Part shown: one piece after another, positions 1 to 64,000 of the stretch
How positions within the stretch are numbered: the stretch's first letter is position 1
Layout: each line of letters opens with the position of its first letter
The notes under the pieces: model-generated
What the model was told of the DNA's origin: nothing
The model's input: only the letters and a program-made list of their open reading frames with translations
Database searches by the model: none
Position numbers and translations under genes: made by a program
NCBI GenBank assembly: GCA_040757625.1
Contig: JBFLWU010000010.1
Span: 56,898-120,897, forward strand
Source: Thermodesulfobacteriota bacterium
Lineage (GTDB): Bacteria > Desulfobacterota > Desulfobacteria > Desulfobacterales > JARGFK01
Direction: 5' to 3'
Length of the DNA: 64,000 bases

Positions 1-234
1 GGCATCGAAGCCGGCCAGGTCTACAGCGTTTATTATGAGGACGAACACGGATTAAAGTTCTATAAGGAAGGCGAACTTCTGAAATCCACAGCCAAGAAGG
101 AATCCCTTCAAACACCGATTGATTTTGCGAAGGTACTGGTGCTCTTTACGGAAGACAGTACTTCAACGGTTCTGGTGACTTATTCCGAAAAAGACCTGTA
201 TCCAACCGCAAGAATTCGTTCACCGATAAAATAA
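1..234 (+). CDS. 3' end of an unidentified protein-coding gene (5'-partial at window edge)
   Basis: Frame 1 is open from base 1 to TAA at 232-234 (...VTYSEKDLYPTARIRSPIK*). No recognisable motif. Confidence 0.35.
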   Translation, partial: GIEAGQVYSVYYEDEHGLKFYKEGELLKSTAKKESLQTPIDFAKVLVLFTEDSTSTVLVTYSEKDLYPTARIRSPIK

Positions 235-308
235 AAAACCACCCGGCGGCGCTTAGAATGAGAATTAAAGGCAGTAGAGTCAACCACTGATCTACCGTTG
301 TCTTCCTT

Positions 309-2138
309 CTATTCGCCTGATTGCTCCCAGGTAACCCGCAACACCTCCTGATAGGTTGTTTTACCCTCCAGCAATATTTTGATGGCGTTTTCTCTTAAAG
401 TGATCATCCCTTCTTTCTGGGCCTGTATGCGAATGGCTTCGACCGGGGTCGTTTCAGAAGTCATATTTCTGATAGTATCCGAATAGGGCAGCACCTCAAA
501 AATTCCGCTTCGTCCCAGATACCCTGTCCCCCGGCATCTCGAGCACCCCTTGCCGCGAAAGAGACGGATATAGCCGCTGCTCCCGACCTCAATCCCCATG
601 GCTCTAATTTCAGCCGCATCCATATCAAAAGATTCTTTGCAATGGATGCAAATCTTTCGCACCAGACGTTGAGACAAAATTCCGACCAGGGTTGCCTGAA
701 TCAGATACGACGGAATCCCCAGATCCAGCAATCTGGTAATTGCGGCGGGAGCGTCGTTGGTATGAAGGGTCGATAGCACCAGATGCCCTGTAAGTGCCGC
801 CTGTACGGCATTTCGGGCGGTTTCCAGGTCCCGCATTTCACCGATCATGATTATGTCCGGGTCCTGACGTAAGATATTCCGCAGAATCGTCGCGAAGGTA
901 ATGCCGAGGACGGGTTGGACGGCAATTTGATTAAAATCTTCATGCACCATTTCTATGGGGTCTTCCACGGTTGTAATATTGATATCCGGCGATGACAAGT
1001 TTCTGAGAGTGGAATAAAGTGTGGTGGACTTGCCGCTCCCCGTCGGTCCGCAGACCAGAACAATACCGTGGGGGCTATTGATGAACTTGTTAAACCGAAT
1101 CAAGTCGGAACCGCTGAAGCCGAGCATCTCCAGGTCCTGAAAAAGAATCTCAGGGTCCATCACCCGCATGACGACTTTTTCGCCAAATGCAACCGGTACG
1201 GTGGAAACCCGTATCTCCACTTCCACACCGCCCTTGTCGGTTTTGATTCTTCCATCTTGGGGGCGCCGTTTTTCCGCCATGTCCAGCCGCGAAAGGTTTT
1301 TGATCCTGCTAACCACGGCTGAATGCACATTTTTAGGAAGCTTATAAACCGTATGCAGCGTCCCGTCGATTCGCATTCTAATCCAGCTTGCCTCTCTTTT
1401 GGGTTCGATATGAATATCACTGGCACGCTGATCGAACGCATAGGAAAGCAGATGGTTGACTGCCCTGATAATATGCTGATCATTGGAAGGCAGCTCTTCG
1501 GCAGATTTCAGGCTGACATATTGCTCCAGATTGCCCAGATCCACCGTGGGCCCTGCAAACTGGTTTTCCGCAGCGGCAATGGAACGTTTAAATCCGAAAA
1601 ATTCATCTATGAGCCGGACAATATCGGATTTGGGACTGATGACAGCCTTGACTTTCAGATGAATGGCTCGGGAGATATCTTCAAAAACATCCCGATTGTA
1701 AGGGTTGGCGGTTGCCACCGTCAAGTAACCGTCTTTGATGGCGATTGGAAGAACGAGATGCCTTAAAGCAAAAGAGCGCGGAATGGTCGTGGTTACCAGG
1801 TTCAAATCCAGTTTCAATGGATCGATTTTTTTAAACGGTATTCTCCATTCATTTGCCAGGGTTTCATAAATTAGATCCTCATCCACCAAGCCCGACTCCC
1901 TGCCCTTCCTTTTCAGGTTCAGGGCGGCAACCAGATCTACCCCGGTAACCGGTCCGACAATTCGACCGGATGAAAAGCCACCGTTTGATTTCTTGGTGCT
2001 GAGTTTTTCCAATTCCTTTATAAATACTTCTTTTTGGGCGAGGACCTCCCTGACCTGCTCGGCGGTAATCAAATCGTTAGCCAGGAGCACGCGGCAGACA
2101 TTTTCTGCAGAAAACTGGTTGCCAAGATCTGTGTTCAT
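309..2138 (-). CDS. GspE/PilB-family type IV pilus / type II secretion assembly ATPase
   Basis: 609-aa ORF. N-terminal T2SSE_N-like region. Walker A VCGPTGSGKSTT and Walker B/Asp-box region DPDIIMIGEMRD. C-terminal tetracysteine CIHC...CSRCRGTGY typical of GspE/PilB ATPases. Confidence 0.9.
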   Translation of the reverse strand: MNTDLGNQFSAENVCRVLLANDLITAEQVREVLAQKEVFIKELEKLSTKKSNGGFSSGRIVGPVTGVDLVAALNLKRKGRESGLVDEDLIYETLANEWRIPFKKIDPLKLDLNLVTTTIPRSFALRHLVLPIAIKDGYLTVATANPYNRDVFEDISRAIHLKVKAVISPKSDIVRLIDEFFGFKRSIAAAENQFAGPTVDLGNLEQYVSLKSAEELPSNDQHIIRAVNHLLSYAFDQRASDIHIEPKREASWIRMRIDGTLHTVYKLPKNVHSAVVSRIKNLSRLDMAEKRRPQDGRIKTDKGGVEVEIRVSTVPVAFGEKVVMRVMDPEILFQDLEMLGFSGSDLIRFNKFINSPHGIVLVCGPTGSGKSTTLYSTLRNLSSPDINITTVEDPIEMVHEDFNQIAVQPVLGITFATILRNILRQDPDIIMIGEMRDLETARNAVQAALTGHLVLSTLHTNDAPAAITRLLDLGIPSYLIQATLVGILSQRLVRKICIHCKESFDMDAAEIRAMGIEVGSSGYIRLFRGKGCSRCRGTGYLGRSGIFEVLPYSDTIRNMTSETTPVEAIRIQAQKEGMITLRENAIKILLEGKTTYQEVLRVTWEQSGE

Positions 2139-2339
2139 ATGCCCAGTTGTTTTGATGAAAGTTCAGATGTATTCAGATACATGAAAAATAAAAGAAAACG
2201 GGATGGAAAGCAACCGGAATTTGAATACGGATGAATTGTCAGGATCCCGGAGGGGGATTGAATCCATGGTAAGGGATTGGATGACCGGTTGACTGCTTCG
2301 GCAGTGTTGCTCTTACAGAAAGGGCACCAGATAACGGGA

Positions 2340-2801
2340 TTACAGCGAAGGCGCTGAAATAAAACTGGTCATTTCATCGATCATGAACCAGAATTCTCTT
2401 TTGCCGCTGCCGGTTGCGTCATTCGTTCCATTTATGTGATATACGCGGGCTGTAACCAGGCCGCCACCGGGAATCCCCGGGCTATCACCAAAAATAACTG
2501 CTTTCACTCCCGGAGAGAGGGTAAATACCGGCTCCCGGGGAGCGCCGCTGGTATCCAGAACACCGACCTGAGACCCATCCGCCGGCGTATGGTTATAATC
2601 AATATCATCCAGCCCTAAAAAACTGTTGCCTGCCACCGTCATGAGGTTCTTGCCATCCGCCAGGGCCGTGGCGTCAAACGCCCTTTTTCTGAGATCAAGG
2701 GCGAACGTCATAGCCATCTGGGCCAAGATTCCGAGGATGATCAAAGCCATTAAAAGTTCAATCAGGGTAAAGCCGTCTGATTGTTTTATTCGATCAAACA
2801 T
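2340..2801 (-). CDS. Prepilin-type N-terminal cleavage/methylation domain protein (type IV pilin or pseudopilin)
   Basis: Leader plus class III signal MFDRIKQSDG/FTLIELLMALIILGILA. ATG at 2801 is preceded by GGAGGA (2806-2811), so it is preferred over the ATG at 2813. No cysteines in the mature part. Confidence 0.8.
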   Translation of the reverse strand: MFDRIKQSDGFTLIELLMALIILGILAQMAMTFALDLRKRAFDATALADGKNLMTVAGNSFLGLDDIDYNHTPADGSQVGVLDTSGAPREPVFTLSPGVKAVIFGDSPGIPGGGLVTARVYHINGTNDATGSGKREFWFMIDEMTSFISAPSL

Positions 2802-2837
2802 GGTTTCCTCCATGACGAGAAAACATCTCTGTATGGA

Positions 2838-4286
2838 TTAATTCACAACCTTCTGCCAGCTGCCGCCGGTAAGAACAGCGTCGATGTTCTGCAGTTCGGG
2901 GTAATCCACATTTCCGAATCCGATCTGACCGTTCTTGTCTTTCCACATCAGGTATTGACCGCTGATCCCAGCGGCCAGCAGCTCTTCATCCAGCGGCTTG
3001 TTGGCTTTCTGCCGGGTCGGCAAATCCCCCACGCGCTTTTCCGACGGCGGCTCCTTCTCAAGGGTGGTCCATCCGCCCCTTGAAGCCACCTCCAGACGAT
3101 CCCTTTCAGGATACTGGGTGTCGCCGATTCCGATGGAACCGTCTTTATTCTTCCAGACCAGGTATTCACTGCTGATATCGGCAGCAAGGGTATTGACATC
3201 CCTTGCTGAAGAGCTTTTCGCTGGAATACCTTCAACGACAGCGGTTTCTTTAACGGCCGGTCTTTCAAGCGCGCTCCAGCCGCCCAGGGAAGCTACCATG
3301 AGGCGCTCCTTGTCGGGATACTGGGAATCACCGACACCGATGACGCCGCCCGTGCTTTTCCATACCAGGAAGTTCCGGCTGAAGCCGGCGGCGATCTCTT
3401 CCGTGCTTTGCGGCTTTTCAGCCACCGCGGCCTGGGTTTCCGTCAATTCGGTCAGCCCGTCCTTTTGACGCCGCTTGACATTGTACCAGCGGTTTTTAAC
3501 GGCGACATACATATCCGTACGATCGGGAAATTCCACATTGCTGACGCCGATGGCTCCGTTCAGGTCTTTCCAGACCATATAGCGCTCAAGGTTATATCCG
3601 ATTTGCGCTTCTTGGGCGGACACGGCCTCTTCGCCCACCAGCGTGATGATTCGCGACAGTTCAGTTTGAACGTTGACTTTTTCCTCCGAGATGTTCGGTC
3701 GATCAGCGCGCCTGGTTTCCGGGCTGACGGCTGCGGTTACCACATCAACTTCTTTCACCGTCATTTCGCGCTCCTGGATGACTTCGAGGATCATGCTCTC
3801 TGATATTGCCGCCTGGATAACTTCCGGAGTTTCTTCAGCTTCAACCTGAGCGGGTTTTTTGGGTGACGCCCGCCTGGTTGCCACCATCACGCCGCTGGTT
3901 TCCACCCCGGGCCGCATGGTGCTGTCAATTGAGGCCACCATGGTTTGGTTGTTGTAGGTCACGGATTTGGTCAGGGAAAAATTGTTCTCCGCCGGCGCAT
4001 AACTCCAATCGATCTGTTCGATAAACGCTTTGCTGGGCATATATTTGGGATACAAAACACCCAGATTGGGAGGATACACCTTGTTGTCGGCGTGATACTT
4101 TTGAATGGCTTCGGCCATCTCATATAACCCGCCCCGGGGACTTTTTTTAGCCATGTCAACCATGCGGCTGTATGTGTCCTCGCGATGGACCTGATTCGCA
4201 TCTTTTTGCCTGAAATGGCGGAACCCCATGAACGCCCCCCACAGGGCAACGACAAGCACCGCAATAATAATGTATTTTTTTTCCAT
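2838..4286 (-). CDS. N-terminally membrane-anchored protein with four ~60-aa C-terminal tandem repeats, function unknown
   Basis: 482-aa ORF with one N-terminal TM helix (IIIAVLVVALWGAFMGF). The segment EMAEAIQKYHADNKVYPPNLGVLYP resembles the GspG-type motif A-x2-Y-x2-DN-x-YP. Four repeats share the consensus (Y/F)L(V/M)WK-x3-G-x-IG(V/I/F)G-x3-YP...GGW. Confidence 0.6.
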   Translation of the reverse strand: MEKKYIIIAVLVVALWGAFMGFRHFRQKDANQVHREDTYSRMVDMAKKSPRGGLYEMAEAIQKYHADNKVYPPNLGVLYPKYMPSKAFIEQIDWSYAPAENNFSLTKSVTYNNQTMVASIDSTMRPGVETSGVMVATRRASPKKPAQVEAEETPEVIQAAISESMILEVIQEREMTVKEVDVVTAAVSPETRRADRPNISEEKVNVQTELSRIITLVGEEAVSAQEAQIGYNLERYMVWKDLNGAIGVSNVEFPDRTDMYVAVKNRWYNVKRRQKDGLTELTETQAAVAEKPQSTEEIAAGFSRNFLVWKSTGGVIGVGDSQYPDKERLMVASLGGWSALERPAVKETAVVEGIPAKSSSARDVNTLAADISSEYLVWKNKDGSIGIGDTQYPERDRLEVASRGGWTTLEKEPPSEKRVGDLPTRQKANKPLDEELLAAGISGQYLMWKDKNGQIGFGNVDYPELQNIDAVLTGGSWQKVVN

Positions 4287-4380
4287 ACAGGTTCCTGTTC
4301 AGCTCGTCGTTCGTGCTAAAACGCTTAAAATCAGGTTGACGACCCGTCTTAATGCCGGTCTATTGAGCGTAACAGTTTGG

Positions 4381-4409
4381 TATTTATATTATTTTTGATA
4401 ATTTGTCAA
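4381..4409 (-). promoter_or_regulatory. Candidate sigma70-type promoter upstream of the repeat-protein gene
   Basis: On the minus strand: TTGACA (4404-4409), 17-nt spacer, TAAATA (4381-4386). It lies in an AT-rich 165-nt gap inside the otherwise tightly packed pilus locus. Confidence 0.3.
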
Positions 4410-4451
4410 TAAAAACCAAGTCTTCGTGTACATAGCCAGCAGAATCCGAGC

Positions 4452-5000
4452 TTACTTTGATACTGATTTGTTGTATGCTTCCGCCCGGGTTTGAAACGCC
4501 TGTCGCTGCTTCTCGTAGTCGGCCAGCCGTTGATTGAACAGATTCACCTTATTCTGGTAGGCGCGGATGCTTTCAACCGTCTTTAGGGTCTGTTGTTCCT
4601 TCTCAAGCGTTTCTTTTTCAGTTGCCAGCGAATTATAAATTTTGTCTAAATCCGCTTTGGCTTTGATGAGCGCGTCAAACTGCTGTTGGGATTGAGCGCC
4701 TTCCGCAACAGCATCCGGGCTTTGGTCTGCCGCCTCCCCTTTGGGTTGCTCGCTATCAGCCCTATCAACCGCCGGCTGGGCCTCATCCGCGCTGCCCGGC
4801 GCCGTCTTCACCTGCGGCGCGGCTTTTTCCTCCGGCCGGGTAATGATCTCCACTTTGGGCCGCTGGTTTTCCGGAATCTCGATATAATTGTCGGTAAAGT
4901 GAATCACGCCCCTTTCATCGGTATAGCGATAGAATTCCGCCGATACCATTGCCGGAAGCAGAAAAAAAAACAAGCTGATTGGCATATACCGCAAACGCAT
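4452..5000 (-). CDS. DUF4124-like secreted protein with coiled-coil C-terminus
   Basis: Signal peptide MRLRYMPISLFFFLLPAMVSA, followed by FYRYTDERGVIHFTDN (the DUF4124 signature Y-x-W/Y-x-D-x-x-G-x-x-H-F/Y-S/T-D). Low-complexity linker and heptad-like C-terminus. Confidence 0.6.
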   Translation of the reverse strand: MRLRYMPISLFFFLLPAMVSAEFYRYTDERGVIHFTDNYIEIPENQRPKVEIITRPEEKAAPQVKTAPGSADEAQPAVDRADSEQPKGEAADQSPDAVAEGAQSQQQFDALIKAKADLDKIYNSLATEKETLEKEQQTLKTVESIRAYQNKVNLFNQRLADYEKQRQAFQTRAEAYNKSVSK

Positions 5001-5077
5001 GGGTAGCCTCCCTTATTATGTAAAATTACAGAACCTTTCTCTATTAACCCTGATTTCTCAATATCTGACCGCTGATG

Positions 5078-5932
5078 CTATTTCTTTCCCGATATTTTCC
5101 CGAGCTCTTTATCGATAATTTCCTGAAAACCGGTAAGCGTCCGGTTTTTCAAAACCCGACCGTTGATATAGACTGCCGGCGTCCCCCGGACGCCGGCCTG
5201 GTTGCCGTCTTGAAAATCCTGCCCAACCCTTGCCCGTATCGCAGGGCTTTTAAGATCGCTGTTATACTGTTCCATATTCAGCCCCAGAGAAACGGCTATT
5301 TCCTGAATTTTTTGTTCGCTCAGCTGATTATAGCTGTCAAACAACCGGTCATGAAACGGCCAGAACTTCCCCTGCCGATCTGCTGCAAGAGCCGCCTCAG
5401 CAGCTTTTTGGGCAAACTTGTGGTTCTGCAACGGAAAATTTTTATGGACCACTTTCACCCTATTGGGATTTTTCTCGAGCACCTGCTCGAGCAGCGGCAC
5501 CAGCCGCTGACAGTACACTCATTCAAAATCACTGAAAACGGCAATCACAACCGGAGCATCTTCTGCCCCTTTAAAGGGTGACCCCGACACGTTAATCGGT
5601 CGGATAAAGTCCAGGGTCACAATCTGAATCGTCTTATTTTTTCTGCTGGTCAGCAGCAGCAGGTCTTCCCTGGGGCCAACCCGGATGCCGTCCACCTTAT
5701 TGCCGACGGTGAGTTGTCCCTCCAGCCTGCCGTCGGGGGTATAAACTTGCACGCTACCGGTTTGGGTCAAAACAAAAAGCCACTTCCCGTTCACCGAAAC
5801 AGCCACATCAACCGGCGCTTCCTGCAGCTTCAAGGTGCGCTGGATATCCGCCTCCACTTCAGCGCTACTGTTTGAACCCCCTATTGCAATCAGCAGCAGC
5901 ACCAGCGCACACATATTCAGTCTTTTTTTCAA
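5078..5932 (-). CDS. DsbA-family thiol:disulfide oxidoreductase, probable selenoprotein (in-frame TGA at 5519-5521 read as Sec; redox motif U-V-Y-C)
   Basis: Track ORFs 5519..5989 and 5078..5518 are in the same frame, separated only by TGA. The joined sequence reads ...APVVIAVFSDFE-TGA-VYCQRLVPLLE, so the TGA sits at the first Cys position of a DsbA CxxC motif. The cis-Pro loop GVRGTPAVYING lies downstream. The start is uncertain. TTG 5932, preceded by GAGAGG, gives the signal peptide MKKRLNMCALVLLLIAIGG; ATG 5914 is the alternative. Confidence 0.75.
5474..5509 (-). promoter_or_regulatory. Candidate bacterial SECIS element (two adjacent perfect hairpins just 3' of the in-frame UGA)
   Basis: The mRNA reads UGA GUG UAC UGU, then CAGCGGC-UGGU-GCCGCUG (5492-5509), then CUCGAGCA-GG-UGCUCGAG (5474-5491). 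The first stem starts 9 nt after the UGA, and its apical loop contains G and U. Confidence 0.55.
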
Positions 5933-5995
5933 ATCATGACCTCTCTTTCTTTTGCGAATCCGCCCCGTGACGGATCGCTGCGGCCCCAACCCCTA

Positions 5996-8900
5996 TTATT
6001 TCACCTCACCCCAGCTCGCCTTGCCGGTCTTGGCATTTTGAATCGGCAGATTGGGTTGCGGAATCTCCACAATCGTTCCGGTACTGGTCTGGACAAACGC
6101 CTTGGCGCCTTCCTGCCTGCCCACGTGCAGGTTCGGCGTGGTGGCCAGACCACGCCCCAGGGCCACCCGGTCTATCACGCCACCGGTAGTCGTATCGACA
6201 CCGGTGCTAAAAGCACTGATGAAAATTGGGATATAGAACGACGTTCCGGTCCGGAAATAGACACCGTAAAGATATCCCAGGCCCTCCGGCAGACAGGGGT
6301 CGGCATAAGGCTGGTAGCTGGTATAGGTCACCAGACCGCCCAGCAGGGTCGCCTGGCCCAGGTTGCGCTCTTTGCTCAGGGTAAGGTCCTTATACCAGCC
6401 GTCAGTCCCGCTGGAATCAGTTCCCGTATCACAGCCTGTGCCGGTTCCGGCGATATAACTCTCCAGCGTATCGAACGTCGTCAGGGTCGTCGGCGAAATC
6501 TCAAGACAGCTGGTCGAGCCGTCACTGCAGGAGAGTATGGCAGCGTGGGCGGTCGTCGCCTGATGCACCTGGATCTTTGTAACATCCAGGAGCCCCTGGT
6601 CGCCAGGCGTGCTGTTGTGATGAAAATCATCCACATCCGTCTTTTCAACTGTCTCCCAGGTAAAAGACGCCTGACAGTTGCTCGTGCTCCCGCTGAAGGA
6701 AAGCGGCTCCTTGATGCCGTAATAGGTCTGCTGACTGGTGTCGCTCTTATCACCGGTTTCCAGAAAACGACCGGTGCCGAAATAAACCCAGTAGTTTTTA
6801 CCGTCGGTCCCCACGCTGGCCGATGCCGTCACCGGTTGACTCGTATTTATCAGGGGCAGTGGATTTGTCAGAGACGAGGCGCTCAGCAGGCCGGACCAAT
6901 CGCTGGGAAGGGTTTCATCCTGCTTGCCGGTAACGCTGTTGATTTTCCGGGTAACCAGCCGCTGCAGGCCGCCCCCATAGGGCGCTGACGTGCCGGATAC
7001 GGTTCCGAAATAAACCACATCCGATTTAAAATTCTCCTCCAGTTCAAAGTCCACGGTAATCGGGTCCGAAACGAAACTGTTGCTGGTATAGGCCAGAACA
7101 AACTGGCCGCCCTCGTTATTGGCCACGCTTGGCGCGCCGCTCGGTATCCGGAATCCCCGGGCGGTGGATCCGCCCTGCCCCAGCCATTCCAGCGGCAGGA
7201 CGGCCACGCTGGCCGACTGGTTGCTGCTCCCGCTGACGCTGGTAGGCCCGCTGCCCATGACGAGATACCATTTATAGGTCACCGGCGGTCCTGCGTTTTT
7301 CATCACCACCAGGGTGGGAATGGCCAAGGTGAAACCCAATTCGGCTTCCGATCCGGAAGTGGTCCGTGTCATCTCCGCCAGCAGGACTGGCGGTTTTTCC
7401 GGATCGGTTATATCCATAACAAAGTAGGCTGAGGTAAATTCGCGGGTATCAGCCGGGTAATCCGCTGCCGCATTGCCGTTCAGATCCAGTACGCCCGGGC
7501 GAACTTTGCCGCCGCCGAGGCGCATGGCGCCCACCAGGAGGGTCCCCCATCCGCCCACATGGGTGGTGTCGCCGGTGGCGGGCCACAGGCGCACGTCAAA
7601 AATGCGCGGCCGCTGGTCCACATAGTACTTGTGCTGATAACCGGCCGACGTCATGCAGTTCAGGTGCGGCAGCAGGTTATAGGGGACATAGGCCCATAAC
7701 TCCGCCCCCAGATCCGGCGTATTGGTATTGACGCTGCAGTCGCTGGTGCGGCAGAATTTTTTCTGGGCTTCATTGTAGAATCCGCCGTTGACGGCATGCA
7801 TCATGCCGTCGTTGCCGCCGAAATAAATCATGTGGCGCCGTTTTTTGTAAGCCGCCACGAACTGGGCATAAGAGTTGTCGCGATACAAAAAATGATACCC
7901 TTCCGCCGGTGCCGCCACCGAAATCGGGGTGGAATGGATCACATCTCCCAGCCGCCAGGTTATGGTTTCATCCACGCCGTTATGATCGAAGTCATAGGGC
8001 ATCTGGCGCAGCCGCAGATTGTCGGGGGTATAATCCAGGCCCCGCAGCCACCTGATAATTGTGTCGACCTCGGCATTGGTCTGGACACCGAAATCGAGCG
8101 GCACGGGACCGCGGCCTCCGGACACCGACAGACCGGACCAGCTGGTGCCGGGTGTAAAGTCTAGCAGTTCGTTGCTGTCCACGATGCCGTCGTTGTCCAG
8201 ATCGTTCCAGGTAAAGATATAGCGTTTTTTTACATTCGATATAAACCCGGTGGTTGTCCCCACCAGGGTGCGGTTCTGTAAGATGTCGCCTGCGGCTGTT
8301 GCAGAAGCGGCCGTCGGTTGGATTTCCGCCAGCCACTGGGCCGCCGACCAGTGATACTTCACATCCTCCAGGTTCAACGTTGATCCGGTGCAGGCGCCGC
8401 CGGCGTCCAGATCGCCGACGCAGGCCTTGGTCTGATTGATGGATTGATCAAAGAAAAACACGATGCGCTGGTCGCCGCTATCCAGGGCATGGTCCCCGTT
8501 GCTGTCTTCATAGAGCTGTCCGTAGGCGTCCACCAGAAGGGAGTGGACCTCGCCGATCCACTGGACCTTGTCACCGCTGGCCAGGTCCACGCTAGGCCAG
8601 AAAATGGCCTGATAGGCGGCGCCTTCGCCGCTGCGCGAGGCCGAAATAACCGAGGCGGCCGAACCGGCCGCGGCCCCGGCCCGGATGGCGGCGAAGGCCG
8701 CCCGCAGGGTATTTTCAAGCTGGGTCGGGTCCGCAGCCTCATAAAGGGCGGTGCCGCCGTTGGCGGCGGCAGCTTCCAAGAGCACCTTGGGGTTGCATTC
8801 ATCGGCCGCACCGGTATCCCGCAGGGTGCCGGCCACCACGATATGGGTGGCGATGTTTTGCTTGTCCTGGGGGTTGCCGTCCGCGTCATTCATCTGGGAC

Positions 8901-11239
8901 ACTTGACAGTTTGAGCTGTTTTTCGCAAACCAAGTCAGATCGTCCAGCAGGGTGCTGCCGTTCAACGTCCCGCAGTTTGCGGAAGCGGTCGTGTCGCCGG
9001 TGTCGCCGTCATTCTGCCCGGAGGTGCCGGTAAAACTGACGACATCGGGGTTGACGTCCGCGGTGGAGGCCCCTTCGGTAATAATCAAAATGTTATTGTC
9101 CTGACAGTAGGCGGTGATGGGATCCACCGCCCCGGCATCCATGCCTACGATCTTGTAATCGGTGCTGTTCAGGCGCATCAGGGCGCCGTTAGTCCCATCC
9201 CGCTGGGTGTAATAGCCGATGGCGTTGTAAATAGCCTCGGCAAGAGGCGTCCAGGATGTGGCCTTAATGCTGTTGATGGCATTCACCAGGCTGGTAGTGT
9301 GAGCGCTGGACTTGTCGATTTCGGAAATCAGTTTGGCCGCGTCTTTATTGGTGGGATCCGTACACTTGTAAAGAACAAAGGGGTCTGCCGTGCTGCACTC
9401 GGCATTAGAACCCTCATGATTAAACACCATGGCGCCAATGCGAATATCATTGGCAAATTCCTGCAAGAGCCCGCTGGGAGCGCTGGTCCGCTCGATCATC
9501 CCCCTCATGACCAGCAGCGGCTGGCCGAGTTGCGCCACCACCCCGGAATCGGTCAAGAGGGCCGGTATGTTCCAGAATTCCTCGGTGGCGCCGGTCACCG
9601 GGCTGGTCCCGGCGATCTGGTCGCTGGGATCCACCACCTGCGGGATTTCGGTCTGGCCGCAGTAATCCTGCAAGGCCTGCTCAATGCAGGCATCCGCATC
9701 CGCATAGCCGGCCGCATCCCAGCCGCCTGTCACCACACCGGTATAATCCCATTTCTGGCATTCCCCGGTTGTGGGATGGGTCTTGGTACAGGTGGGCGTG
9801 CCCGACGCCGGCTTCCAGCAGCGCCCCACATAACCGATCTTGGTGCTGGGGTCGGCATCACCGTCCCAGACACCGAAGCAGACATACCCCCCCATGTCCG
9901 TGGTGATGTCCCAGGGTTGGGTGGTTCCGGCTGCCGGATAGATGGCTTCGCAGGCCGGTTTGATGGCCTGCACCGGGCCGCTGCCCGACGGCCAGGTGCC
10001 CTGTTTGGCCACGTACCAGCAGTTGTGAATGGAATGGTTGAAGGCGGCATTGAAGTTGGAAGTATCACCGGTATTGCCCGAGGCCAGGGCATTGTCGGCC
10101 ATGCAGGTATCGATGTCTTGTTTGATCTGGCCCTGGTTGGGGCTTGCCGAGTTTAATTCTTCGATGGCGTCCTGGCAGGCGTCGTTGTTATATCCGCCGG
10201 CAATGGTTTCAAAAATCTCGATCTGGGTCACATTGTAAGGCTCCCATTTCGGCCGCGTGGCATCGCCGGCATTGTCAGCGTCCGTCCCGCCGCTGGCGCT
10301 GGCCGTGCCCCCGGAAGTGGCAATGTACATGGAACCTTCATCAATGGAGTTGGCCTTGGTGGGATCAACAACGATATCGCCGGTCACATAAGGCGCCCCA
10401 GCTGTCCAGCGCGTCTTGGTATAGAGCGCCCAGCGGGGGGCCGGCGGAGAAGCCAGGGTGTTATCGTTTACCGTACTGACGGTACCGGATGTGCCGGCGG
10501 TCGTACACTTATACAGGTCCCCGCCGTCGCTGACTATCTTTCCGACTGCATAGGCTGTTGAGGCCTTCCAAGCGTCAAATTTGTCCTCTTTGGGCGGCCG
10601 CACCCCCAGGGTCACGGATTTGGCATTTCCCCCTGAGTCGGTTACCGCGATTTCCCGGACCATCCGTCTTTCCAGGCAGCCGCGCGATTCCATCACCAGC
10701 TTGCTGCTTTCATATTTCCCGCCGGTCAGAATTTTTTTCTGTATGTCGAGCTTGGACCCCGCGGCCCAGTTCAAAAAATTGCCGCTGGCCTTAAAAGCCG
10801 TAACGTTCAAGACCCCGTTGACTTTGATATAAATGATGTTTGCCGACGAATAAATATCCGTGGATGCGGCCGAGTCATAGAGACTGGCACTGGTGGAGTT
10901 CAGCCGGAACATTCTGTTGGTAAGGTCATAGACATACATTTCGGACGGTGTAAAATAGCCGGCATAAGTTATCCCATTATCATAGGAACTGTCGTAGCAG
11001 TAACTGGCGTCATTAACATAAGCCAAGTCCAGCATACTGGCGGAGTTGTCGATCACCAGGAGAAGATTGGGATCCACGCCGCCGGAAAGAAACGGCGGAG
11101 TGGCGTTGTCGCTGGCGCAGATGCCGGCCGAACTGGTGGGAAAGGCCGCCAGGGCCTTGCCGGGAGAAAATTCGCCGGCCGCCGCCAGCAGCGTTGCCAT
11201 CGCCAGAATCATCACTATATGTTTGCAGGAGCGTTTCAT
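5996..11239 (-). CDS. PilY1/PilC-like type IV pilus tip adhesin, giant cysteine-rich form with vWA-like N-domain
   Basis: ATG 11239 is preceded by AAGGAGG. Signal peptide MKRSCKHIVMILAMATLLAAAG...ALA. MIDAS-like LLLVIDNSASM. PilY1 beta-propeller-type motif YFGGNDGMMHAVNGG in the C-terminal half. It follows a PilX-like gene, as in fimU-pilVWXY1 operons. Confidence 0.8.
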   Translation of the reverse strand: MKRSCKHIVMILAMATLLAAAGEFSPGKALAAFPTSSAGICASDNATPPFLSGGVDPNLLLVIDNSASMLDLAYVNDASYCYDSSYDNGITYAGYFTPSEMYVYDLTNRMFRLNSTSASLYDSAASTDIYSSANIIYIKVNGVLNVTAFKASGNFLNWAAGSKLDIQKKILTGGKYESSKLVMESRGCLERRMVREIAVTDSGGNAKSVTLGVRPPKEDKFDAWKASTAYAVGKIVSDGGDLYKCTTAGTSGTVSTVNDNTLASPPAPRWALYTKTRWTAGAPYVTGDIVVDPTKANSIDEGSMYIATSGGTASASGGTDADNAGDATRPKWEPYNVTQIEIFETIAGGYNNDACQDAIEELNSASPNQGQIKQDIDTCMADNALASGNTGDTSNFNAAFNHSIHNCWYVAKQGTWPSGSGPVQAIKPACEAIYPAAGTTQPWDITTDMGGYVCFGVWDGDADPSTKIGYVGRCWKPASGTPTCTKTHPTTGECQKWDYTGVVTGGWDAAGYADADACIEQALQDYCGQTEIPQVVDPSDQIAGTSPVTGATEEFWNIPALLTDSGVVAQLGQPLLVMRGMIERTSAPSGLLQEFANDIRIGAMVFNHEGSNAECSTADPFVLYKCTDPTNKDAAKLISEIDKSSAHTTSLVNAINSIKATSWTPLAEAIYNAIGYYTQRDGTNGALMRLNSTDYKIVGMDAGAVDPITAYCQDNNILIITEGASTADVNPDVVSFTGTSGQNDGDTGDTTASANCGTLNGSTLLDDLTWFAKNSSNCQVSQMNDADGNPQDKQNIATHIVVAGTLRDTGAADECNPKVLLEAAAANGGTALYEAADPTQLENTLRAAFAAIRAGAAAGSAASVISASRSGEGAAYQAIFWPSVDLASGDKVQWIGEVHSLLVDAYGQLYEDSNGDHALDSGDQRIVFFFDQSINQTKACVGDLDAGGACTGSTLNLEDVKYHWSAAQWLAEIQPTAASATAAGDILQNRTLVGTTTGFISNVKKRYIFTWNDLDNDGIVDSNELLDFTPGTSWSGLSVSGGRGPVPLDFGVQTNAEVDTIIRWLRGLDYTPDNLRLRQMPYDFDHNGVDETITWRLGDVIHSTPISVAAPAEGYHFLYRDNSYAQFVAAYKKRRHMIYFGGNDGMMHAVNGGFYNEAQKKFCRTSDCSVNTNTPDLGAELWAYVPYNLLPHLNCMTSAGYQHKYYVDQRPRIFDVRLWPATGDTTHVGGWGTLLVGAMRLGGGKVRPGVLDLNGNAAADYPADTREFTSAYFVMDITDPEKPPVLLAEMTRTTSGSEAELGFTLAIPTLVVMKNAGPPVTYKWYLVMGSGPTSVSGSSNQSASVAVLPLEWLGQGGSTARGFRIPSGAPSVANNEGGQFVLAYTSNSFVSDPITVDFELEENFKSDVVYFGTVSGTSAPYGGGLQRLVTRKINSVTGKQDETLPSDWSGLLSASSLTNPLPLINTSQPVTASASVGTDGKNYWVYFGTGRFLETGDKSDTSQQTYYGIKEPLSFSGSTSNCQASFTWETVEKTDVDDFHHNSTPGDQGLLDVTKIQVHQATTAHAAILSCSDGSTSCLEISPTTLTTFDTLESYIAGTGTGCDTGTDSSGTDGWYKDLTLSKERNLGQATLLGGLVTYTSYQPYADPCLPEGLGYLYGVYFRTGTSFYIPIFISAFSTGVDTTTGGVIDRVALGRGLATTPNLHVGRQEGAKAFVQTSTGTIVEIPQPNLPIQNAKTGKASWGEVK

Positions 11240-11378
11240 GGATTGACCTCCTTTGCTTCCGCTGACATTCAATACTTTTATTTGATTATCCAATTTTCTG
11301 TAATCCAATTTCAAATAGTCCCCCCTTTTTTCCCGCTTTTTCGACAAGGGATTGGGAGGGATTCTAATTTATAAGTCA

Positions 11379-11981
11379 TCAGTAGTTGCAGGCCCCTTCC
11401 TGCCCGATCACATGGCGCCACTGAACCCGAATGACGGACTGGCTGCCGGCGATCCCCACATGCTGGGAATGCATGTCATATATGATATAGGCCCCGCCGG
11501 CGCCGGCGCCCTTGCCCTTGCCTTCATAACCGCTGACCATCTGGATGGCATTGCCGGTTGAGTACTTGGTGTTGCCTCCCACGGTCAGGTTGTTATGGGG
11601 CTGGCTGCCGCTGTAATTCTCTGGAAAGTAAAAATGACGGTTGGCGTCGGTCGGGACAGTGGCGACCGCATCGGTATTTTCCCATAACGTCAGATCGGTC
11701 ACCCTCACCGAACCCACATTGCGCTGCCCCCCGCCCAGGGTATCGGTAAAACCGCCGGCACAGCCCAGATTCTGTTCCAGCAGCTCGGCCCCGATGTCGA
11801 TGCCGCCGTCGGCCGCATAAAAAGCCAGTTTGTGCAGGCGGTCATTGGAGGCGATCTGCATTTCCAGTGAGGCTGTTGTGGTAATAGCAATGCCGATGAG
11901 GGTCAACAGCATCAAAATGATAATGGCAATTACCATCAACGACCCCTTTTCATTATTTAAAATGATTGCTATCGGTCGCAT
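11379..11981 (-). CDS. PilX-like type IV pilus minor pilin/assembly protein
   Basis: 200 aa. N-terminus NEKGSLMVIAIIILMLLTLIGIAITTTASLEMQIASN matches the PilX_N pattern. Located immediately upstream of the PilY1-like gene. Confidence 0.65.
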   Translation of the reverse strand: MRPIAIILNNEKGSLMVIAIIILMLLTLIGIAITTTASLEMQIASNDRLHKLAFYAADGGIDIGAELLEQNLGCAGGFTDTLGGGQRNVGSVRVTDLTLWENTDAVATVPTDANRHFYFPENYSGSQPHNNLTVGGNTKYSTGNAIQMVSGYEGKGKGAGAGGAYIIYDMHSQHVGIAGSQSVIRVQWRHVIGQEGACNY

Positions 11982-11992
11982 ATCGGAACCTC

Positions 11993-12397
11993 TTATATAT
12001 TCGACTTGTAATAAGTAAAAGACACGTTCTTGGGATTGCCCCGGTCACTGTAGGACACATTGACAATAATGGTTTTGGTGTTGGGCATCACGTCGTTTTC
12101 CGTCACAGTCCAGGATATGGTGTATCGGCCCTGAGTTCCCCCGGAATGAGGATTGCCGGCCGGGTCCAGGTCAATGTGGTCGTAAGGCCTTACGATCAGG
12201 CTTTCAAGCCTGTCGGCCGCCCATGTGGCCGCCCCGGTCAAGACATTGGCGGTCGCATTGCCGTGGATTCCGGAGACCTGCATGGAAGCCACCGCCAGCA
12301 TGCCGACGGCAAAAATGGAAACTGCGATCAGGATCTCGATCATGGTAAATCCGCTTTCTGTGCCCAGTAAACTCTTTGACAGGTTTATCCGTTTCAT
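11993..12397 (-). CDS. PilV-like type IV minor pilin
   Basis: ATG 12397 is preceded by AGGAAGG. Prepilin motif MKRINLSKSLLGTESG/FTMIEILIAVSIFAVGMLAVASMQ. Confidence 0.7.
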   Translation of the reverse strand: MKRINLSKSLLGTESGFTMIEILIAVSIFAVGMLAVASMQVSGIHGNATANVLTGAATWAADRLESLIVRPYDHIDLDPAGNPHSGGTQGRYTISWTVTENDVMPNTKTIIVNVSYSDRGNPKNVSFTYYKSNI

Positions 12398-12408
12398 AGC
12401 GAGCCTTC

Positions 12409-13056
12409 CTATGTACCCAGCCCCAGGTTGCGGCAATTGACCTGCTCGGACAATACGCTGCGATGGTAGCCGTCATTGTAAGGGCCGAATGTTTTTGTTC
12501 CCGATTTATTGGAGTAAGTCAACGTGTTGACATAGTCGTTGGTTGTGCGGCCGGTTCGGGCCACCAGGGTGACCTCGATCGAACGGATGTCGGATAGCGT
12601 GGCGGTCACGTTATTATTCGCATCCAGATACACGAACCAGAGTTCCTGAATGTTTTGGGCAACCGGTTGGTTCGTCGTCGGGTTTTTACGACCCAGCTTC
12701 TGGATGCCCCCGGATGTATAAAGTGAATAGGTCAAATCTTCGCCGCTGTCGGTAACATCGCCGTCACCGTTTTCGTCTTTGGTAAACCGAAGAGACGTAT
12801 TGGTCCATTCGCCCGAAACGATTCCAACGCCGGTGCTGCCGGATGGATTAAAACCGGCCATGCGCAGTTCCCGGGTGATCAGATACATGGCCGCCCTCAA
12901 ATTCTGCTGCATCATGGCGATTTCTTCCTGCAATATATAAGACCGCTGCTGGGACTGGTAGGTCGAATAGATACCCGACAAAACAACCCCGGAAATCACC
13001 ATGGCCACCAGGATTTCAACCAGGGTAAACCCTCTGAAGTTTGCTCTCACCGTCAT
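12409..13056 (-). CDS. PilW-like type IV minor pilin
   Basis: Prepilin motif MTVRANFRG/FTLVEILVAMVISGVVLSGIYSTY, followed by the PilW-type segment QQNLRAAMYLITRELRMAGF. Confidence 0.7.
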   Translation of the reverse strand: MTVRANFRGFTLVEILVAMVISGVVLSGIYSTYQSQQRSYILQEEIAMMQQNLRAAMYLITRELRMAGFNPSGSTGVGIVSGEWTNTSLRFTKDENGDGDVTDSGEDLTYSLYTSGGIQKLGRKNPTTNQPVAQNIQELWFVYLDANNNVTATLSDIRSIEVTLVARTGRTTNDYVNTLTYSNKSGTKTFGPYNDGYHRSVLSEQVNCRNLGLGT

Positions 13057-13082
13057 CGTTTAACCTCTCAACGTCTTTGCGG

Positions 13083-13595
13083 TTATTCAAGGTACACGCT
13101 GCCCGCCGGCGACACCACCACTTTGGTGGATCTTCCATTGGTGTTGCTGATCTGGACCTCACGGGAGGGAACCGAGGCAAACCCTCCCGCGCTGCCGTCC
13201 ACCGGAATTCCCGTGGGTTGAAAAGCCATGCAGGGCCGTCCCCCCATAGTGGTATCAAATGTATTAAAGGCGAGGCTGACCACCAGACTTTTATAACCGG
13301 CCCAGGAGACATCCGCCACAACCTCTTCACCGTCATTGGCGTAGTTGATATTCGTATCCACGAAAGCCGTATACCCGCTGTTGTCGCTCTTAAAGCAAAC
13401 CGCCACGTTGGTGTTGTTCTTGACGGACGCCAGTTTGGCTTTTTGAAAATTCGACAACAGATCCTGGGACGCCGATCGTAAGCGGTAGTTCGGCAGCCAT
13501 TGAATGAAGTTGGGGATTGCAATGGCAGTAACCGTCGCCATCAGGGCGATGATAATGAGCAGTTCAACAATTGTAAATCCGGATTGTTTTCGCAT
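13083..13595 (-). CDS. FimT/FimU/GspH-like minor pilin (paralog 1)
   Basis: Preferred start is ATG 13595, with AGGAG 7 nt upstream; the track ORF starts at 13619. Leader MRKQSG/FTIVELLIIIALMA. GspH-type segment YRLRSASQDLLSNFQKAKLASV. Two conserved Cys. Confidence 0.7.
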   Translation of the reverse strand: MRKQSGFTIVELLIIIALMATVTAIAIPNFIQWLPNYRLRSASQDLLSNFQKAKLASVKNNTNVAVCFKSDNSGYTAFVDTNINYANDGEEVVADVSWAGYKSLVVSLAFNTFDTTMGGRPCMAFQPTGIPVDGSAGGFASVPSREVQISNTNGRSTKVVVSPAGSVYLE

Positions 13596-13834
13596 TTTCA
13601 TTCTCCTGACCTTATTCATACAAGTTTTATGCCAGGCTGCATCCAGGGGGAAGAAAAGGTCGGTCGGATAACCGAATTAAAGGCATCCCAATCCATCACT
13701 CTGAATTTACAACAGATAATACATTCTTCTTTCTTGAAAACTTTCTGCCTGCATCGCAACTGCCGACATGTATGTACCAACCGCTTACTACAGCTATAAA
13801 AACATTTAATTGTCTATTAAATATTTTTATAGCC

Positions 13835-14329
13835 TTATTCTATCCGAATATGGCCCGCCTGCGAGATGATCACCCGTGTGGTTCGCTCATTCGTATTGCT
13901 GATCGGCGTCGAACCGGAAGCAAACCCGCCGCCGTTGTCTGCCGGAATCCCGGTGGGACGAAAAGCGATACAGGGTTCACCGCCGGAGCTGTCAAAAGTT
14001 ATCGCTGCCGGATTAACGCTGATGCTTTTATAATCTTCCCACGCTACCTGAGTGACGATTTCTTCGGCACTGTCTTTCTCAAAATCGATATCCGTATCAA
14101 CAAACATGAAATATCCGTTGTCGTTGAAACAAACTACCGTATTGACATTTTGTTTGACAGCATTCAGCTTTGCCTTCTGGAAATTGGAAAACAAATCATG
14201 GCATGCCGATCTCAGGCGGTAATCCGGCAGCCAGTCGATAAGGCTGGGAATTGCGATAGTGGTGACTATGGCAACAAGTGCGATGGCAACAAGGAGTTCG
14301 ACAACGGTAAATCCGGTACTTTTATCCAT
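13835..14329 (-). CDS. FimT/FimU/GspH-like minor pilin (paralog 2)
   Basis: GGAGG RBS. Leader MDKSTG/FTVVELLVAIALVA. Colinear with paralog 1 (YRLRSACHDLFSNFQKAKLNAV ... PCIAFRPTGIP). Confidence 0.7.
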   Translation of the reverse strand: MDKSTGFTVVELLVAIALVAIVTTIAIPSLIDWLPDYRLRSACHDLFSNFQKAKLNAVKQNVNTVVCFNDNGYFMFVDTDIDFEKDSAEEIVTQVAWEDYKSISVNPAAITFDSSGGEPCIAFRPTGIPADNGGGFASGSTPISNTNERTTRVIISQAGHIRIE

Positions 14330-14484
14330 CCTTCATTTCCTCCTGCAAGCTATACAAACGTTAAAGCATGCCCCCGCCGTAAGGGCTTTGAAAATTGCCC
14401 CTGTTGCTCAATTGCAAGACAGAAAGATAGAAAATGTTAATTAGAGAAGCCGAGTGCTTTGAAGTATAATCAGCCGGGACGGAC

Positions 14485-14631
14485 TAGAAGTCGTTTCAAA
14501 ACCTCGGATCAGGTCTGAGAGCAAGGCGCAAGCCGATGAAAAAGCGCAGCATACACGGGAGTATGTGAGCATTTTGAAGAGGCTTGCAACACAGCTATCA
14601 GGCCTCAGATGGGGTTTTGAAATGACTTCTA
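14485..14631. repeat. Structured intergenic repeat, family 2, copy A (147 bp rod-like hairpin element)
   Basis: 19-bp terminal inverted repeats TAGAAGTCGTTTCAAAACC / GGTTTTGAAATGACTTCTA (1 mismatch). Internal stems GCAAGCC (14528-14534) / GGCTTGC (14581-14587) and CATAC/GTATG (14550-14565). Related copies at 33498-33614 and 43590-43736. Confidence 0.7.
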
Positions 14632-14812
14632 ACAATTTTAGCTTTCCCCGTGGAGCAGACTTTGTCCCCATGCAAGTTAAGAATGGGTTTCATTGGACAA
14701 GCATCTTACAGGGCAGGCGCCGGGTTTGAAGAATAAAGAGTGTTCTGTAACGATCCCGTCCGTTTTATTGAAGATAATTATCACTTTAGCAGGGGCATGA
14801 CACCTGCATCAA

Positions 14813-15184
14813 TTATTGAATAAGTTTGTTTAAAATTTCCGCAATTCGATCCCAGGTGTTTACAAACAAACTCCATATCGCATAAGAAAATCTTACAATT
14901 ATAATCCAGGTTTCAACGGCAAATTTTTTGAAAAACTGCGTCATGGGCTTTGACCAGCCCAGCATCCAGAAATAGGCAAACAACGCCCCCCAGCATATAA
15001 AACAGGCCGTATAGGCTTTCCAGTCCGTCGGCTTTTCGGCGATTCCCTGCCTGTTCACAGGGCCGACCTTTTTCTTGCAGTAGCTGCATTCCGTCGCATT
15101 AACAATGAGATGGGTTGAACAATAGGGGCAAATCTTGGTTAGCCCAGAGGTTTTATCCTTTTTGATTTCGTCTCTCTCGCTCAT
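14813..15184 (-). CDS. Zinc-ribbon domain membrane protein, function unknown
   Basis: ATG 15184 is preceded by AGGTGG; the track start at 15193 is GTG. CPYC-x12-CSYC zinc ribbon, followed by two predicted TM helices (YTACFICWGALFAYFWMLGW; TWIIIVRFSYAIWSLFV). Confidence 0.5.
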   Translation of the reverse strand: MSERDEIKKDKTSGLTKICPYCSTHLIVNATECSYCKKKVGPVNRQGIAEKPTDWKAYTACFICWGALFAYFWMLGWSKPMTQFFKKFAVETWIIIVRFSYAIWSLFVNTWDRIAEILNKLIQ

Positions 15185-15251
15185 GGCTGCCACCTATAGT
15201 GAAAAATGTTGACTCCTACAATGCTCTCCTACGCCTTGTCTGCAGGTGCCA

Positions 15252-16070
15252 TTATCGTCCCTTGATAAAATCCACCGCATTTTTCAGCATTCCGATGCCG
15301 GGCGGAAGGTCTCCCGGAAAACCGCGGCCCTGTCGCCGGAGCAACGCCTTCCTGCGGGTCCAGTCAGGATGATTGGTCCAGTGGTTGTATGCCTCCGGGT
15401 GCGGCATCAGCCCGAATACCCGGCCGGATGGATCGCAGATGCCGGCGATATCTTCCAGGGATCCGTTGGGATTGAACGGAAACTGCCCGCCGGCCGCCGT
15501 GCCGTCCGGCCGGGCGTAGCGCAGCGCCACGAGATTCTCCTGCAGCAGGCGGGAAAGGATCGCTTCTCGGGCATAAAATTTTCCCTCTCCGTGCCGGATG
15601 GGTAGTTCAATAGCGTCTATTCCCCTGGTAAAGATGCAGGGACAATCCGGATTTGCCTTCAGGTTGACCCAATCGTTGCGAAAGTTGCCGCAGTCGTTAT
15701 GGGTCAGCGCGATGGTTCGCTGTCCGTAGTCCCCCCCCAGTCCCGGCAGCAGGCCCAGATTCACCAGGGTTTGAAATCCGTTGCAGATGCCGATCACCAG
15801 GTTTTGCCTTTCCACGAATTCGAGGATCTTGTCACCGATATTCGTTTTCAGTCGAACGGCCTGGATCACCCCGGCGCCGTGATCGTCCCCCCAGCTGAAA
15901 CCGCCCACAAACGCCATGATATCAAAACCGTCCAAGGGAACGCTGCCGTCGATCAGGGAGTTAATGTGTACCCGCACCGCCACCGCCCCGGCCAGTTCAA
16001 AAGCAAAGGCGGTTTCATGATCGCAGTTCAGACCGTAACCGGCGAGCACCAGAACCTTGACAGTACTCAT
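15252..16070 (-). CDS. purQ: Phosphoribosylformylglycinamidine synthase, glutamine amidotransferase subunit (PurQ-like)
   Basis: 272 aa. Class I GATase nucleophile elbow GICNGFQ and HPE at the C-terminus. 4-nt overlap with the upstream purL. Confidence 0.85.
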   Translation of the reverse strand: MSTVKVLVLAGYGLNCDHETAFAFELAGAVAVRVHINSLIDGSVPLDGFDIMAFVGGFSWGDDHGAGVIQAVRLKTNIGDKILEFVERQNLVIGICNGFQTLVNLGLLPGLGGDYGQRTIALTHNDCGNFRNDWVNLKANPDCPCIFTRGIDAIELPIRHGEGKFYAREAILSRLLQENLVALRYARPDGTAAGGQFPFNPNGSLEDIAGICDPSGRVFGLMPHPEAYNHWTNHPDWTRRKALLRRQGRGFPGDLPPGIGMLKNAVDFIKGR

Positions 16071-19063
16071 ATCAGCTCTCCAAAGGGTTCTTTCCAGGCT
16101 GTTTTCAGTTTTTTCAGCATAACAGAAGCCAGGAGATTTCCCGCGATCCCCCGGATCACCACTTCAGGAGATTCCGTTACCGTTCCTACAAAGGCGCAGT
16201 CAAGACCCTTGAACAGATTTTCAAAACGCTCCCGGGCGGCCGGATCGATGGTGACGATAAAACGGCCGGCCGATTCTGAAAATAAAATTTCATCATTGCG
16301 GTCAACGCCTATCCTCGGGATCCGCGCGAGGCCGACATCCAGTCCCAGGTTTCCGCCCATGGCCACCAGCGCCAGATGAATCCCCAGCCCGCCCCGATAG
16401 ACCCCGTGGGCCGACGCTACCAGTTCACTGGCAATCGCCTGGGACAAGGCCCGATACAGACGGCCGAATTCTTCCGGCCGGACCTGGGGCACATGTAATC
16501 CCGTGTAGCCGAAATGCTCATAATATTCCGAAGCGCCGAGTTCGTTGCGGGTTGTCCCCAGGATGTAAACCAGGTCGTCCGGTGCCTTGCAATCCATGGT
16601 CACGCACTTTGAGATATCCGCGATAACCCCGATGGTTGAAAACTGCAGCGTTTCCAGGGCAGAAACCTTATGGGTCTCGCCGTAAGCCCCGGCGAGGTGA
16701 CCGTCTACGTACATGCTGTCCTTGCCCGAAAGAAGCGGGATGCCATAGGCCAGGCACATGTCCCGCAGCGCCCGGCAGGACCGCACCAACTGGGCGGCCT
16801 TAAACTTGCCGTCAGGGTTGCCCTGGGAGTCATACTGGATATTGGGCCAGCAGAAGTTGTCCACCCCGCCGATATGCTCGGGATCGGCACCCACCGCGAT
16901 CAGCCGGCGCACGGCCTCATCAATGCTGCAGCTGGTCATGTGGTAGGCATCGATTTTGGAATAAGCCGGTAGAAGCGCTTGGGAAAAAGCCAATCCCTTC
17001 ATGGAGTCCAAGACCGGCCGGATCACGGCGGCGTCGCTGTTGACGTCGCGATCCGCCCCCACCAGGGGTTTGATCACGCTGGCGCCCTGGACCTCGTGGT
17101 CGTACTGCCGGCAAATCCATTCCTTCGAACAGATATTGGGTCTGCGGATCAGATCCAGCAGGAGTCTTTCATAATTCCGGGGTTCATTCAACACCGGTTC
17201 ATACAGGCCCCGGCGTTCCGGCGGCAGCCATTCGGCCTCAAATTCCCACTGGGGGAATCCGGCCGTCAGCAGGTCCAGGTCGATATAAGCGCAGGTCTTG
17301 CCGTTGTAGCGGATAAAGAGCCTACCCGTGTCGGTATACCGGCCGATGACGGTGCTCTCCACCGCGTGCTTGCGGGAAAGCGCCATAAAGCGCTCCCGGT
17401 TTTGCGGATCGATCACCACGGTCATACGCTCCTGGGATTCTGAAATCCAGATTTCCCACTGGTCGAGCCCCTCGTATTTGAGCGGCACTTTCTCAAGGTC
17501 GATTTCACAGCCGTTGGAAAAGCGGGCCGACTCGCCGATGGAGGAGGAGAGCCCGCCGCCGCCGTTGTCGGTGATGAACCGGATCAGCCCTTCGTCCCTG
17601 GCTTCCAACAGAAAATCATGCATCTTCTTCTGGGTATAGGGGTCGCCGATCTGAACATGGCCGGCGGGGGTGTGTTCGGAAAACACCTCCGAGGAGGCGG
17701 TCACCCCATGAATGCCGTCCTTGCCGACACGTCCGCCGCACATGATCGCGAGATCCCCGGGCAGAATCGTTTTCTGATCGGCCGGTTCGCCCTTGATCAT
17801 GGCCGGCATGATCCCGACGGCCGTGACATACACCAGACATTTACCCATATACCCTTCATGAAACAGCACCTGGCCGAAAGTCGTGGGGATGCCGCTTTTG
17901 TTGCCGCCGTCACGCACCCCCTCGATCACCCCGTCCAGCAACCGGCGGGGATGCAGGTGCGGTTTCAGATCGCCGTCGTAGTTTCTTGGCCCCACGCAGA
18001 AGCCGTAACTGCCCATCACCAGTTTCGATCCCTTACCCGTGCCCATTGGATCCCGATAGATGCCTACAATCCCGGTAATGGCGCCGCCGTAGGCCTCCAT
18101 ATTGGAGGGGGAATTATGGGTTTCGCCGGTGATGACGTAATAATGGTTTTCATCAAAGCGTCCGGCGCCGGCATTGTCCCACAATACCGACACCACCCAG
18201 GGCTTTTGCTCCTTTAACGCCAGGGTCGGCGCCTCGATGCAGGTTTTGAAGAGGTTGTTCACCTGTTCCGTCGGTCCGTCGGGATTCTCGCGATAATGGA
18301 ACAATCCCCGAAAGGTGTTATGATTGCAATGGTCGCTGCGCGCCTGCGAAATATATTCAAGTTCCACATCGGTGGGATCAGCCAGGCCGACTTGAGCCCT
18401 GGCGGCTTGAACTTCGCTATTCAGAAAGTACGCCCGGATGGTGGGGATGTCTTTGGGATTGAGCGCCAGGTTGCGTTCATCACTGATCCGTTTAAGGGTC
18501 GCATCGCTGTCGATGGGGATTGTCGTCACCGTAGGCGTGTGATTAAGGACGACTCTGGGAAGGATGAACCCGATCCCTTTGGCCGGATCCCACTCGGTTT
18601 TGCTGAATATTTTCCATTGCTGAATCGTATCGTTGGCCAACAGCTGAGCGGCGATCCGTTTCACCGGTTCGTCGGAAAGCCCCTGACCGCACAGACAGTA
18701 GCGCAGGGATGTGTAAATGGCGCTGTCCGGATCCAGTTTGGCGCCCAGCAGATCCTCCACCGCCTCGACCGCCGTACTACCGGGATTGTCGCGAACCCCG
18801 GGCCGATATCCGACCCAGATAATCCAGTCAAAGTCACAGGGAAGCGGATCCAGGGATGAAACCTGGGTCACCGGGTTTGTAAAAATGTCACGTCGGATTT
18901 GTTCGATCTGATCCGGTGACAGGTTTGCATCGATGGTCACCACGTGGATGGTGCGGACACTGTCCAGGTCGATTCCGAAATAGTTCTTCGCTTTCTGGCG
19001 AACCCCTTCGCCTTCGGCATCGAACAATTCCGGTTTCATCATGATTTCAATTCGATACGGCAT
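16067..19063 (-). CDS. purL: Phosphoribosylformylglycinamidine synthase subunit PurL with two N-terminal PurS-like domains (PurS-PurS-PurL fusion)
   Basis: 998 aa. The N-terminal ~170 aa carry two PurS-like units (MPYRIEIMMKPELFDAEGEGV...; IWVGYRPGVRDNPGSTAVEAV...). AIR-synthase-like PurL core follows (GETHNSPS, DNGGGGLSS). Confidence 0.85.
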   Translation of the reverse strand: MPYRIEIMMKPELFDAEGEGVRQKAKNYFGIDLDSVRTIHVVTIDANLSPDQIEQIRRDIFTNPVTQVSSLDPLPCDFDWIIWVGYRPGVRDNPGSTAVEAVEDLLGAKLDPDSAIYTSLRYCLCGQGLSDEPVKRIAAQLLANDTIQQWKIFSKTEWDPAKGIGFILPRVVLNHTPTVTTIPIDSDATLKRISDERNLALNPKDIPTIRAYFLNSEVQAARAQVGLADPTDVELEYISQARSDHCNHNTFRGLFHYRENPDGPTEQVNNLFKTCIEAPTLALKEQKPWVVSVLWDNAGAGRFDENHYYVITGETHNSPSNMEAYGGAITGIVGIYRDPMGTGKGSKLVMGSYGFCVGPRNYDGDLKPHLHPRRLLDGVIEGVRDGGNKSGIPTTFGQVLFHEGYMGKCLVYVTAVGIMPAMIKGEPADQKTILPGDLAIMCGGRVGKDGIHGVTASSEVFSEHTPAGHVQIGDPYTQKKMHDFLLEARDEGLIRFITDNGGGGLSSSIGESARFSNGCEIDLEKVPLKYEGLDQWEIWISESQERMTVVIDPQNRERFMALSRKHAVESTVIGRYTDTGRLFIRYNGKTCAYIDLDLLTAGFPQWEFEAEWLPPERRGLYEPVLNEPRNYERLLLDLIRRPNICSKEWICRQYDHEVQGASVIKPLVGADRDVNSDAAVIRPVLDSMKGLAFSQALLPAYSKIDAYHMTSCSIDEAVRRLIAVGADPEHIGGVDNFCWPNIQYDSQGNPDGKFKAAQLVRSCRALRDMCLAYGIPLLSGKDSMYVDGHLAGAYGETHKVSALETLQFSTIGVIADISKCVTMDCKAPDDLVYILGTTRNELGASEYYEHFGYTGLHVPQVRPEEFGRLYRALSQAIASELVASAHGVYRGGLGIHLALVAMGGNLGLDVGLARIPRIGVDRNDEILFSESAGRFIVTIDPAARERFENLFKGLDCAFVGTVTESPEVVIRGIAGNLLASVMLKKLKTAWKEPFGELI

Positions 19064-19075
19064 AACAATTCGGCT

Positions 19076-20143
19076 TCAGCTAAAAAAGATTCGGGTTATA
19101 TCGTTGTAAAACACATACACCATCAGCAGAATTAAAACGAAAATCCCCACCTGTTGAGCGATCTCGCGCATCCGCGTGTTGACGGGACGGCCGATGACAG
19201 CCTCGATAAAGAAGAAAAGCAGATGGCCGCCGTCCAAGACCGGTATCGGCAAAAAATTCAGAACCGCCAGATTGATGCTCAACAGCGCGATAAAAAATAC
19301 CAGGTTGGCGGCTCCCTGCTTGGCCTGCTGCCCCGCCATTTCCGCAATCATCAGCGGCCCCCCCAAGGTTTTGGAGGAAATCGATCCGATAATCAGCTTG
19401 AAAATGCTGACAATGGTCAGCCGGGTGACGTGATAGGTCTGAGCGACGCTTTCGACAAACGCCTCCAGCGGATTCAATCTCTGGGAATAACCGTCGCCGG
19501 AAGCCGTAATGCCGATTACATAACGCTGGATATCCTCTCCAAAGATGTTTTGGGTTGTTTTAAGCTGCGGCTGAACATTAAAGGCAAGTTCCGAATCCCC
19601 CCTGCGAACGGAGACAGCCAGGATTTTGCCGCCGCTGGTGGAAATCAGCTCCGACATTTCATCCCAGCTCTTTACGGCGACATTGTCGATCGCCACGATA
19701 AGGTCGTTGGCCTTAAAACCGGCCCGCGCAGCCGGGGTGTCTTTCTGAACCTTTCCTATAGCCGGTTTGAGAATGTAAGTACCTGAAATCAGAAAAATCA
19801 TGAAAAAGACGACGGCGGCCAGCAGGAGGTTGAAAATCGGTCCGGCCGCAACGATCAGGATGCGCTTAAAAACATGCTGGTGCGTAAAGGATATGGGGAT
19901 ATCGGCCGGATCGACCTCGCTGTCGGGCTCCTCTCCCACCATCTTGACGTAACCGCCCAAAGGTATGGCCGAAATCCGATAATCGGTAATGCCGATTTTT
20001 TTTCCAAAAATACGCGGGCCGAATCCCAGCGAAAACTTTTCAACACCCACGCCGAACATGCGCGCAACCAGAAAATGGCCCAGCTCGTGAATCGAGATCA
20101 GAACCCCCAGAACAATGATAAAAGCAAAAATACTCGTGCTCAT
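19076..20143 (-). CDS. rseP: RIP metalloprotease RseP (site-2 protease)
   Basis: HELGHFLVA zinc motif in TM1, a central PDZ-like region, and the C-terminal LNFLPIPVLDGGH motif. Confidence 0.9.
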   Translation of the reverse strand: MSTSIFAFIIVLGVLISIHELGHFLVARMFGVGVEKFSLGFGPRIFGKKIGITDYRISAIPLGGYVKMVGEEPDSEVDPADIPISFTHQHVFKRILIVAAGPIFNLLLAAVVFFMIFLISGTYILKPAIGKVQKDTPAARAGFKANDLIVAIDNVAVKSWDEMSELISTSGGKILAVSVRRGDSELAFNVQPQLKTTQNIFGEDIQRYVIGITASGDGYSQRLNPLEAFVESVAQTYHVTRLTIVSIFKLIIGSISSKTLGGPLMIAEMAGQQAKQGAANLVFFIALLSINLAVLNFLPIPVLDGGHLLFFFIEAVIGRPVNTRMREIAQQVGIFVLILLMVYVFYNDITRIFFS

Positions 20144-20228
20144 GAAACCTTCTTAAAATAATAGGTGGTTAGACTGAAGGGATTTAGGCTGAAGACTGGA
20201 AGCTGTATGTTTTTGTAATAAACCAATT

Positions 20229-20333
20229 AACCTTCAGCCTATCAACCTTCAGCCTATTAACCTTCAGCCTATTAACCTTCAGCCTATCAACCTTCAGCCT
20301 ATCAACCTTCAGCCTATCAACCTTCAGCCTGTT
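20229..20333. repeat. Tandem repeat, 7 copies of the 15-bp unit AACCTTCAGCCTAT(C/T)
   Basis: Units start at 20229, 20244, 20259, 20274, 20289, 20304 and 20319; the last is degenerate (..CCTGTT). It lies in the 241-bp gap between the dxr stop and the rseP start. Inverted partial copies AGACTGAAGG / TAGGCTGAAGA lie at 20171-20195. Confidence 0.95.
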
Positions 20334-20384
20334 TTGTCATTAGAATACCAGACAATGCCGTTAATCGCAATATAAAGCAGCGCT

Positions 20385-21548
20385 TCATTTTCTCAACCGC
20401 CGGATCGAGGTTTCCGCCTGCCGGCGCGCCCACTGGTCCGCCCCGATGACGTCGTCAAGTGTGGGGGTTGACACCACCGCGTGCCGGGACATGGCCCGCT
20501 CAATCACGGACGCTATCTCAACAAACGAAATACGGCGATCTAAAAATGCGTAAACCGCCGACTCATTGGCCGCATTCAGGACGGCCGGCAGCGTCCCCCC
20601 CTGCCGCCCGGCGGCAAACGCCAGGTTCAAGCATGGAAATTTTTTTAAATTCAAACGCTTGAATTTCAGCATGCCGATAGCGGCAAAATCTGGAACGGGC
20701 TGATTCAGCGGCAGGCGCTCCGGATGGGATAGGGCATAGGCAATGGCCCCCTTCATGTCCGGGATCCCGATCTGGGCGATGACCGAACCGTCCTTGAATG
20801 AAACCATGGAATGGATCAGGCTCTGGGGGTGAATCACAACCGTGATCATGCCGGCCGGAACCCCGAACAGGTGCTGGGCCTCGATGACCTCCAGACCCTT
20901 GTTCATCAGGGTGGCCGAGTCGATAGTGATCTTTGGCCCCATCTGCCAGGTGGGGTGTTTCAGCGCCTGATCTGGGGTGATGCCTGCAAATTCACTCAAG
21001 GCCCTGGTGAGAAACGGGCCGCCGGAAGCGGTCAGGTGAATTCCGGCAAGGTCCTGAAGGCGCTGACCTGAGAGACATTGAAAAATGGCGCTGTGCTCAC
21101 TGTCTACCGGCAGAATCCGTACCCTTCTTTGGGCCGCTTTTTTCACGACGATTTCGCCGGCCATAACGAGGGTCTCCTTGTTGGCCAGCGCAATGGTTTT
21201 CCCGGCATCAATGGCCGCAAGGGCCGGCAACAACCCAGCCGCCCCCACCATGGCCGCCACCACCGTATCCGCCGGTGCATGGACGGCCGCCGCCCGGTAC
21301 CCCTCCGGACCATGGAGAATGTCCACGCCGGCCTTTGCCGGTATCCGCCGCTTCAGTTCCCGCGCCCGTTTGGCGTCGAAAACAACGGCCAGATCCGGTT
21401 TGAACCTGGCAACCTGCTCGGCCATGAGGGCGACATTGGTCTTGGCCGCCAGGGCCCTGACCCTGAAACGGCCGGGAAACATGTCGACGATCTGCAGGGT
21501 GTTACGGCCGATGGAACCGGTTGAACCCAAAATACTGAGATGCTTCAT
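20385..21548 (-). CDS. dxr: 1-deoxy-D-xylulose 5-phosphate reductoisomerase
   Basis: N-terminal NADPH motif ILGSTGSIGRNTL. Conserved segments LANKE, DSEHSA and NAANE. Confidence 0.95.
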   Translation of the reverse strand: MKHLSILGSTGSIGRNTLQIVDMFPGRFRVRALAAKTNVALMAEQVARFKPDLAVVFDAKRARELKRRIPAKAGVDILHGPEGYRAAAVHAPADTVVAAMVGAAGLLPALAAIDAGKTIALANKETLVMAGEIVVKKAAQRRVRILPVDSEHSAIFQCLSGQRLQDLAGIHLTASGGPFLTRALSEFAGITPDQALKHPTWQMGPKITIDSATLMNKGLEVIEAQHLFGVPAGMITVVIHPQSLIHSMVSFKDGSVIAQIGIPDMKGAIAYALSHPERLPLNQPVPDFAAIGMLKFKRLNLKKFPCLNLAFAAGRQGGTLPAVLNAANESAVYAFLDRRISFVEIASVIERAMSRHAVVSTPTLDDVIGADQWARRQAETSIRRLRK

Positions 21549-22372
21549 ACTTTCAGCAGAAATTCCTTAAAAATATAAGCCAGCGGGGCGGCAAACAGCA
21601 GGGCATCGATCCGGTCCAGAATCCCGCCGTGTCCCGGCAAGATAACGCCGGAATCCTTTACCTTGCCGGCGCGCTTCAATTCAGATTCGAACAGGTCGCC
21701 AGCCTGGGCCATCAGGCCCAGGCATGCAAAGCACAGCAGGCTGAGAAGCCATGGCAGCTGGGGCAGAAAAAAAGACTTGAACAGCGATCCGATCAACAGG
21801 TTGCCCGCTAGACCGCCGAATGCGCCCTCGATGGTTTTGCCGGGGCTGATGGCCGGGCACAGCTTATGGCGTCCCAGATACGTCCCGACATAATATGCGG
21901 CCACGTCCCCGGCAAAGACGACCCCCAGGAGCATAAAAATCCAAGGAATTCCTTCCACGCCGTTGCGGATCAGCACCAGGCTGGAGAGGAGTACCGGTAC
22001 ATACACACTGCCGAAAAACTGCCTGATGATGTGGCCGCTGACGGCGGCATCGGACGAAAAACGTTTTAGCGAGCCCGCCGCCGCCGCAAAGAAATCAAGA
22101 ACGACAAAACCCAGCATGATCCCAAAAGACCCCTTGAACGCTCCCCAGATGATGCCGCATCCGGTGGCATAGCCCAGAACGGGCAGCCACGCGCCGCCCC
22201 TGCCGCTGGCGGGCACCCCTGCAATGCGGTAATATTCCCACAACGCCGCGACAGTCACCAGGCCTATCAGGAGGGCAAAGAGAAGGGTCCCCCCTTTGAC
22301 AATGAGCAGGATCAACAGCGGCAGTGCAATGATGCTGGTGAGCCAGCGTTTCAGATGTGCGGTCTTTGCCAT
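21545..22372 (-). CDS. cdsA: Phosphatidate cytidylyltransferase
   Basis: 275-aa polytopic membrane protein with the CTP-transferase signature SELKRAGKVKDSGVILPGHGGILDRID. 4-nt overlap with dxr. Confidence 0.9.
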   Translation of the reverse strand: MAKTAHLKRWLTSIIALPLLILLIVKGGTLLFALLIGLVTVAALWEYYRIAGVPASGRGGAWLPVLGYATGCGIIWGAFKGSFGIMLGFVVLDFFAAAAGSLKRFSSDAAVSGHIIRQFFGSVYVPVLLSSLVLIRNGVEGIPWIFMLLGVVFAGDVAAYYVGTYLGRHKLCPAISPGKTIEGAFGGLAGNLLIGSLFKSFFLPQLPWLLSLLCFACLGLMAQAGDLFESELKRAGKVKDSGVILPGHGGILDRIDALLFAAPLAYIFKEFLLKV

Positions 22373-22717
22373 AATAATGCCCCGGGGCCCTTGCAGAACG
22401 CCCCCTTCTGCTCAATTTCGGCGTCAGGCCCAAAAGTTAATCCTCGAAATACCACCAGTATTTCTGCTGTCAAAATGCTTGCCTTCCTTGAAGCCGGACA
22501 AAATGGAGCATTTTTTAAAAGGTCGCGCCTTGGGAACGTATGCAATCAACCCGTTTTTATCCGATTTTATTGTCGGGCGGATCCGTCCGGCTGAATGCCG
22601 TCATGCCCGAACAAAGTTCAGCGGAGTAAAGTCGAAACGCCGAGAAACAGCTTTCGGTACGAAACAGATGCCAACGGCTATCGACCGGGCATGTGACCCT
22701 GTTTGCGCAATTCCGCG

Positions 22718-23524
22718 TCAGGACGCGCCGACTTTGCCGAAACGGCGTTCTCTTTTCTGGAAATCATTGAGGATGGCGACAAATTCTTCCCTGCCGAAGT
22801 CGGGCCAGAGGGTATCGGTCACGAATATTTCGGTATAGGCGATCTGCCACAGGAGAAAATTACTGATGCGAAACTCGCCGCTGGTTCGGATCAGCAGGTC
22901 CGGATCCGTCATTCCCCGGGTGTAAAGATGTGCCGAAACATCCTCGGCCGTAATCGCAGCCGGATCCAGTTCGGCTGTTTTGACCTTGGCTGCAATATCC
23001 TTTACCATGTTAACGATTTCAGCCCGCCCGCCGTAACTCAAGGCCAGATTCAGCAGCATGCCGTCATTGTGTCGGGTCTGCGCCATGACGTTGCGCAGGG
23101 TCTGCCGGACATTTTGCGGCAAGCGCTCAACCTCCCCGATGGCATTCAGCCGGATGTTATTGCGCAGCATTTCCTCCAGCTCGGATTCGAGGAAATTTTT
23201 CAGAAGGGTCATCAGGGCGGCAACTTCGGTTTTCGGCCGCTCCCAGTTTTCGGTTGAAAACGCATACAGCGTTAAAATGGGAATTCCGATTTCCCTGCAG
23301 GTTCGGACAATCGTCCGCACCGTTTCAGCCCCCTTTTCATGACCCTTGATGCGGTTGAGCAGGTGCTTTTTCGCCCAGCGGCCATTTCCGTCCATTATGA
23401 TGGCGACATGGCCGGGGAGTTGTCCTGCCGTCAGATCGTTATGACCGGAAGAAGGCGGACTAGAATTCAAGGATCTCTTTCTCTTTTTCCTGGTAGACAT
23501 CGTCGATACGCTTGATGTGCTCAT
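22718..23524 (-). CDS. uppS: Isoprenyl transferase (undecaprenyl diphosphate synthase)
   Basis: HVAIIMDGNGRWAKK and the C-terminal RTSGEFRISNFLLWQ motif. The start is uncertain. ATGs at 23524 and 23500 overlap frr by 65 and 41 nt; the in-frame TTG at 23468-23470 would overlap by only 11 nt. Confidence 0.9.
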   Translation of the reverse strand: MSTSSVSTMSTRKKRKRSLNSSPPSSGHNDLTAGQLPGHVAIIMDGNGRWAKKHLLNRIKGHEKGAETVRTIVRTCREIGIPILTLYAFSTENWERPKTEVAALMTLLKNFLESELEEMLRNNIRLNAIGEVERLPQNVRQTLRNVMAQTRHNDGMLLNLALSYGGRAEIVNMVKDIAAKVKTAELDPAAITAEDVSAHLYTRGMTDPDLLIRTSGEFRISNFLLWQIAYTEIFVTDTLWPDFGREEFVAILNDFQKRERRFGKVGAS

Positions 23525-24017
23525 CGGTTATTTTCTGAACCTGATCCTGAGCCTTAAACGCCTCGTCTTCCGAGATATCACCATCTTTTTTCAGACCTTT
23601 TAACATTTCGTTTGAATCCCGCCTGATATTGCGAACAGCCACCTTATACTCTTCGCTCATCTTGTTGGCGATCTTCACCAGTTCCTTGCGCCGCTCTTCC
23701 GTCAGCGGCGGAATAGCGATGCGGACGATCTTGCCGTCGCTGGACGGCGTCAGCCCCAGGTCGGACTTTAAAATCGCTTTTTCAATTTCCTTGATAACCG
23801 AAATGTCCCAAGGTTGAATCGTTATCAGGCGGCTTTCGGGAACAGCCAAGGACGCCATCTGGTTCAGCGGCGTCAACGTGCCGTAATAATCAACCCGAAT
23901 GCCGTCCAGCAGGGCCAGCGACGCCCGGCCAGTACGAATTTTCTTGAATTCGCTTTTAAGGGCGCTGACCGATTTGCCCATCCGTTCTCTGGTTTCCTCA
24001 TATATCGATTCGATCAT
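23460..24017 (-). CDS. frr: Ribosome recycling factor
   Basis: 185 aa. Typical RRF sequence (...FKKIRTGRASLALLDGIRVDYYG...). Confidence 0.95.
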   Translation of the reverse strand: MIESIYEETRERMGKSVSALKSEFKKIRTGRASLALLDGIRVDYYGTLTPLNQMASLAVPESRLITIQPWDISVIKEIEKAILKSDLGLTPSSDGKIVRIAIPPLTEERRKELVKIANKMSEEYKVAVRNIRRDSNEMLKGLKKDGDISEDEAFKAQDQVQKITDEHIKRIDDVYQEKEKEILEF

Positions 24018-24042
24018 GGCGGTTCACCTCAAGATTCAGATG

Positions 24043-24759
24043 TTAACTGTTGATACGGGTACCGACATCCTCGCCGCAAACAAACTTTCTGATGTTCCCT
24101 TTGGTTCTGAGATTGAAAACAACCAAAGGAAGCTGGTTGTCCATGGCCAGAGAAATCGCCGTCATGTCCATCACCTGCAGTCGCTTCTCAAGCACTTCAC
24201 GGTAAGTGATTTTATGGATGAAAGCAGCATTCTTATTTTTAACGGGATCCGAATCGTAGATCCCGTCGACCTTGGTGGCTTTCAGTAGAATCTCGGCATG
24301 GATTTCTTTTGCCCTCAAAACAGCAGCAGTATCCGTGGTAAAATAGGGGTTGCCGGTCCCCGCCGCAAAAAGGACCACCCGGCCTTTTTCAAGGTGCCGG
24401 ATCGCCCTTCTGAGGATGTAGGGTTCGGCGACCTCGTGCATTGAAATGGCTGTCTGCACGCGGGTGACGATACCCCTTTCCTCCAGCGCATCCTGAAGCG
24501 CCAGGCTGTTGATAACCGTCGCCAGCATTCCCATTTTGTCGGCCGATACCCGGTCCATGTTGTAGGAACTGGCGGCGATGCCGCGAAAGATGTTCCCACC
24601 ACCGACGACAATGGCGACTTCAACGCCGAGGTCATAGATGGAGCGGACTTCTTCAGCCACATACTTGAGCACGTCGGGACTGATGCCGAAGCCCTGATCA
24701 CCCATCAGGGCTTCACCGCTGAGCTTTAATAGTATTCTTTTGAATTGAGGATGTGCCAC
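24043..24759 (-). CDS. pyrH: UMP kinase
   Basis: [13 protein letters not shown]-terminus and the GGGNIFRG motif. Located between tsf and frr. Confidence 0.95.
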
Positions 24760-24762
24760 GGG

Positions 24763-25362
24763 TTAAGACTCCCCTACCTGGAATCGTACGAACCGTTTGA
24801 TGGTGATGTTTTCGCCGATTTTAGCAATCGACTCGTTTAAAAGATCGGTCACGGTAATATCGGGATTCCGGACATAAGCCTGACTGAGCAGACAGCTTTC
24901 CTTGAAAAACTTCTGCAGTTTTCCCTCTACGATCTTATCAATCATCTTTTCAGGTTTTCCCATCTGGAGTGCCTGGGCACGATAAATTTCCTTTTCCTTA
25001 TTGAGGATCTCCTCGGGCACATCTTCCTGGGAAACACTCACCGGATTGGTCGCCGCAATATGCATGGCGATATTCTTGGCCAATTCCTTGAAATCCTCCG
25101 TCTTGGCCACAAAGTCGGTTTCACAGTTAACCTCCACCAGAACGCCAAGCTTGCCGCCCAGGTGAATATAGGGCTGGATGGTGCCTTCCATCATCGCCCG
25201 GCCCGCCCGTTTTTGCGCGGTTGCCAATCCTTTTTTTCTTAAAAAATCAACAGCGTTATCGATATCGCCGGCGCAGGATGCAAGCGCTTCCTTGCAATCC
25301 ATAATGCCGGCGCCGGTTTTTTCACGGAGCTGTTTGACCATTGTTGCACTGATTTCAGCCAT
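24763..25362 (-). CDS. tsf: Elongation factor Ts (short form)
   Basis: N-terminal UBA-like ISATMVKQLREKTGAGIMDCKEAL. Immediately follows rpsB. Confidence 0.95.
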   Translation of the reverse strand: MAEISATMVKQLREKTGAGIMDCKEALASCAGDIDNAVDFLRKKGLATAQKRAGRAMMEGTIQPYIHLGGKLGVLVEVNCETDFVAKTEDFKELAKNIAMHIAATNPVSVSQEDVPEEILNKEKEIYRAQALQMGKPEKMIDKIVEGKLQKFFKESCLLSQAYVRNPDITVTDLLNESIAKIGENITIKRFVRFQVGES

Positions 25363-25364
25363 GT

Positions 25365-26270
25365 TTACTCTCCCACCCTCTCGTCGTCGGTTTCATCCGT
25401 TTCATCTTGATCGTATTCAAATGGATCGACCGTTCCCTGGGTCGACCGCTTGATGATCTCCACCACAGGGCCCTTGGTGCCGTCGGAAATAATCTTGCGT
25501 TCGCCCGGTTTCATCTCCGCGCTGACAACCGCCACCTCTGACTTTTCCTCGGTTTCTTTATCGGCTTCGGCCTGCTGTTTTTCCGCCAGCAGCTCCTTTC
25601 CGGCCACGCAGGCATCGGCAATCTTGGATGTCAGCAGCCGAATCGCTCGAATCGCATCATCGTTGCCGGGAATGGGATAATCCACCTCATCCGGGTCGCA
25701 GTTGGTATCTACCACTGCGGCGATGGGGATATTAAGCCGCCGGCCTTCACGCACCGCGATGGATTCATTGTTCGGATCAATCACAAAGATCGCTCCCGGA
25801 AGCCGGGTCATGCTGCGGATGCCTCCCAGGTTGTTGTCGAGTTTGACCCTTTCCTTGGCCAGCTGCAGCCGCTCCTTTTTGGGAAACAGGTTAATGGTGC
25901 CGTCGTTCTGGATCGTATTGAGATAATTCAGACGATCAATACTCTTTTTGATCGTCTGGAAATTGGTCAGCATACCGCCCAGCCAGCGATTGTGAACATA
26001 GAACATCTCGCAGCGGTTGGCCTCTTCATAGATGGCATCCCGCGCCTGTTTCTTGGTCCCCACAAACAGGACCGAACGACCATTTGCCACGGTGTCGACA
26101 ATAAAATCATAGACCGTTTTAAACATCCGGACGGTTTTTTGCAGGTCAATGATATAAATCCCGTTACGCGCGCCGAAAATATAAGGCTTCATCTTGGGAT
26201 TCCACCGCTTGGTCTGATGACCGAAATGAACCCCTGCTTCCAAGAGTTCCTTCATTGTTACATACGCCAT
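25365..26270 (-). CDS. rpsB: 30S ribosomal protein S2 with acidic C-terminal extension
   Basis: ATG 26270 is preceded by AAAGGAG; the track ORF extends spuriously to 26378. [27 protein letters not shown]. Confidence 0.95.
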
Positions 26271-26445
26271 TTTGTTCTCCTTTTCTGTTTGGTTTTTCCT
26301 CCGCCCGTTTCCGCCCCGCTTCCGACCCTCGCCGAGAGCACCTGGAAGCCGGTCCACGGACGTGTGAGTTATTGACAATTATTAAACGAATTTTAGTATC
26401 AAATTAATTTGACATTCGCAAGATAATTATTTCGGATCAGGCAAA

Positions 26446-26587
26446 AAGGCTGAAGGTCAGTTGTCAGTTGTCCTTCAATTTTCAGCAACGGACTGCTGAC
26501 GACGGGCAACCGACCGGCCGCCCACCGGCCATTAACATGCTAATCATCGCCAAACTACCGGTCTATTTCCCTTCAGCCTTCAGCCTT
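26446..26587. repeat. Long-range inverted repeat AAGGCTGAAGG ... CCTTCAGCCTT(CAGCCTT) bracketing the prmC-rpsB intergenic region
   Basis: Left arm 26446-26456. Right arm is duplicated at 26570-26580 and 26577-26587 and overlaps the prmC stop. On the transcribed minus strand the distal arm is followed by UUUUUG. It shares the core CCTTCAGCC with the 20229-20333 tandem repeat. Confidence 0.7.
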
Positions 26588-27479
26588 TTTTTTTCATCGA
26601 CACCACCCGATCAAGGCCGCTATAGTCCTGACCGAAAACGATCTCATCATATCCCCCGCTTTCCGTGATGATGTCCTGGACGCCTTGCTTCTGGTCAAAA
26701 CCGATTTCCAGAAACAGCCGACCGCCGTCATTCAGGTAGCGCGGTGCCTGATGGATAATCAGCCGAAGTGAGTCGAGGCCGTCTTCGCCCCCGTCCAGCG
26801 CCTGGACCGGTTCATAGCGGCAAACTTCAGGCTGCAGTCCCGCGATCAGGCCGGTCTTGATATAGGGTGGGTTCGATACGATGATATCAAATCCGCTTCC
26901 GCCTGATTTTAACGCTTTCAACCAGTCGCCGCAGAAAAAATGAATCCGGTTCTCAAGCCGATGCCGCCGCGCATTCTGCCGGGCCAGTCGAACCGCCCGG
27001 GCCGATCGGTCCGATGCAAAAAAAAGAGCCCCCCGCGCCCGAGAGGCCAGCGCCAGGACGATGGCGCCGGAACCTGTACCCAGATCCAGAATGCGTCGGG
27101 GTACCTGGCGAAAATCCCCGGAAATCTTCCCACATACGGCTTCCACCAGGCATTCCGTCTCCGGACGGGGTATCAACACGTCCGGGTTCACTTCCAGTTC
27201 CAGGGACCAGAATTCCTTGATCCCGGTGATATAGGCAACCGGCTCCCGATCGATTCTTCTCTTTATCAGGGTCTTGAAATACTGCAGTTCCTTGCTGCCG
27301 AGAGGCTGGTCGTAACAGACATACAGATCGATACGTTCTTTTCGCAGGGTATGCGCCAGCAGAATTTCAGCGGCAGCCCTCGGATTTTCAATTCGGTGGG
27401 ATTTAAAGTATGCGGCGGCCCACTTGAGAAGCTTAAGAATTGTCCAACGCGACTCTTTGGACTTGAGCTGATTCTGCAT
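26580..27479 (-). CDS. prmC: Peptide chain release factor N5-glutamine methyltransferase
   Basis: SAM-binding [11 protein letters not shown] and catalytic VSNPPYI. Downstream of prfA, with a 47-nt overlap. Confidence 0.9.
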
Positions 27480-28533
27480 GTTGTAACGCCTGGGCCTGAT
27501 AAAAGGTTGTCAACTCATCAATAATTTCATCGATGTCGCCCTGTAAAATCGTTTCAAGCCGATATAGGGTCAGACCGATGCGGTGATCGGTCACCCTCCC
27601 CTGGGGAAAATTATAGGTCCGGATGCGTTCACTCCTGTCGCCGCTGCCGATCTGGCTCTTGCGCTCCTCAGACCTTTTCTGGTTCTGTTCGGTGAGCATG
27701 GCGTCATAGAGCCGCGCCCGCAGGACCTTCATGGCCTTGGCCTTGTTTTTATGCTGGGATTTCTCATCCTGGCAGGTCACCACCACGCCTGTGGGCAGAT
27801 GGGTAATGCGTACGGCCGAATCGGTTGTATTGACGGATTGACCGCCCGGGCCGGTGGAGCGGTAAACATCGACTTTGATCTCATCTGGATCAATATGCAG
27901 TTCGATTTCTTCGGCTTCCGGCAAAACCGCAACAGTTACGGCCGATGTGTGGATGCGGCCCTGAGCCTCGGTGGCCGGTACCCGCTGAACCCGATGGGTG
28001 CCGCTTTCATATTTAAGCCGGCTGTAAGCCCCATCGCCATGAACCATCGCAATGATTTCCTTTAGACCGCCGACACCCGTAAAATGGTGACTCATGATTT
28101 CAACTTTCCAGGACTTGGCCTCGGCGTACCTGGAATACATCCTGAAGAGATCGCTTGCAAACAGACCGGCCTCTTCACCACCGGTGCCCGCCCGGATTTC
28201 AATCAGCACGTTTTTTTCATCGTTGGGATCCTTGGGGGTCAGGAGTTTTTTCAGTTTTTCCTCCAGCTGTTTCTTTTCCGGACCCAGCCGTTCGATCTCA
28301 TCCCGCGCCAGTGCCTTGATTTCCGGGTCTTTGTCTTCCAGCAGTTCCTGGCTGCTTTCCAGTTCGGCTGCTGTGCGTTTATAGGCTCTGAAAACCGTGA
28401 CGATTTTATTTAAATCGGCGTGTTCCCGGACGAATTTCATGTAGGTCTCGCGGTCCTTGACGATATCAGGGTCGCTCAACCGATTCTCCAGTTCTATAAA
28501 CCGCTCTTCAACGCTGTTCAGTTTTTCAAACAT
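27433..28533 (-). CDS. prfA: Peptide chain release factor 1
   Basis: GGQ motif ([24 protein letters not shown]) and the RF1-type PAT tripeptide ([14 protein letters not shown]). Confidence 0.95.
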
Positions 28534-28579
28534 ATCGTTATCTGTTTTACCCGAGGCAATTGAAAATTACCCTGTAATC

Positions 28580-28680
28580 CCGCAAAACGGGATTTCCGCT
28601 TCGCTTCGACAAGCTGCAGGGAATCTTCCCCCATAAAAAATTTTAATCGTTATGTGATTCGCTCGCTATTACGGTTCAAC
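28580..28680. repeat. Nested-hairpin intergenic repeat, family 1, copy a (shortened variant)
   Basis: CCGCAAAACGGGAT..CGCTTCGCTTCGACAAGCTGCAGGGAATCTTC...ATTCGCTCGC...ACGGTTCAAC. Aligns with the copies at 28972-29103 and 41851-41972. Confidence 0.7.
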
Positions 28681-28971
28681 ACCGAAAAAGTCGTCCCGTC
28701 ATCAATCGGATCACCGTTTCTCCGTTCGCGTCTGCAATCGACCGCCATAAAACAAAAAGCCCTGAAAAACTCCCTTTTCATCCAGTTTCCTGAAAGACGC
28801 ATCCTGCTGCATGACGATCTGCAGGAATGCCTCCCGGTTTTCCCGATGCGGCCAATCCCGCTAAAAAAAGGAACGTCTTCCGTAAACTTGAACGAAACCG
28901 AACATTTTTCAAAGCTCTCTAACAGCTTTATCAGCAAATCACCCGAAAAAATTATTGAAGCTCCTGCTGCT

Positions 28972-29103
28972 CCGCAAAACGGGATCTGCGCTGCGCTCCG
29001 ATAAGCTGCAGGGAATCTTCGGCCGTAAAAACTTTGAATCTAGTAATATTCGCTCGCTAATCCCTTAGCAGTCAACGGGGCTAGCGAGCGCTTTTGCGGT
29101 TCA
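28972..29103. repeat. Nested-hairpin intergenic repeat, family 1, copy b
   Basis: The 5' end CCGCAAAA pairs with the 3' end TTTTGCGG. Internal hairpin TTCGCTCGCTA-(21 nt)-TAGCGAGCG. Shares the AAGCTGCAGGGAATCTTC core. Confidence 0.7.
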
Positions 29104-29141
29104 GATGACTATATAATCGATGCAGAAGGGTAATGGCGGCT

Positions 29142-29351
29142 CTATTTCCCCTCGAATTTTTCATATTTCTTACGGAAGCGCTCGATGCGGCCGGCCGTGT
29201 CCACCAGTTTCTGCTTGCCGGTGAAAAATGGGTGGCACTTTGAGCATATTTCCACCCGGATTTTTGATTTGGTGGATCCCACTTCGATAACATTTCCGCA
29301 CGCGCATTTCACAGTTGTATCCGCATAGGTCGGATGGATGTCGCTTTTCAT
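29142..29351 (-). CDS. rpmE: 50S ribosomal protein L31 (zinc-ribbon type)
   Basis: [20 protein letters not shown]...[13 protein letters not shown]. Confidence 0.95.
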
Positions 29352-29371
29352 TTTTTTGTTAAACTCCTCTT

Positions 29372-30619
29372 TTATGCATTCATTGATTCCAGAAATTTTT
29401 TATTATTCTTTGTTCCGCTCATTTTTTCAAGGATAAATTCGAGCGTGTCCACCGGGTTGAGCGAAGACAACAGCTTCCTTAATATCCAGACCCGATTCAG
29501 GGTCTCGGCATCCAGCAGCAGTTCTTCCTTGCGGGTACCGGATTTATTGATATCAATCGCCGGGAACATCCGTTTGTCCGCAAGCCTGCGGTCCAGCTGA
29601 ATCTCCATGTTGCCGGTCCCTTTGAATTCCTCAAAGATAACTTCGTCCATTCGGCTTCCCGTATCGATCAGGGCGGTGGCGATAATGGTGAGACTGCCGC
29701 CCTCCTCGATGTTCCGGGCTGCCCCGAAAAAGCGCTTGGGGCGCTGCAGGGCATTGGAATCGACGCCGCCGGACAGAATCTTTCCGCTGGGCGGCACCAC
29801 GGAATTATAGGCCCGGGCAAGCCGGGTGATACTGTCCAGCAGAATCACCACGTCTTTTTTATGTTCCACCAGCCGCTTGGCCTTCTCGATCACCATTTCG
29901 GCAACCTGCACATGACGCTCGGCCGGTTCGTCAAAGGTGGAGCTGATCACCTCGGCCTTGACGGATCTTTCCATGTCGGTCACTTCCTCGGGGCGTTCAT
30001 CGATCAGCAGGACAAACATGACGATGTCCTTATGGTTGGCGACAATGCTGTTGGCGATTGCCTGCAGCAGCATGGTTTTGCCGGACCGGGGAGGAGATAC
30101 GATCAGACCGCGCTGCCCAAATCCGATGGGGGTCATCAGGTCCATGATCCGGGTGGAATAATTTTCGGAATCTGTTTCCAGATTGACCTTTTTGTCCGGG
30201 TAAAGAGGGGTCAGGTTGTCGAAAAGAATTTTTTCCCTGGCCACTTCCGGATCTTCATAATTAATGGCCTCGACCTTGAGCAGCGCGAAATACCGCTCCG
30301 ACTCCTTGGGCTGGCGTATTTGCCCGGAGACGGTATCTCCGGTTCGCAGGTTAAACCGCCTGATTTGCGACGGCGACACATAGATATCGTCCGGCCCGGG
30401 CAGATAATTGTAATTAGGCGCCCGCAAAAATCCGAAACCGTCCGGCAGAATTTCCAGTGTGCCTTCGCCGTAGATCAATCCGTCCAGTTCGATCTGTGCC
30501 TGCAGCAACGCAAAAATCAGCTCCTGCTTTTTCATCCCGGCTGCGCCCTGGATATTCAGCTTTTTGGCCATCTGGGTCAACTTGCTGATTTTCTGTTCTT
30601 TTAATTCAACGATATTCAT
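29372..30619 (-). CDS. rho: Transcription termination factor Rho
   Basis: 415 aa. N-terminal Rho_N, RNA-binding CSD-like region (GFGFLR), Walker A PPRSGKT. Confidence 0.95.
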
Positions 30620-30943
30620 TCACTCATTCCTCATTTTCAATTATTAATATTCTGGCTCCCGTTTAGCTAAAACCGCCATGCTCGCAATCAAGAGCGGCAG
30701 TTGGCCCCCAATTTGTTTCAGCACGGTGCGACCCCCCCCATCATGCCTGTCAAAACACGTTAGCAGGAATCACCCATTATATATTACGCTATTTGTTTCA
30801 CACATATGGTGAATAACGGACTGGACCCATGCTGGTGATATTTGGAGAATTTGAATGCGCTATGATTTTAATTGGTTTAAGAATTCGTCAGGTATTCTTT
30901 ACATCATGACATCATGGCGGGCGCCTTCAACGTGCCAAAATTA

Positions 30944-31627
30944 CTACATGAAAATTTGGCTGTCAAGCGCTTTCAGCTTTTTTTTATATTTTTGGGAAAA
31001 CATTTTTAAAAACCGATCGACCTCCGTATTCAGCTGTTCGATGGATTCATTATTTCTAATAATAAAATCAGAATGTTGTATTTTTTCATGGTCGGGCTTC
31101 TGGATTTCCAGCAGGCCTTGGGCCTCCTTTCGGGAAATATTGTCCCGGTCTGTCAGGCGTTTAATTCGGATTTCATCGTCGGCGCTGACCATTACGATCA
31201 CATCGAAATAGTCGTTCCATCCCGTTTCAAACAAGAGCGGCACTTCAACAAAAAAAACCGTGCGGCCCTCCTTAACGGCCCCGGCCATTTCCATTTCCAT
31301 CCGCTCAAAGATTTTTGGATGGAGAATGTTTTCCAGACTCCGGCGCGCCTTTTCATCTCTTATAATGGTCCGTCGAAGCGCCGAACGGTCGAGGCTCCCG
31401 TCGGCCTGCAGCATGGTTGGACCAAAACGGGTCGCGATTTCAGCAAGACCGCGGGAACCCGGCGCCACGACCTCCCGGGCCAGCACGTCGGTATTGATCA
31501 CCCGCAGTCCCAGCGCCGCTAACCGGTCGCAAACAGCCGTCTTGCCGGAACCGGCACTGCCGGTCACGGCGACCTTCAACAAAGAGGTTGTAGATTTCAG
31601 GCTGCTGTGCTTATCCGTTGGGTTCAT
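30944..31627 (-). CDS. coaE: Dephospho-CoA kinase
   Basis: P-loop VAVTGSAGSGKTAV and the conserved VPLLFE segment. 227 aa, with N- and C-terminal extensions relative to typical ~200-aa CoaE. Confidence 0.8.
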   Translation of the reverse strand: MNPTDKHSSLKSTTSLLKVAVTGSAGSGKTAVCDRLAALGLRVINTDVLAREVVAPGSRGLAEIATRFGPTMLQADGSLDRSALRRTIIRDEKARRSLENILHPKIFERMEMEMAGAVKEGRTVFFVEVPLLFETGWNDYFDVIVMVSADDEIRIKRLTDRDNISRKEAQGLLEIQKPDHEKIQHSDFIIRNNESIEQLNTEVDRFLKMFSQKYKKKLKALDSQIFM

Positions 31628-32085
31628 CGCAATGACTACCGTACTGTTGGTTCCTGATCTGCAACCATGTTAACACCATGGCGCCCGCGCTATAGCCAAA
31701 ATGGGCGTTGCTGACAAGCTTTTATCCGGTCGTATTAACTGCCGCCATACACCTTTTCAACCGGTTTTCCAAGCTTTAACTGACGCCTGCATAAAAAAAT
31801 GCGGAATGAAGGTTGAATTCCTGCCCGGCGGAAACTCTCCACTGTCGTTGTGAAAAACTCGGAACTGGGGGGCCGCCCGAGCAGGGTTCAACAGTTGAAA
31901 CTGTTTCTGAACAACAAGGCAGATAAAGGAGGCTTTTTAACGGTTCGGCCCGACGCTCACAAGATCCCTTAAACAGTTTCATGCCCTCCATTGAAAAGTT
32001 TCCGCCGGCCTGAAGCGATATCGTCTTATTTTTTGGTTATAGTATTAATAAAATATGTTATGGTCTTATTTAGGGTGGTAACCTT

Positions 32086-33462
32086 ATGATCAAATTTAAT
32101 TCCGATATCATCCCCGCCGACGCAGATGCCTATGTCGTCGGCGGCTCCGTCCGGGACATCCTGCTGGGCCGGCCGCCTGCGGATTACGACATCGCTGTAC
32201 CGGGAAGTCCGTCAGCGTTCGCCGCCCGAATCGCTGCGAAAATCGGAGGGCATATCGTCGAAATCGGCAAGGCGGGCCAGCAGACCCACCGGGTGGCATC
32301 GCCGCAACACGTTGTCGATATCGCTCAGTTAAACGGGCCGACGATCGAGAGCGACCTTTTTAAAAGAGATTTCACCATCGATGCGATGGCCTACCACTTG
32401 TCTTCCGGAGAACTCATCGATCCGCTCAACGGCAGAGCCGATCTGTCCCTTAAGCAGGTTCGCATGGTCTCGAAGGACATCTTTGCCAAAGACCCCATCC
32501 GGCTGCTGAGGGCTTACCGGATTGCCGCTCTGATGGGATTTGAAATTGAAGCGCAAACGGCCGCCGTCCTCCGGAACCAGGCCGCGTTCATCAGGCATTC
32601 GGCCGGAGAGCGGATCCGAACAGAACTTTTCATGCTTTTTGATGTTCCCCGCTCGCATCCGTATGTCATACAGATGGCGATGTCAGGGCTCCTGCAGGCT
32701 GTTTTCCCGGAGATGATCGCGCTCAAGGGGTGTCGTCAAAACAGCCATCACGCCCATGATGTTTTTAACCATACCCTTCTGGCCTATCATCATCTGGAGA
32801 AACTGATCCATGAGTTCAGAATACCGCACCCGGAATCGGGAGGCGAAATGGATGCTTTCATGCCAGGTGATTGCGCCGGCATGCTTAAATGCGCCGTCCT
32901 GCTGCATGACATCGGCAAGCCGTCGTCAACGGCCCTTGATGCCAACGGCGGCGTTCACTTTTATGGCCATGCCCAAAAAAGCGCAGACATGGCGGATGCC
33001 ATCGGGTCCCGCTTGAAATTTTCCCGACGCCAGAAACAATTCCTCGATTTCATTGTCCGTAACCACCTGCGGCCCCTGTCGCTTTTTGCAGCGCGCCGGC
33101 AGGGCAGTTTAACCCCCCGGGGCCTTGCGCGTTTCTACTTGACGTGCGGTGATTACACCCCGTTTCTGCTGCTGCACGCACTGGCGGACACTCAGGCGAA
33201 AGAAACCGACTTCTCCGGCACCGATTTCACGGTATTCATAGAGGAACTGCTGCAGCATTATTTCGCCGACTTCAAGCCCGTCCAGGCCGAACCGCCCCTG
33301 ATTACCGGCGACGATCTCATCCGTGAATTCAACCTGTCCCCTTCCCCCCGTTTTAAAAAAATTCTGGCCACCGTCGAAGGGGCCCGACTGGCGCATAAAA
33401 TCAGCACCCGCAAAGAAGCGTTGAAGCTGGTGGACGACATCCTTTCCGGAAACAAATTTTAA
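32086..33462 (+). CDS. cca: CCA-adding tRNA nucleotidyltransferase / poly(A) polymerase family protein with HD domain
   Basis: GGSVRDILLGRPPADYDIAV nucleotidyltransferase head, RDFTIDAM motif, and a downstream HD region (LLHDIGKP). Confidence 0.8.
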   Translation: MIKFNSDIIPADADAYVVGGSVRDILLGRPPADYDIAVPGSPSAFAARIAAKIGGHIVEIGKAGQQTHRVASPQHVVDIAQLNGPTIESDLFKRDFTIDAMAYHLSSGELIDPLNGRADLSLKQVRMVSKDIFAKDPIRLLRAYRIAALMGFEIEAQTAAVLRNQAAFIRHSAGERIRTELFMLFDVPRSHPYVIQMAMSGLLQAVFPEMIALKGCRQNSHHAHDVFNHTLLAYHHLEKLIHEFRIPHPESGGEMDAFMPGDCAGMLKCAVLLHDIGKPSSTALDANGGVHFYGHAQKSADMADAIGSRLKFSRRQKQFLDFIVRNHLRPLSLFAARRQGSLTPRGLARFYLTCGDYTPFLLLHALADTQAKETDFSGTDFTVFIEELLQHYFADFKPVQAEPPLITGDDLIREFNLSPSPRFKKILATVEGARLAHKISTRKEALKLVDDILSGNKF

Positions 33463-33497
33463 GTTTCCGGCCGGTTCCGAGTTACGATTTCAATCTT

Positions 33498-33614
33498 CAG
33501 GCGCTGTTTCAAAATCCAAAACGAGTCCTGAGAACAAGGCGTGCAGCATAAAAGCGGGACAGTCCCGTATCAGCGAACCCGTCAGGTCTTTTGTGGAGTT
33601 TTAAAGCAGCTTCT
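33498..33614. repeat. Structured intergenic repeat, family 2, copy B (shorter, diverged)
   Basis: Arms GCTGTTTCAAAATCCA (33503-33518) / TGGAGTTTTAAAGCAGC (33594-33610). Shares GTTTCAAAA..TCCTGAGAACAAGGCG..GCAGCATA and TATCAG..TCAGGTCT with copy A. Confidence 0.55.
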
Positions 33615-33618
33615 CCCC

Positions 33619-33647
33619 TTGACAATGCCCCTGCATCTCTATAGAAA
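33619..33647 (+). promoter_or_regulatory. Candidate sigma70-type promoter for adk
   Basis: TTGACA (33619-33624), then TATAGA at 15-nt spacing or TAGAAA at 17-nt spacing. About 65 nt upstream of the adk ATG. Confidence 0.3.
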
Positions 33648-33711
33648 AGGCGAAACACGACTGCATACCAGCGGATTTCATACCGCATACCAATAGAAAG
33701 GAGAGCGTTTT

Positions 33712-34389
33712 ATGAACATTTTATTTTTTGGACCGAACGGCAGCGGCAAGGGAACCCAGGGGGCGATCCTCAAAGACAGGTACAAAACCCCCCATATTGA
33801 ATCCGGGGCGATTTTCAGGGAAAATATATCCAAGGGTACCGAACTGGGGAAAAAAGCCAAAGCGTATATCGACCGCGGCGACCTGGTGCCGGACGAAATT
33901 ACCATCCCGATGATACTGGACCGCCTGCAGCAGACCGACTGTAAAAAGGGCTGGCTGCTGGATGGATTTCCCCGCAACAAAAATCAAGCCGTCAAACTGG
34001 ATGAATCTCTCAAGGCGGCCGGAATGGCGCTGGATATTGTCGTGGAGATTGTCCTGGATCGCGAGATTGCCAAGAAAAGGATCATGGGGCGTCGGCTGTG
34101 CGTTAATGATAACAATCATCCCAACAACATCTATATCGATGCCATCAAACCCAACGGAAAAAGCTGCCGCGTCTGCGGCGGAGACCTCAAAACCCGATCG
34201 GACGATCAGGATGAGGACGCCATCAACAAACGCCACGATATTTACTATGATACCAAGGTCGGCACCCTGGCCTCCGCCTACTACTTCAAGGAGCTTGCCG
34301 CTGCCGGCGGATCAATTAAATACCTGACCCTGAATGGAGAGCCCGGCGTCAAAGAGGTAACGGCCGAGCTTCTGGCCAAGTTGAAATAA
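33712..34389 (+). CDS. adk: Adenylate kinase (long lid variant)
   Basis: P-loop MNILFFGPNGSGKGTQG and GFPRN motif. Long lid with C-x22-CRVCGGDL. Confidence 0.9.
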   Translation: MNILFFGPNGSGKGTQGAILKDRYKTPHIESGAIFRENISKGTELGKKAKAYIDRGDLVPDEITIPMILDRLQQTDCKKGWLLDGFPRNKNQAVKLDESLKAAGMALDIVVEIVLDREIAKKRIMGRRLCVNDNNHPNNIYIDAIKPNGKSCRVCGGDLKTRSDDQDEDAINKRHDIYYDTKVGTLASAYYFKELAAAGGSIKYLTLNGEPGVKEVTAELLAKLK

Positions 34390-34536
34390 AGCGAAATTAA
34401 AATAAAAATTCTTGCTTTTATCAATTAATATGGTTATAAAATATCGCTTTAAATGATATATCAAAATAACCATCATAGGATTGTAAAATATTTGAAAAAC
34501 ATTTTGCATTCGATGGAATGAAAGGGGCGAGATAAT

Positions 34537-34740
34537 TTGAAGGCAATCGAGGTTAAGGTTTTTGATAACGACCTTGAGAAGGCCATGCGCATTCTGAAAA
34601 AAAAGATTCAAAATGACGGCCTTTTCAAAAGGTTGAAGATCAAAAAGAGCTATGAAAAACCGAGTGAATACAGACGCCGCAAGGAACGTGAAGCCTTGAG
34701 ACGGCAGCGGATTGCTGCTGCCCGCAACAAGTACAGATAG
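34537..34740 (+). CDS. rpsU: 30S ribosomal protein S21
   Basis: 67 aa, TTG start 9 nt after GGGG. ...VFDNDLEKAMRILKKKIQNDGLFKRLKIKKSYEKPSEYRRRK. Confidence 0.85.
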   Translation: MKAIEVKVFDNDLEKAMRILKKKIQNDGLFKRLKIKKSYEKPSEYRRRKEREALRRQRIAAARNKYR

Positions 34741-34760
34741 AAAACGGCAGCCAGTTTTTA

Positions 34761-34794
34761 CCCGGCAGGATTCCGGTTCTGCCGGGTTTTTTTT
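34761..34794 (+). terminator. Rho-independent terminator after rpsU
   Basis: CCCGGCAG-(10 nt loop)-CTGCCGGG followed by T8. It ends 6 nt before the folC ATG. Confidence 0.8.
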
Positions 34795-34800
34795 CTGACG

Positions 34801-36108
34801 ATGACGACAGCGAGCGACACTTACAACCGGTCCCTGGAACGGATGTTTAATCTCCGGCGTTTCGGAATCAAGCTGGGACTTGATACGATCCAATCCATGC
34901 TGGCCGGCCTGCACAATCCCCAGGACGCTTTCAGCAGCATTCATATTGCCGGCACCAACGGCAAAGGGTCAATTGCAGCGACGCTGGCCGCCATTCTGCA
35001 AGCGGCCGGGTACACCGTCGGACTCTATACCTCCCCCCATCTGGTCCGTTTTAATGAGAGAATCTGCATCAATCAAGCACCCATATCCGACGAAGATGTT
35101 TTAGCGGCCTATGAAGCGGTCGATTTAGATCGGCACCTCCGGCGCGAACCCACTTTTTTTGAATACACCACCGCAATGGCCCTGTATGAATTTCGCCGTA
35201 AAAAAGTCGACTGGGCCGTTATCGAGACCGGCATGGGCGGGCGCCTGGATGCCACCAACATCATCACTCCTGCGATTTCGATCATATCGAATGTCTCTCT
35301 CGAACACCGGCAGTATCTAGGCAATACTATCGCCCGGATCGCCCGCGAAAAGGGGGGCATCATCAAATCAGAGACTCCCTTGATCACCGGCGTCAGGCAG
35401 CCAAGCGCCGTCAAGGTGCTTGCCGAAATCGCCGCCGGCTGCTCCGCGCCGCTTTATTTTTACGGAAAAGCCTTTCGAACCGTCCGCAACCGCAACGGAT
35501 CATTTAATTATCTTGGAATCGAAACCACTTGGAAAAATCTGAAAACCACTTTAGCCGGCCGGTTTCAGGTTGATAACGCCGCCCTGGTCCTCGCGGCCTG
35601 CGAAATATTGAACAGCCGCAGCCTCGCGACTCTCTCCCTTGAAAGCATCCGCACCGGTTTTGCCCAGACCAAATGGCCGGGTCGTCTGGAAATCGTCACC
35701 ACCGCCCCGCTGGTGATCCTGGACGGCGCCCACAATCAGGCAGCTGCTAAAAACCTGGGAGCTTATTTGAGCGAAAACTTAAAAGGCCGAAGATTGACGC
35801 TGGTGGTGGGCATACTGGAAGACAAGCCATACAAAACCATGTTGCAGTCCCTGCTGCCGCACTGCAACCGGGCCATCCTCACCCGTCCCCGGATAGACCG
35901 GGGGCTTGCACCTGAAAAATTATATGCCGTCGCCAGAGAAATCGTGCCGGATGCCGTGATTCTGCCAGATGTTGACGCAGCCGTCACCGCTGCAATCGAA
36001 AGCGCATCTCCCCAGGATGCCGTCTGCATTGCCGGATCGCTCTATGTGGTCGGCGAGGCCAAGGAGACCCTGGATAGAAAGAGGCATCTGACCGTTAATA
36101 AGAATTAG
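34801..36108 (+). CDS. folC: Bifunctional folylpolyglutamate synthase / dihydrofolate synthase
   Basis: Mur-ligase-type P-loop HIAGTNGKGS. 435 aa. Confidence 0.9.
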   Translation: MTTASDTYNRSLERMFNLRRFGIKLGLDTIQSMLAGLHNPQDAFSSIHIAGTNGKGSIAATLAAILQAAGYTVGLYTSPHLVRFNERICINQAPISDEDVLAAYEAVDLDRHLRREPTFFEYTTAMALYEFRRKKVDWAVIETGMGGRLDATNIITPAISIISNVSLEHRQYLGNTIARIAREKGGIIKSETPLITGVRQPSAVKVLAEIAAGCSAPLYFYGKAFRTVRNRNGSFNYLGIETTWKNLKTTLAGRFQVDNAALVLAACEILNSRSLATLSLESIRTGFAQTKWPGRLEIVTTAPLVILDGAHNQAAAKNLGAYLSENLKGRRLTLVVGILEDKPYKTMLQSLLPHCNRAILTRPRIDRGLAPEKLYAVAREIVPDAVILPDVDAAVTAAIESASPQDAVCIAGSLYVVGEAKETLDRKRHLTVNKN

Positions 36109-36171
36109 GCGGCCGGCCGAAACATTCGGACTTGACTTCGCCAGCCTGATCAACTATTTTCTCTACACCGT

Positions 36172-36247
36172 GCGCCCGTGGCCCAGGGGATAGGGCGTCA
36201 GCCTCCGGAGCTGAAGATCGCTGGTTCGAGTCCAGCCGGGCGTACCA
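36172..36247 (+). tRNA. tRNA-Arg (anticodon CCG)
   Basis: 76-nt cloverleaf folded by hand: acceptor GCGCCCG/CGGGCGT (G1:U72), D arm GCCC-AGGGGATA-GGGC, anticodon arm TCAGC-CTCCGGA-GCTGA, T arm GCTGG-TTCGAGT-CCAGC, encoded CCA. Confidence 0.9.
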
Positions 36248-36259
36248 AATAGACCAAGT

Positions 36260-36327
36260 GAATACCTCCTTTTGATTATCGGGGACACTGCTGCCCGCTT
36301 CATAAGGAGGTATTCTTTTTATTTTTC
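36260..36327 (+). terminator. Putative terminator after tRNA-Arg
   Basis: 12-bp stem GAATACCTCCTT (36260-36271) / AAGGAGGTATTC (36304-36315) with a 32-nt loop, followed by TTTTTATTTTT. Confidence 0.5.
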
Positions 36328-36384
36328 AAACATGGAAGGTCATGTGCATTCCTTAATTTTCTTGTACGCGTTTTTGGCCAGAGC

Positions 36385-37665
36385 ATGAATCGACCGATAT
36401 TGAGCATAAAGGGCAATCCCATTTTCTGGGGCTGGTACGTGGTCTTTGGCACATTTGCCATCATGGTCATTACTTATGGCGTCCGGTATTCCTTCGGGGT
36501 ATTCGTCAAACCCATGTTTGCCGAGTACCATTGGCCCATGACGATCATCCAGCTCGGTGCCTCCATCAACCTTATCATGTATGCGCTTTCAAGCATTCTG
36601 GCCGGCCGGCTGCTGGACCGGTTTGCTCCCCGGGGGATCATGATCGCCGGAATTCTGCTGACCTCCGCCGGGCTGCTACTGGCAAGTCAGGTCAGGACGC
36701 CCCTTGGATTATATCTTTCCTACGGCGTTCTGGTTGGCGCCGGAACGGCCGGGTGCGGCATGGTGGTCAACAGCGTAACGGTCGCAAAATGGTTTAACCG
36801 TTACAGGGGACTGGCCATCGGCATCTCGTCAATGGGTATCGGAATCGGAACCATGCTGATGGCGCCGCTGGCCAGCTATATTGTCAAGCACCTGGGCTGG
36901 CGCAGTGGATTTTTATCCATCGGCATGCTGATGGTAATCGTTGGCATCCTCATCACCTGGACCCTTATGGGAAAAAGCGGGCCTGAGCAGATGGGCCTGC
37001 TCCCGGACGGGGACAAACCGGCCGGCGGCAGCGTATCCGTTCCGGCTCCCGGATCGCCCCCTGAAAAAACCTCACTTAAACCGATACTTGAAACCTCACA
37101 GTTCTGGATCCTCGTCATCTGTAACGTGCTGGCCGTCATGACCGTAATGATGACATTTAACTGTCAGATCGCCTACGCCATCAACCGGGGGATTAATGAC
37201 CTTGAGGCCGCTGCCGCTCTGGGAATCGTCGGTGTCACCGGAAGCTGCGGAAAGCTTTTCTTCGGATGGTTTTGTGATCGTGTGCGGGATGCCAAATATT
37301 CGGCCGCCACTGGTTTCATTATCATGGCGGTCGGAATGATGTTTCTTTTCAAGGCCGAAACCGTCGCGACGCTCTATATTTTCGCTCTGATTTATGGTTT
37401 CGGGTACGGTTCGCTGGCACCGGTAATGCCCTATATGATCTCGGATCGATTCGATCGGCGAGTGTTCGGATCGGCCTACGGGTTGCTGATATTTTTTGCA
37501 AACGGAGTCGGCGGCAGCATCGGGCCTGTTCTCGGCGGCTATATCTTTGATACGACCGGATCATATGGACCCGGCTGGCTTATATGCATCGTCATACTGA
37601 TAGTCGTGTCCGCTCTCATTCTCACCTTAAAACCCAAAAGCCTGGCTATTGAATCCAAAGGATGA
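36385..37665 (+). CDS. MFS transporter (oxalate/formate- or monocarboxylate-antiporter-like)
   Basis: 426 aa, about 12 hydrophobic segments. MFS-like loop motif GRLLDRFAPRG between TM2 and TM3. Confidence 0.7.
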   Translation: MNRPILSIKGNPIFWGWYVVFGTFAIMVITYGVRYSFGVFVKPMFAEYHWPMTIIQLGASINLIMYALSSILAGRLLDRFAPRGIMIAGILLTSAGLLLASQVRTPLGLYLSYGVLVGAGTAGCGMVVNSVTVAKWFNRYRGLAIGISSMGIGIGTMLMAPLASYIVKHLGWRSGFLSIGMLMVIVGILITWTLMGKSGPEQMGLLPDGDKPAGGSVSVPAPGSPPEKTSLKPILETSQFWILVICNVLAVMTVMMTFNCQIAYAINRGINDLEAAAALGIVGVTGSCGKLFFGWFCDRVRDAKYSAATGFIIMAVGMMFLFKAETVATLYIFALIYGFGYGSLAPVMPYMISDRFDRRVFGSAYGLLIFFANGVGGSIGPVLGGYIFDTTGSYGPGWLICIVILIVVSALILTLKPKSLAIESKG

Positions 37666-37793
37666 TGTTCTCAAGCAACCTCCGGCCTTAAGGTTCCCAA
37701 CGGCCGGTTTGAATCCTTCCTGTCGCATTCCTTTTAGCACTGTAAAATCAGCTTGACTTGCAATTTTAACCGCATGTGATTATTATTTTAGTC

Positions 37794-39551
37794 ATGAAAG
37801 AAGATAATGAAAAAATTCCCAGCCCTAAAAAGATTGAAAAAGAAATCAGCGAATTTCTGACCAAGAAATTCGGGGACAACGTTAAAATCATCTCACCCCT
37901 GGTGCTGCCCCGGGAGGAAACAGCGGAAAAGGACCGCCGCTATACACACACCGGCAAGGGGATCAATTTCAACATGAAACCCGAAGAACTGGTTGCGTAC
38001 CTGGACCAGTATATCGTCAGGCAGGAAAGCGCCAAAGCGATCCTGGCCACCAAGATCTGCACGCATTTTAACCGAATCAAACACGCCCGGGCCTCCGGCA
38101 GCAACATCAGCGAAATGGTCGGCCGCATTAAAAACAATGTCCTGATGATCGGTCCCACCGGCGTTGGCAAGACTTACATGATCAAGCTGATCGCTTCTAA
38201 GATCGGCGTCCCTTTTGTCAAGGGCGATGCCACCAAGTTCAGTGAAACCGGTTATGTCGGCGGCGATGTTGAAGATTTGGTGCGGGATCTGGTGCGGGAA
38301 GCGGACGGCGATATCGAACTGGCCCAGTACGGCATCATCTATATCGACGAAATCGACAAGATCGCCTCGAGCCGCAATATGATCGGAGCCGATGTTTCCC
38401 GCACGGGTGTCCAGCGGGCCCTTCTCAAGCCCCTGGAAGAAACCGAAGTCGATTTAAAAGTGCCGCACGACCCGATCTCGATGATGCAGGAAATCGAAAG
38501 GTTCCGCAAAACCGGCGAGCGGGACAAACGCACCGTTAACACCAAAAACATCCTGTTTATTGTTAGCGGCGCCTTTACGGAACTGATTCCCATCATCAGT
38601 AAACGCATATCCGACCAGGGGATCGGTTTCGGAGCCCATATTTCAAAGTCCCAGGAACAGGTCGATGTTCTCAAGCATGTCCGCTCGGAAGATCTGATCG
38701 CCTTCGGTTTCGAATCCGAGTTTGTGGGACGGCTGCCGGTCAGGTCCGTGTTTGAAAAACTCACGGAAGCGGACCTGTTCGAAATACTGAAAAATCCCAA
38801 CAATCCGATCATTCTGGGTAAAAAGCTCGACTTCAGCGCCTACGGCATCGACATTAAATTCGAGGACGAGGCCCTTCGGATTTTGGCCGGGCATGCTTTT
38901 GAAGAGAACACCGGCGCCAGAGGATTGATCAGCGCCGTTGAAAAAGCTCTGTTGGAGTTTGAAAAGAAACTGCCTTCCACCCACGTCAAAAAATTCGCGG
39001 TCACCGCAACCGTGATCCAAAAGCCCCGGGAAGCCCTCAAAGACCTCCTGGCGACGGCGACCGATAAAAAATGGGACGACGCGTTTGAACGTCTGGTTCG
39101 AGCGGAAAAGGAATTTGTAAAAGAATACGTCCGCCAGAACCAGGGCAATCTAACGAAAAAGTACAACCTGACGCTGACCCCTTCCCGGATCGACATCCTG
39201 GCGACCTTCTACTGCCGGCACGTGATGGATATCAATCACGCCGTTCAAAAAATAAAGACGTTCTATGACGAAATCAAAAACCTGGAATTGTCCTTTTTCA
39301 AGAGCCATGATATCAACATCGTACTCGAGGACGACGCCGTTGATTATATCATCGAACAGGTGGTCAGTTCATCGGCTTCGATTGCATCCTTCTACGACCG
39401 GATGTCCGCCGACCTGAAGCTCGGATTGAAACTGATTCAGGAAAAAACCAATAAAAACCGTTTTTTTATCAACCGTCAGGCTTTGATGGATCCGGAAACA
39501 TTCTTAAACATCCTGATTAAGAATGAGTTGAGCCTGCTTAAAGAAGCTTGA
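37794..39551 (+). CDS. ClpX-like AAA+ unfoldase lacking the N-terminal zinc-binding domain, with ~170-aa C-terminal extension
   Basis: Walker A GPTGVGKT, Walker B IIYIDEIDK, pore-1 loop GYVG, IGF-type loop QGIGFGA, sensor-2 TGARGL. No Cys cluster in the first 70 aa. ATG 37794 is preferred over GTG 37776. Confidence 0.75.
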   Translation: MKEDNEKIPSPKKIEKEISEFLTKKFGDNVKIISPLVLPREETAEKDRRYTHTGKGINFNMKPEELVAYLDQYIVRQESAKAILATKICTHFNRIKHARASGSNISEMVGRIKNNVLMIGPTGVGKTYMIKLIASKIGVPFVKGDATKFSETGYVGGDVEDLVRDLVREADGDIELAQYGIIYIDEIDKIASSRNMIGADVSRTGVQRALLKPLEETEVDLKVPHDPISMMQEIERFRKTGERDKRTVNTKNILFIVSGAFTELIPIISKRISDQGIGFGAHISKSQEQVDVLKHVRSEDLIAFGFESEFVGRLPVRSVFEKLTEADLFEILKNPNNPIILGKKLDFSAYGIDIKFEDEALRILAGHAFEENTGARGLISAVEKALLEFEKKLPSTHVKKFAVTATVIQKPREALKDLLATATDKKWDDAFERLVRAEKEFVKEYVRQNQGNLTKKYNLTLTPSRIDILATFYCRHVMDINHAVQKIKTFYDEIKNLELSFFKSHDINIVLEDDAVDYIIEQVVSSSASIASFYDRMSADLKLGLKLIQEKTNKNRFFINRQALMDPETFLNILIKNELSLLKEA

Positions 39552-39567
39552 TTCAAAGGAGTGAGCG

Positions 39568-40542
39568 ATGCTTTTTCCCGATTACCGCCCCCGGCGTTTG
39601 CGCCGCAGCGAGGCTTTTCGACGCATGATCCGCGAAACAACCCTTTCCGTGGACGATTTTATTATGCCCCTTTTTGCCATCGGCGGCAAAGGGGTCCGAA
39701 ACCCGATTCCCTCCATGCCCGGACAATACCAGTTATCCCTGGACCATCTGGTGAAGGTCGCCAAAGAGGCCGTTTCCCTCCGGATACCTGCGGTCATGCT
39801 GTTCGGCATCCCTGAAAAAAAGGACTCCCTGGGTACGGGCGCCTATGCCAAGGACGGTATCGTTCAGAAAGCGGTGAAGGAGCTGAAAAACAAGGTTCCC
39901 GGCCTGGCGGTCATCACCGATGTCTGCCTGTGTCAGTACACCGACCACGGTCATTGCGGCGTGGTGGAGGGCGATACCATCGACAATGACGCTTCTCTGG
40001 ACCTGCTTGCCCGAACCGCCCTTTCCCATGCCAAGGCCGGCGCCGACATGGTGGCGCCCTCCGACATGATGGACGGCCGCGTGGCTGAAATCCGCGCCAT
40101 TCTGGACGACGACAATTTCAGCCATATTTCCATCATGTCCTATGCCGTCAAATACTGCTCGGCTTATTACGGACCGTTTCGCGAGGCCGCGGATTCATCG
40201 CCGAAGTTCGGTGACCGCCGGACCTATCAGATGGACCCTGCCAATGCTCTCGAATCCATCCGTGAGGCCGCCATGGACGTGGAAGAAGGCGCCGACATCA
40301 TCATGGTCAAACCCGCCCTGCCCTATCTGGATATCATTTATCGCGTTCGCGAGGAGATCGACCTCCCCATCGCAGCCTATAACGTCAGCGGCGAATACGC
40401 CATGATCAAGGCTGCCGACAAAATGGGTTGGCTGGACGGCAGCAAGGTCATGCTGGAAACATTGACCGCCATCAAACGCGCCGGCGCAGATACCATCCTG
40501 ACCTATTTTGCGCTGGAAGCCGCCCGAATCTTGCAACCCTGA
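39568..40542 (+). CDS. hemB: Porphobilinogen synthase (delta-aminolevulinate dehydratase), zinc type
   Basis: Zinc-binding DVCLCQYTDHGHCG and the active-site Lys region IMVKPALPYLD. 324 aa. Confidence 0.95.
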   Translation: MLFPDYRPRRLRRSEAFRRMIRETTLSVDDFIMPLFAIGGKGVRNPIPSMPGQYQLSLDHLVKVAKEAVSLRIPAVMLFGIPEKKDSLGTGAYAKDGIVQKAVKELKNKVPGLAVITDVCLCQYTDHGHCGVVEGDTIDNDASLDLLARTALSHAKAGADMVAPSDMMDGRVAEIRAILDDDNFSHISIMSYAVKYCSAYYGPFREAADSSPKFGDRRTYQMDPANALESIREAAMDVEEGADIIMVKPALPYLDIIYRVREEIDLPIAAYNVSGEYAMIKAADKMGWLDGSKVMLETLTAIKRAGADTILTYFALEAARILQP

Positions 40543-40598
40543 AATTTTGAACAGGACCCCGTTTGGGCAGCTGCGGCTGCAGTCGAACAGCCGATTCC

Positions 40599-40631
40599 GG
40601 TCCGCAACCGACGGACCTTTATAATTTTATT
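40599..40631 (+). terminator. Putative terminator after hemB
   Basis: GGTCCG-CAACCGA-CGGACC followed by TTTATAATTTTATT. Confidence 0.5.
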
Positions 40632-40974
40632 GACTCTTGGGGGCCTGACCGGTTAAATAATTAAAGGGTGTATAATCTTTTCCCTTTTAGCTGGCGGAAA
40701 GTTCCCGCTGCAGTGCGTGAAACTGTTTGATGATCTGAGTGAACGTTGGGCCGAACAGTTGAACATCCTCCTCTTACTCGGCCCTTGAAGCTCAAATTTC
40801 TCAGAAATCATTTCAACTGTCAGATCCAGTTCGGCTTTGCGATCACACGGTTCAGAGTTTTTCACGCCGACAGCGGAAAGCTTTCGCCGGCCGCAAAATC
40901 AAACTTGATTTGGATTATAGACCCGATAATCAATACGCATTTCATAACTGACAACCCACTCAAGAGGTTTTGCC

Positions 40975-41580
40975 ATGAAGATCAAGGACCTTATGATTCA
41001 TGAACCGATTACCGTTACGGATAAGGCCTCGATTCAGGATGCCATCGAATTGATGAAGATCAACTCCATCCGTCACCTGCCGGTGGTCTCCCGGGCCAAC
41101 AAATTAAAGGGATTTGTCACACTGGCCGATTTGAAACAGGGACTTATCCCCTCCATGCTGGGAAACCTGACGCTCAAAGACCTCATGATCAAAAAGCCCA
41201 TCACCGTATCGCCGGACGACGATATCGAAATTGCGGCCCGGCTCATTTACAAATATAAAATCGGAGGGATGCCGGTCATAAAAAATAATACGCCGGTGGG
41301 CATCATTACCGAAACGGACATTCTGAGAGCATTTATCGATATGATGGGTATTCTCAATGCCAGTTCCCGCATCGACGTGGAAATGGAGGATACCCCCGGG
41401 GCATTCAAAAAAGCCTCCCAGATCATCCAGGACAAAGGCGGCGACATCATTAATGTCGGAATGACGATCCGGCAAAAGGGGAAACGAACCTATTTTTTCC
41501 GCCTGTTTTCCTGTAAAACCGGCATGATCAAAAAAGCGCTCGAAGCCGAAGGCTTCAGCGTCCCCGAGGCAATGAATTAG
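40975..41580 (+). CDS. CBS-pair plus ACT domain protein (AcuB-like)
   Basis: Two CBS motifs (MIHEPITVTDKASIQDAIELMKINSIRHLPVV; MIKKPITVSPDDDIEIAARLIYKYKIGGMPVI) and a C-terminal ACT-like ~70 aa. Confidence 0.7.
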   Translation: MKIKDLMIHEPITVTDKASIQDAIELMKINSIRHLPVVSRANKLKGFVTLADLKQGLIPSMLGNLTLKDLMIKKPITVSPDDDIEIAARLIYKYKIGGMPVIKNNTPVGIITETDILRAFIDMMGILNASSRIDVEMEDTPGAFKKASQIIQDKGGDIINVGMTIRQKGKRTYFFRLFSCKTGMIKKALEAEGFSVPEAMN

Positions 41581-41653
41581 ACGCGCGTGTATTTCTTTGA
41601 AGCGCTAAGGAAAAATCGCACAGCCGGTGAAAAGCTGACTTGCATGGTTTTAA

Positions 41654-41679
41654 GGCCTTCGGCAAAAGGTCTTTTTTTT
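41654..41679 (+). terminator. Rho-independent terminator after the CBS/ACT gene
   Basis: GGCCTT-CGGCAA-AAGGTC (one G:U pair) followed by T8. Confidence 0.6.
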
Positions 41680-41850
41680 GTGCAGCATCCATACGCGCCC
41701 TGCACGACGTCCAATCAGGAAGCGCGACACCGCCCCGCTGAAAAGGGTCTGCATAAATCCGAGGTCTACGGGGCAGAAAAAACATTCACCGCACGGAGCA
41801 GGATATCAGGGATGACGGCCTGGATCGCCGCCAGACGATTTGTCTGAATT

Positions 41851-41972
41851 GAAGATTCCCTGCAGCAAACTGCAGGGAATCTTCGACCGTAATGACTCTA
41901 AATCTGATTCTTATATTCGCTCGCATTCCCCGCAGCAAGCTGCGGGGCATGCGAGCGCTTTTGCGGTTCAAC
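41851..41972. repeat. Nested-hairpin intergenic repeat, family 1, copy c (most complete)
   Basis: Perfect 15-bp hairpin GAAGATTCCCTGCAG-CAAA-CTGCAGGGAATCTTC (41851-41884). Nested hairpin GCTCGCAT[T-CCCCGCAG-CAAG-CTGCGGGG-C]ATGCGAGC (41919-41956). Ends ...CTTTTGCGGTTCAAC. Confidence 0.8.
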
Positions 41973-41987
41973 CTGCCGGGAGTGGGT

Positions 41988-42641
41988 ATGCTCAGTTATA
42001 TCTTTAAAAAACAGTCGCACGTGGAAAGACTGATTTACGATTATCTGGATACGCTCCAATCGACTCAGAAAAACTTTTTAAACGCGCTGGAGGCATGCCT
42101 GCTCAACGGCGTTTTCTGTGAAAATTTTGAATATCTGATCATCCAGACCCACAAGTTTGAATCCAGGGCCGACGACATCCGCGAAGAAGTTAAGTCCCTG
42201 ATGTATGAAAAGGCGCTGATCCCCGAATCCCGCGGCGATATCATGCTGCTGCTCGATAGCATCGACATCATCCCCCACCTTTTTGAAAAGGTGCTGTACT
42301 CGATCCAGACCCAGAAACTCACCCTTCCGGATTTCATCATACCCGACACCAAGGAACTGATTAAAATCAGCCTGGAGTGCTGCGATTTAATGATCCGGGA
42401 GGTCATTGCACTTTTTAAAAAAAATGAACGTATTCGCGACCTCCTGACCCAGATCGACAGCAATGAAAGCCACTGCGACCATATCGAACGGCGGATTATC
42501 ATCAAAATTTTCGATGCCGCCATCGATCCTTTTCAAAAGCTTCAGTTAAAGGAACTGATCGGGTTGATCGGAGAAATTTCAGATCAGGCCGACCGGGTCT
42601 CCAAGCGAATCAATATTATCAACATCAAACGGCGGGTCTGA
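41988..42641 (+). CDS. DUF47 / PhoU-like accessory protein of PiT phosphate transporters
   Basis: ATG 41988 (MLSYIFKKQSHVERLIYDYLD...). The track ORF start at 41892 runs through the repeat. 1-nt overlap with the downstream PiT gene, which is the usual pairing. Confidence 0.7.
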   Translation: MLSYIFKKQSHVERLIYDYLDTLQSTQKNFLNALEACLLNGVFCENFEYLIIQTHKFESRADDIREEVKSLMYEKALIPESRGDIMLLLDSIDIIPHLFEKVLYSIQTQKLTLPDFIIPDTKELIKISLECCDLMIREVIALFKKNERIRDLLTQIDSNESHCDHIERRIIIKIFDAAIDPFQKLQLKELIGLIGEISDQADRVSKRINIINIKRRV

Positions 42642-43591
42642 TGTTCTCACTTCTGGGAGGTATTTTTCTAGGATGGTCCCTGGGTGCCAATGACGCGGCC
42701 AATGTGTTCGGAACGGCCGTATCATCAAAAATGCTGAAATTCCACACAGCCGCGGTACTGGCCTCCGTCTTTGTCATCATCGGCGCACTGGTGTCCGGTC
42801 AGGCCGGCATTGAAACCCTTAAAGGCTTGACGGTCTTTAACCTTGAACAGGCGGTGATATCCTCGGTGGCGGCAGCTTTCACCGTGACGATCATGACGGC
42901 GTTTGGTCTGCCGGTATCCACTTCCCAAGCGGTTGTGGGGGCAATAGTGGGAATCGGTTTTTTAAACAATCAAATCAATTTTACCGGCCTGGGAAAGGTC
43001 GTTTCCTGCTGGGTGGGAACACCCATCGGGGCGGCAATCATCGCCTTTTTTCTTTATCGTTGGCTCGGCCGCCTCTATAATCGCGCCGATCTCAACCTCT
43101 TCGAGTCCGACGCGCTGCTGCGGCTGTCGCTGATCGTAGCGGGTATTTACGGGGCTTACACGCTGGGGGCCAATAATGTCGCCAATGTAACGGCCGTCTT
43201 TGTCGGCGCCGGACTAATCAGTGTTTTTTCAGCGGCCCTCATCGGCGGCGTCAGCATTGCTCTGGGCGTTATGACCTACAGTCGACCGGTTATGGAAACA
43301 GTCGGAAAAAAACTGGTTCGGCTGGACCCCTTTTCAGCCCTCATCGTAGTCCTTTCCCTCTCGGTGTCGGTTCATATCTTTACCCTCATCGGCGTTCCGG
43401 TTTCAACGTCCCAGGGGGTCATCGGCGCGGTCCTGGGCATCGGCATCGTCAAAGGCGCCAACACCATCAGCCGCAGAACCCTTCTTAACATCCTGATCGG
43501 GTGGCTGCTGACGCCGGTTCTGGCCTGCCTTTGCGCCCTGACCATATTTTTCCTCCTCCATTTATACTATATACCCCCCAACTATGCTTAA
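42641..43591 (+). CDS. PiT-family inorganic phosphate transporter
   Basis: Duplicated PiT signature GANDAANVFGTAVSS (N-terminal half) and GANNVANVTAV (C-terminal half). 316-aa polytopic protein. Confidence 0.85.
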   Translation: MFSLLGGIFLGWSLGANDAANVFGTAVSSKMLKFHTAAVLASVFVIIGALVSGQAGIETLKGLTVFNLEQAVISSVAAAFTVTIMTAFGLPVSTSQAVVGAIVGIGFLNNQINFTGLGKVVSCWVGTPIGAAIIAFFLYRWLGRLYNRADLNLFESDALLRLSLIVAGIYGAYTLGANNVANVTAVFVGAGLISVFSAALIGGVSIALGVMTYSRPVMETVGKKLVRLDPFSALIVVLSLSVSVHIFTLIGVPVSTSQGVIGAVLGIGIVKGANTISRRTLLNILIGWLLTPVLACLCALTIFFLLHLYYIPPNYA

Positions 43592-43736
43592 CAGGCTGCT
43601 AAAAAACAAGGATCAGGTTGCCTGGCAAAGCGCGCGGCGATTCGACAAGCGCAGCATATTCAAATATATGTGAGCATTGGAGAGTGCCGCGCAACGCCGT
43701 CTGGCAACCCCAGACGCAGTTTATCCACAGCCTGTT
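43590..43736. repeat. Structured intergenic repeat, family 2, copy C
   Basis: Arms AACAGGCTGCTAAAAAAC / GTTTATCCACAGCCTGTT. Stems GGTTGCC (43616-43622)/GGCAACC (43703-43709), GCGCGGC (43632-43638)/GCCGCGC (43686-43692) and CATAT/ATATG (43654-43670). Shares AAGCGCAGCATA...TATGTGAGCATT with copy A. Confidence 0.7.
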
Positions 43737-43746
43737 AGAGACCGGA

Positions 43747-45840
43747 TCAACTCTCAAGATCGTTCAACACCAGGGTGATGGGTCTTTCTTCAACGTTTTT
43801 TCCGGTGAAGCGAATCGGGCCGGGCCGGCGGTAATCGTCATCGCCGGGGACCGCCGCCAGCCACTTCTCCCTGAGCGCCCTGACGACTCTGAAAGAGGCC
43901 GAATTGACGTCCACCAAGCTCTTTTCCAATACCAGCTCCAGCTTGCCCTTGCGCTCCTCCAGATGCATCAGCGGTGCAATCGGTATCCCGATGGGCTCCC
44001 ATTTACTGAATTCTTTTTCCAGATTTTTGATCGCCGCCATCTGGCCGGTCACCCCGTTGGCAATTAGGCTGAAGACCGTCAGCCCCAGATTGTATGTATA
44101 GATGCAGTCAAACCGGGTCGGATCGTTCCCCCTGCCGTCATATCCGAAAAAATGGGCCTGGGTTTTAAATTTGGGAATGGACTTGTTGAATATTTTCAGG
44201 ACGGCGGCGGGAATGTCTTTGTCTTCGCTCAGGAGCCCCGCCTTGACAAGTTCCTGTTTCAGGGTCTTGACCGAAATGATGGCCGCTTTAATGCTCAACA
44301 GTTCTCCATTCCTGTAATTTTTAAATAAACAGCGGCCATAAGGATCCGGGTCCAGACCGTCCTTTTTCAGGGTTTTGGCAAAGTAGTCGCGGTCAATGCC
44401 GATTTTATATTGCCCCTCTTCAAAGAGAATATCCAGGTAATCCTTGACCATTCCCATGAGGACCTTGTCGGTTTCAACCTGTGAAAATTGAAAATTGCCG
44501 TGGCTGTCCCGTTCCATCAGCAGGCCTTCCTGGAAAAAAGCGGGAATGTCATTAAAAAGCTCGTCGTCGCGGGTGTTCCAGATCGTAAAACCGGCATCTT
44601 CACGGGAACGTCTGGCCAGCCGCCGCAGGTATTCCAGTTTATCTTCCAGCAGGGGAAAGTCGGAATGAAAATCGGTGTCGTGCGTCTGGTTATACTCGGC
44701 GATGATCATGTTTAATTTTATAATAAAAACCTGAATTTCATTGATAAATTCCAAAACTCCTTCGGGGATGACAATTACGCCGTAATTCTTGCCGACCGCA
44801 GCCCGCCGGACAATGCCGTCGCAGATGACCCGCGAAAGATGCCGCAGGGTCATGCCGTAGGAATTGTAATCCGTACCTCCTTCTTTTTGGGCCTTTTCCA
44901 GCCGTTTTACATCAATATAGTCGGCCAGATCTTCACCGATCAGGGTCATGTTGGGATGCGACTGCAGGGCGACCTCCAGCGCCAGATGGCTGGCAACGCG
45001 CCCCATGACCTTGCAGATATGCCAGTACTTGACATCCGAACTGCTGTCCGTGCAAAGGTTGCTGATCGCCAGGGCGAACGCCCGGGCCGCCGTATGGAAT
45101 CCGAATGACACGGCACACAGCACCCGGCCGTCGGCATCCCTGACCTGGATGTCGCCGTCAATGGTCTTGGGAACGCCGATCACCTGGACCCCCATGCCGA
45201 TCATCTCCTCGGCCAGAAAGGCGGCATTGGTGTTGGAGTCGTCACCCCCTACGATCACCAACGCATCAAGGGACAGTTGTTTACAGGTTTCTTTGGAAAG
45301 CGCCATCTTCTGTTTGGAGTCTATTTTGGTTCTTCCGGTCTTGATCATGGTAAATCCACCCAGGTTCCGGTATTTCTCCACCAGTTCATCGTTGAGAATG
45401 ACGGCCTCGTTTTCAATAATTCCGTCCGGCCCCACCAGAAATCCGTAAACCCGCGTGTCCGGATTGGCTTTTTTGGCAGCGTCGTAAAGACCGGCAATCA
45501 CATTATGTCCGCCGGGCGCCGGACCTCCGGAAAAAACGATACCGATATTACGCTTTCGGGAATAAGCGGACCTAAACGCGTTATCCGGGGAATCCATCGG
45601 CATGACCGTTTGAACCTTATTTTTGACGATATGCGGCAGTTTTTTCAGAACCTCATGATGGATTGCAAAACGATAGCGGTCATCTTCCTTCAATACGGTA
45701 TAGGGGCTCTTAAACACCTTGCAGACGGGAGGCCGGTAGGACCTGCGATCCAGCAATTCACGGTTGACGCTGTCGATTGCCGCGCGAACTTTTTCGTTGG
45801 TTAAGAGCTTTTCCAGACTGATAGTTTTTTTGCCAGACAT
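43747..45840 (-). CDS. pfp: Pyrophosphate-dependent phosphofructokinase (long form)
   Basis: ATG 45840 is preceded by GGGAGGG. IGIVFSGGPAPGGHNV, VIVGGDDSNTNAA and PKTIDGD motifs. 697 aa. Confidence 0.85.
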   Translation of the reverse strand: MSGKKTISLEKLLTNEKVRAAIDSVNRELLDRRSYRPPVCKVFKSPYTVLKEDDRYRFAIHHEVLKKLPHIVKNKVQTVMPMDSPDNAFRSAYSRKRNIGIVFSGGPAPGGHNVIAGLYDAAKKANPDTRVYGFLVGPDGIIENEAVILNDELVEKYRNLGGFTMIKTGRTKIDSKQKMALSKETCKQLSLDALVIVGGDDSNTNAAFLAEEMIGMGVQVIGVPKTIDGDIQVRDADGRVLCAVSFGFHTAARAFALAISNLCTDSSSDVKYWHICKVMGRVASHLALEVALQSHPNMTLIGEDLADYIDVKRLEKAQKEGGTDYNSYGMTLRHLSRVICDGIVRRAAVGKNYGVIVIPEGVLEFINEIQVFIIKLNMIIAEYNQTHDTDFHSDFPLLEDKLEYLRRLARRSREDAGFTIWNTRDDELFNDIPAFFQEGLLMERDSHGNFQFSQVETDKVLMGMVKDYLDILFEEGQYKIGIDRDYFAKTLKKDGLDPDPYGRCLFKNYRNGELLSIKAAIISVKTLKQELVKAGLLSEDKDIPAAVLKIFNKSIPKFKTQAHFFGYDGRGNDPTRFDCIYTYNLGLTVFSLIANGVTGQMAAIKNLEKEFSKWEPIGIPIAPLMHLEERKGKLELVLEKSLVDVNSASFRVVRALREKWLAAVPGDDDYRRPGPIRFTGKNVEERPITLVLNDLES

Positions 45841-46286
45841 CCATTCCCTCCCTTGAAAATGATGAATCGGTAAGCGTGAAGAAAACATTTGAAATGTCAA
45901 AATGTTGCCCTGTCTGTTCAGTGCCGGATCATACTAACTGCGCCCCTCCATCAGTGTCAAGATTAATTAACCGAAATGATTACAATTTGCCGTTCAATCT
46001 ACCATATATTGTAGCATGGTTTGCCAAAACACCCTGCAAATTGTGTTTTTCCCTTTACATTTGGATTGATTTTTGGTACCCATTTAGAGTCTTTAAATTT
46101 CTTTTGCATTCATATGGAACAGCCGCTAAAAGAGAACAGGCTTTCTATAAATTTATATTATGCACCGGTCTCGCAAAACGACCGGCGAATCACTCAAACT
46201 GTTCGCAACTCAACGCTTTCAGGCAACAAGATTAAACTATCGGCAACGTCTATCCGGACACTCAGATGGACAGGAGGCCTTAGGAT

Positions 46287-49200
46287 ATGAAGCTTAAAAA
46301 ACTGGAAATCAATGGATTCAAATCTTTTGTCGATAAAGCCTGTATTGAATTCCCGGCCGGCATTTCAGCCATCGTCGGCCCCAATGGCTGCGGCAAAAGC
46401 AATGTCGTCGATGCCATCCGCTGGGTCATGGGCGAACAGAGCGTCAAGCAGCTCCGCGGCAAAGCCATGGAAGATGTCATTTTTGCGGGAACAAACGGCA
46501 AACCGCCCCTGAACATGGCGGAAGTCTCTTTGACCCTGCTCAATGACAACGGCTCCGCACCCGAGGAATTAAAGGATTTTACTGAAATCATGCTCACCCG
46601 GCGCCTGTATCGCTCGGGTGAAAGCGCTTACTATATCAATAAGCAACTCTGCCGGCTCAAGGATATCCACAACGTCTTTATGGGCAGTGGGTTGGGTCCC
46701 AAATCCTATGCCGTGATTCAGCAGGGGAACATCGGCGCCATAACCGATGCCGGACCGGAGGAACGGCGGTATTTCATCGAAGAAGCCGCCGGCGTCACCC
46801 GTTTTATCAGCAGAAAAAACGAAGCGCTTCGCAAGGTCGATTCCACCAATCAAAACCTTCTGCGGGTTTCCGATATCATTACGGAAGTCAAGCGGCAGAT
46901 GGGCAGCCTCAAACGCCAGGCCAAAAAGGCCGAACTTTATAAAAAATTTCAGGACCGCATCAAGCGCCTCGATGTCGTACTGGCCCATCACGCCGCCAAT
47001 GTTCTCACCGAACAGATCGCCGCAACCGACGCTCTTTTGAAAAACCTGAAAGATAAGGACATCGAACACATCACCCAGCTAAAAAAACTGGATGCGGCCA
47101 TCGAAGGCATCAAGCAGCAGCGCTGGCAGAAAAACCAGGAGATTTCAGAACAAAAATCGCAAAAATTCGAGACCCAGCGAAGTATCGACAGAAGGGAAAA
47201 TGACCTTGCCTATCTAAACAAGGACATCGAGCGCCTGGCCCAGGAATCGGCCGAACTGGAAATCGTTCGCCGGGAGCTATTCGAAAAGAATCAATCCATT
47301 CTGTCTGAGATCGATCAGGTCAAAATTCAAAACAGCGACCTGAAATCTCAGATTCAGTCCGTGAAGGCTACCCTTAACCAGGAAATGCTGTCCACCCAGA
47401 GCTTGAGAGAAGAACTGTCCGGTTTAAACGGACGCCTGGAAGACAGCAAGGCCGAACTCATGGAGCGGATCTCCCGTGAAGCCCAGTATAAGAACTTTTT
47501 TCAGAATGCCCAGAACAACAAAGAAAACCTCAAAAGACGCCTGAAACGGATCGACGAAGAAGAGGCGCTTGCCGCCGAAAAGGCTTCAACTCTGCAGGAA
47601 AAAGAAACCCAGGCCGCTGAAGAACTCAAAGCGGTTAAGGCGATCATTGTCGACTTGAACCGTCGTCTGGAAGAGACCCGCGCCCAGCTTGAAAGCAAGA
47701 GCAAAGCGCTCGGCCAGCAGGTCAAAACGGTTCAGACCCTCGATCTCGAACGCAACAAGCTGCGCTCCAGATTCAGCACGCTGAAGAAGATGGAGGAAAA
47801 TTTTGAGTGGTATAAAGAGGGCGTCCGGGCCATCATGAAAAATGCCCGGGAGACCGTGGACGTTTCCGGAACCCCAGACCCTGCAACCGTTCCCAGAATC
47901 AAGGGGATTATCGGACTGCTGGCCGATATTATCGAACCGGAGACATCGTTTGAGCCATCGGTGGAAGCCGCCCTAGGAGAAGCCCTGCAATACATCCTTG
48001 TCGAAAATCAGGAAGCCGGAACCGGTGCCATCGATTTCCTTCAGACCCAAAGCAACGGCCGCAGCGGGTTTATCCCGTTAGCTTCCATCAAACCGCTCGA
48101 ATATGGCCTGCTTAAGAAACCGGATGCTTCCAGGCGCCTGCTCAATCATGTGTCCGTTAAACCGGGATTTGAGCCGATCGCCGAGGCGCTGCTGGGCCAT
48201 GTCGTGGTCACCGACACCATCAGCGAAGCACTGGATGTCTTTAACCGCAACGGCGCCCTGCAGTCGGTGGTTACGAAAGGCGGCGACATGATTACCCCTC
48301 AGGGAATCATGATCGGCGGAAACAAGGAAAACTTGTCCGGCATCCTCACCAAGAAACAGGAGTTGAAGGAACTCGAGCAACACATCCTCCATCTGGATAA
48401 AGAACTGGAATCCGCCCGGCAGGAACAAAAACAGCTTGAAGGGTCGGTGTTGGCCCTGGAAACCACCCTGCACAACTTTACCGAACAGAAAAATACAGCG
48501 GTCCAAAATGAGATAACGGCCGAAAAATCACTCTATAAGGTTTCGGAGGAATTAAAGCACGCCCGGCGTCATCTTGAAATCGTCCGCCTGGAGCAGGAAC
48601 AGCTCATGGGCGAGGAAAGCGATATCGAAGAAGAAATGGCCAAATACAATTACGCCCTGGCTGAAATTGAATCCGAAGTCGCAGGCGCCCAGAAAACAGT
48701 GGCCGGCTTAAACGAAGCCATCGGTTCCGTCTCCACCCAGCTTGAAGCTTTCGATCAGCGGATCGTCGATCTGAAACTGCAGCTGACGGCCTTGAATGCC
48801 AAGCTGGAAAACAGCAACAATACCCTGACACGGCTGCAGGAGTTCCAAACGGAAGGTATCAAACGCCTGGAACAGCTCGGCCAGGAAATCAACCAGAAGA
48901 ATCAGAAACGAACCGCCTTAAAAGAAAAAATTGCCGAATTCGAGCAGACCTTGTCTGGCATGTATGCGGACTTGAAACGGCTGGACAGCTCCCTCGAACT
49001 CAGCGAAGCGGACTATCTGGCGATCGATAATACCTTAAAGGAAAAAGACACCACCATTTCAACCGTTCAAAACGAACGCGAGGAGGTTCTTCAGAAAATG
49101 CGCCTCCTTGAAATTGAGCAGTCCCAGCGTCAGATGCAGCGGGACAACATTTCAAACCGCCTGGAAGAGCGTTACCACCAGCCCTTTGGAGAACTCAAGA

Positions 49201-49913
49201 CCGAATTTGCCTCACTGCTGGAATCACCGGAGAGTCAGACCGAAACCGCCCTGCAGGAAAAGGAAGATGAATTAACGCGGCTCAAAAGTAAAATCTCCAA
49301 AATTATCGACGTCAATCTCGGCGCCATCAAGGAATATGAGCAATTAAAGGAGCGCTGCGATTTTCTTTGCACCCAGCGCGATGATCTTGAAAAAGCCGTG
49401 GAAGACCTCCATAAGGTCATTCGAAAGATCAACAAAATAACCAAAGAGCGTTTTCTGGAGACGTTTGACCGGGTAAACGAAAAACTGACGGAAGTATTCC
49501 CGCGACTTTTTGAAGGCGGGACCGCCAAGCTGGTTTTGACCGATCCGGAAAAACCCCTTGAAACCGGCGTGGAGTATATGATTCACCCTCCCGGCAAAAA
49601 ACTGACGCGCATGAGCCTCCTATCAGGCGGTGAAAAAGCACTGGCGGCCATCGCTTTTATTTTCTCGATTTTCTTGCTGAAGCCGACGTCATTCTGTCTG
49701 ATGGATGAAATCGATGCGCCCCTTGATGAGGCCAACATCTTCCGCTTCAACGAACTGCTGAAAATCATTGGAACCCAATCTCAAATCGTTATGATCACCC
49801 ACAACAAGCGGACCATGGAGTTTGCCGACACCCTCTTCGGCATCACGATGGAAAAGAAAGGGGTCTCTAAGGTTGTTTCCGTAAATTTCGAACGGCAAGG
49901 GGCGCTCAATTAA
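46287..49913 (+). CDS. smc: Chromosome partition protein SMC
   Basis: 1208 aa. Walker A GPNGCGKSN, long coiled coils, central hinge, C-terminal LSGGEKAL and Walker B FCLMDEIDAPLD. Confidence 0.95.
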   Translation: MKLKKLEINGFKSFVDKACIEFPAGISAIVGPNGCGKSNVVDAIRWVMGEQSVKQLRGKAMEDVIFAGTNGKPPLNMAEVSLTLLNDNGSAPEELKDFTEIMLTRRLYRSGESAYYINKQLCRLKDIHNVFMGSGLGPKSYAVIQQGNIGAITDAGPEERRYFIEEAAGVTRFISRKNEALRKVDSTNQNLLRVSDIITEVKRQMGSLKRQAKKAELYKKFQDRIKRLDVVLAHHAANVLTEQIAATDALLKNLKDKDIEHITQLKKLDAAIEGIKQQRWQKNQEISEQKSQKFETQRSIDRRENDLAYLNKDIERLAQESAELEIVRRELFEKNQSILSEIDQVKIQNSDLKSQIQSVKATLNQEMLSTQSLREELSGLNGRLEDSKAELMERISREAQYKNFFQNAQNNKENLKRRLKRIDEEEALAAEKASTLQEKETQAAEELKAVKAIIVDLNRRLEETRAQLESKSKALGQQVKTVQTLDLERNKLRSRFSTLKKMEENFEWYKEGVRAIMKNARETVDVSGTPDPATVPRIKGIIGLLADIIEPETSFEPSVEAALGEALQYILVENQEAGTGAIDFLQTQSNGRSGFIPLASIKPLEYGLLKKPDASRRLLNHVSVKPGFEPIAEALLGHVVVTDTISEALDVFNRNGALQSVVTKGGDMITPQGIMIGGNKENLSGILTKKQELKELEQHILHLDKELESARQEQKQLEGSVLALETTLHNFTEQKNTAVQNEITAEKSLYKVSEELKHARRHLEIVRLEQEQLMGEESDIEEEMAKYNYALAEIESEVAGAQKTVAGLNEAIGSVSTQLEAFDQRIVDLKLQLTALNAKLENSNNTLTRLQEFQTEGIKRLEQLGQEINQKNQKRTALKEKIAEFEQTLSGMYADLKRLDSSLELSEADYLAIDNTLKEKDTTISTVQNEREEVLQKMRLLEIEQSQRQMQRDNISNRLEERYHQPFGELKTEFASLLESPESQTETALQEKEDELTRLKSKISKIIDVNLGAIKEYEQLKERCDFLCTQRDDLEKAVEDLHKVIRKINKITKERFLETFDRVNEKLTEVFPRLFEGGTAKLVLTDPEKPLETGVEYMIHPPGKKLTRMSLLSGGEKALAAIAFIFSIFLLKPTSFCLMDEIDAPLDEANIFRFNELLKIIGTQSQIVMITHNKRTMEFADTLFGITMEKKGVSKVVSVNFERQGALN

Positions 49914-49916
49914 CGC

Positions 49917-50987
49917 ATGAAGGCATTTTCCTGGTTTAAAAAGCCCAAGCGGACCGGCAACGCCGATCAAAAGAGCCGCTCAACTGACGCTGATGAAACC
50001 GCTCCGGCAAAGTCCGCCGGTTCTGGCGGCCCCGGCATCCCCCGCCCTGAAACCCATCCGCCCGATCCCGGTCCTTCAAGCGAACCCGGGTTCTTCAAAC
50101 GACTGAAATCAGGGCTGGCAAAGACACGCCTGACCTTTTCCGGCGGTATTGAAAAATTATTTGCCGGCCGCAAAGCCATCGACGACGATCTGCTGGAAGA
50201 ACTGGAAGAGCTCCTGATCACTTCGGACATCGGGGTCCGGACCGCCGGGAACCTGATCGGAAGAATTGCAAAACTGTCCGCCGGCATGACCGACCCCTCT
50301 CAGCTGAAAGCCGTTCTGCGGGATGAAATCCAGGCCATTCTCCAAAAGGAGTCGGCGCCCGCCGCACCGGCTGCAGCCGGACCCCGCATCATCATGGTCG
50401 TCGGCGTAAACGGCGTCGGCAAAACCACCACCATCGGGAAACTGGCCGCCAAATCCGTCGCCGCCGGCAAAAAGGTCCTGATAGCCGCCGCCGACACATT
50501 TCGCGCCGCCGCCGTCGAGCAACTCACGATCTGGTCGGAAAGAGCCGGCGCCGAAATTGTCAAACATAAGGAAGGAGCGGACCCCGCTGCTGTCGCCTAC
50601 GATGCCCTTGAAGCCGCGGAAGCCAGAACCATGGACGTCGTGCTGATCGATACGGCCGGCCGGCTGCATACCCGGGTAAACCTGATGGAAGAGCTCAAAA
50701 AGATGAAACGCATCATTTCCAAGAAAATACCGGGGGCACCCCATGAAATTCTTCTGGTGCTGGACGCTACCACCGGCCAGAACGCCCTGGCTCAGGCCAG
50801 GATGTTCCACGATGCCTTGGGCATTACAGCGATTGCCGTTACCAAGCTCGACGGGACCGCCAAGGGCGGCATTGTCGTCAGTATCTGCGACACCTTGAAT
50901 ATCCCGCTGAAACATGTCGGGGTGGGTGAAGCTATCGAAGATCTGCAGGACTTTGATCCCAAACAATTTGTAAATGCCCTGTTTTAG
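49917..50987 (+). CDS. ftsY: Signal recognition particle receptor FtsY
   Basis: Pro-rich acidic N-terminus. NG domain with GVNGVGKTTTIGKLA, DTAGR and TKLDGTAKGG. Confidence 0.95.
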   Translation: MKAFSWFKKPKRTGNADQKSRSTDADETAPAKSAGSGGPGIPRPETHPPDPGPSSEPGFFKRLKSGLAKTRLTFSGGIEKLFAGRKAIDDDLLEELEELLITSDIGVRTAGNLIGRIAKLSAGMTDPSQLKAVLRDEIQAILQKESAPAAPAAAGPRIIMVVGVNGVGKTTTIGKLAAKSVAAGKKVLIAAADTFRAAAVEQLTIWSERAGAEIVKHKEGADPAAVAYDALEAAEARTMDVVLIDTAGRLHTRVNLMEELKKMKRIISKKIPGAPHEILLVLDATTGQNALAQARMFHDALGITAIAVTKLDGTAKGGIVVSICDTLNIPLKHVGVGEAIEDLQDFDPKQFVNALF

Positions 50988-51280
50988 CGGTATCGCAAGG
51001 CTCACGGCCGTCCCGTTGGTTTCGGGCGCTTCCGGTTTCATAATTGCATGCGCGCAGTGTTTTGTTTTTGTTCTTCCCGTGCTGACCGTTGCTGCTGGTC
51101 AATCTAGAACGGCATTCGCCCGCAAACCCAATGACAGCGTCCATCAGCGACGGTCAACCCCAAAAAAGTGTTGCAGCGGGCTGTTTTTCTGTTGACATCA
51201 CTATTATCCTGCTGTAAGGGGTTATGAAAATAGGCGGTCGATTCAATCATCAATCAATAACACAAAAGGGGGACGGTACT

Positions 51281-51553
51281 ATGACAAAAGCAGAACTGGT
51301 AGACAAAATGGCAAAAGATGCTGGAATCTCCAAAGTCGCTGCCGCTGCCGCACTCGACTCTTTTATGGACGGCGTCGTCAAAACGCTGAAGAAAAAAGAC
51401 GGCAAAGTGACATTGGTTGGGTTTGGTACTTTTTCTAAAGGCCGTCGCAAAGCCCGTAAGGGCCGCAATCCGCAGACCGGCGCCCCGATTAAAATCAAGG
51501 CTTCCAACGTTGTCAAATTCAAAGCGGGTAAAAAACTCAAAGCCGCCGTTTAA
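51281..51553 (+). CDS. HU-family nucleoid-associated DNA-binding protein
   Basis: ATG 51281 is preceded by AAGGGGGA. MTKAELVDKMAKDAGISK...GFGTF...RKGRNPQTGAPIKI. 90 aa. Confidence 0.9.
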   Translation: MTKAELVDKMAKDAGISKVAAAAALDSFMDGVVKTLKKKDGKVTLVGFGTFSKGRRKARKGRNPQTGAPIKIKASNVVKFKAGKKLKAAV

Positions 51554-51572
51554 TTTATCTTATCTAAACATC

Positions 51573-51620
51573 GAAGCGGTTCATAAGCTATTGCAAGGCT
51601 TATGAACCGCTTCTTTTTTT
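51573..51620 (+). terminator. Rho-independent terminator after the HU gene
   Basis: Perfect 16-bp stem GAAGCGGTTCATAAGC / GCTTATGAACCGCTTC, 9-nt loop, then T7. Confidence 0.85.
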
Positions 51621-51682
51621 AAGCGCCCCGCTATGCGAAGCAGGTGCTTGCCGAAAAGATGCTCCGTTTGTTGGACACGGTA

Positions 51683-51964
51683 CTAATAAGCGATATAAAA
51701 TTCCTTATACTCGCCGGTATAGGGCGCCTCTTCGATATCGATCCCTTTTACATCGGCATGGCGCGGCCCCCGGCGGCACCAGTCGATGACCGCGGCGACC
51801 TTTTCCTTATCCCCTTCAAATACGGCCTCAACCGATCCGTCCGCCCGGTTTTTGACCCACCCGAAAACCCCATGCCGATCGGCCGCCCGCTGGGTTTCCA
51901 TCCGGAAGAAAACCCCCTGCACCCGTCCCCGGATAATGACATGCACTCTTGTTTTTGTTCTCAT
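51683..51964 (-). CDS. acyP: Acylphosphatase
   Basis: 93 aa. VHVIIRGRVQGVFFR and GWVKNRADGSVE motifs. Confidence 0.85.
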   Translation of the reverse strand: MRTKTRVHVIIRGRVQGVFFRMETQRAADRHGVFGWVKNRADGSVEAVFEGDKEKVAAVIDWCRRGPRHADVKGIDIEEAPYTGEYKEFYIAY

Positions 51965-51965
51965 G

Positions 51966-54733
<2,768 letters not shown>

Positions 54734-54853
54734 CCCGGGTTACGCGCATAAAATTACCTGTTGGTACCGGTTGCAACGGAATTTTCCGGCGGCTGAATCG
54801 AAACGCAATGTTGCACCGGCTGCCGGTTGCGGGTCCGCCTGCGTCCATACCCG

Positions 54854-55105
54854 TTAGGCCGGTCCGGCCAGCTGCGCCAGGGAATCCTTGACATCGTCGA
54901 TGATCTCATAGAACCACAACAGGTCCTCAATGGTCATCCGGCCGGCCTTGCGCTGGGATTCCTTGCCGTCCTTTGTTTTGAACTCCCGCGGCCCGATTTG
55001 CAGCTTCGGCTCCCCGCTGCCGTACTGGTTGATGGAGACCACCAGCCCGGTCTCGTCACACTTCCATTTTTTTAAAACCTTGTCCATTGAAGGATCGAAC
55101 GGCAT
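54854..55105 (-). CDS. Small conserved-looking protein, possibly PC4/YdbC-like ssDNA-binding fold
   Basis: 83 aa. GGGAGG RBS 5 nt upstream of the ATG. The pattern ...LVVSINQYGSGEPKLQIGPREF...KAGRMTIEDLLWF resembles bacterial YdbC/PC4-type proteins from memory only. Confidence 0.4.
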   Translation of the reverse strand: MPFDPSMDKVLKKWKCDETGLVVSINQYGSGEPKLQIGPREFKTKDGKESQRKAGRMTIEDLLWFYEIIDDVKDSLAQLAGPA

Positions 55106-55185
55106 AAACGCCTCCCATTATAAATATTAGGTTGTGCGGTTATCTAAAATGCACAAGTTGACTCAACGGCGGCCGCCAAGGTGAT

Positions 55186-55357
55186 CCGATTCAGAGCGGG
55201 CGACTGTCGGAACGCATTAGCGTGCGTTAAATGGAACCGCACAGAGATCGTTTTTGACCGCGCCAACATTTGATTCAAGCTTAAAGGCATATCTCAGGTC
55301 CGATCCGGTTCCATTGTTACGCACACTTATGCGTGAGCTTCAGCCGCGCAGAATCGG
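55186..55357. repeat. 172-bp imperfect long inverted repeat / rod-like structured element
   Basis: Outer arms CCGATTCAGAGCGG (55186-55199) / CCGCGCAGAATCGG (55344-55357). Inner arms GCGTGCGTTAAATGGAACCG (55220-55239) / CGGTTCCATTGTTACGCACAC (55306-55326). Each inner arm is also locally palindromic. Confidence 0.6.
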
Positions 55358-55405
55358 ATTATTATGGCAACCACGCACCTGACTGAGACTTTCTGGACAA
55401 CCCAA

Positions 55406-57496
55406 TCAGGTCGAAATTTTAGAAAAATCGGCAAAAAGCGCAAAAAGGGCTGCAATCCGCCCCAGCAGGGCCAGGCGATTGGCGCGCAGCTGCGCATCTT
55501 CGGCCATGACCAGCACGCCGTCGAAAAATGCGTCAACCGCACTGCGCAGCGAGGCAATGTCCCGCAGGGCTTCGTTGAAGGCCCCCTGATCAAGATGAGC
55601 CATCACCCTTGCCTGCACTGTTTTATATGCCGAAAAAAGTTCAGCTTCGCACGCATGCTCGAACAGCCCCTCGGAGACTTCGCCGGCCGCGCGGTCCATC
55701 GCACTTGCGCCGGCCTGCTTAATGATATTGACCACCCGTTTGAACGCAACCGCCAGCGGTTCAAAATCCGGTTCCGATTTCAGAACCTGCAGGGCCCGGG
55801 CCCTTTTCCAGACATTGGGCACGTGCTCGACCGAAACGCTCACGATTGCGGCAATCACGTCTTTGGAAAAACCCTCATCCGCCAGCAGGTACGCAATGCG
55901 ATCCCGCAGAAAGGTGTAGATGCGTTCGACGGTCTGATTGAATTCGGTATCGCTCCCGTGGGCGAAAAATCCCAGACTCCTTTCAATCAATTGCCGCAAG
56001 GACAGCTGCAGATTTTGCGACAGCATGATTTGGATGATGCCGATCCCCTGGCGCCGGAGGGCATAGGGATCCGAGGCCCCCGTCGGGATTAACCCCACCC
56101 GGAAACAACCGCAGATGGAGTCGATCTTATCGGCAATGCCCAGCAGCGCACCGGCGGTTGACCGGGGAAGCGCCCCGCCCGAATAAGTCGGCTGATAATG
56201 TTCGGCGATGGCCAGCGCCACGGCCGGAGGCTCGTCCCCGGCCTGCGCATAAACCCGCCCCATGATGCCCTGCAGTTTGGGGAATTCACCCACGACCTGG
56301 CTGACCAGATCCGCTTTGCACAATAAGGCTGCCCGGCCGATCTCATCCCGGGCCTTGGGATCCAGGTCGGCTTCCTCGGCCAGAATTTCAACCAGGCGGA
56401 CCAGGCGCATGGTCTTCTCGTAAACGCTTCCCAGATCGGCCTGAAACAGAACGCCGCGCAGCTTTTCAACCCGTTCGTCCATGGATTCCGTCAGATCGCT
56501 CTTATAAAAAAAACGGGCATCTTCCAACCGGGCCCGCAAGACCCGTTCATGCCCCTTGGCGACCAGATTCATATCTCTCGCACGGGTATTGTTGACCGCA
56601 ACAAAACAGGGCAGCAGTTTTCCGGAATCGTCAACGACGGCAAAATACTTCTGATGTTCACGCATGGCCGTAATCAATATTTCCTGGGGCAGCTCTAAAA
56701 ACTTTTTATCAAATCGCCCCAGGATCGCCGCCGGATATTCAACCAGGTTGGTGACAATCTCCACCAGTTCATCATCCGGCAGAATGCCGCCGCCGCTCTG
56801 GGCAGCCGCTTTTTCAATCTCTTTCTCCAGCAGCGCTCTGCGCTCAGCCGCATCGGCGACCACGTGGGCACCCCGCAGAGTGGCCACATAGTTTTCGGGG
56901 GAGCCGATTTTGATTTTATCCGGTTTCATGAAACTGTGCCCGAAGGTATGGCGGCCGCTGGCGATGTTCCCCAAACGAAAGGAGATGACCTGGTTTCCCC
57001 ACAGGGCCATGATGGAGCGGATCGGTCTCGCGAACAGGATCCGCAACCCTGCCCATTTCATGGCCTTGGGAAACGGTATCGCCTGAATCGTGCGGGGCAG
57101 GATGCGCGCCATCAGGGTTTTGGTTGACAGCCCCCGTTCCGTCTTCCTGGCGCACAGGTATCGACCCTTGGGCGTTTCCCGCACGGTGATCCGGTTGAAA
57201 GGCATGCCGATTTTTTCGGCAAATTTAAAGGCGGCCACTGTGGGAGCACCGCCGGCATCAAATCCGATCCGTTCAGGCGGCCCCAGCACTTCGGTTACCA
57301 GAGCGCGCTGTTTGGCGGCAACCGCCTCAACCGCCACCGCCATCCGCCGGGGCGTCCCAAACAACCGGGCGCTGCCGTGTTCGATGCGGTTCTGCTCCAG
57401 CACCTGCAAGAGCAGGGCTGCAAATCCTTCCAGAGCGGGCCGGATATAACCGGCCGGTATTTCTTCCGTTCCAATTTCAATCAATAATGTATTCAT
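55406..57496 (-). CDS. glyS: Glycine--tRNA ligase beta subunit
   Basis: 696 aa. Typical N-terminus LLIEIGTEEIPAGY. Downstream of glyQ. Confidence 0.95.
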   Translation of the reverse strand: MNTLLIEIGTEEIPAGYIRPALEGFAALLLQVLEQNRIEHGSARLFGTPRRMAVAVEAVAAKQRALVTEVLGPPERIGFDAGGAPTVAAFKFAEKIGMPFNRITVRETPKGRYLCARKTERGLSTKTLMARILPRTIQAIPFPKAMKWAGLRILFARPIRSIMALWGNQVISFRLGNIASGRHTFGHSFMKPDKIKIGSPENYVATLRGAHVVADAAERRALLEKEIEKAAAQSGGGILPDDELVEIVTNLVEYPAAILGRFDKKFLELPQEILITAMREHQKYFAVVDDSGKLLPCFVAVNNTRARDMNLVAKGHERVLRARLEDARFFYKSDLTESMDERVEKLRGVLFQADLGSVYEKTMRLVRLVEILAEEADLDPKARDEIGRAALLCKADLVSQVVGEFPKLQGIMGRVYAQAGDEPPAVALAIAEHYQPTYSGGALPRSTAGALLGIADKIDSICGCFRVGLIPTGASDPYALRRQGIGIIQIMLSQNLQLSLRQLIERSLGFFAHGSDTEFNQTVERIYTFLRDRIAYLLADEGFSKDVIAAIVSVSVEHVPNVWKRARALQVLKSEPDFEPLAVAFKRVVNIIKQAGASAMDRAAGEVSEGLFEHACEAELFSAYKTVQARVMAHLDQGAFNEALRDIASLRSAVDAFFDGVLVMAEDAQLRANRLALLGRIAALFALFADFSKIST

Positions 57497-57569
57497 ACCA
57501 AAAAATCCTGTTCAGTCCTTCGGTCGCTTTGACCCGAATATTAAATGCTCTGCAGGGGCCGCCGGCTTT

Positions 57570-58481
57570 TCAATTCCCTTTGTTGCCGGATGGTTCCGTT
57601 TCTAAAAGCTGTCGATCCTTCAGCATGGGAAAACCGAGACGTTCCCGCTGCTCCAGGTATGCTTCGGCGCACATTCTGGCCAGGTTGCGGATCCGTGCGA
57701 TATAGCCGGTTCTTTCCGTCACGCTGATGGCGCCGCGGGCATCCAGAAGATTGAAAGTGTGGGAGCACTTCAAGCAATATTCATAGGCCGGCAGTACCAG
57801 TTTTTCCTGGATGACCCGCCGGGCTTCGGACTCATAGGTGCTAAAAAGGTTCAGCAGCATATCGATATCCGCCCGTTCGAAATTATAGGTCGACTGCTCC
57901 ACTTCCTGCTGATGGTGAACGTCGCCGTAAGTCACCTGGTCATTCCATTGCAGTTCGTATACGTTCTCTTTGCCCTGCAGATACATGCAAATACGCTCAA
58001 GACCGTAGGTAATTTCAACGGATGTGGGGAAAAGTTCAATGCTGCCGGCCATCTGAAAATAGGTAAACTGGGTAATTTCCATGCCGTCCAGCCATACCTC
58101 CCAGCCCAGCCCGGAAGCGCCCAGGGTGGGAGACTCCCAGTCATCCTCAACAAACCGGATGTCGTGTTCCAACGGATCGATCCCGAGCGCTTTGAGGCTT
58201 TGCAGATACAGTTTCTGGACATCATAGGGGGACGGCTTCAGGAGCACCTGATACTGGTAATAATGCTGCAGCCGATTGGGATTTTCACCGTAGCGTCCGT
58301 CCGTCGGCCGCCGGGACGGCTGAACATAAGCCACCTTCCAGGGTTCCGGTCCCAGCGCCCTTAAGAGGGTTGCCGGATGAAATGTCCCCGCTCCCACCTC
58401 CAGATCATAGGGTTGAACCAGCAGGCAGCCTTTGCGGCTCCAGAACATCTGCAACGAAAGTATCACTTGTTGAAAATTCAT
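57570..58481 (-). CDS. glyQ: Glycine--tRNA ligase alpha subunit
   Basis: 303 aa. [26 protein letters not shown]...GAGTFHPAT is highly characteristic. Confidence 0.95.
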
Positions 58482-58630
58482 AATTTTCTTTCCTTGCTAC
58501 GCGCGGTTATTAAAGGTTTCCCGATTCCGGGGACAACCCGCCGGCGCGTCGATTGCCTTCATGGGGCAGATCGTATCGTAATTATAATTTGTAAGAAAAG
58601 TCTTTATTACTTAGGCCTCCCGGAGTCAAT

Positions 58631-58681
58631 CAAAAAGCCGCCGGCGGCCGTATTTCGAACCGGAAACGTTTGGGTTCGAAC
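58631..58681 (-). terminator. Putative terminator after the GHMP kinase gene
   Basis: On the minus strand: TTCGAACC-(11 nt)-GGTTCGAA, then the GC-rich palindrome GGCCGCCGGCGGC followed by TTTTTG. Confidence 0.5.
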
Positions 58682-58718
58682 TCGGATCGCCGCCGCTTCG
58701 GTCTCGATAGCGGTTTGG

Positions 58719-59807
58719 CTACGCCCCATGCCTCAGGGTTAAGCCATCCGCGTCGATTTGGGCCGCCAGCAGGCGGGCGTTTCTTCTCTCGGAAAGAATC
58801 GACTCCCAGGAACCCTTCAACCGGTCAATATCATCAGGGCTCCCAAGGGCCCAGATGCATCCGCCGCCGCCGGCACCCGCAAAACGGGCGCCGCAGTTGG
58901 ATCGAACGGCGGCAGCCACCAAACGCCGGCCCACTGCGTCCAGGACGTCCGGGGTCATTTTTCTGCGAATCGCCGTTTCCCTGTTCATCGCCGCGGCAGC
59001 TGCGCCGTAATCCTCTGCAGCGATGGCTTCGGCAAAGCGGTGGGTACACGCCACGATCTCACGCCAGCGGCCGCGGTGAGCACCTTTTAGAAACTGCCCC
59101 ACCCACCGGGCGTTAACGTTTCCGGACTCATGCTGGACCCCGCAATAGGCCAGCAGCAACCGGCGTCCGATATTATTAAACGCCCTACGGCCCAGAAGGG
59201 CTCTGCGTTCAAATCCGGTTCCGCTGAGGCCGGCCTGCCAATACCAGGCATGCACCCCTCCAAATGCAGCGGCCAGCTGATCCTGCAGCCCGCAGGGTAC
59301 ACCCGCCACGCTTGCTTCGATCGCGTGCGCCAGCAGCGCAATTTTTTCCCGCAGCGCCGGCGTCAGCGTCCTGATCTGTCCCTGGGCCCCGGCAAACGCG
59401 GCCACCAGGGCCACCGCCGCCACCGAAGACCCCCCCAGCGCGCTTTTGGGCGGCGAGGCTGAATCGATCAGAATGTGCACTCCCTCGGCCCTGAAATAGG
59501 CGGCAACGGCGAAAATAAGCCCCAGCGGATGTTTAAACGGCGCATCCTCGATGGCGTACTCCGCGCTGCGAAACCCCCTGGAAGAAACCCTGACCTTGCG
59601 GTTGTTGTTGGGAACCAGCGTAACCCGCGTTCTCAGGTCCAGAGTTATGTTGACCGTGCAGGGCCTAAACCGGCAAAGGGGATAAAAAAACGTGCTGATG
59701 TCCAGCGTCCCGCCCATGTCAACCCTGCAGGGCGCCGAAGCTTCGATCTTTTCCAGAAATCTTCCCTTTCCGAAAGATGTGGACAGGGTTCCGGACCTTT
59801 TCGGCAT
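58719..59807 (-). CDS. GHMP-family sugar/small-molecule kinase
   Basis: 362 aa. GHMP motif II-like SPPKSALGGSSVAAVALVAA and motif III-like ARFAGAGGGGC. Substrate not assignable. Confidence 0.65.
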   Translation of the reverse strand: MPKRSGTLSTSFGKGRFLEKIEASAPCRVDMGGTLDISTFFYPLCRFRPCTVNITLDLRTRVTLVPNNNRKVRVSSRGFRSAEYAIEDAPFKHPLGLIFAVAAYFRAEGVHILIDSASPPKSALGGSSVAAVALVAAFAGAQGQIRTLTPALREKIALLAHAIEASVAGVPCGLQDQLAAAFGGVHAWYWQAGLSGTGFERRALLGRRAFNNIGRRLLLAYCGVQHESGNVNARWVGQFLKGAHRGRWREIVACTHRFAEAIAAEDYGAAAAAMNRETAIRRKMTPDVLDAVGRRLVAAAVRSNCGARFAGAGGGGCIWALGSPDDIDRLKGSWESILSERRNARLLAAQIDADGLTLRHGA

Positions 59808-59816
59808 GTTGCCTCC

Positions 59817-60581
59817 TTACCCGCGCAGCTTCTGCAGGAATGCAAGGCTGCGCGGTTTCTTGCCAAGGTGGAACGGCACAAAATCTTCCAAAAAAAGCTG
59901 GCTTTCCTTTAGGGCCTGCGGCGTGAAACGAATCCGCCCGGCCCTGGCGATATTCCCGCCTTCGGCCCATACGAGCTGTTTGATGGTTCCTTTTGACAAA
60001 AACAGCCGCCGGGGTGCCCCTGCTGCACACCGGTCGCATAAAATTCCGCCCTTTGGCAGGTCAACCGCAAAATCATTTAAGCGGGTCTGTTCGATCTCAA
60101 CCCTGCAGTTGCTGCAATTCACCAGATTGGGGGAAAGTCCGCACAATCGCATGAATCGTATCTGGAACAGGATGCTCAGTGCCGCTTCCGACACCTTACC
60201 CCTGTCAAGCTGGCCTAAAGCATATTCCAGCAGACGATAAAGCGGAACCTGTTTTTCGCTTTCCTCGGTCCACCCCTGAACCAGTTCCGCCCAGTAACTG
60301 GCATAGGCGGTTTTATAGATATCGGCCCGGATAGCGGCAAAGGGCTGCCGCAGGGTGGCTTCTTCCAGTACCGGCAGGCCCCTGCTGCGTGGTTCACGAC
60401 AGACAATCTCCACTGCGGAAAAAAGCTCCAGGACGCCTGCAAATCGCTTGGTGCTTTTTTTGGCCGACTTGGCGATGACGGAAATCTTACCCCGGCTCAG
60501 GGATAGAAAGGTAAGGATCAGATCGTAGTCGCCAAAATCGGTTCGGCGCAGCATGATGGCAGGGGTTGAAAAGTTTGACAT
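59817..60581 (-). CDS. recO: DNA repair protein RecO
   Basis: ATG 60581 (MSNFSTPAIMLRRTDFGDYDLILTFLS...). Zinc motif CSNC...CDRC. The track ORF start at 60644 would overlap mgtE. Confidence 0.85.
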   Translation of the reverse strand: MSNFSTPAIMLRRTDFGDYDLILTFLSLSRGKISVIAKSAKKSTKRFAGVLELFSAVEIVCREPRSRGLPVLEEATLRQPFAAIRADIYKTAYASYWAELVQGWTEESEKQVPLYRLLEYALGQLDRGKVSEAALSILFQIRFMRLCGLSPNLVNCSNCRVEIEQTRLNDFAVDLPKGGILCDRCAAGAPRRLFLSKGTIKQLVWAEGGNIARAGRIRFTPQALKESQLFLEDFVPFHLGKKPRSLAFLQKLRG

Positions 60582-60585
60582 GTTT

Positions 60586-61983
60586 TCATATATTAAGAAG
60601 CGTTGTTGCGATCTGAAAATAGAAAAACACGCTGATAATATCAATAGCGGTTGTCACAAACGGGCCGGTAGCAATGGCAGGATCAATATTGATCCGCGCA
60701 AAGCACATCGGAACCAGAGACCCTACCAGGGCGGCAACCGACATGGAACTGACCAGGGCAGCCCCGACGGAAAAAGCCAGCGCCAGGAGGTTGTAGTGCA
60801 TATGCGCCACCGTGCCGATCAGCAGCCCATAGACGGCCCCTAGGATAAGGCCGATACTCAGTTCTTTCAAAACCACCGTCCAGATATCGCGGACGTTCAG
60901 GCGACCGGTCGCAAGGCCGCGAACCACGATCGTTGAGGACTGGGTGCCGATGTTGCCTCCCATCCCCATTATAACCGGTATAAAGGCGGCCAGATAGGCG
61001 AATTTGCTTAAACTTCCCTCGAAACGACCGATAATATAAAACGCCACGATTCCCCCCAGGCAGCTGGCAAACAGCCAGGGCAGGCGGATGCGGGTGCTCC
61101 TTAAAACAGACTTTGTTTCGACGAACTCCTCACCGGCACCGGCCATTTTAAGGATGTCCTCGGTTGCCTCTTTGCGCATGATATCGATGACGTCGTCCAC
61201 GGTCACAATGCCGACGAGACTGTTGGTCTCATCAACCACCGGAACCGCCAGAAAATTATACCGGGCCACAACCCGGGCGACTTCCTCCTGATCCATGTCG
61301 GTCCGAACGGAAATGACGTCGGTCGCCATGAAGTCTTTAAGTTGGGTTTCAGGCGGTACGACCACCAGTTGCCGCAGGGAGCTGACACCGACCAGTTTCC
61401 CATATTCGTCAACCACATAAAGATAAAAAGGCATCTCCACATCCAGATACTCTTTTTGCAGAGATTCAATCGCCTGTCGGGCCGTAACGTTTTGTCGCAG
61501 TGCAATAAAATCCGGAACCATGATGCCGCCGGCGGTATCATCGTCATAACGCAGAAGACCTTCGACCTCCTCGACCCCCTCCTTTTTCATCCTTTCCAGA
61601 AAGGCTTCCGATTTTTCTTCCGGAAGCCGGCCGATCAGATCGGCAATATCATCCGTCGGCATGCTTTCCAGGATCTCAACGACATCATCCGGTGACATAT
61701 CATCAATCAGCTGCAGAAATGTATCCTCATCGAGCTCTCGAAACAATACGCCTTTCTGCTCCGTGTCTTCAATCATTTCAAAGAGCCTGCGCTGATCGGG
61801 CAAAGATAATCCCCGGAAAGCGGCCGACAGGTCGGCGGCATGGGTTTTATTCACGATTTTGCGAAGATATGATGCGGCATCCCGACGTAACAATCGCCTG
61901 ATACTGTCTATCAGAATTTTATTTTGATCAGGATTCACAATTCTCACCGCCGTCTGTCGGATTCCATCGCAATACGTTTTCAA
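60586..61983 (-). CDS. mgtE: Magnesium transporter MgtE
   Basis: 465 aa. MgtE_N, CBS pair, and a C-terminal 5-TM domain with the GMGGNIGTQS motif. Confidence 0.9.
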   Translation of the reverse strand: MKTYCDGIRQTAVRIVNPDQNKILIDSIRRLLRRDAASYLRKIVNKTHAADLSAAFRGLSLPDQRRLFEMIEDTEQKGVLFRELDEDTFLQLIDDMSPDDVVEILESMPTDDIADLIGRLPEEKSEAFLERMKKEGVEEVEGLLRYDDDTAGGIMVPDFIALRQNVTARQAIESLQKEYLDVEMPFYLYVVDEYGKLVGVSSLRQLVVVPPETQLKDFMATDVISVRTDMDQEEVARVVARYNFLAVPVVDETNSLVGIVTVDDVIDIMRKEATEDILKMAGAGEEFVETKSVLRSTRIRLPWLFASCLGGIVAFYIIGRFEGSLSKFAYLAAFIPVIMGMGGNIGTQSSTIVVRGLATGRLNVRDIWTVVLKELSIGLILGAVYGLLIGTVAHMHYNLLALAFSVGAALVSSMSVAALVGSLVPMCFARINIDPAIATGPFVTTAIDIISVFFYFQIATTLLNI

Positions 61984-61999
61984 CCTGCTGCTATCGACG

Positions 62000-62749
62000 T
62001 CAAGGAATCTTAAGGGTCACCACCTGGCCTCTTCTGCCTGGAACCGGCAGGTCCTTTTCGTTGAGGTTCAACTGCACACCCGCCGCATTGCCGATCAGCA
62101 GGCTGAATTCGGTCTGTGCTTCAAGCTCCAGTCGATCGCCAGGATTCAGGCTGTACTCCCGCGGCTTCTGGTCGTCGATAATGACCTTCAGCCACGTCTT
62201 TTCAAGGGTTAAAATTTTCAGCAGTAATTTCTGCGGCGCGGCGGCCGGCGGGGATAAAGCGGAGGGAACGTTCTGCTCGGGCGCTGATGGAATCACGGCC
62301 GGGGCATTGTTTGTTATCGCTTTGGGTCTGAATTTTTCTTTTTTTACATCGCTTTTCGGAGGAAATGAGGTAATGAGGACCGACAAAATCATGATACAGA
62401 ACACCCCCCCGAGCGACACCAGAAGGCGCGGCCAGAAATTCAGACCGGATTTTATCAGGTCGGCCTCAACCCGGGCTGTTTCCTGAAATGACCGGCGGTT
62501 TGACAAATAAAGCCGGACGGCTTCGTCCGCGTCGGCGCCGACCGACTTGGCATACCCGCGGATAAAGCCTTTGACAAAAACCTCGGCCGGCAGCCGGTCG
62601 TGGTCCTCCCGCTCGATTGCGAGCAGGTTTTCCATTCCGATCCGGGTTTCCATCGAGACCTGATTCAGGCTGATCCCCCGGTCAAGCCGGACATTCTTTA
62701 AATACCGCCCAAACGACAGCGATCTTTTATTGGTCACGATACGTTGCAT
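62000..62749 (-). CDS. rodZ: RodZ-like cytoskeleton/HTH membrane protein
   Basis: N-terminal XRE-type HTH (FGRYLKNVRLDRGISLNQVSMETRI), followed by ...VFVKGFIRGYAK, a single TM helix and a C-terminal DUF4115-like beta domain. Confidence 0.7.
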   Translation of the reverse strand: MQRIVTNKRSLSFGRYLKNVRLDRGISLNQVSMETRIGMENLLAIEREDHDRLPAEVFVKGFIRGYAKSVGADADEAVRLYLSNRRSFQETARVEADLIKSGLNFWPRLLVSLGGVFCIMILSVLITSFPPKSDVKKEKFRPKAITNNAPAVIPSAPEQNVPSALSPPAAAPQKLLLKILTLEKTWLKVIIDDQKPREYSLNPGDRLELEAQTEFSLLIGNAAGVQLNLNEKDLPVPGRRGQVVTLKIP

Positions 62750-62764
62750 TCATACCTGTTAGCG

Positions 62765-63757
62765 CTATTCGATCATTTTGACATGTGACCGCTTGCGGAG
62801 TTCTTCCAGCCACTGCTTAAATCTCTTTTCCACGATGTCTGCATAGAGCTTTTCCTGAATCCCGGCCGAAACCTCAGACAGCGGTTTTCCCGGAATCACC
62901 TGGATTTCCTGAATATAGAAGATCTGATACCCCTGGTCCGTCTCTAATACGGGGGTAACATCCCCTGTCCGTAGCCCCCTCAGGGCCTCCTGGAGCTGCG
63001 GTGAAAGAGCTTGAAGCTTAAAAAAACCGAGATCCCCCCCCTCGGCGGCCAGATTCGATTCGGAATACCGCCTGGCCAACTGTTCAAACGACTCGCCGTT
63101 TTGTAATTTTTCCAGAACCCCTGCCATTCTTCTCAGGGTATCCTGTTTTTCAACCTCACCGGCCGTTTGGGACAGCCTCATGATGATATTCCGAAGATGA
63201 TATTTCTGTTCACGACCGTATTCTTCAGAATGGGCTTCATAGTAGTCCTTGACATCCTGTTCGGTAATGACGACCTTGGATTTGACCTCCCGATTGACAA
63301 GCCTGGACCTTAAGATCTGCTCTTTCATGTTGTTGCGATATTCTTCCAGGGACATGCCGTCCTCGGCCAGCGCTTTTCGGAAATCCGCATCGGAGTAGAA
63401 GTTTTTTTCTTTTATTTTCTGCAAGGTGCTGTCAAGTTCCTCGTCGCTGACCGCTAGTTTCGCTTTTTTGATTTCCTGATCGGTTAGCTTTTGGTCAATC
63501 AGACGATCCAGAAAATCCTTCTGGAGCTTGGCCAGCACCTCGGCTTCCTTCTCGGGAGGATACCCCATCGAGTGGATCCGATTGACATAGGGCTTGATGG
63601 TCTGATTTAATTCATTGAGGGTGATGATTTCATCGTTTACAACCACGACTATCCGGTCAACGATTTCAGCGCCATGGCATATCGCACTTCCGGTCACACC
63701 CGCCCAGATAAATAAGAGGATATACATGGGAAGGAGTATCCAGCCCCGGTATTTCAT
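62765..63757 (-). CDS. SurA-like periplasmic chaperone / parvulin-type peptidyl-prolyl isomerase
   Basis: Signal peptide from ATG 63757 (MKYRGWILLPMYILLFIWAGVTG). SurA_N-like IVDRIVVVVNDEIITLNEL. Parvulin domain ...GGDLGFF...GYQIFYIQE. Start uncertain (track 63820). Confidence 0.75.
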   Translation of the reverse strand: MKYRGWILLPMYILLFIWAGVTGSAICHGAEIVDRIVVVVNDEIITLNELNQTIKPYVNRIHSMGYPPEKEAEVLAKLQKDFLDRLIDQKLTDQEIKKAKLAVSDEELDSTLQKIKEKNFYSDADFRKALAEDGMSLEEYRNNMKEQILRSRLVNREVKSKVVITEQDVKDYYEAHSEEYGREQKYHLRNIIMRLSQTAGEVEKQDTLRRMAGVLEKLQNGESFEQLARRYSESNLAAEGGDLGFFKLQALSPQLQEALRGLRTGDVTPVLETDQGYQIFYIQEIQVIPGKPLSEVSAGIQEKLYADIVEKRFKQWLEELRKRSHVKMIE

Positions 63758-63795
63758 TCGATCACATCGATAGCGCATAAAATGTCCAATACGAT

Positions 63796-64000
63796 TTACA
63801 TGCCGGTGAGCCGCTTCCATTGCGGCTGATTAATATCGACCGTATATTTCCCTCTCAGGTTTTTTATCCAAAGCTGATAAGCCTCTTCAGACTTTTGGCG
63901 GCGCAACTTTCTGACTATCAGCTCATTGATATCGGCATTTCCTGGATCCTGGCCCTGAACCTGCTGTTTTCCTTCGTAATTTTCTTTATAAAATTTAGCG
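63796..64000 (-). CDS. 3' end of a gene (5'-partial at window edge), possibly another PPIase/chaperone-family C-terminus
   Basis: The minus-strand frame is open from the window edge to TAA at 63796-63798 (...INELIVRKLRRQKSEEAYQLWIKNLRGKYTVDINQPQWKRLTGM*). The tail resembles SurA/PpiD-type C-termini. Confidence 0.35.
   Translation of the reverse strand, partial: AKFYKENYEGKQQVQGQDPGNADINELIVRKLRRQKSEEAYQLWIKNLRGKYTVDINQPQWKRLTGM

Follow-up and report, generated by a model that had tools for sequence, protein, structure and literature searches.

A probable selenocysteine-containing DsbA-like oxidoreductase encoded among type IV pilus genes of a Thermodesulfobacteriota bacterium

The interrupted gene and its surroundings

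The window analysed in this study (64,000 nucleotides) comes from the chromosome of a Thermodesulfobacteriota MAG. On its minus strand, two listed ORFs (5519..5989 and 5078..5518) share one reading frame, and both the ORF list and the joined translation bear out the claim of an earlier note on this DNA that only a TGA splits them. Read as one unit, 5932..5078 is a frame of 284 codons, the sole internal stop of which is this TGA (5521..5519). The joined translation runs ...VVIAVFSDFE, the single internal stop, and then VYCQRLVPLLEQVLE...; the product flanking the stop is ...APVVIAVFSDFE-[TGA]-VYCQRLVPLLEQVLE..., with the motif FSDFE-U-VYC if the TGA is read as selenocysteine (Sec, U). The gene is represented in GenBank by two entries, MEW6671447.1 (137 aa, hypothetical) and MEW6671446.1 (146 aa, thioredoxin domain-containing), which is the outcome that the earlier note had foreseen for automated annotation. 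Two further elements of the active site were found where they had been placed: the codon of the second cysteine is TGT (5512..5510), and the DsbA-type cis-Pro loop lies downstream as GVRGTP (5194..5177), with a proline that is invariant across homologues.

The most likely start of the gene is the TTG at 5932, which is preceded by a GAGAGG Shine-Dalgarno sequence and has a counterpart in the TTG starts of the two closest homologues. The N-terminus of the predicted product resembles a signal peptide, with an MKKR n-region, a hydrophobic core and a cleavage-type site between SSA and E; reading of this region of the joined protein revealed no lipobox. A six-frame scan of the 64-kb window yielded no other credible in-frame TGA junction.

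Pfam searches identified the neighbouring genes as encoding PilY1-like, PilX, PilW, GspH-like, pilin and PilB-like proteins, and the gene lies on the same strand as those of the minor pilins and PilB. The type IV pilus context that had been proposed for it is therefore real. The PilY1-like protein contains 31 cysteines by our count, and not about 35 as was first estimated, while the cysteine pairs attributed to the minor pilins in general are present in PilX and the GspH-like protein and absent from the others. A promoter and terminator scan of the gap between the PilY1-like gene and the interrupted gene gave counts equal to those of shuffled sequences. The coordinates of all these features, together with the gene neighbourhoods of orthologues, are collected in Table 1.

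Table 1. Features of the predicted selenoprotein gene, its flanks in the window, and neighbourhoods of its orthologues
Feature	Position or locus	Strand	Details and basis
Predicted selenoprotein gene, complete	5078..5932	-	284 codons, TTG start, one in-frame TGA, TAG stop
TGA, probable selenocysteine U138, first position of U-V-Y-C	5519..5521	-	alignment and orthologue DNA
TGT, resolving Cys C141 of UxxC	5510..5512	-	sequence; column Cys in 120/121 aligned
GVRGTP, Thr-cisPro loop facing the active site	5177..5194	-	sequence; conservation
Predicted signal peptide, residues 1-24	5861..5932	-	sequence reading
N-terminal beta-rich domain, residues about 36-110	5603..5827	-	proxy model; without Pfam match
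DsbA-fold catalytic domain, residues 117-275, thioredoxin fold with helical insertion	5108..5584	-	Pfam, PDB, Foldseek
Conserved SECIS hairpin CUCGAGC-AGGU-GCUCGAG	5474..5491	-	7-bp stem, 4-nt loop 5484..5481; RNAalifold, covariation
First hairpin CAGCGGC-UGGU-GCCGCUG, between UGA and SECIS	5492..5509	-	RNAfold
PilY1-like protein, 1783 aa, 31 Cys; candidate substrate	5996..11347	-	upstream neighbour, 63-nt gap; Pfam T4P_PilY1 9.5e-15
DUF4124 protein	4452..5000	-	downstream neighbour, 77-nt gap; Pfam DUF4124
Orthologue neighbourhood PilY1-dsbA-PilB	L009		
Orthologue neighbourhood DUF4124-dsbA-PilB	L010		
DUF4124 beside orthologue	L088, L089, L004		
Orthologue neighbourhood dsbA-phoH-ybeY/pdxJ	16 loci		Desulfobulbales-containing part of the tree
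Unrelated neighbours of orthologue	several loci		
ccsA upstream of orthologue, DsbB-family gene about 400 nt downstream	L038		

The TGA codon in homologues

A database search recovered 437 homologous proteins, nearly all about 284 aa in length, and 120 homologues could be aligned at the position of the TGA. This column contains cysteine in 109 of the 120 and tryptophan in 7; the DNA of all seven tryptophan entries carries an in-frame TGA at that codon, which shows that these residues result from translation of TGA with the wrong genetic code. The active-site “W” entries are thus a database artefact. At the DNA level, a scan of species-representative genomes produced 80 loci, among which 50 orthologues (the window included) had DNA for the codon concerned: half of them, i.e. 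the window and 24 others, have TGA, and the remaining 25 have TGC or TGT. Among the loci with TGA are those of the isolates Desulforhopalus singaporensis DSM 12130, Desulfopila sp. IMCC35006 and Desulforhopalus sp. IMCC35007. Shorter homologues devoid of the N-terminal domain have cysteine at this position in all cases. The TGA therefore stands at the first cysteine of a CxxC motif, as the earlier note had maintained, and in the alignment of the joined protein proposed there most sequences have cysteine at the Sec column, with TGA behind the seven apparent tryptophans. The three isolates named above are cultured Desulfobulbales.

The rendering of the homologous TGA as W in several public gene calls could suggest that UGA specifies a standard amino acid (Trp or Gly) in this gene, either through a reassigned code or by near-cognate readthrough. 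However, TGA is the ordinary stop of 16 of the 45 genes in the window, which indicates that the code has not been reassigned; moreover, a tryptophan at the position of the CxxC nucleophile would be inactive, and a SECIS-type hairpin (described below) co-occurs with the TGA. We consider the chance of such decoding to be negligible.

Translation might instead stop at the TGA, the locus then specifying two proteins: an N-terminal beta-domain protein, and a C-terminal thioredoxin-like protein initiated at GTG 5518. This GTG directly follows the TGA, and gene callers yield both products. Nevertheless, each of the 109 cysteine homologues consists of one chain of about 284 aa. The C-terminal piece would also be deprived of strand beta-1, the signal peptide and the nucleophilic residue, and the GTG has no preceding Shine-Dalgarno sequence. 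Independent expression of the two halves is highly improbable.

A mutated gene is a further explanation, according to which a cysteine codon (TGC or TGT) was changed to TGA by mutation or sequencing error, leaving a dead DsbA-like gene annotated as halves. Besides the split annotation in GenBank, two observations speak in favour of this. The two closest homologues (L088 and L089; 76% and 72% identity) are cysteine forms with TGC at the codon, i.e. one base from TGA, and the Sec machinery is absent from the 64-kb window: no selA, selB, selD or tRNA-Sec was detected there with ARAGORN, Rfam and Pfam, the first two of which found only tRNA-Arg, while Pfam analysis of about 40 window ORFs identified only housekeeping and pilus genes. 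On the other hand, TGA occupies exactly the same codon in 24 other orthologues. Furthermore, the comparison with L088 and L089 revealed purifying selection in both halves of the gene; in the codons that follow the TGA, 52 synonymous changes separate the window from L088, as against 30 non-synonymous ones, and the downstream half is therefore still selected as protein. In a neighbour-joining tree Sec and cysteine forms are interspersed, and the window is nested inside a mostly Sec clade. The hairpin evidence presented in the next section also argues against a dead gene, and we regard this explanation as very unlikely.

In the 41 related loci searched, no tRNA-Sec was found either, a result that concerns the loci only and is uninformative on the genomes. 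The GlpC-like Fe-S/CCG neighbours of orthologues, inspected as potential second selenoproteins, have no in-frame TGA. Desulfobacterota are among the most selenoprotein-rich bacteria in BSepDB, with 49-57 selenoprotein genes in the top genomes (PMC13326102), and the deltaproteobacterial sulfate reducer Desulfotalea has 12 (PMC1794560). The taxonomic prior is thus favourable, though it does not constitute a test.

Hairpins downstream of the TGA

RNAfold analysis of 5530..5440 (minus strand) predicted two adjacent hairpins, with an MFE of -30.9 kcal/mol (z = -3.2; 3 of 200 shuffled sequences folded as well). The first of them (5509..5492) starts 9 nt past the UGA, is perfect in the window (-13.2 kcal/mol) and corresponds to the 7-bp structure CAGCGGC-UGGU-GCCGCUG that had been described by eye. 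The second (5491..5474) starts 27 nt past the UGA, with its loop beginning at 34 nt, and has a folding energy of -10.7 kcal/mol. It does follow directly upon the first, as was claimed, but its stem comprises 7 bp closed by a 4-nt loop and not 8 bp, because pairing of the full 8-nt inverted repeat would require a 2-nt loop, which is impossible.

The two structures differ markedly in their conservation. When 93 nt around the TGA were aligned for the 25 TGA forms, RNAalifold returned CUCGAGC-AGGU-GCUCGAG as the sole consensus helix. This helix of the second hairpin is 94% paired across the TGA forms, with compensatory changes at 4 pairs (CG to UA, GC to CG and GC to UA), and its loop is always AGGU or AGUU. 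The mean number of pairs formed in the 7-bp stem (+31..+48) is 6.6 in the TGA forms and 3.2 in the cysteine forms; the inner six pairs are intact in 24/25 of the former and in 1/25 of the latter (Fisher p ~1e-11, a value not corrected for phylogeny). Identity at third codon positions of codons +10 to +15 reaches 0.81 among the Sec forms, as against 0.37 among the cysteine forms and a whole-gene mean of 0.37, which indicates that synonymous sites are frozen solely at the hairpin and solely in the Sec forms.

In the bSECIS model the loop has 3-9 nt and carries G within its first two positions, the stem comprises 4-16 bp, the UGA precedes the loop by 16-37 nt, and the MFE does not exceed -7.5 kcal/mol (PMC13188914). 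The second hairpin agrees with this model in all four respects (AGGU, 7 bp, 34 nt and -10.7 kcal/mol; PMC13188914). It shares with the consensus a 4-nt loop bearing G at position 2 followed by G or U, and differs from it in that a further, variable hairpin occupies the spacer. No sequence resemblance to the SECIS of E. coli fdhF is apparent, and a permissive Rfam search of 5380..5600 matched no SECIS family, giving chance-level matches only. Such an invariant, family-specific SECIS is striking and could serve as a search model. The spacing of 34 nt is close to the upper limit of the model.

The earlier note had laid its emphasis on the first hairpin, which does fit the model in the window; the expectation of a bacterial SECIS downstream of the TGA is thus supported, but the conserved element is the second hairpin. 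We rejected the first one as the primary SECIS, since it is only 55% paired across the TGA orthologues. The 3-bp core of this hairpin is preserved in 14/25 TGA forms and 2/25 cysteine forms, and the structure is possibly an accessory or spacer-compacting element.

These results bear directly on the question of a dead gene, as the window retains a perfect copy of the consensus hairpin, which accompanies the TGA and is lost in the cysteine forms. In the cysteine sisters L088 and L089 the second hairpin is weakened, a pattern in keeping with a recent Sec-to-Cys switch in their lineage and not with a nonsense mutation in the window.

Taken together, the sequence comparisons lead us to propose, with a probability of roughly nine in ten, that the minus-strand segment 5932..5078 constitutes a single functional gene, the product of which is an exported periplasmic thiol-disulfide oxidoreductase of the DsbA fold with selenocysteine as the nucleophilic first residue of its active site. 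In bacteria, selenocysteine is inserted by SelB with Sec-tRNA(Sec), which an mRNA hairpin recruits at the UGA. By analogy with this known mechanism, a ribosome arriving at UGA 5521..5519 would meet SelB with Sec-tRNA(Sec) recruited by hairpin 5491..5474; with the G of loop position 2 lying 34 nt from the UGA, selenocysteine would be inserted and termination would not occur. The less conserved hairpin 5509..5492 would fill the spacer and may bring the SECIS nearer to the ribosome.

UxxC proteins of the thioredoxin fold are, as had been stated beforehand, an established class: DsbA-like forms (“DsbA-like protein form 1”, PF01323) were predicted in 2005-2006 from the Sargasso Sea metagenome and in Anaeromyxobacter, Desulfovibrio and Desulfotomaculum (PMC1088965, PMC1794560, PMC13188914), and a 2026 review lists them beside the DsbG-like NF041057 (PMC13188914). 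The predicted protein has in common with them selenocysteine in place of the first cysteine, the existence of cysteine homologues, and a SECIS located directly downstream in the coding region. Since this class has been known from 2005 onwards, our finding amounts to an annotation fix and not to a new kind of system, and it leaves the understanding of Sec decoding and of Dsb systems unchanged. In practical terms, MEW6671446.1 and MEW6671447.1 should be corrected in GenBank to one selenoprotein, which belongs to a Desulfobacterota-wide subfamily of predicted periplasmic DsbA-like proteins with selenocysteine in about half of the sampled members.

Fold, genomic context and possible function

For profile searches, cysteine was put in place of the stop. 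The joined protein matched Pfam Thioredoxin_4 (2.9e-25, 89.8 bits, cutoff 23.2) and DSBA (8e-20, 71.9 bits, cutoff 25.6), and both matches span the TGA. The best NCBIfam match, NF041057, covers only the C-terminal domain and, with 86 bits, falls short of the cutoff of 190, which excludes the protein from that family; NCBIfam has no dedicated model for the subfamily with a two-blade beta N-terminal domain. By sequence, the PDB matches were 3gyk, ScsC, BdbD, a corynebacterial DsbA and classical DsbA, with E values of 1e-18 to 1e-10 for the closest. Across the homologues P252 never varies, and conservation reaches at least 90% at G247, V248 and G250; the family consensus is a CPYC motif with a Thr-cisPro loop.

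Structural comparisons were made with an AlphaFold model (pLDDT 93) of P0001, a 76%-identical cysteine homologue that served as a proxy for the window protein. This model consists of a helix (residues 2-18), an N-terminal domain of seven strands, each modelled with a pLDDT above 90, and a DsbA fold. With Foldseek it matched 3gyk, BdbD and Wolbachia alpha-DsbA2 (E values of 1e-11 to 1e-13), as well as ScsC and TcpG. The N-terminal domain gave weak matches to propellers, including those made from 2-blade fragments, and in the model it resembles two blades of a beta-propeller.

Several known proteins are comparable with the predicted enzyme. The Sargasso Sea family belongs to COG2761 (FrnE-type DsbA), whereas the window protein matches PF13462 (Thioredoxin_4) best and has at its N-terminus an additional domain of about 90 aa. 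The NF041057 Rcas_1661 thioredoxin-like (seleno)lipoproteins, which are DsbG-like, share with it the UxxC motif and an exported thioredoxin-like fold, but the window protein contains no lipobox and falls below the cutoff of that model. The structural similarity to ScsC (Proteus, Salmonella, Caulobacter), BdbD (Bacillus subtilis), Wolbachia alpha-DsbA2 and 3gyk is considerable (TM to target 0.75-0.85), and these PF13462-type proteins have a CPxC-type motif and a Thr-cisPro loop in common with the window family. In contrast, all of them are cysteine enzymes, and those that possess N-terminal oligomerisation parts have helical ones, not a domain of two beta blades.

After export by the Sec translocon and cleavage of the signal peptide, U138 and C141 would be expected to cycle between the selenenylsulfide and the selenol/thiol states, exchanging with cysteines of the substrate. 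Compared with a disulfide, a selenenylsulfide is the weaker oxidant in thermodynamic terms but exchanges faster, and the designation “high-reactivity oxidant” used in the earlier note is for this reason not established. In its consensus CPYC motif and Thr-cisPro loop, as well as in its additional N-terminal domain, the family resembles isomerases of the ScsC/DsbG type as much as DsbA oxidases.

It is quite conceivable, if somewhat short of even odds, that the protein is a genuine selenoprotein with another function than that of a pilus-dedicated oxidant of the DsbA type, namely an isomerase or reductase (ScsC/DsbG/DsbC-like) that a partner of the DsbD/CcdA type would maintain in the reduced state. 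The family consensus and the chemistry of the selenenylsulfide both point in this direction, ScsC and Wolbachia alpha-DsbA2 are among the closest solved relatives, and the two-blade domain could drive oligomerisation, as happens in ScsC or DsbC; in addition, most orthologues are not adjacent to pilus genes. It is countered by the structural neighbours BdbD, MdbA and TcpG, which are oxidases, by the orthologue located about 400 nt from a gene of the DsbB family (the classical re-oxidant of DsbA), and by the lack of any DsbD/CcdA gene beside the gene analysed. No DsbB or VKOR gene was found in the window, and L038 is the sole orthologous locus where a DsbB-family gene is adjacent.

The proposal of an oxidant dedicated to the pilus is weakly supported, as adjacency to pilus genes is confined to the subclade of the window; the other orthologues lie next to phoH-ybeY, ccsA/dsbB or unrelated genes. 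Pilus genes flank the gene in the window and at two further loci only (L009 and L010), and a pilus link conserved across the family was not found. This distribution makes a pilus link plausible for the window's subclade only, and gives the family as a whole the look of a general periplasmic oxidoreductase. The position of the gene between those of PilY1 and PilB suggests that the cysteine-rich pilus tip protein is one client in this lineage. A precedent for a pilus-linked DsbA is provided by TcpG, the DsbA of Vibrio cholerae (PDB 4dvc), which is needed for biogenesis of the toxin-coregulated pilus and was among the structural matches. TcpG, however, is a single-domain cysteine enzyme with a CPHC-type motif, while the pilus link of the window protein consists in gene adjacency in one subclade.

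A more specific and rather speculative scenario, which we think improbable, is that in this Desulfobacterales-like lineage the Sec enzyme is devoted to catalysing the folding of the 31-Cys PilY1-like tip protein and of the type IV pilus, with several subunits joined through their two-blade N-terminal domains into a complete beta-propeller. If true, it would represent an oligomeric, selenium-based disulfide isomerase or oxidase with an architecture undescribed for Dsb proteins. Irrespective of this scenario, the gene adds to the repertoire of anaerobes a predicted exported, selenium-dependent disulfide catalyst, which in one lineage is encoded inside a type IV pilus cluster.

Misread selenocysteine sites and possible RNA constraint downstream of the UGA

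Seven public protein entries (P0024, P0067, P0068, P0070, P0094, P0098 and P0106) carry tryptophan at the active-site position, and the DNA behind all of them (loci L001-L007) has an in-frame TGA. On these contigs, which carry a selenoprotein gene, the gene callers used a genetic code in which TGA is read as Trp. The tryptophan entries are a database artefact, which hides selenocysteine (Sec) sites.

The alignment of orthologue DNA (A2) revealed two synonymous sites beyond the conserved SECIS hairpin that are near-fixed only in the Sec forms (orthologues with TGA at the active-site codon). The Tyr codon TAC at +2 (codons after the UGA) reaches 0.85 in Sec forms against 0.49 in Cys forms, and the Val codon GTG at +7 reaches 0.92 against 0.23. 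This pattern hints that additional RNA constraints act on the interval between the UGA and the SECIS.

N-terminal domain and candidate re-oxidant

The N-terminal domain of the DsbA-like protein gave no Pfam match. A high-confidence structure prediction (AlphaFold model of a Cys homologue with 76% identity) places seven strands in this domain, resembling two beta-propeller blades. The weak Foldseek matches include 6r5x and 6r5z, which are propellers built out of two- or three-blade fragments, and NHLRC2, a protein combining thioredoxin and propeller domains. Such an incomplete propeller suggests that the protein oligomerises.

In Desulforhopalus sp. IMCC35007 (L038), the Sec-form orthologue has a cytochrome c assembly gene of the CcsA/ResC type on one side and a DsbB-family gene on the other. 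No other locus examined has a candidate re-oxidant adjoining the gene.

Pilus cluster and other observations

MshEN, the N-terminal domain of MshE, binds c-di-GMP, and its presence in the PilB-type ATPase suggests that the pilus system is MSHA-like and under c-di-GMP control. Besides the PilY1 propeller, the very large PilY1-like protein contains a carbohydrate-binding module of the CBM_5_12 family, located close to the N-terminal end. The 482-aa ORF, for which no Pfam match was obtained, is conserved beside the DsbA-like orthologue in locus L089 (74% identity).

Features discussed in the text
Feature	Position	Strand	Remarks
PilB-type ATPase	309..2138	(-)	contains MshEN domain
482-aa ORF	2838..4286	(-)	within pilus cluster; zero Cys
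Near-fixed synonymous sites	5509..5515 and 5498..5500	(-)	A2 columns 22-26 and 37-39
N-terminal domain	5603..5827	(-)	residues about 36-110 of DsbA-like gene
PilY1-like protein	5996..11347	(-)	1783 aa; 31 Cys
Ribosomal protein S2 ORF	25365..26378	(-)	337 aa as listed; TTG start
L038 features	L038:9022-9876 and L038:11211-11660		

In the ribosomal protein S2 ORF the S2 domain spans only residues 45-260, so the real start may lie later than the listed one; beyond the domain, about 75 aa are left as an extension at the C-terminus.

Follow-up and report, generated by a model that had tools for sequence, protein, structure and literature searches.

The window, by which we mean the whole stretch of 64,000 nucleotides (64 kb) analysed here, part of a metagenome-assembled contig of a Thermodesulfobacteriota bacterium, carries four copies, A to D, of an intergenic palindromic element. 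Their neighbours are housekeeping genes (purQ-type amidotransferase, cdsA, uppS, CCA/polyA polymerase, adk, PiT, and PFK). Copy A, for example, is flanked by convergent open reading frames (ORFs) whose 3' ends face the element, and copy D is placed just upstream of a cdsA-like gene. The copies, and those of their parts that have been delimited, are the following (basis in brackets):

14485..14631, + strand: copy A, intact, 147 nt, arm group 0 (sequence, fold, covariance model, arm clustering)
14522..14528, + strand: 5' internal-loop block CAAGGCG of copy A (conserved columns of the 55-member alignment)
14542..14573, + strand: apical module of copy A (exact pattern match; pairing and invariance)
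14587-14594: 3' partner block CAACACAG of copy A, the counterpart of the CAAGGCG block
22380..22530, - strand: copy D, decayed, of the TCAAGGAAGG...CTGACGC arm type (covariance model, sequence, fold)
33495..33617, + strand: copy B, decayed and internally deleted, arm group 0 (sequence, weak fold, low model score)
43589..43737, + strand: copy C, intact, 149 nt, arm group 1 (sequence, fold, covariance model)
43647..43678, + strand: apical module of copy C (exact pattern match)

Three of these copies (A, B, and C) had been located in a preliminary description of this DNA, and their positions were borne out; with the flanking TA included, the limits are 14485-14631 for copy A, as described, and 43589-43737 for copy C, the latter being one base wider on each side. 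Copy A is laid out as TA + GAAGTCGTTTCAAAACC... + ...GGTTTTGAAATGACTTC + TA, and copy C as TA + ACAGGCTGCTAAAAAAC... + ...CACAGCCTGT + TA. At copy C, the stop codon TAA of the PiT phosphate-transporter gene (ORF end 43591) is made up of the left TA and the first base of the element, and the base 3' of the right TA is a G, so that the site before insertion would have read TAG. Copies A and C share the blocks GGATCAGGT, AAGCGCAGCATA, and TATGTGAGCATT, as had been noticed earlier, and the three stems described as changed on both sides between the two copies (GCAAGCC/GGCTTGC versus GCGCGGC/GCCGCGC, TCTGAG/CTCAGA versus GGTTGCC/GGCAACC, and CATAC/GTATG versus CATAT/ATATG) had been read correctly. 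In copy A the apical module comprises an A.A mismatch, GC/GC pairs, a G(C)A/GA internal loop, a G.U-closed 6-bp stem GCAUAC/GUAUGU, and a 6-nt loop. The 32-nt core pattern is matched in the window at 14542-14573 and 43647-43678 only, when shuffles lead to an expectation of 0.00 matches.

The long-hairpin architecture ascribed to all three copies stands for A and C, which are nearly perfect hairpins from end to end, and is much reduced in B. The folding energy is -72.7 kcal/mol (z -9.9) for copy A and -62.8 kcal/mol (z -5.5) for copy C, values that none of 200 shuffles equalled, whereas the fold of copy B is far weaker (-35.6 kcal/mol, z -2.8) and its core is gone, the ends GCGCTGTTTCAAAATCC / GGAGTTTTAAAGCAGC and ...GAACAAGGCGTGCAGCATA being retained. 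A covariance model built from 55 relatives, a check that the preliminary description had suggested, recovered copy A with 146.6 bits (E 8.6e-31), copy C with 118.8 bits, and copy B weakly, with 24.3 bits (E 0.0044), and in addition revealed copy D (32.6 bits, E 6e-05), which has the variant core CAGCAGAAAUAC..GUAUUUCGAGGA. Copy B is a degenerate relic and not a third member of equal rank.

In agreement with the preliminary description, no real ORF was found inside A or C, the sole overlapping ORF (43618-44067) being antisense to the phosphofructokinase gene. A putative small-ORF start in copy A, AAGG-N9-ATGAAAAAG, was discarded because its ATG is not conserved in other members. Two of the identities formerly proposed for the elements, a terminator family and a stand-alone small RNA gene, are not sustained: there are no terminator-like sites at A or at C, the single promoter-like match at either copy (14442-14470, just 5' of A) corresponds to the chance rate (1 found, 1.1 expected from shuffles), and the orientation of the elements to the neighbouring genes is not fixed. 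Searches of Rfam over the whole window returned one tRNA only and left the elements unmatched even at E values up to 10, the best weak match near copy A being abiF with 21.6 bits against the 37 required. Seven related loci also gave no Rfam match.

Relatives of these elements are widely distributed. A scan with the tip motif GCGCAGCATA-N4-12-TATGTGAGC over one genome per species yielded at least 119 loci. Among the matches listed, the carriers are Desulfobacterales and other Desulfobacterota, Legionella and other Legionellales, many other Gammaproteobacteria, and Alistipes/Rikenellaceae (Bacteroidota), together with single matches in genomes labelled, as metagenome-assembled genomes (MAGs), Hyphomicrobiales, Methylopilaceae, Magnetococcales, Mariprofundaceae, and Clostridia. 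The core forms the hairpin tip in every listed locus, and the trimmed hairpins among the matches listed are typically 123-166 nt long (10th-100th percentile; median 148), a few being truncated to 40 nt. Several genomes have two or three listed loci each, and the covariance model detected about 14 further variant-core copies inside the same 8-kb loci, which amounts to roughly one additional copy in every 50 kb. Within a single genome the copies are 72-91% identical and lie in unrelated flanks. When the core was masked and the arms were clustered, the matches listed fell into 38 groups mutually without BLAST-detectable similarity, 27 of them singletons.

No gene family recurs beside the copies among 596 neighbouring ORFs of the matches listed. 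The core pattern is absent from the 2.9 million viral contigs scanned, blastn with family members as queries gave nothing in 5,426 E. coli genomes, nor in plasmids, and two interrupted copies (L044 and L094), for which a group II intron was considered, had no match in Rfam. Literature searches with core strings returned irrelevant primer matches only. The kind of element is known, whereas this particular family is absent from Rfam and from the literature searched. The multicopy sequence families of Geobacter metallireducens and Chunjie (9-bp direct repeats, 178-235 bp) were compared and are different elements.

The ends of the elements bear on how they came to be dispersed. Exact TA/TA ends are present in 18 of 60 sharply delimited copies, when about 1 in 16 (some 4 copies) would be expected; such ends recur independently across 10 or more arm groups, and one TA is present in many other copies. 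It must be considered that TA is self-complementary, so a flanking TA is indistinguishable from an end belonging to the repeat itself. Terminal inverted repeats are conserved within arm groups, as exemplified by TAGAAGTGGTTTCAAAACC...GGTTTTGAAACCACTTCTA in group 0 and (TA)ACAGGGTGTTGAAAAAC in group 1. Several ends start with TA|ACAGGGTG, TA|TCAGGGCT, or CAGGCTACC, and these resemble mariner ends, which we take to be ACAGGTTG for Himar1 and TCAGGTGT for Mos1. Elements of the IS630/Tc1-mariner type insert at TA and duplicate it, the transposase alone being sufficient (PMC2170065). In the Alistipes and Legionellales types, obvious TA ends are often missing, an observation that counts against a transposon of this type.

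Presence and absence among relatives has been followed for copy C. This copy is missing between PiT and PFK in relatives whose PiT is 80-91% identical: in the 80% identical relatives the PiT–PFK gap is 50 bp and the element is missing, one 91% relative has an unrelated 95-bp spacer, and another 91% relative has a different small hairpin whose ends are like those of one family arm group and whose core is missing. No clean empty site was found for copy C, the intergenic DNA of the relatives being too diverged to align, and two metagenome scans for the exact junctions that empty sites of A and C should have gave no match. Neither the window nor 124 loci (about 0.9 Mb) yielded a transposase-bearing partner whose ends match, and in them lone ends proved to be relics or mini-derivatives only. 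Candidate autonomous partners delimited by inverted repeats 0.7-2.5 kb apart were rejected as chance matches or, in L101, as an inverted gene duplication. The lack of a clean empty site and of a matching-end transposase in the loci and metagenomes searched counts against a transposon. In contrast, the decayed copies B and D, a derivative of about 44 bp reduced to its ends (L017), and a truncated relic (L089) represent a transposon-like life cycle.

Taken as a whole, the elements are probably a non-autonomous, TA-flanked, palindromic DNA transposon, that is, a MITE of the type of ERIC/IRU, RUP, and Correia, and a superfamily of such transposons is the most economical view of them. A MITE-like mobile hairpin was already among the candidates of the preliminary description, and it is the best fit to what was found: the elements are small (a MITE being expected to measure less than about 300 bp), non-coding, multicopy, and dispersed, have TA-flanked inverted-repeat ends that are conserved within arm groups, include decayed copies, and vary in presence and absence among relatives. 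Each copy consists of a TA, a terminal inverted repeat, long complementary arms, and the conserved tip. The subfamily-specific ends would be recognised in trans by a transposase, putatively of the IS630/Tc1-mariner type, that inserts the element at TA and presumably duplicates it, and the ends may co-vary with lineage-specific transposases of that type. Since the two halves are complementary, the element folds into a rod of 60-70 bp whenever it becomes single-stranded, be it in a read-through transcript or in extruded or replicating DNA.

The internal organisation of the family was derived from an alignment of 55 members and its consensus fold. From the outside inward, the plan comprises the terminal inverted repeat, two variable stems, and a conserved internal loop (5'-CAAGGCG / 5'-CAACGCMG); then a third variable stem, the A.A mismatch, a G-C and a C-G pair, and an internal loop 5'-GCA / 5'-GA; and finally an apical stem of the pairs G.U, C-G, A-U, U-A, A-U, and N-N', closed by a loop of 4-6 nt. 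Near-invariant alignment columns mark the blocks of the conserved internal loop (C38, A39, A40, G41, and G42 on one side; A105, C106, C108, and G110 on the other), and one G.U pair of the tip is invariant in the 55 members. The conservation extends to positions outside the search pattern: the base 3' of the core is A in 38 of 38 arm-group representatives and the base 5' of it is A in 31 of 38, and positions -2/+2 form a Watson-Crick pair in 36 of 38. Of 123 copies, 120 have a Watson-Crick pair at the closing position N-N', namely C-G (66), U-A (37), or G-C (17), and never A-U. Variant cores, from copies caught by the model only, keep the same design (GCGGAGCAUAC, CCGCAGCAUAG..CUAUGUGAGG, and GAGCGUAC..GUACGUGAG). 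A T-run 3' of the core is not conserved.

The covariation reported between A and C, which had been taken as an argument for selection on structure, was extended to this larger alignment. When the 55 sequences are laid on the consensus structure with its 27 pairs, 93.4% of the cells pair, against 72.4% in column shuffles and 28-51% with slid partners; changes on both sides occur in 311 cells against 102 expected, and the covariation score (0.547 versus 0.168) was reached by 0 of 500 shuffles. The pairing changes are thus genuine. The step from covariation to an RNA fold is less firm, given that the complementary arms of an inverted-repeat transposon could persist through selection for transposition or through arm-to-arm conversion, so that covariation alone is no proof of RNA function.

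This bears directly on a different explanation, namely that the elements are a structured non-coding RNA family in which the rod and the tip are the functional product (a protein-binding, processing-signal, or selfish RNA) and the DNA repeat is secondary. The strong stem covariation around invariant irregular blocks (CAAGGCG/CAACGC, the A.A mismatch, and the G(C)A/GA loop), the invariant G.U pair, a loop that varies from 4 to 6 nt above a covarying closing pair, and the conservation across phyla would all suit such an RNA. Nevertheless, we hold it to be unlikely: the genomic context is not conserved, copies such as B and D decay in place, promoters at A and C do not exceed chance and terminators are absent there, no Rfam family corresponds to the elements, and the TA-flanked inverted-repeat ends conserved per arm group point to a DNA enzyme. 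Several known motifs were considered by eye and set aside: the hammerhead (CUGANGA is not conserved among members), the kink-turn (the required G.A/A.G register clashes with a covarying stem), and resemblances to IHF, boxA, ops, and SRP, which are not conserved or are out of register.

Additional information on the form in which the elements act comes from the comparison of the two strands. The core-bearing strand outfolds its complement in 100 of the 119 listed loci, by a median of 6.6 kcal/mol. On a strand-neutral structure, obtained by folding the consensus with G.U forbidden, G.U exceeds A.C by 178 to 100, and a cruder arm-to-arm count gives 322 versus 254. The excess is uneven among arm groups (66:17 in group 0, 33:30 in group 1, and 9:9 in group 4). 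One strand is therefore favoured, though far less than in typical structured RNAs. This asymmetry, which would agree with an RNA product, is modest and absent in arm group 1, and the position of the elements relative to genes adds a further difficulty for that explanation. Among the matches listed, the flanking genes are arranged as +|- in 31 cases, -|- in 27, +|+ in 17, and -|+ in 14; gene 3' ends are preferred, there is no fixed sense orientation, and in tandem pairs the antisense orientation is the commoner (27 versus 17). It should also be mentioned that a strand asymmetry of this kind is not expected from duplex DNA and as such counts against a MITE.

The same strand bias, together with a conserved part that is a tip with asymmetric unpaired bases like those of fold-read sites, would accord with a mobile single-stranded DNA hairpin whose tip is read by an enzyme and whose arms need only pair, following the logic of REP/REPIN–RAYT, IS200/IS605, or integron attC systems. 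Copy C even starts with GCTTAAC and ends with GTTAGAG, near the R''/R' boxes of attC, the consensus of which we take to be RYYYAAC...GTTRRRY, and the top strand is the C-rich strand of its locus in 65 cases versus 41. This last bias is weak, and it fits exposure of the leading-strand template and not of the lagging-strand template, which such systems prefer. Arm groups other than group 1 do not fit the attC boxes, no integron-like array exists (the window copies lie 10-20 kb apart among housekeeping genes), and neither HUH nor tyrosine recombinase genes recur near the copies in the 596 ORFs of the matches listed. Moreover, ends conserved per arm group with TA on both sides are not a product of IS200/IS605 or RAYT systems, and the 2.9 million viral contigs contain no match. 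All this makes such a hairpin improbable.

The preference for gene 3' ends might also be explained by a host regulatory site at gene ends, either a terminator/attenuator or a duplex binding site such as a dif/Xer-like site. The core can in fact be described as two inverted arms of about 10 bp around a 6-8-bp spacer, which gives it a superficial likeness to dif (for E. coli presumably GCGCATAA-N6-TTATGT). We consider this interpretation very improbable. Terminator-like sites are absent at A and C and no T-run is conserved after the core; the spacer is of variable length and has an outer pair that covaries, which is hairpin-like behaviour, when a dif/Xer site should have two 11-bp arms matching XerC/XerD sites around a fixed 6-bp centre and be present once, at the terminus; and a multicopy dispersed distribution contradicts the role of dif. 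The published dif sequences differ from the core, that of the Deltaproteobacteria (...CCCATAA-N6-TTATGTAAAGT) not matching it (PMC2731167). In addition, the Legionellales are reported to be without dif/Xer (PMC2731167) and are yet rich in copies, which counts against this reading. A dif/Xer site was consequently rejected as an identity for the elements.

If the elements are a MITE, as we favour, the place of the tip in its biology has to be considered. The tip is invariant in intact-looking copies and lost in relics, which argues against host selection locus by locus; strong purifying selection acts on it through the element and its spread. Its irregular asymmetric form, the variable loop, and the moderate strand bias suggest that it may be recognised as a folded single strand, whether RNA or DNA. 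The tip would be a cis-acting signal for the propagation or processing of the element itself, for example where a factor of wide conservation binds, and not something for which the host selects at each locus, and copies that no longer propagate, like B and D, would lose it. Against a MITE it must be noted that a centre conserved across phyla with variable ends is the reverse of an ordinary MITE family, and that cut-and-paste transposition of the IS630 type does not require a conserved centre, nor is it known to need a tip read in folded form. This is at once the main weakness and the main interest of the explanation.

The significance of the family resides in the fact that an irregular tip of about 30 nt has stayed unchanged while the arms and ends around it have split into no fewer than 38 groups that do not align, the reverse of MITEs defined by their ends. 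Such an organisation, conserved at the centre and variable at the ends across phyla, is unusual for MITEs, of which 97.4% of the clusters were genus-specific in a survey of 183,232 genomes (PMC11602168). If the tip is a recognition site, it offers a way to a factor that widely different bacteria have in common. In practical terms, the family lacks annotation and runs the risk of being mistaken for small RNA genes or terminators. Assemblies can break at its copies, and the binning of MAGs could be verified with the aid of its subfamilies.

Several known repeats can be compared with this family. REP and REPIN elements are also dispersed extragenic palindromic hairpins that evolve in a compensatory manner and are found preferentially at gene 3' ends, and a REP-like nature had been proposed in the preliminary description. 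This proposal could not be maintained, as REPINs are organised in the reverse way: in them the flanking REP units, of 20-40 nt, are conserved and the tip is variable, whereas in the family the tip is conserved and the arms are variable. Besides, TA flanks are not expected of REPINs, and no RAYT gene, nor any other recurrent gene, was seen among the 596 neighbouring ORFs of the matches listed. Among the IS630-related MITEs there is RUP of Streptococcus pneumoniae, a small palindromic TA-associated repeat that inserts at TA and on which an IS630-family transposase is thought, from the similarity of their ends, to act in trans (PMC2229807). The family differs from RUP in that a cognate IS was not found in about 0.9 Mb of loci, and RUP is without a reported cross-phylum central module. 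Another example is the Correia element or NEMIS of Neisseria, a TA-flanked inverted repeat of 100-155 bp with a functional module, an IHF site, at its centre; the element is co-transcribed, and RNase III cuts its hairpins (PMC2229807; PMC10969869). It is like the family a TA-flanked inverted repeat with a central module; unlike the family, it is confined to one genus, and the family has a different sequence and no IHF consensus.

The nearest comparison among known repeats is with ERIC or IRU (MITEEc1, with MITEPlu5 in Photorhabdus and MITEYpe1 in Yersinia). ERIC-type repeats are TA-flanked repeats of 123-127 bp, imperfectly palindromic throughout, that form a very stable rod hairpin (PMC6267812; PMC3184786). 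MITEPlu5 measures 123 bp, targets TA and duplicates it, forms a very strong hairpin, has ends like those of IS630-type ISs, and is polymorphic between strains (PMC6267812). Both ERIC and the family are gene-less intergenic palindromes of about 125-150 bp with TA on both sides and a rod hairpin; both have a G.U-closed 6-bp GCWUAC/GUAWGU stem, a GA/GA-type internal loop, and a G+C stem, and both carry the arm blocks AAGGCG and AAACGCAGC at comparable distances from the tip. The tip of one E. coli ERIC (L124:363-489), which served as the comparison sequence, folds as CAG-GA-GCUUAC-AUAA-GUAAGU-GA-CUG, and that of the family as AGC-G(C)A-GCAUAC-loop-GUAUGU-GA-GCA; the two agree at 14 of 16 positions and differ elsewhere by one compensatory flip, from A-U to U-A. 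A variant of the family, GA-GCGUAC..GUACGU-GA (L008:1357), bridges the two tips. On the other hand, the family has an extra bulged base in the loop and an A.A mismatch beneath, its ends are unrelated to those of ERIC, and its range (Desulfobacterota, Legionellales, other Gammaproteobacteria, Bacteroidota, and single matches elsewhere, among the matches listed) is unlike that of ERIC, which is reported only from Enterobacteriaceae and Vibrionaceae (PMC10969869).

At the level of sequence, neither blastn (5,426 E. coli genomes) nor an nhmmer family profile detected similarity to ERIC. Applied to the ERIC locus, the covariance model had ERIC itself as its top match, over the full length and on the same strand, with only 9.9 bits (E 0.11). 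Judged by the design of the tip, ERIC thus appears to be the closest known relative of the family, a kinship of form for which common descent is not established by sequence. To our knowledge, the mobilisation and the function of ERIC are still unclear after 35 years. As a tentative and rather doubtful extension, the tip might be a portable, ancient cis-element (with the A.A mismatch, the G(N)A/GA loop, and the G.U-closed GCWUAN stem as its module) that ERIC has in common with dozens of TA-flanked hairpin MITE families, unrelated in other respects and spread over three phyla or more, and that would serve, as a folded single strand, as a docking site for a widely conserved factor on which the spread or the toleration of these elements depends. 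Were this true, ERIC would be one branch of a bacterial superfamily, and the movement and function of ERIC-type repeats would become testable through one 30-nt motif.

In the PiT phosphate-transporter gene, the TAA stop codon (window 43589-43591) is formed by the flanking TA of copy C, the member of this ERIC-like hairpin repeat family located between the PiT and PFK genes, together with the first base of the element. On the right side, the element is followed by TA and then G, and therefore the stop codon of PiT prior to the insertion would have been TAG. Read from these junctions, the insertion of copy C would have hit the PiT stop codon, which implies that the protein was left unchanged. 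The same intergenic site is occupied by a different hairpin in a 91% relative, whose PiT-PFK locus is L120 among the loci examined in other genomes (L-numbers, with position after the colon). This hairpin and a mini-derivative from another locus are as follows:

L120:2400-2490, hairpin of ~60 nt at the PiT-PFK site, TAGTACCTTAGAAATAATTTTCTGC...GCAGAAAATTATTTCGTTAAGGTACTTA
L017:2501-2545, mini-derivative of ~44 bp, TAGAAGTGGTTTCAAAACC-TGATCTGAGTC-TTTGAAGCCACTTC

The L120 hairpin has ends similar to those of the GGGTACCTTGAAAAATTAG arm group (a cluster of element arms after masking of the core, the conserved apical hairpin module) and lacks the conserved tip, which suggests that different interiors can sit between the same ends and that the PiT-PFK site is an insertion hotspot. 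The long hairpin at L106:4115-4250 has ends like those of the GGGTACCTTGAAAA arm group, a wholly different interior and no core. It appears that one set of ends is used by two or more non-autonomous elements. The L017 mini-derivative contains nothing but both terminal repeats of arm group 0 and a short spacer that links them.

Interrupted and tandem members have been found as well. Insertions of ~108 nt are located directly 3' of the core in family members at L044 (reverse strand) and L094:4105-4215; they are unlike in sequence, have the small hairpin CCGC(G)TYAGCGGG in common, and gave no match in an Rfam search. They represent an optional extra domain or else a small element, nested within the family member, for which the spot 3' of the core is the target. 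At L065:2275-2554, two copies in direct tandem have one arm in common (core-to-core distance ~120 nt), which suggests slippage duplication or arm-arm recombination. Arm groups 0 and 1, those of copies A and C and otherwise observed in Desulfobacterales-type MAGs, have been detected with high model scores on L002, L060, and L068, from a MAG labelled Hyphomicrobiales; this could reflect either horizontal spread or mis-binned contigs.

Other repeats were observed around family members. A perfect 26-bp inverted repeat with a spacing of 1,073 bp (L101:1457-2529, Alistipes MAG) is flanked by a full-length copy and a truncated, inverted copy of a surface-protein gene, both containing GNGY(I/V)CQSATY.THITGIP. 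The segment looks like an invertible, phase-variable one rather than an IS. In a gammaproteobacterial MAG, a family member is adjoined by an almost perfect inverted duplication that is very long, ~1.9 kb (L048:530-2435). The largest ORF in the window (5996-11347, minus strand) encodes 1,783 aa.

Finally, the pair closing the apical stem beside its loop covaries among the 123 copies from all loci, being C-G in 66, U-A in 37, and G-C in 17, with A-U in none of the 123. An A-U pair at this position would give the stem CAUAA/UUAUG, which is the inner palindrome of the dif site.
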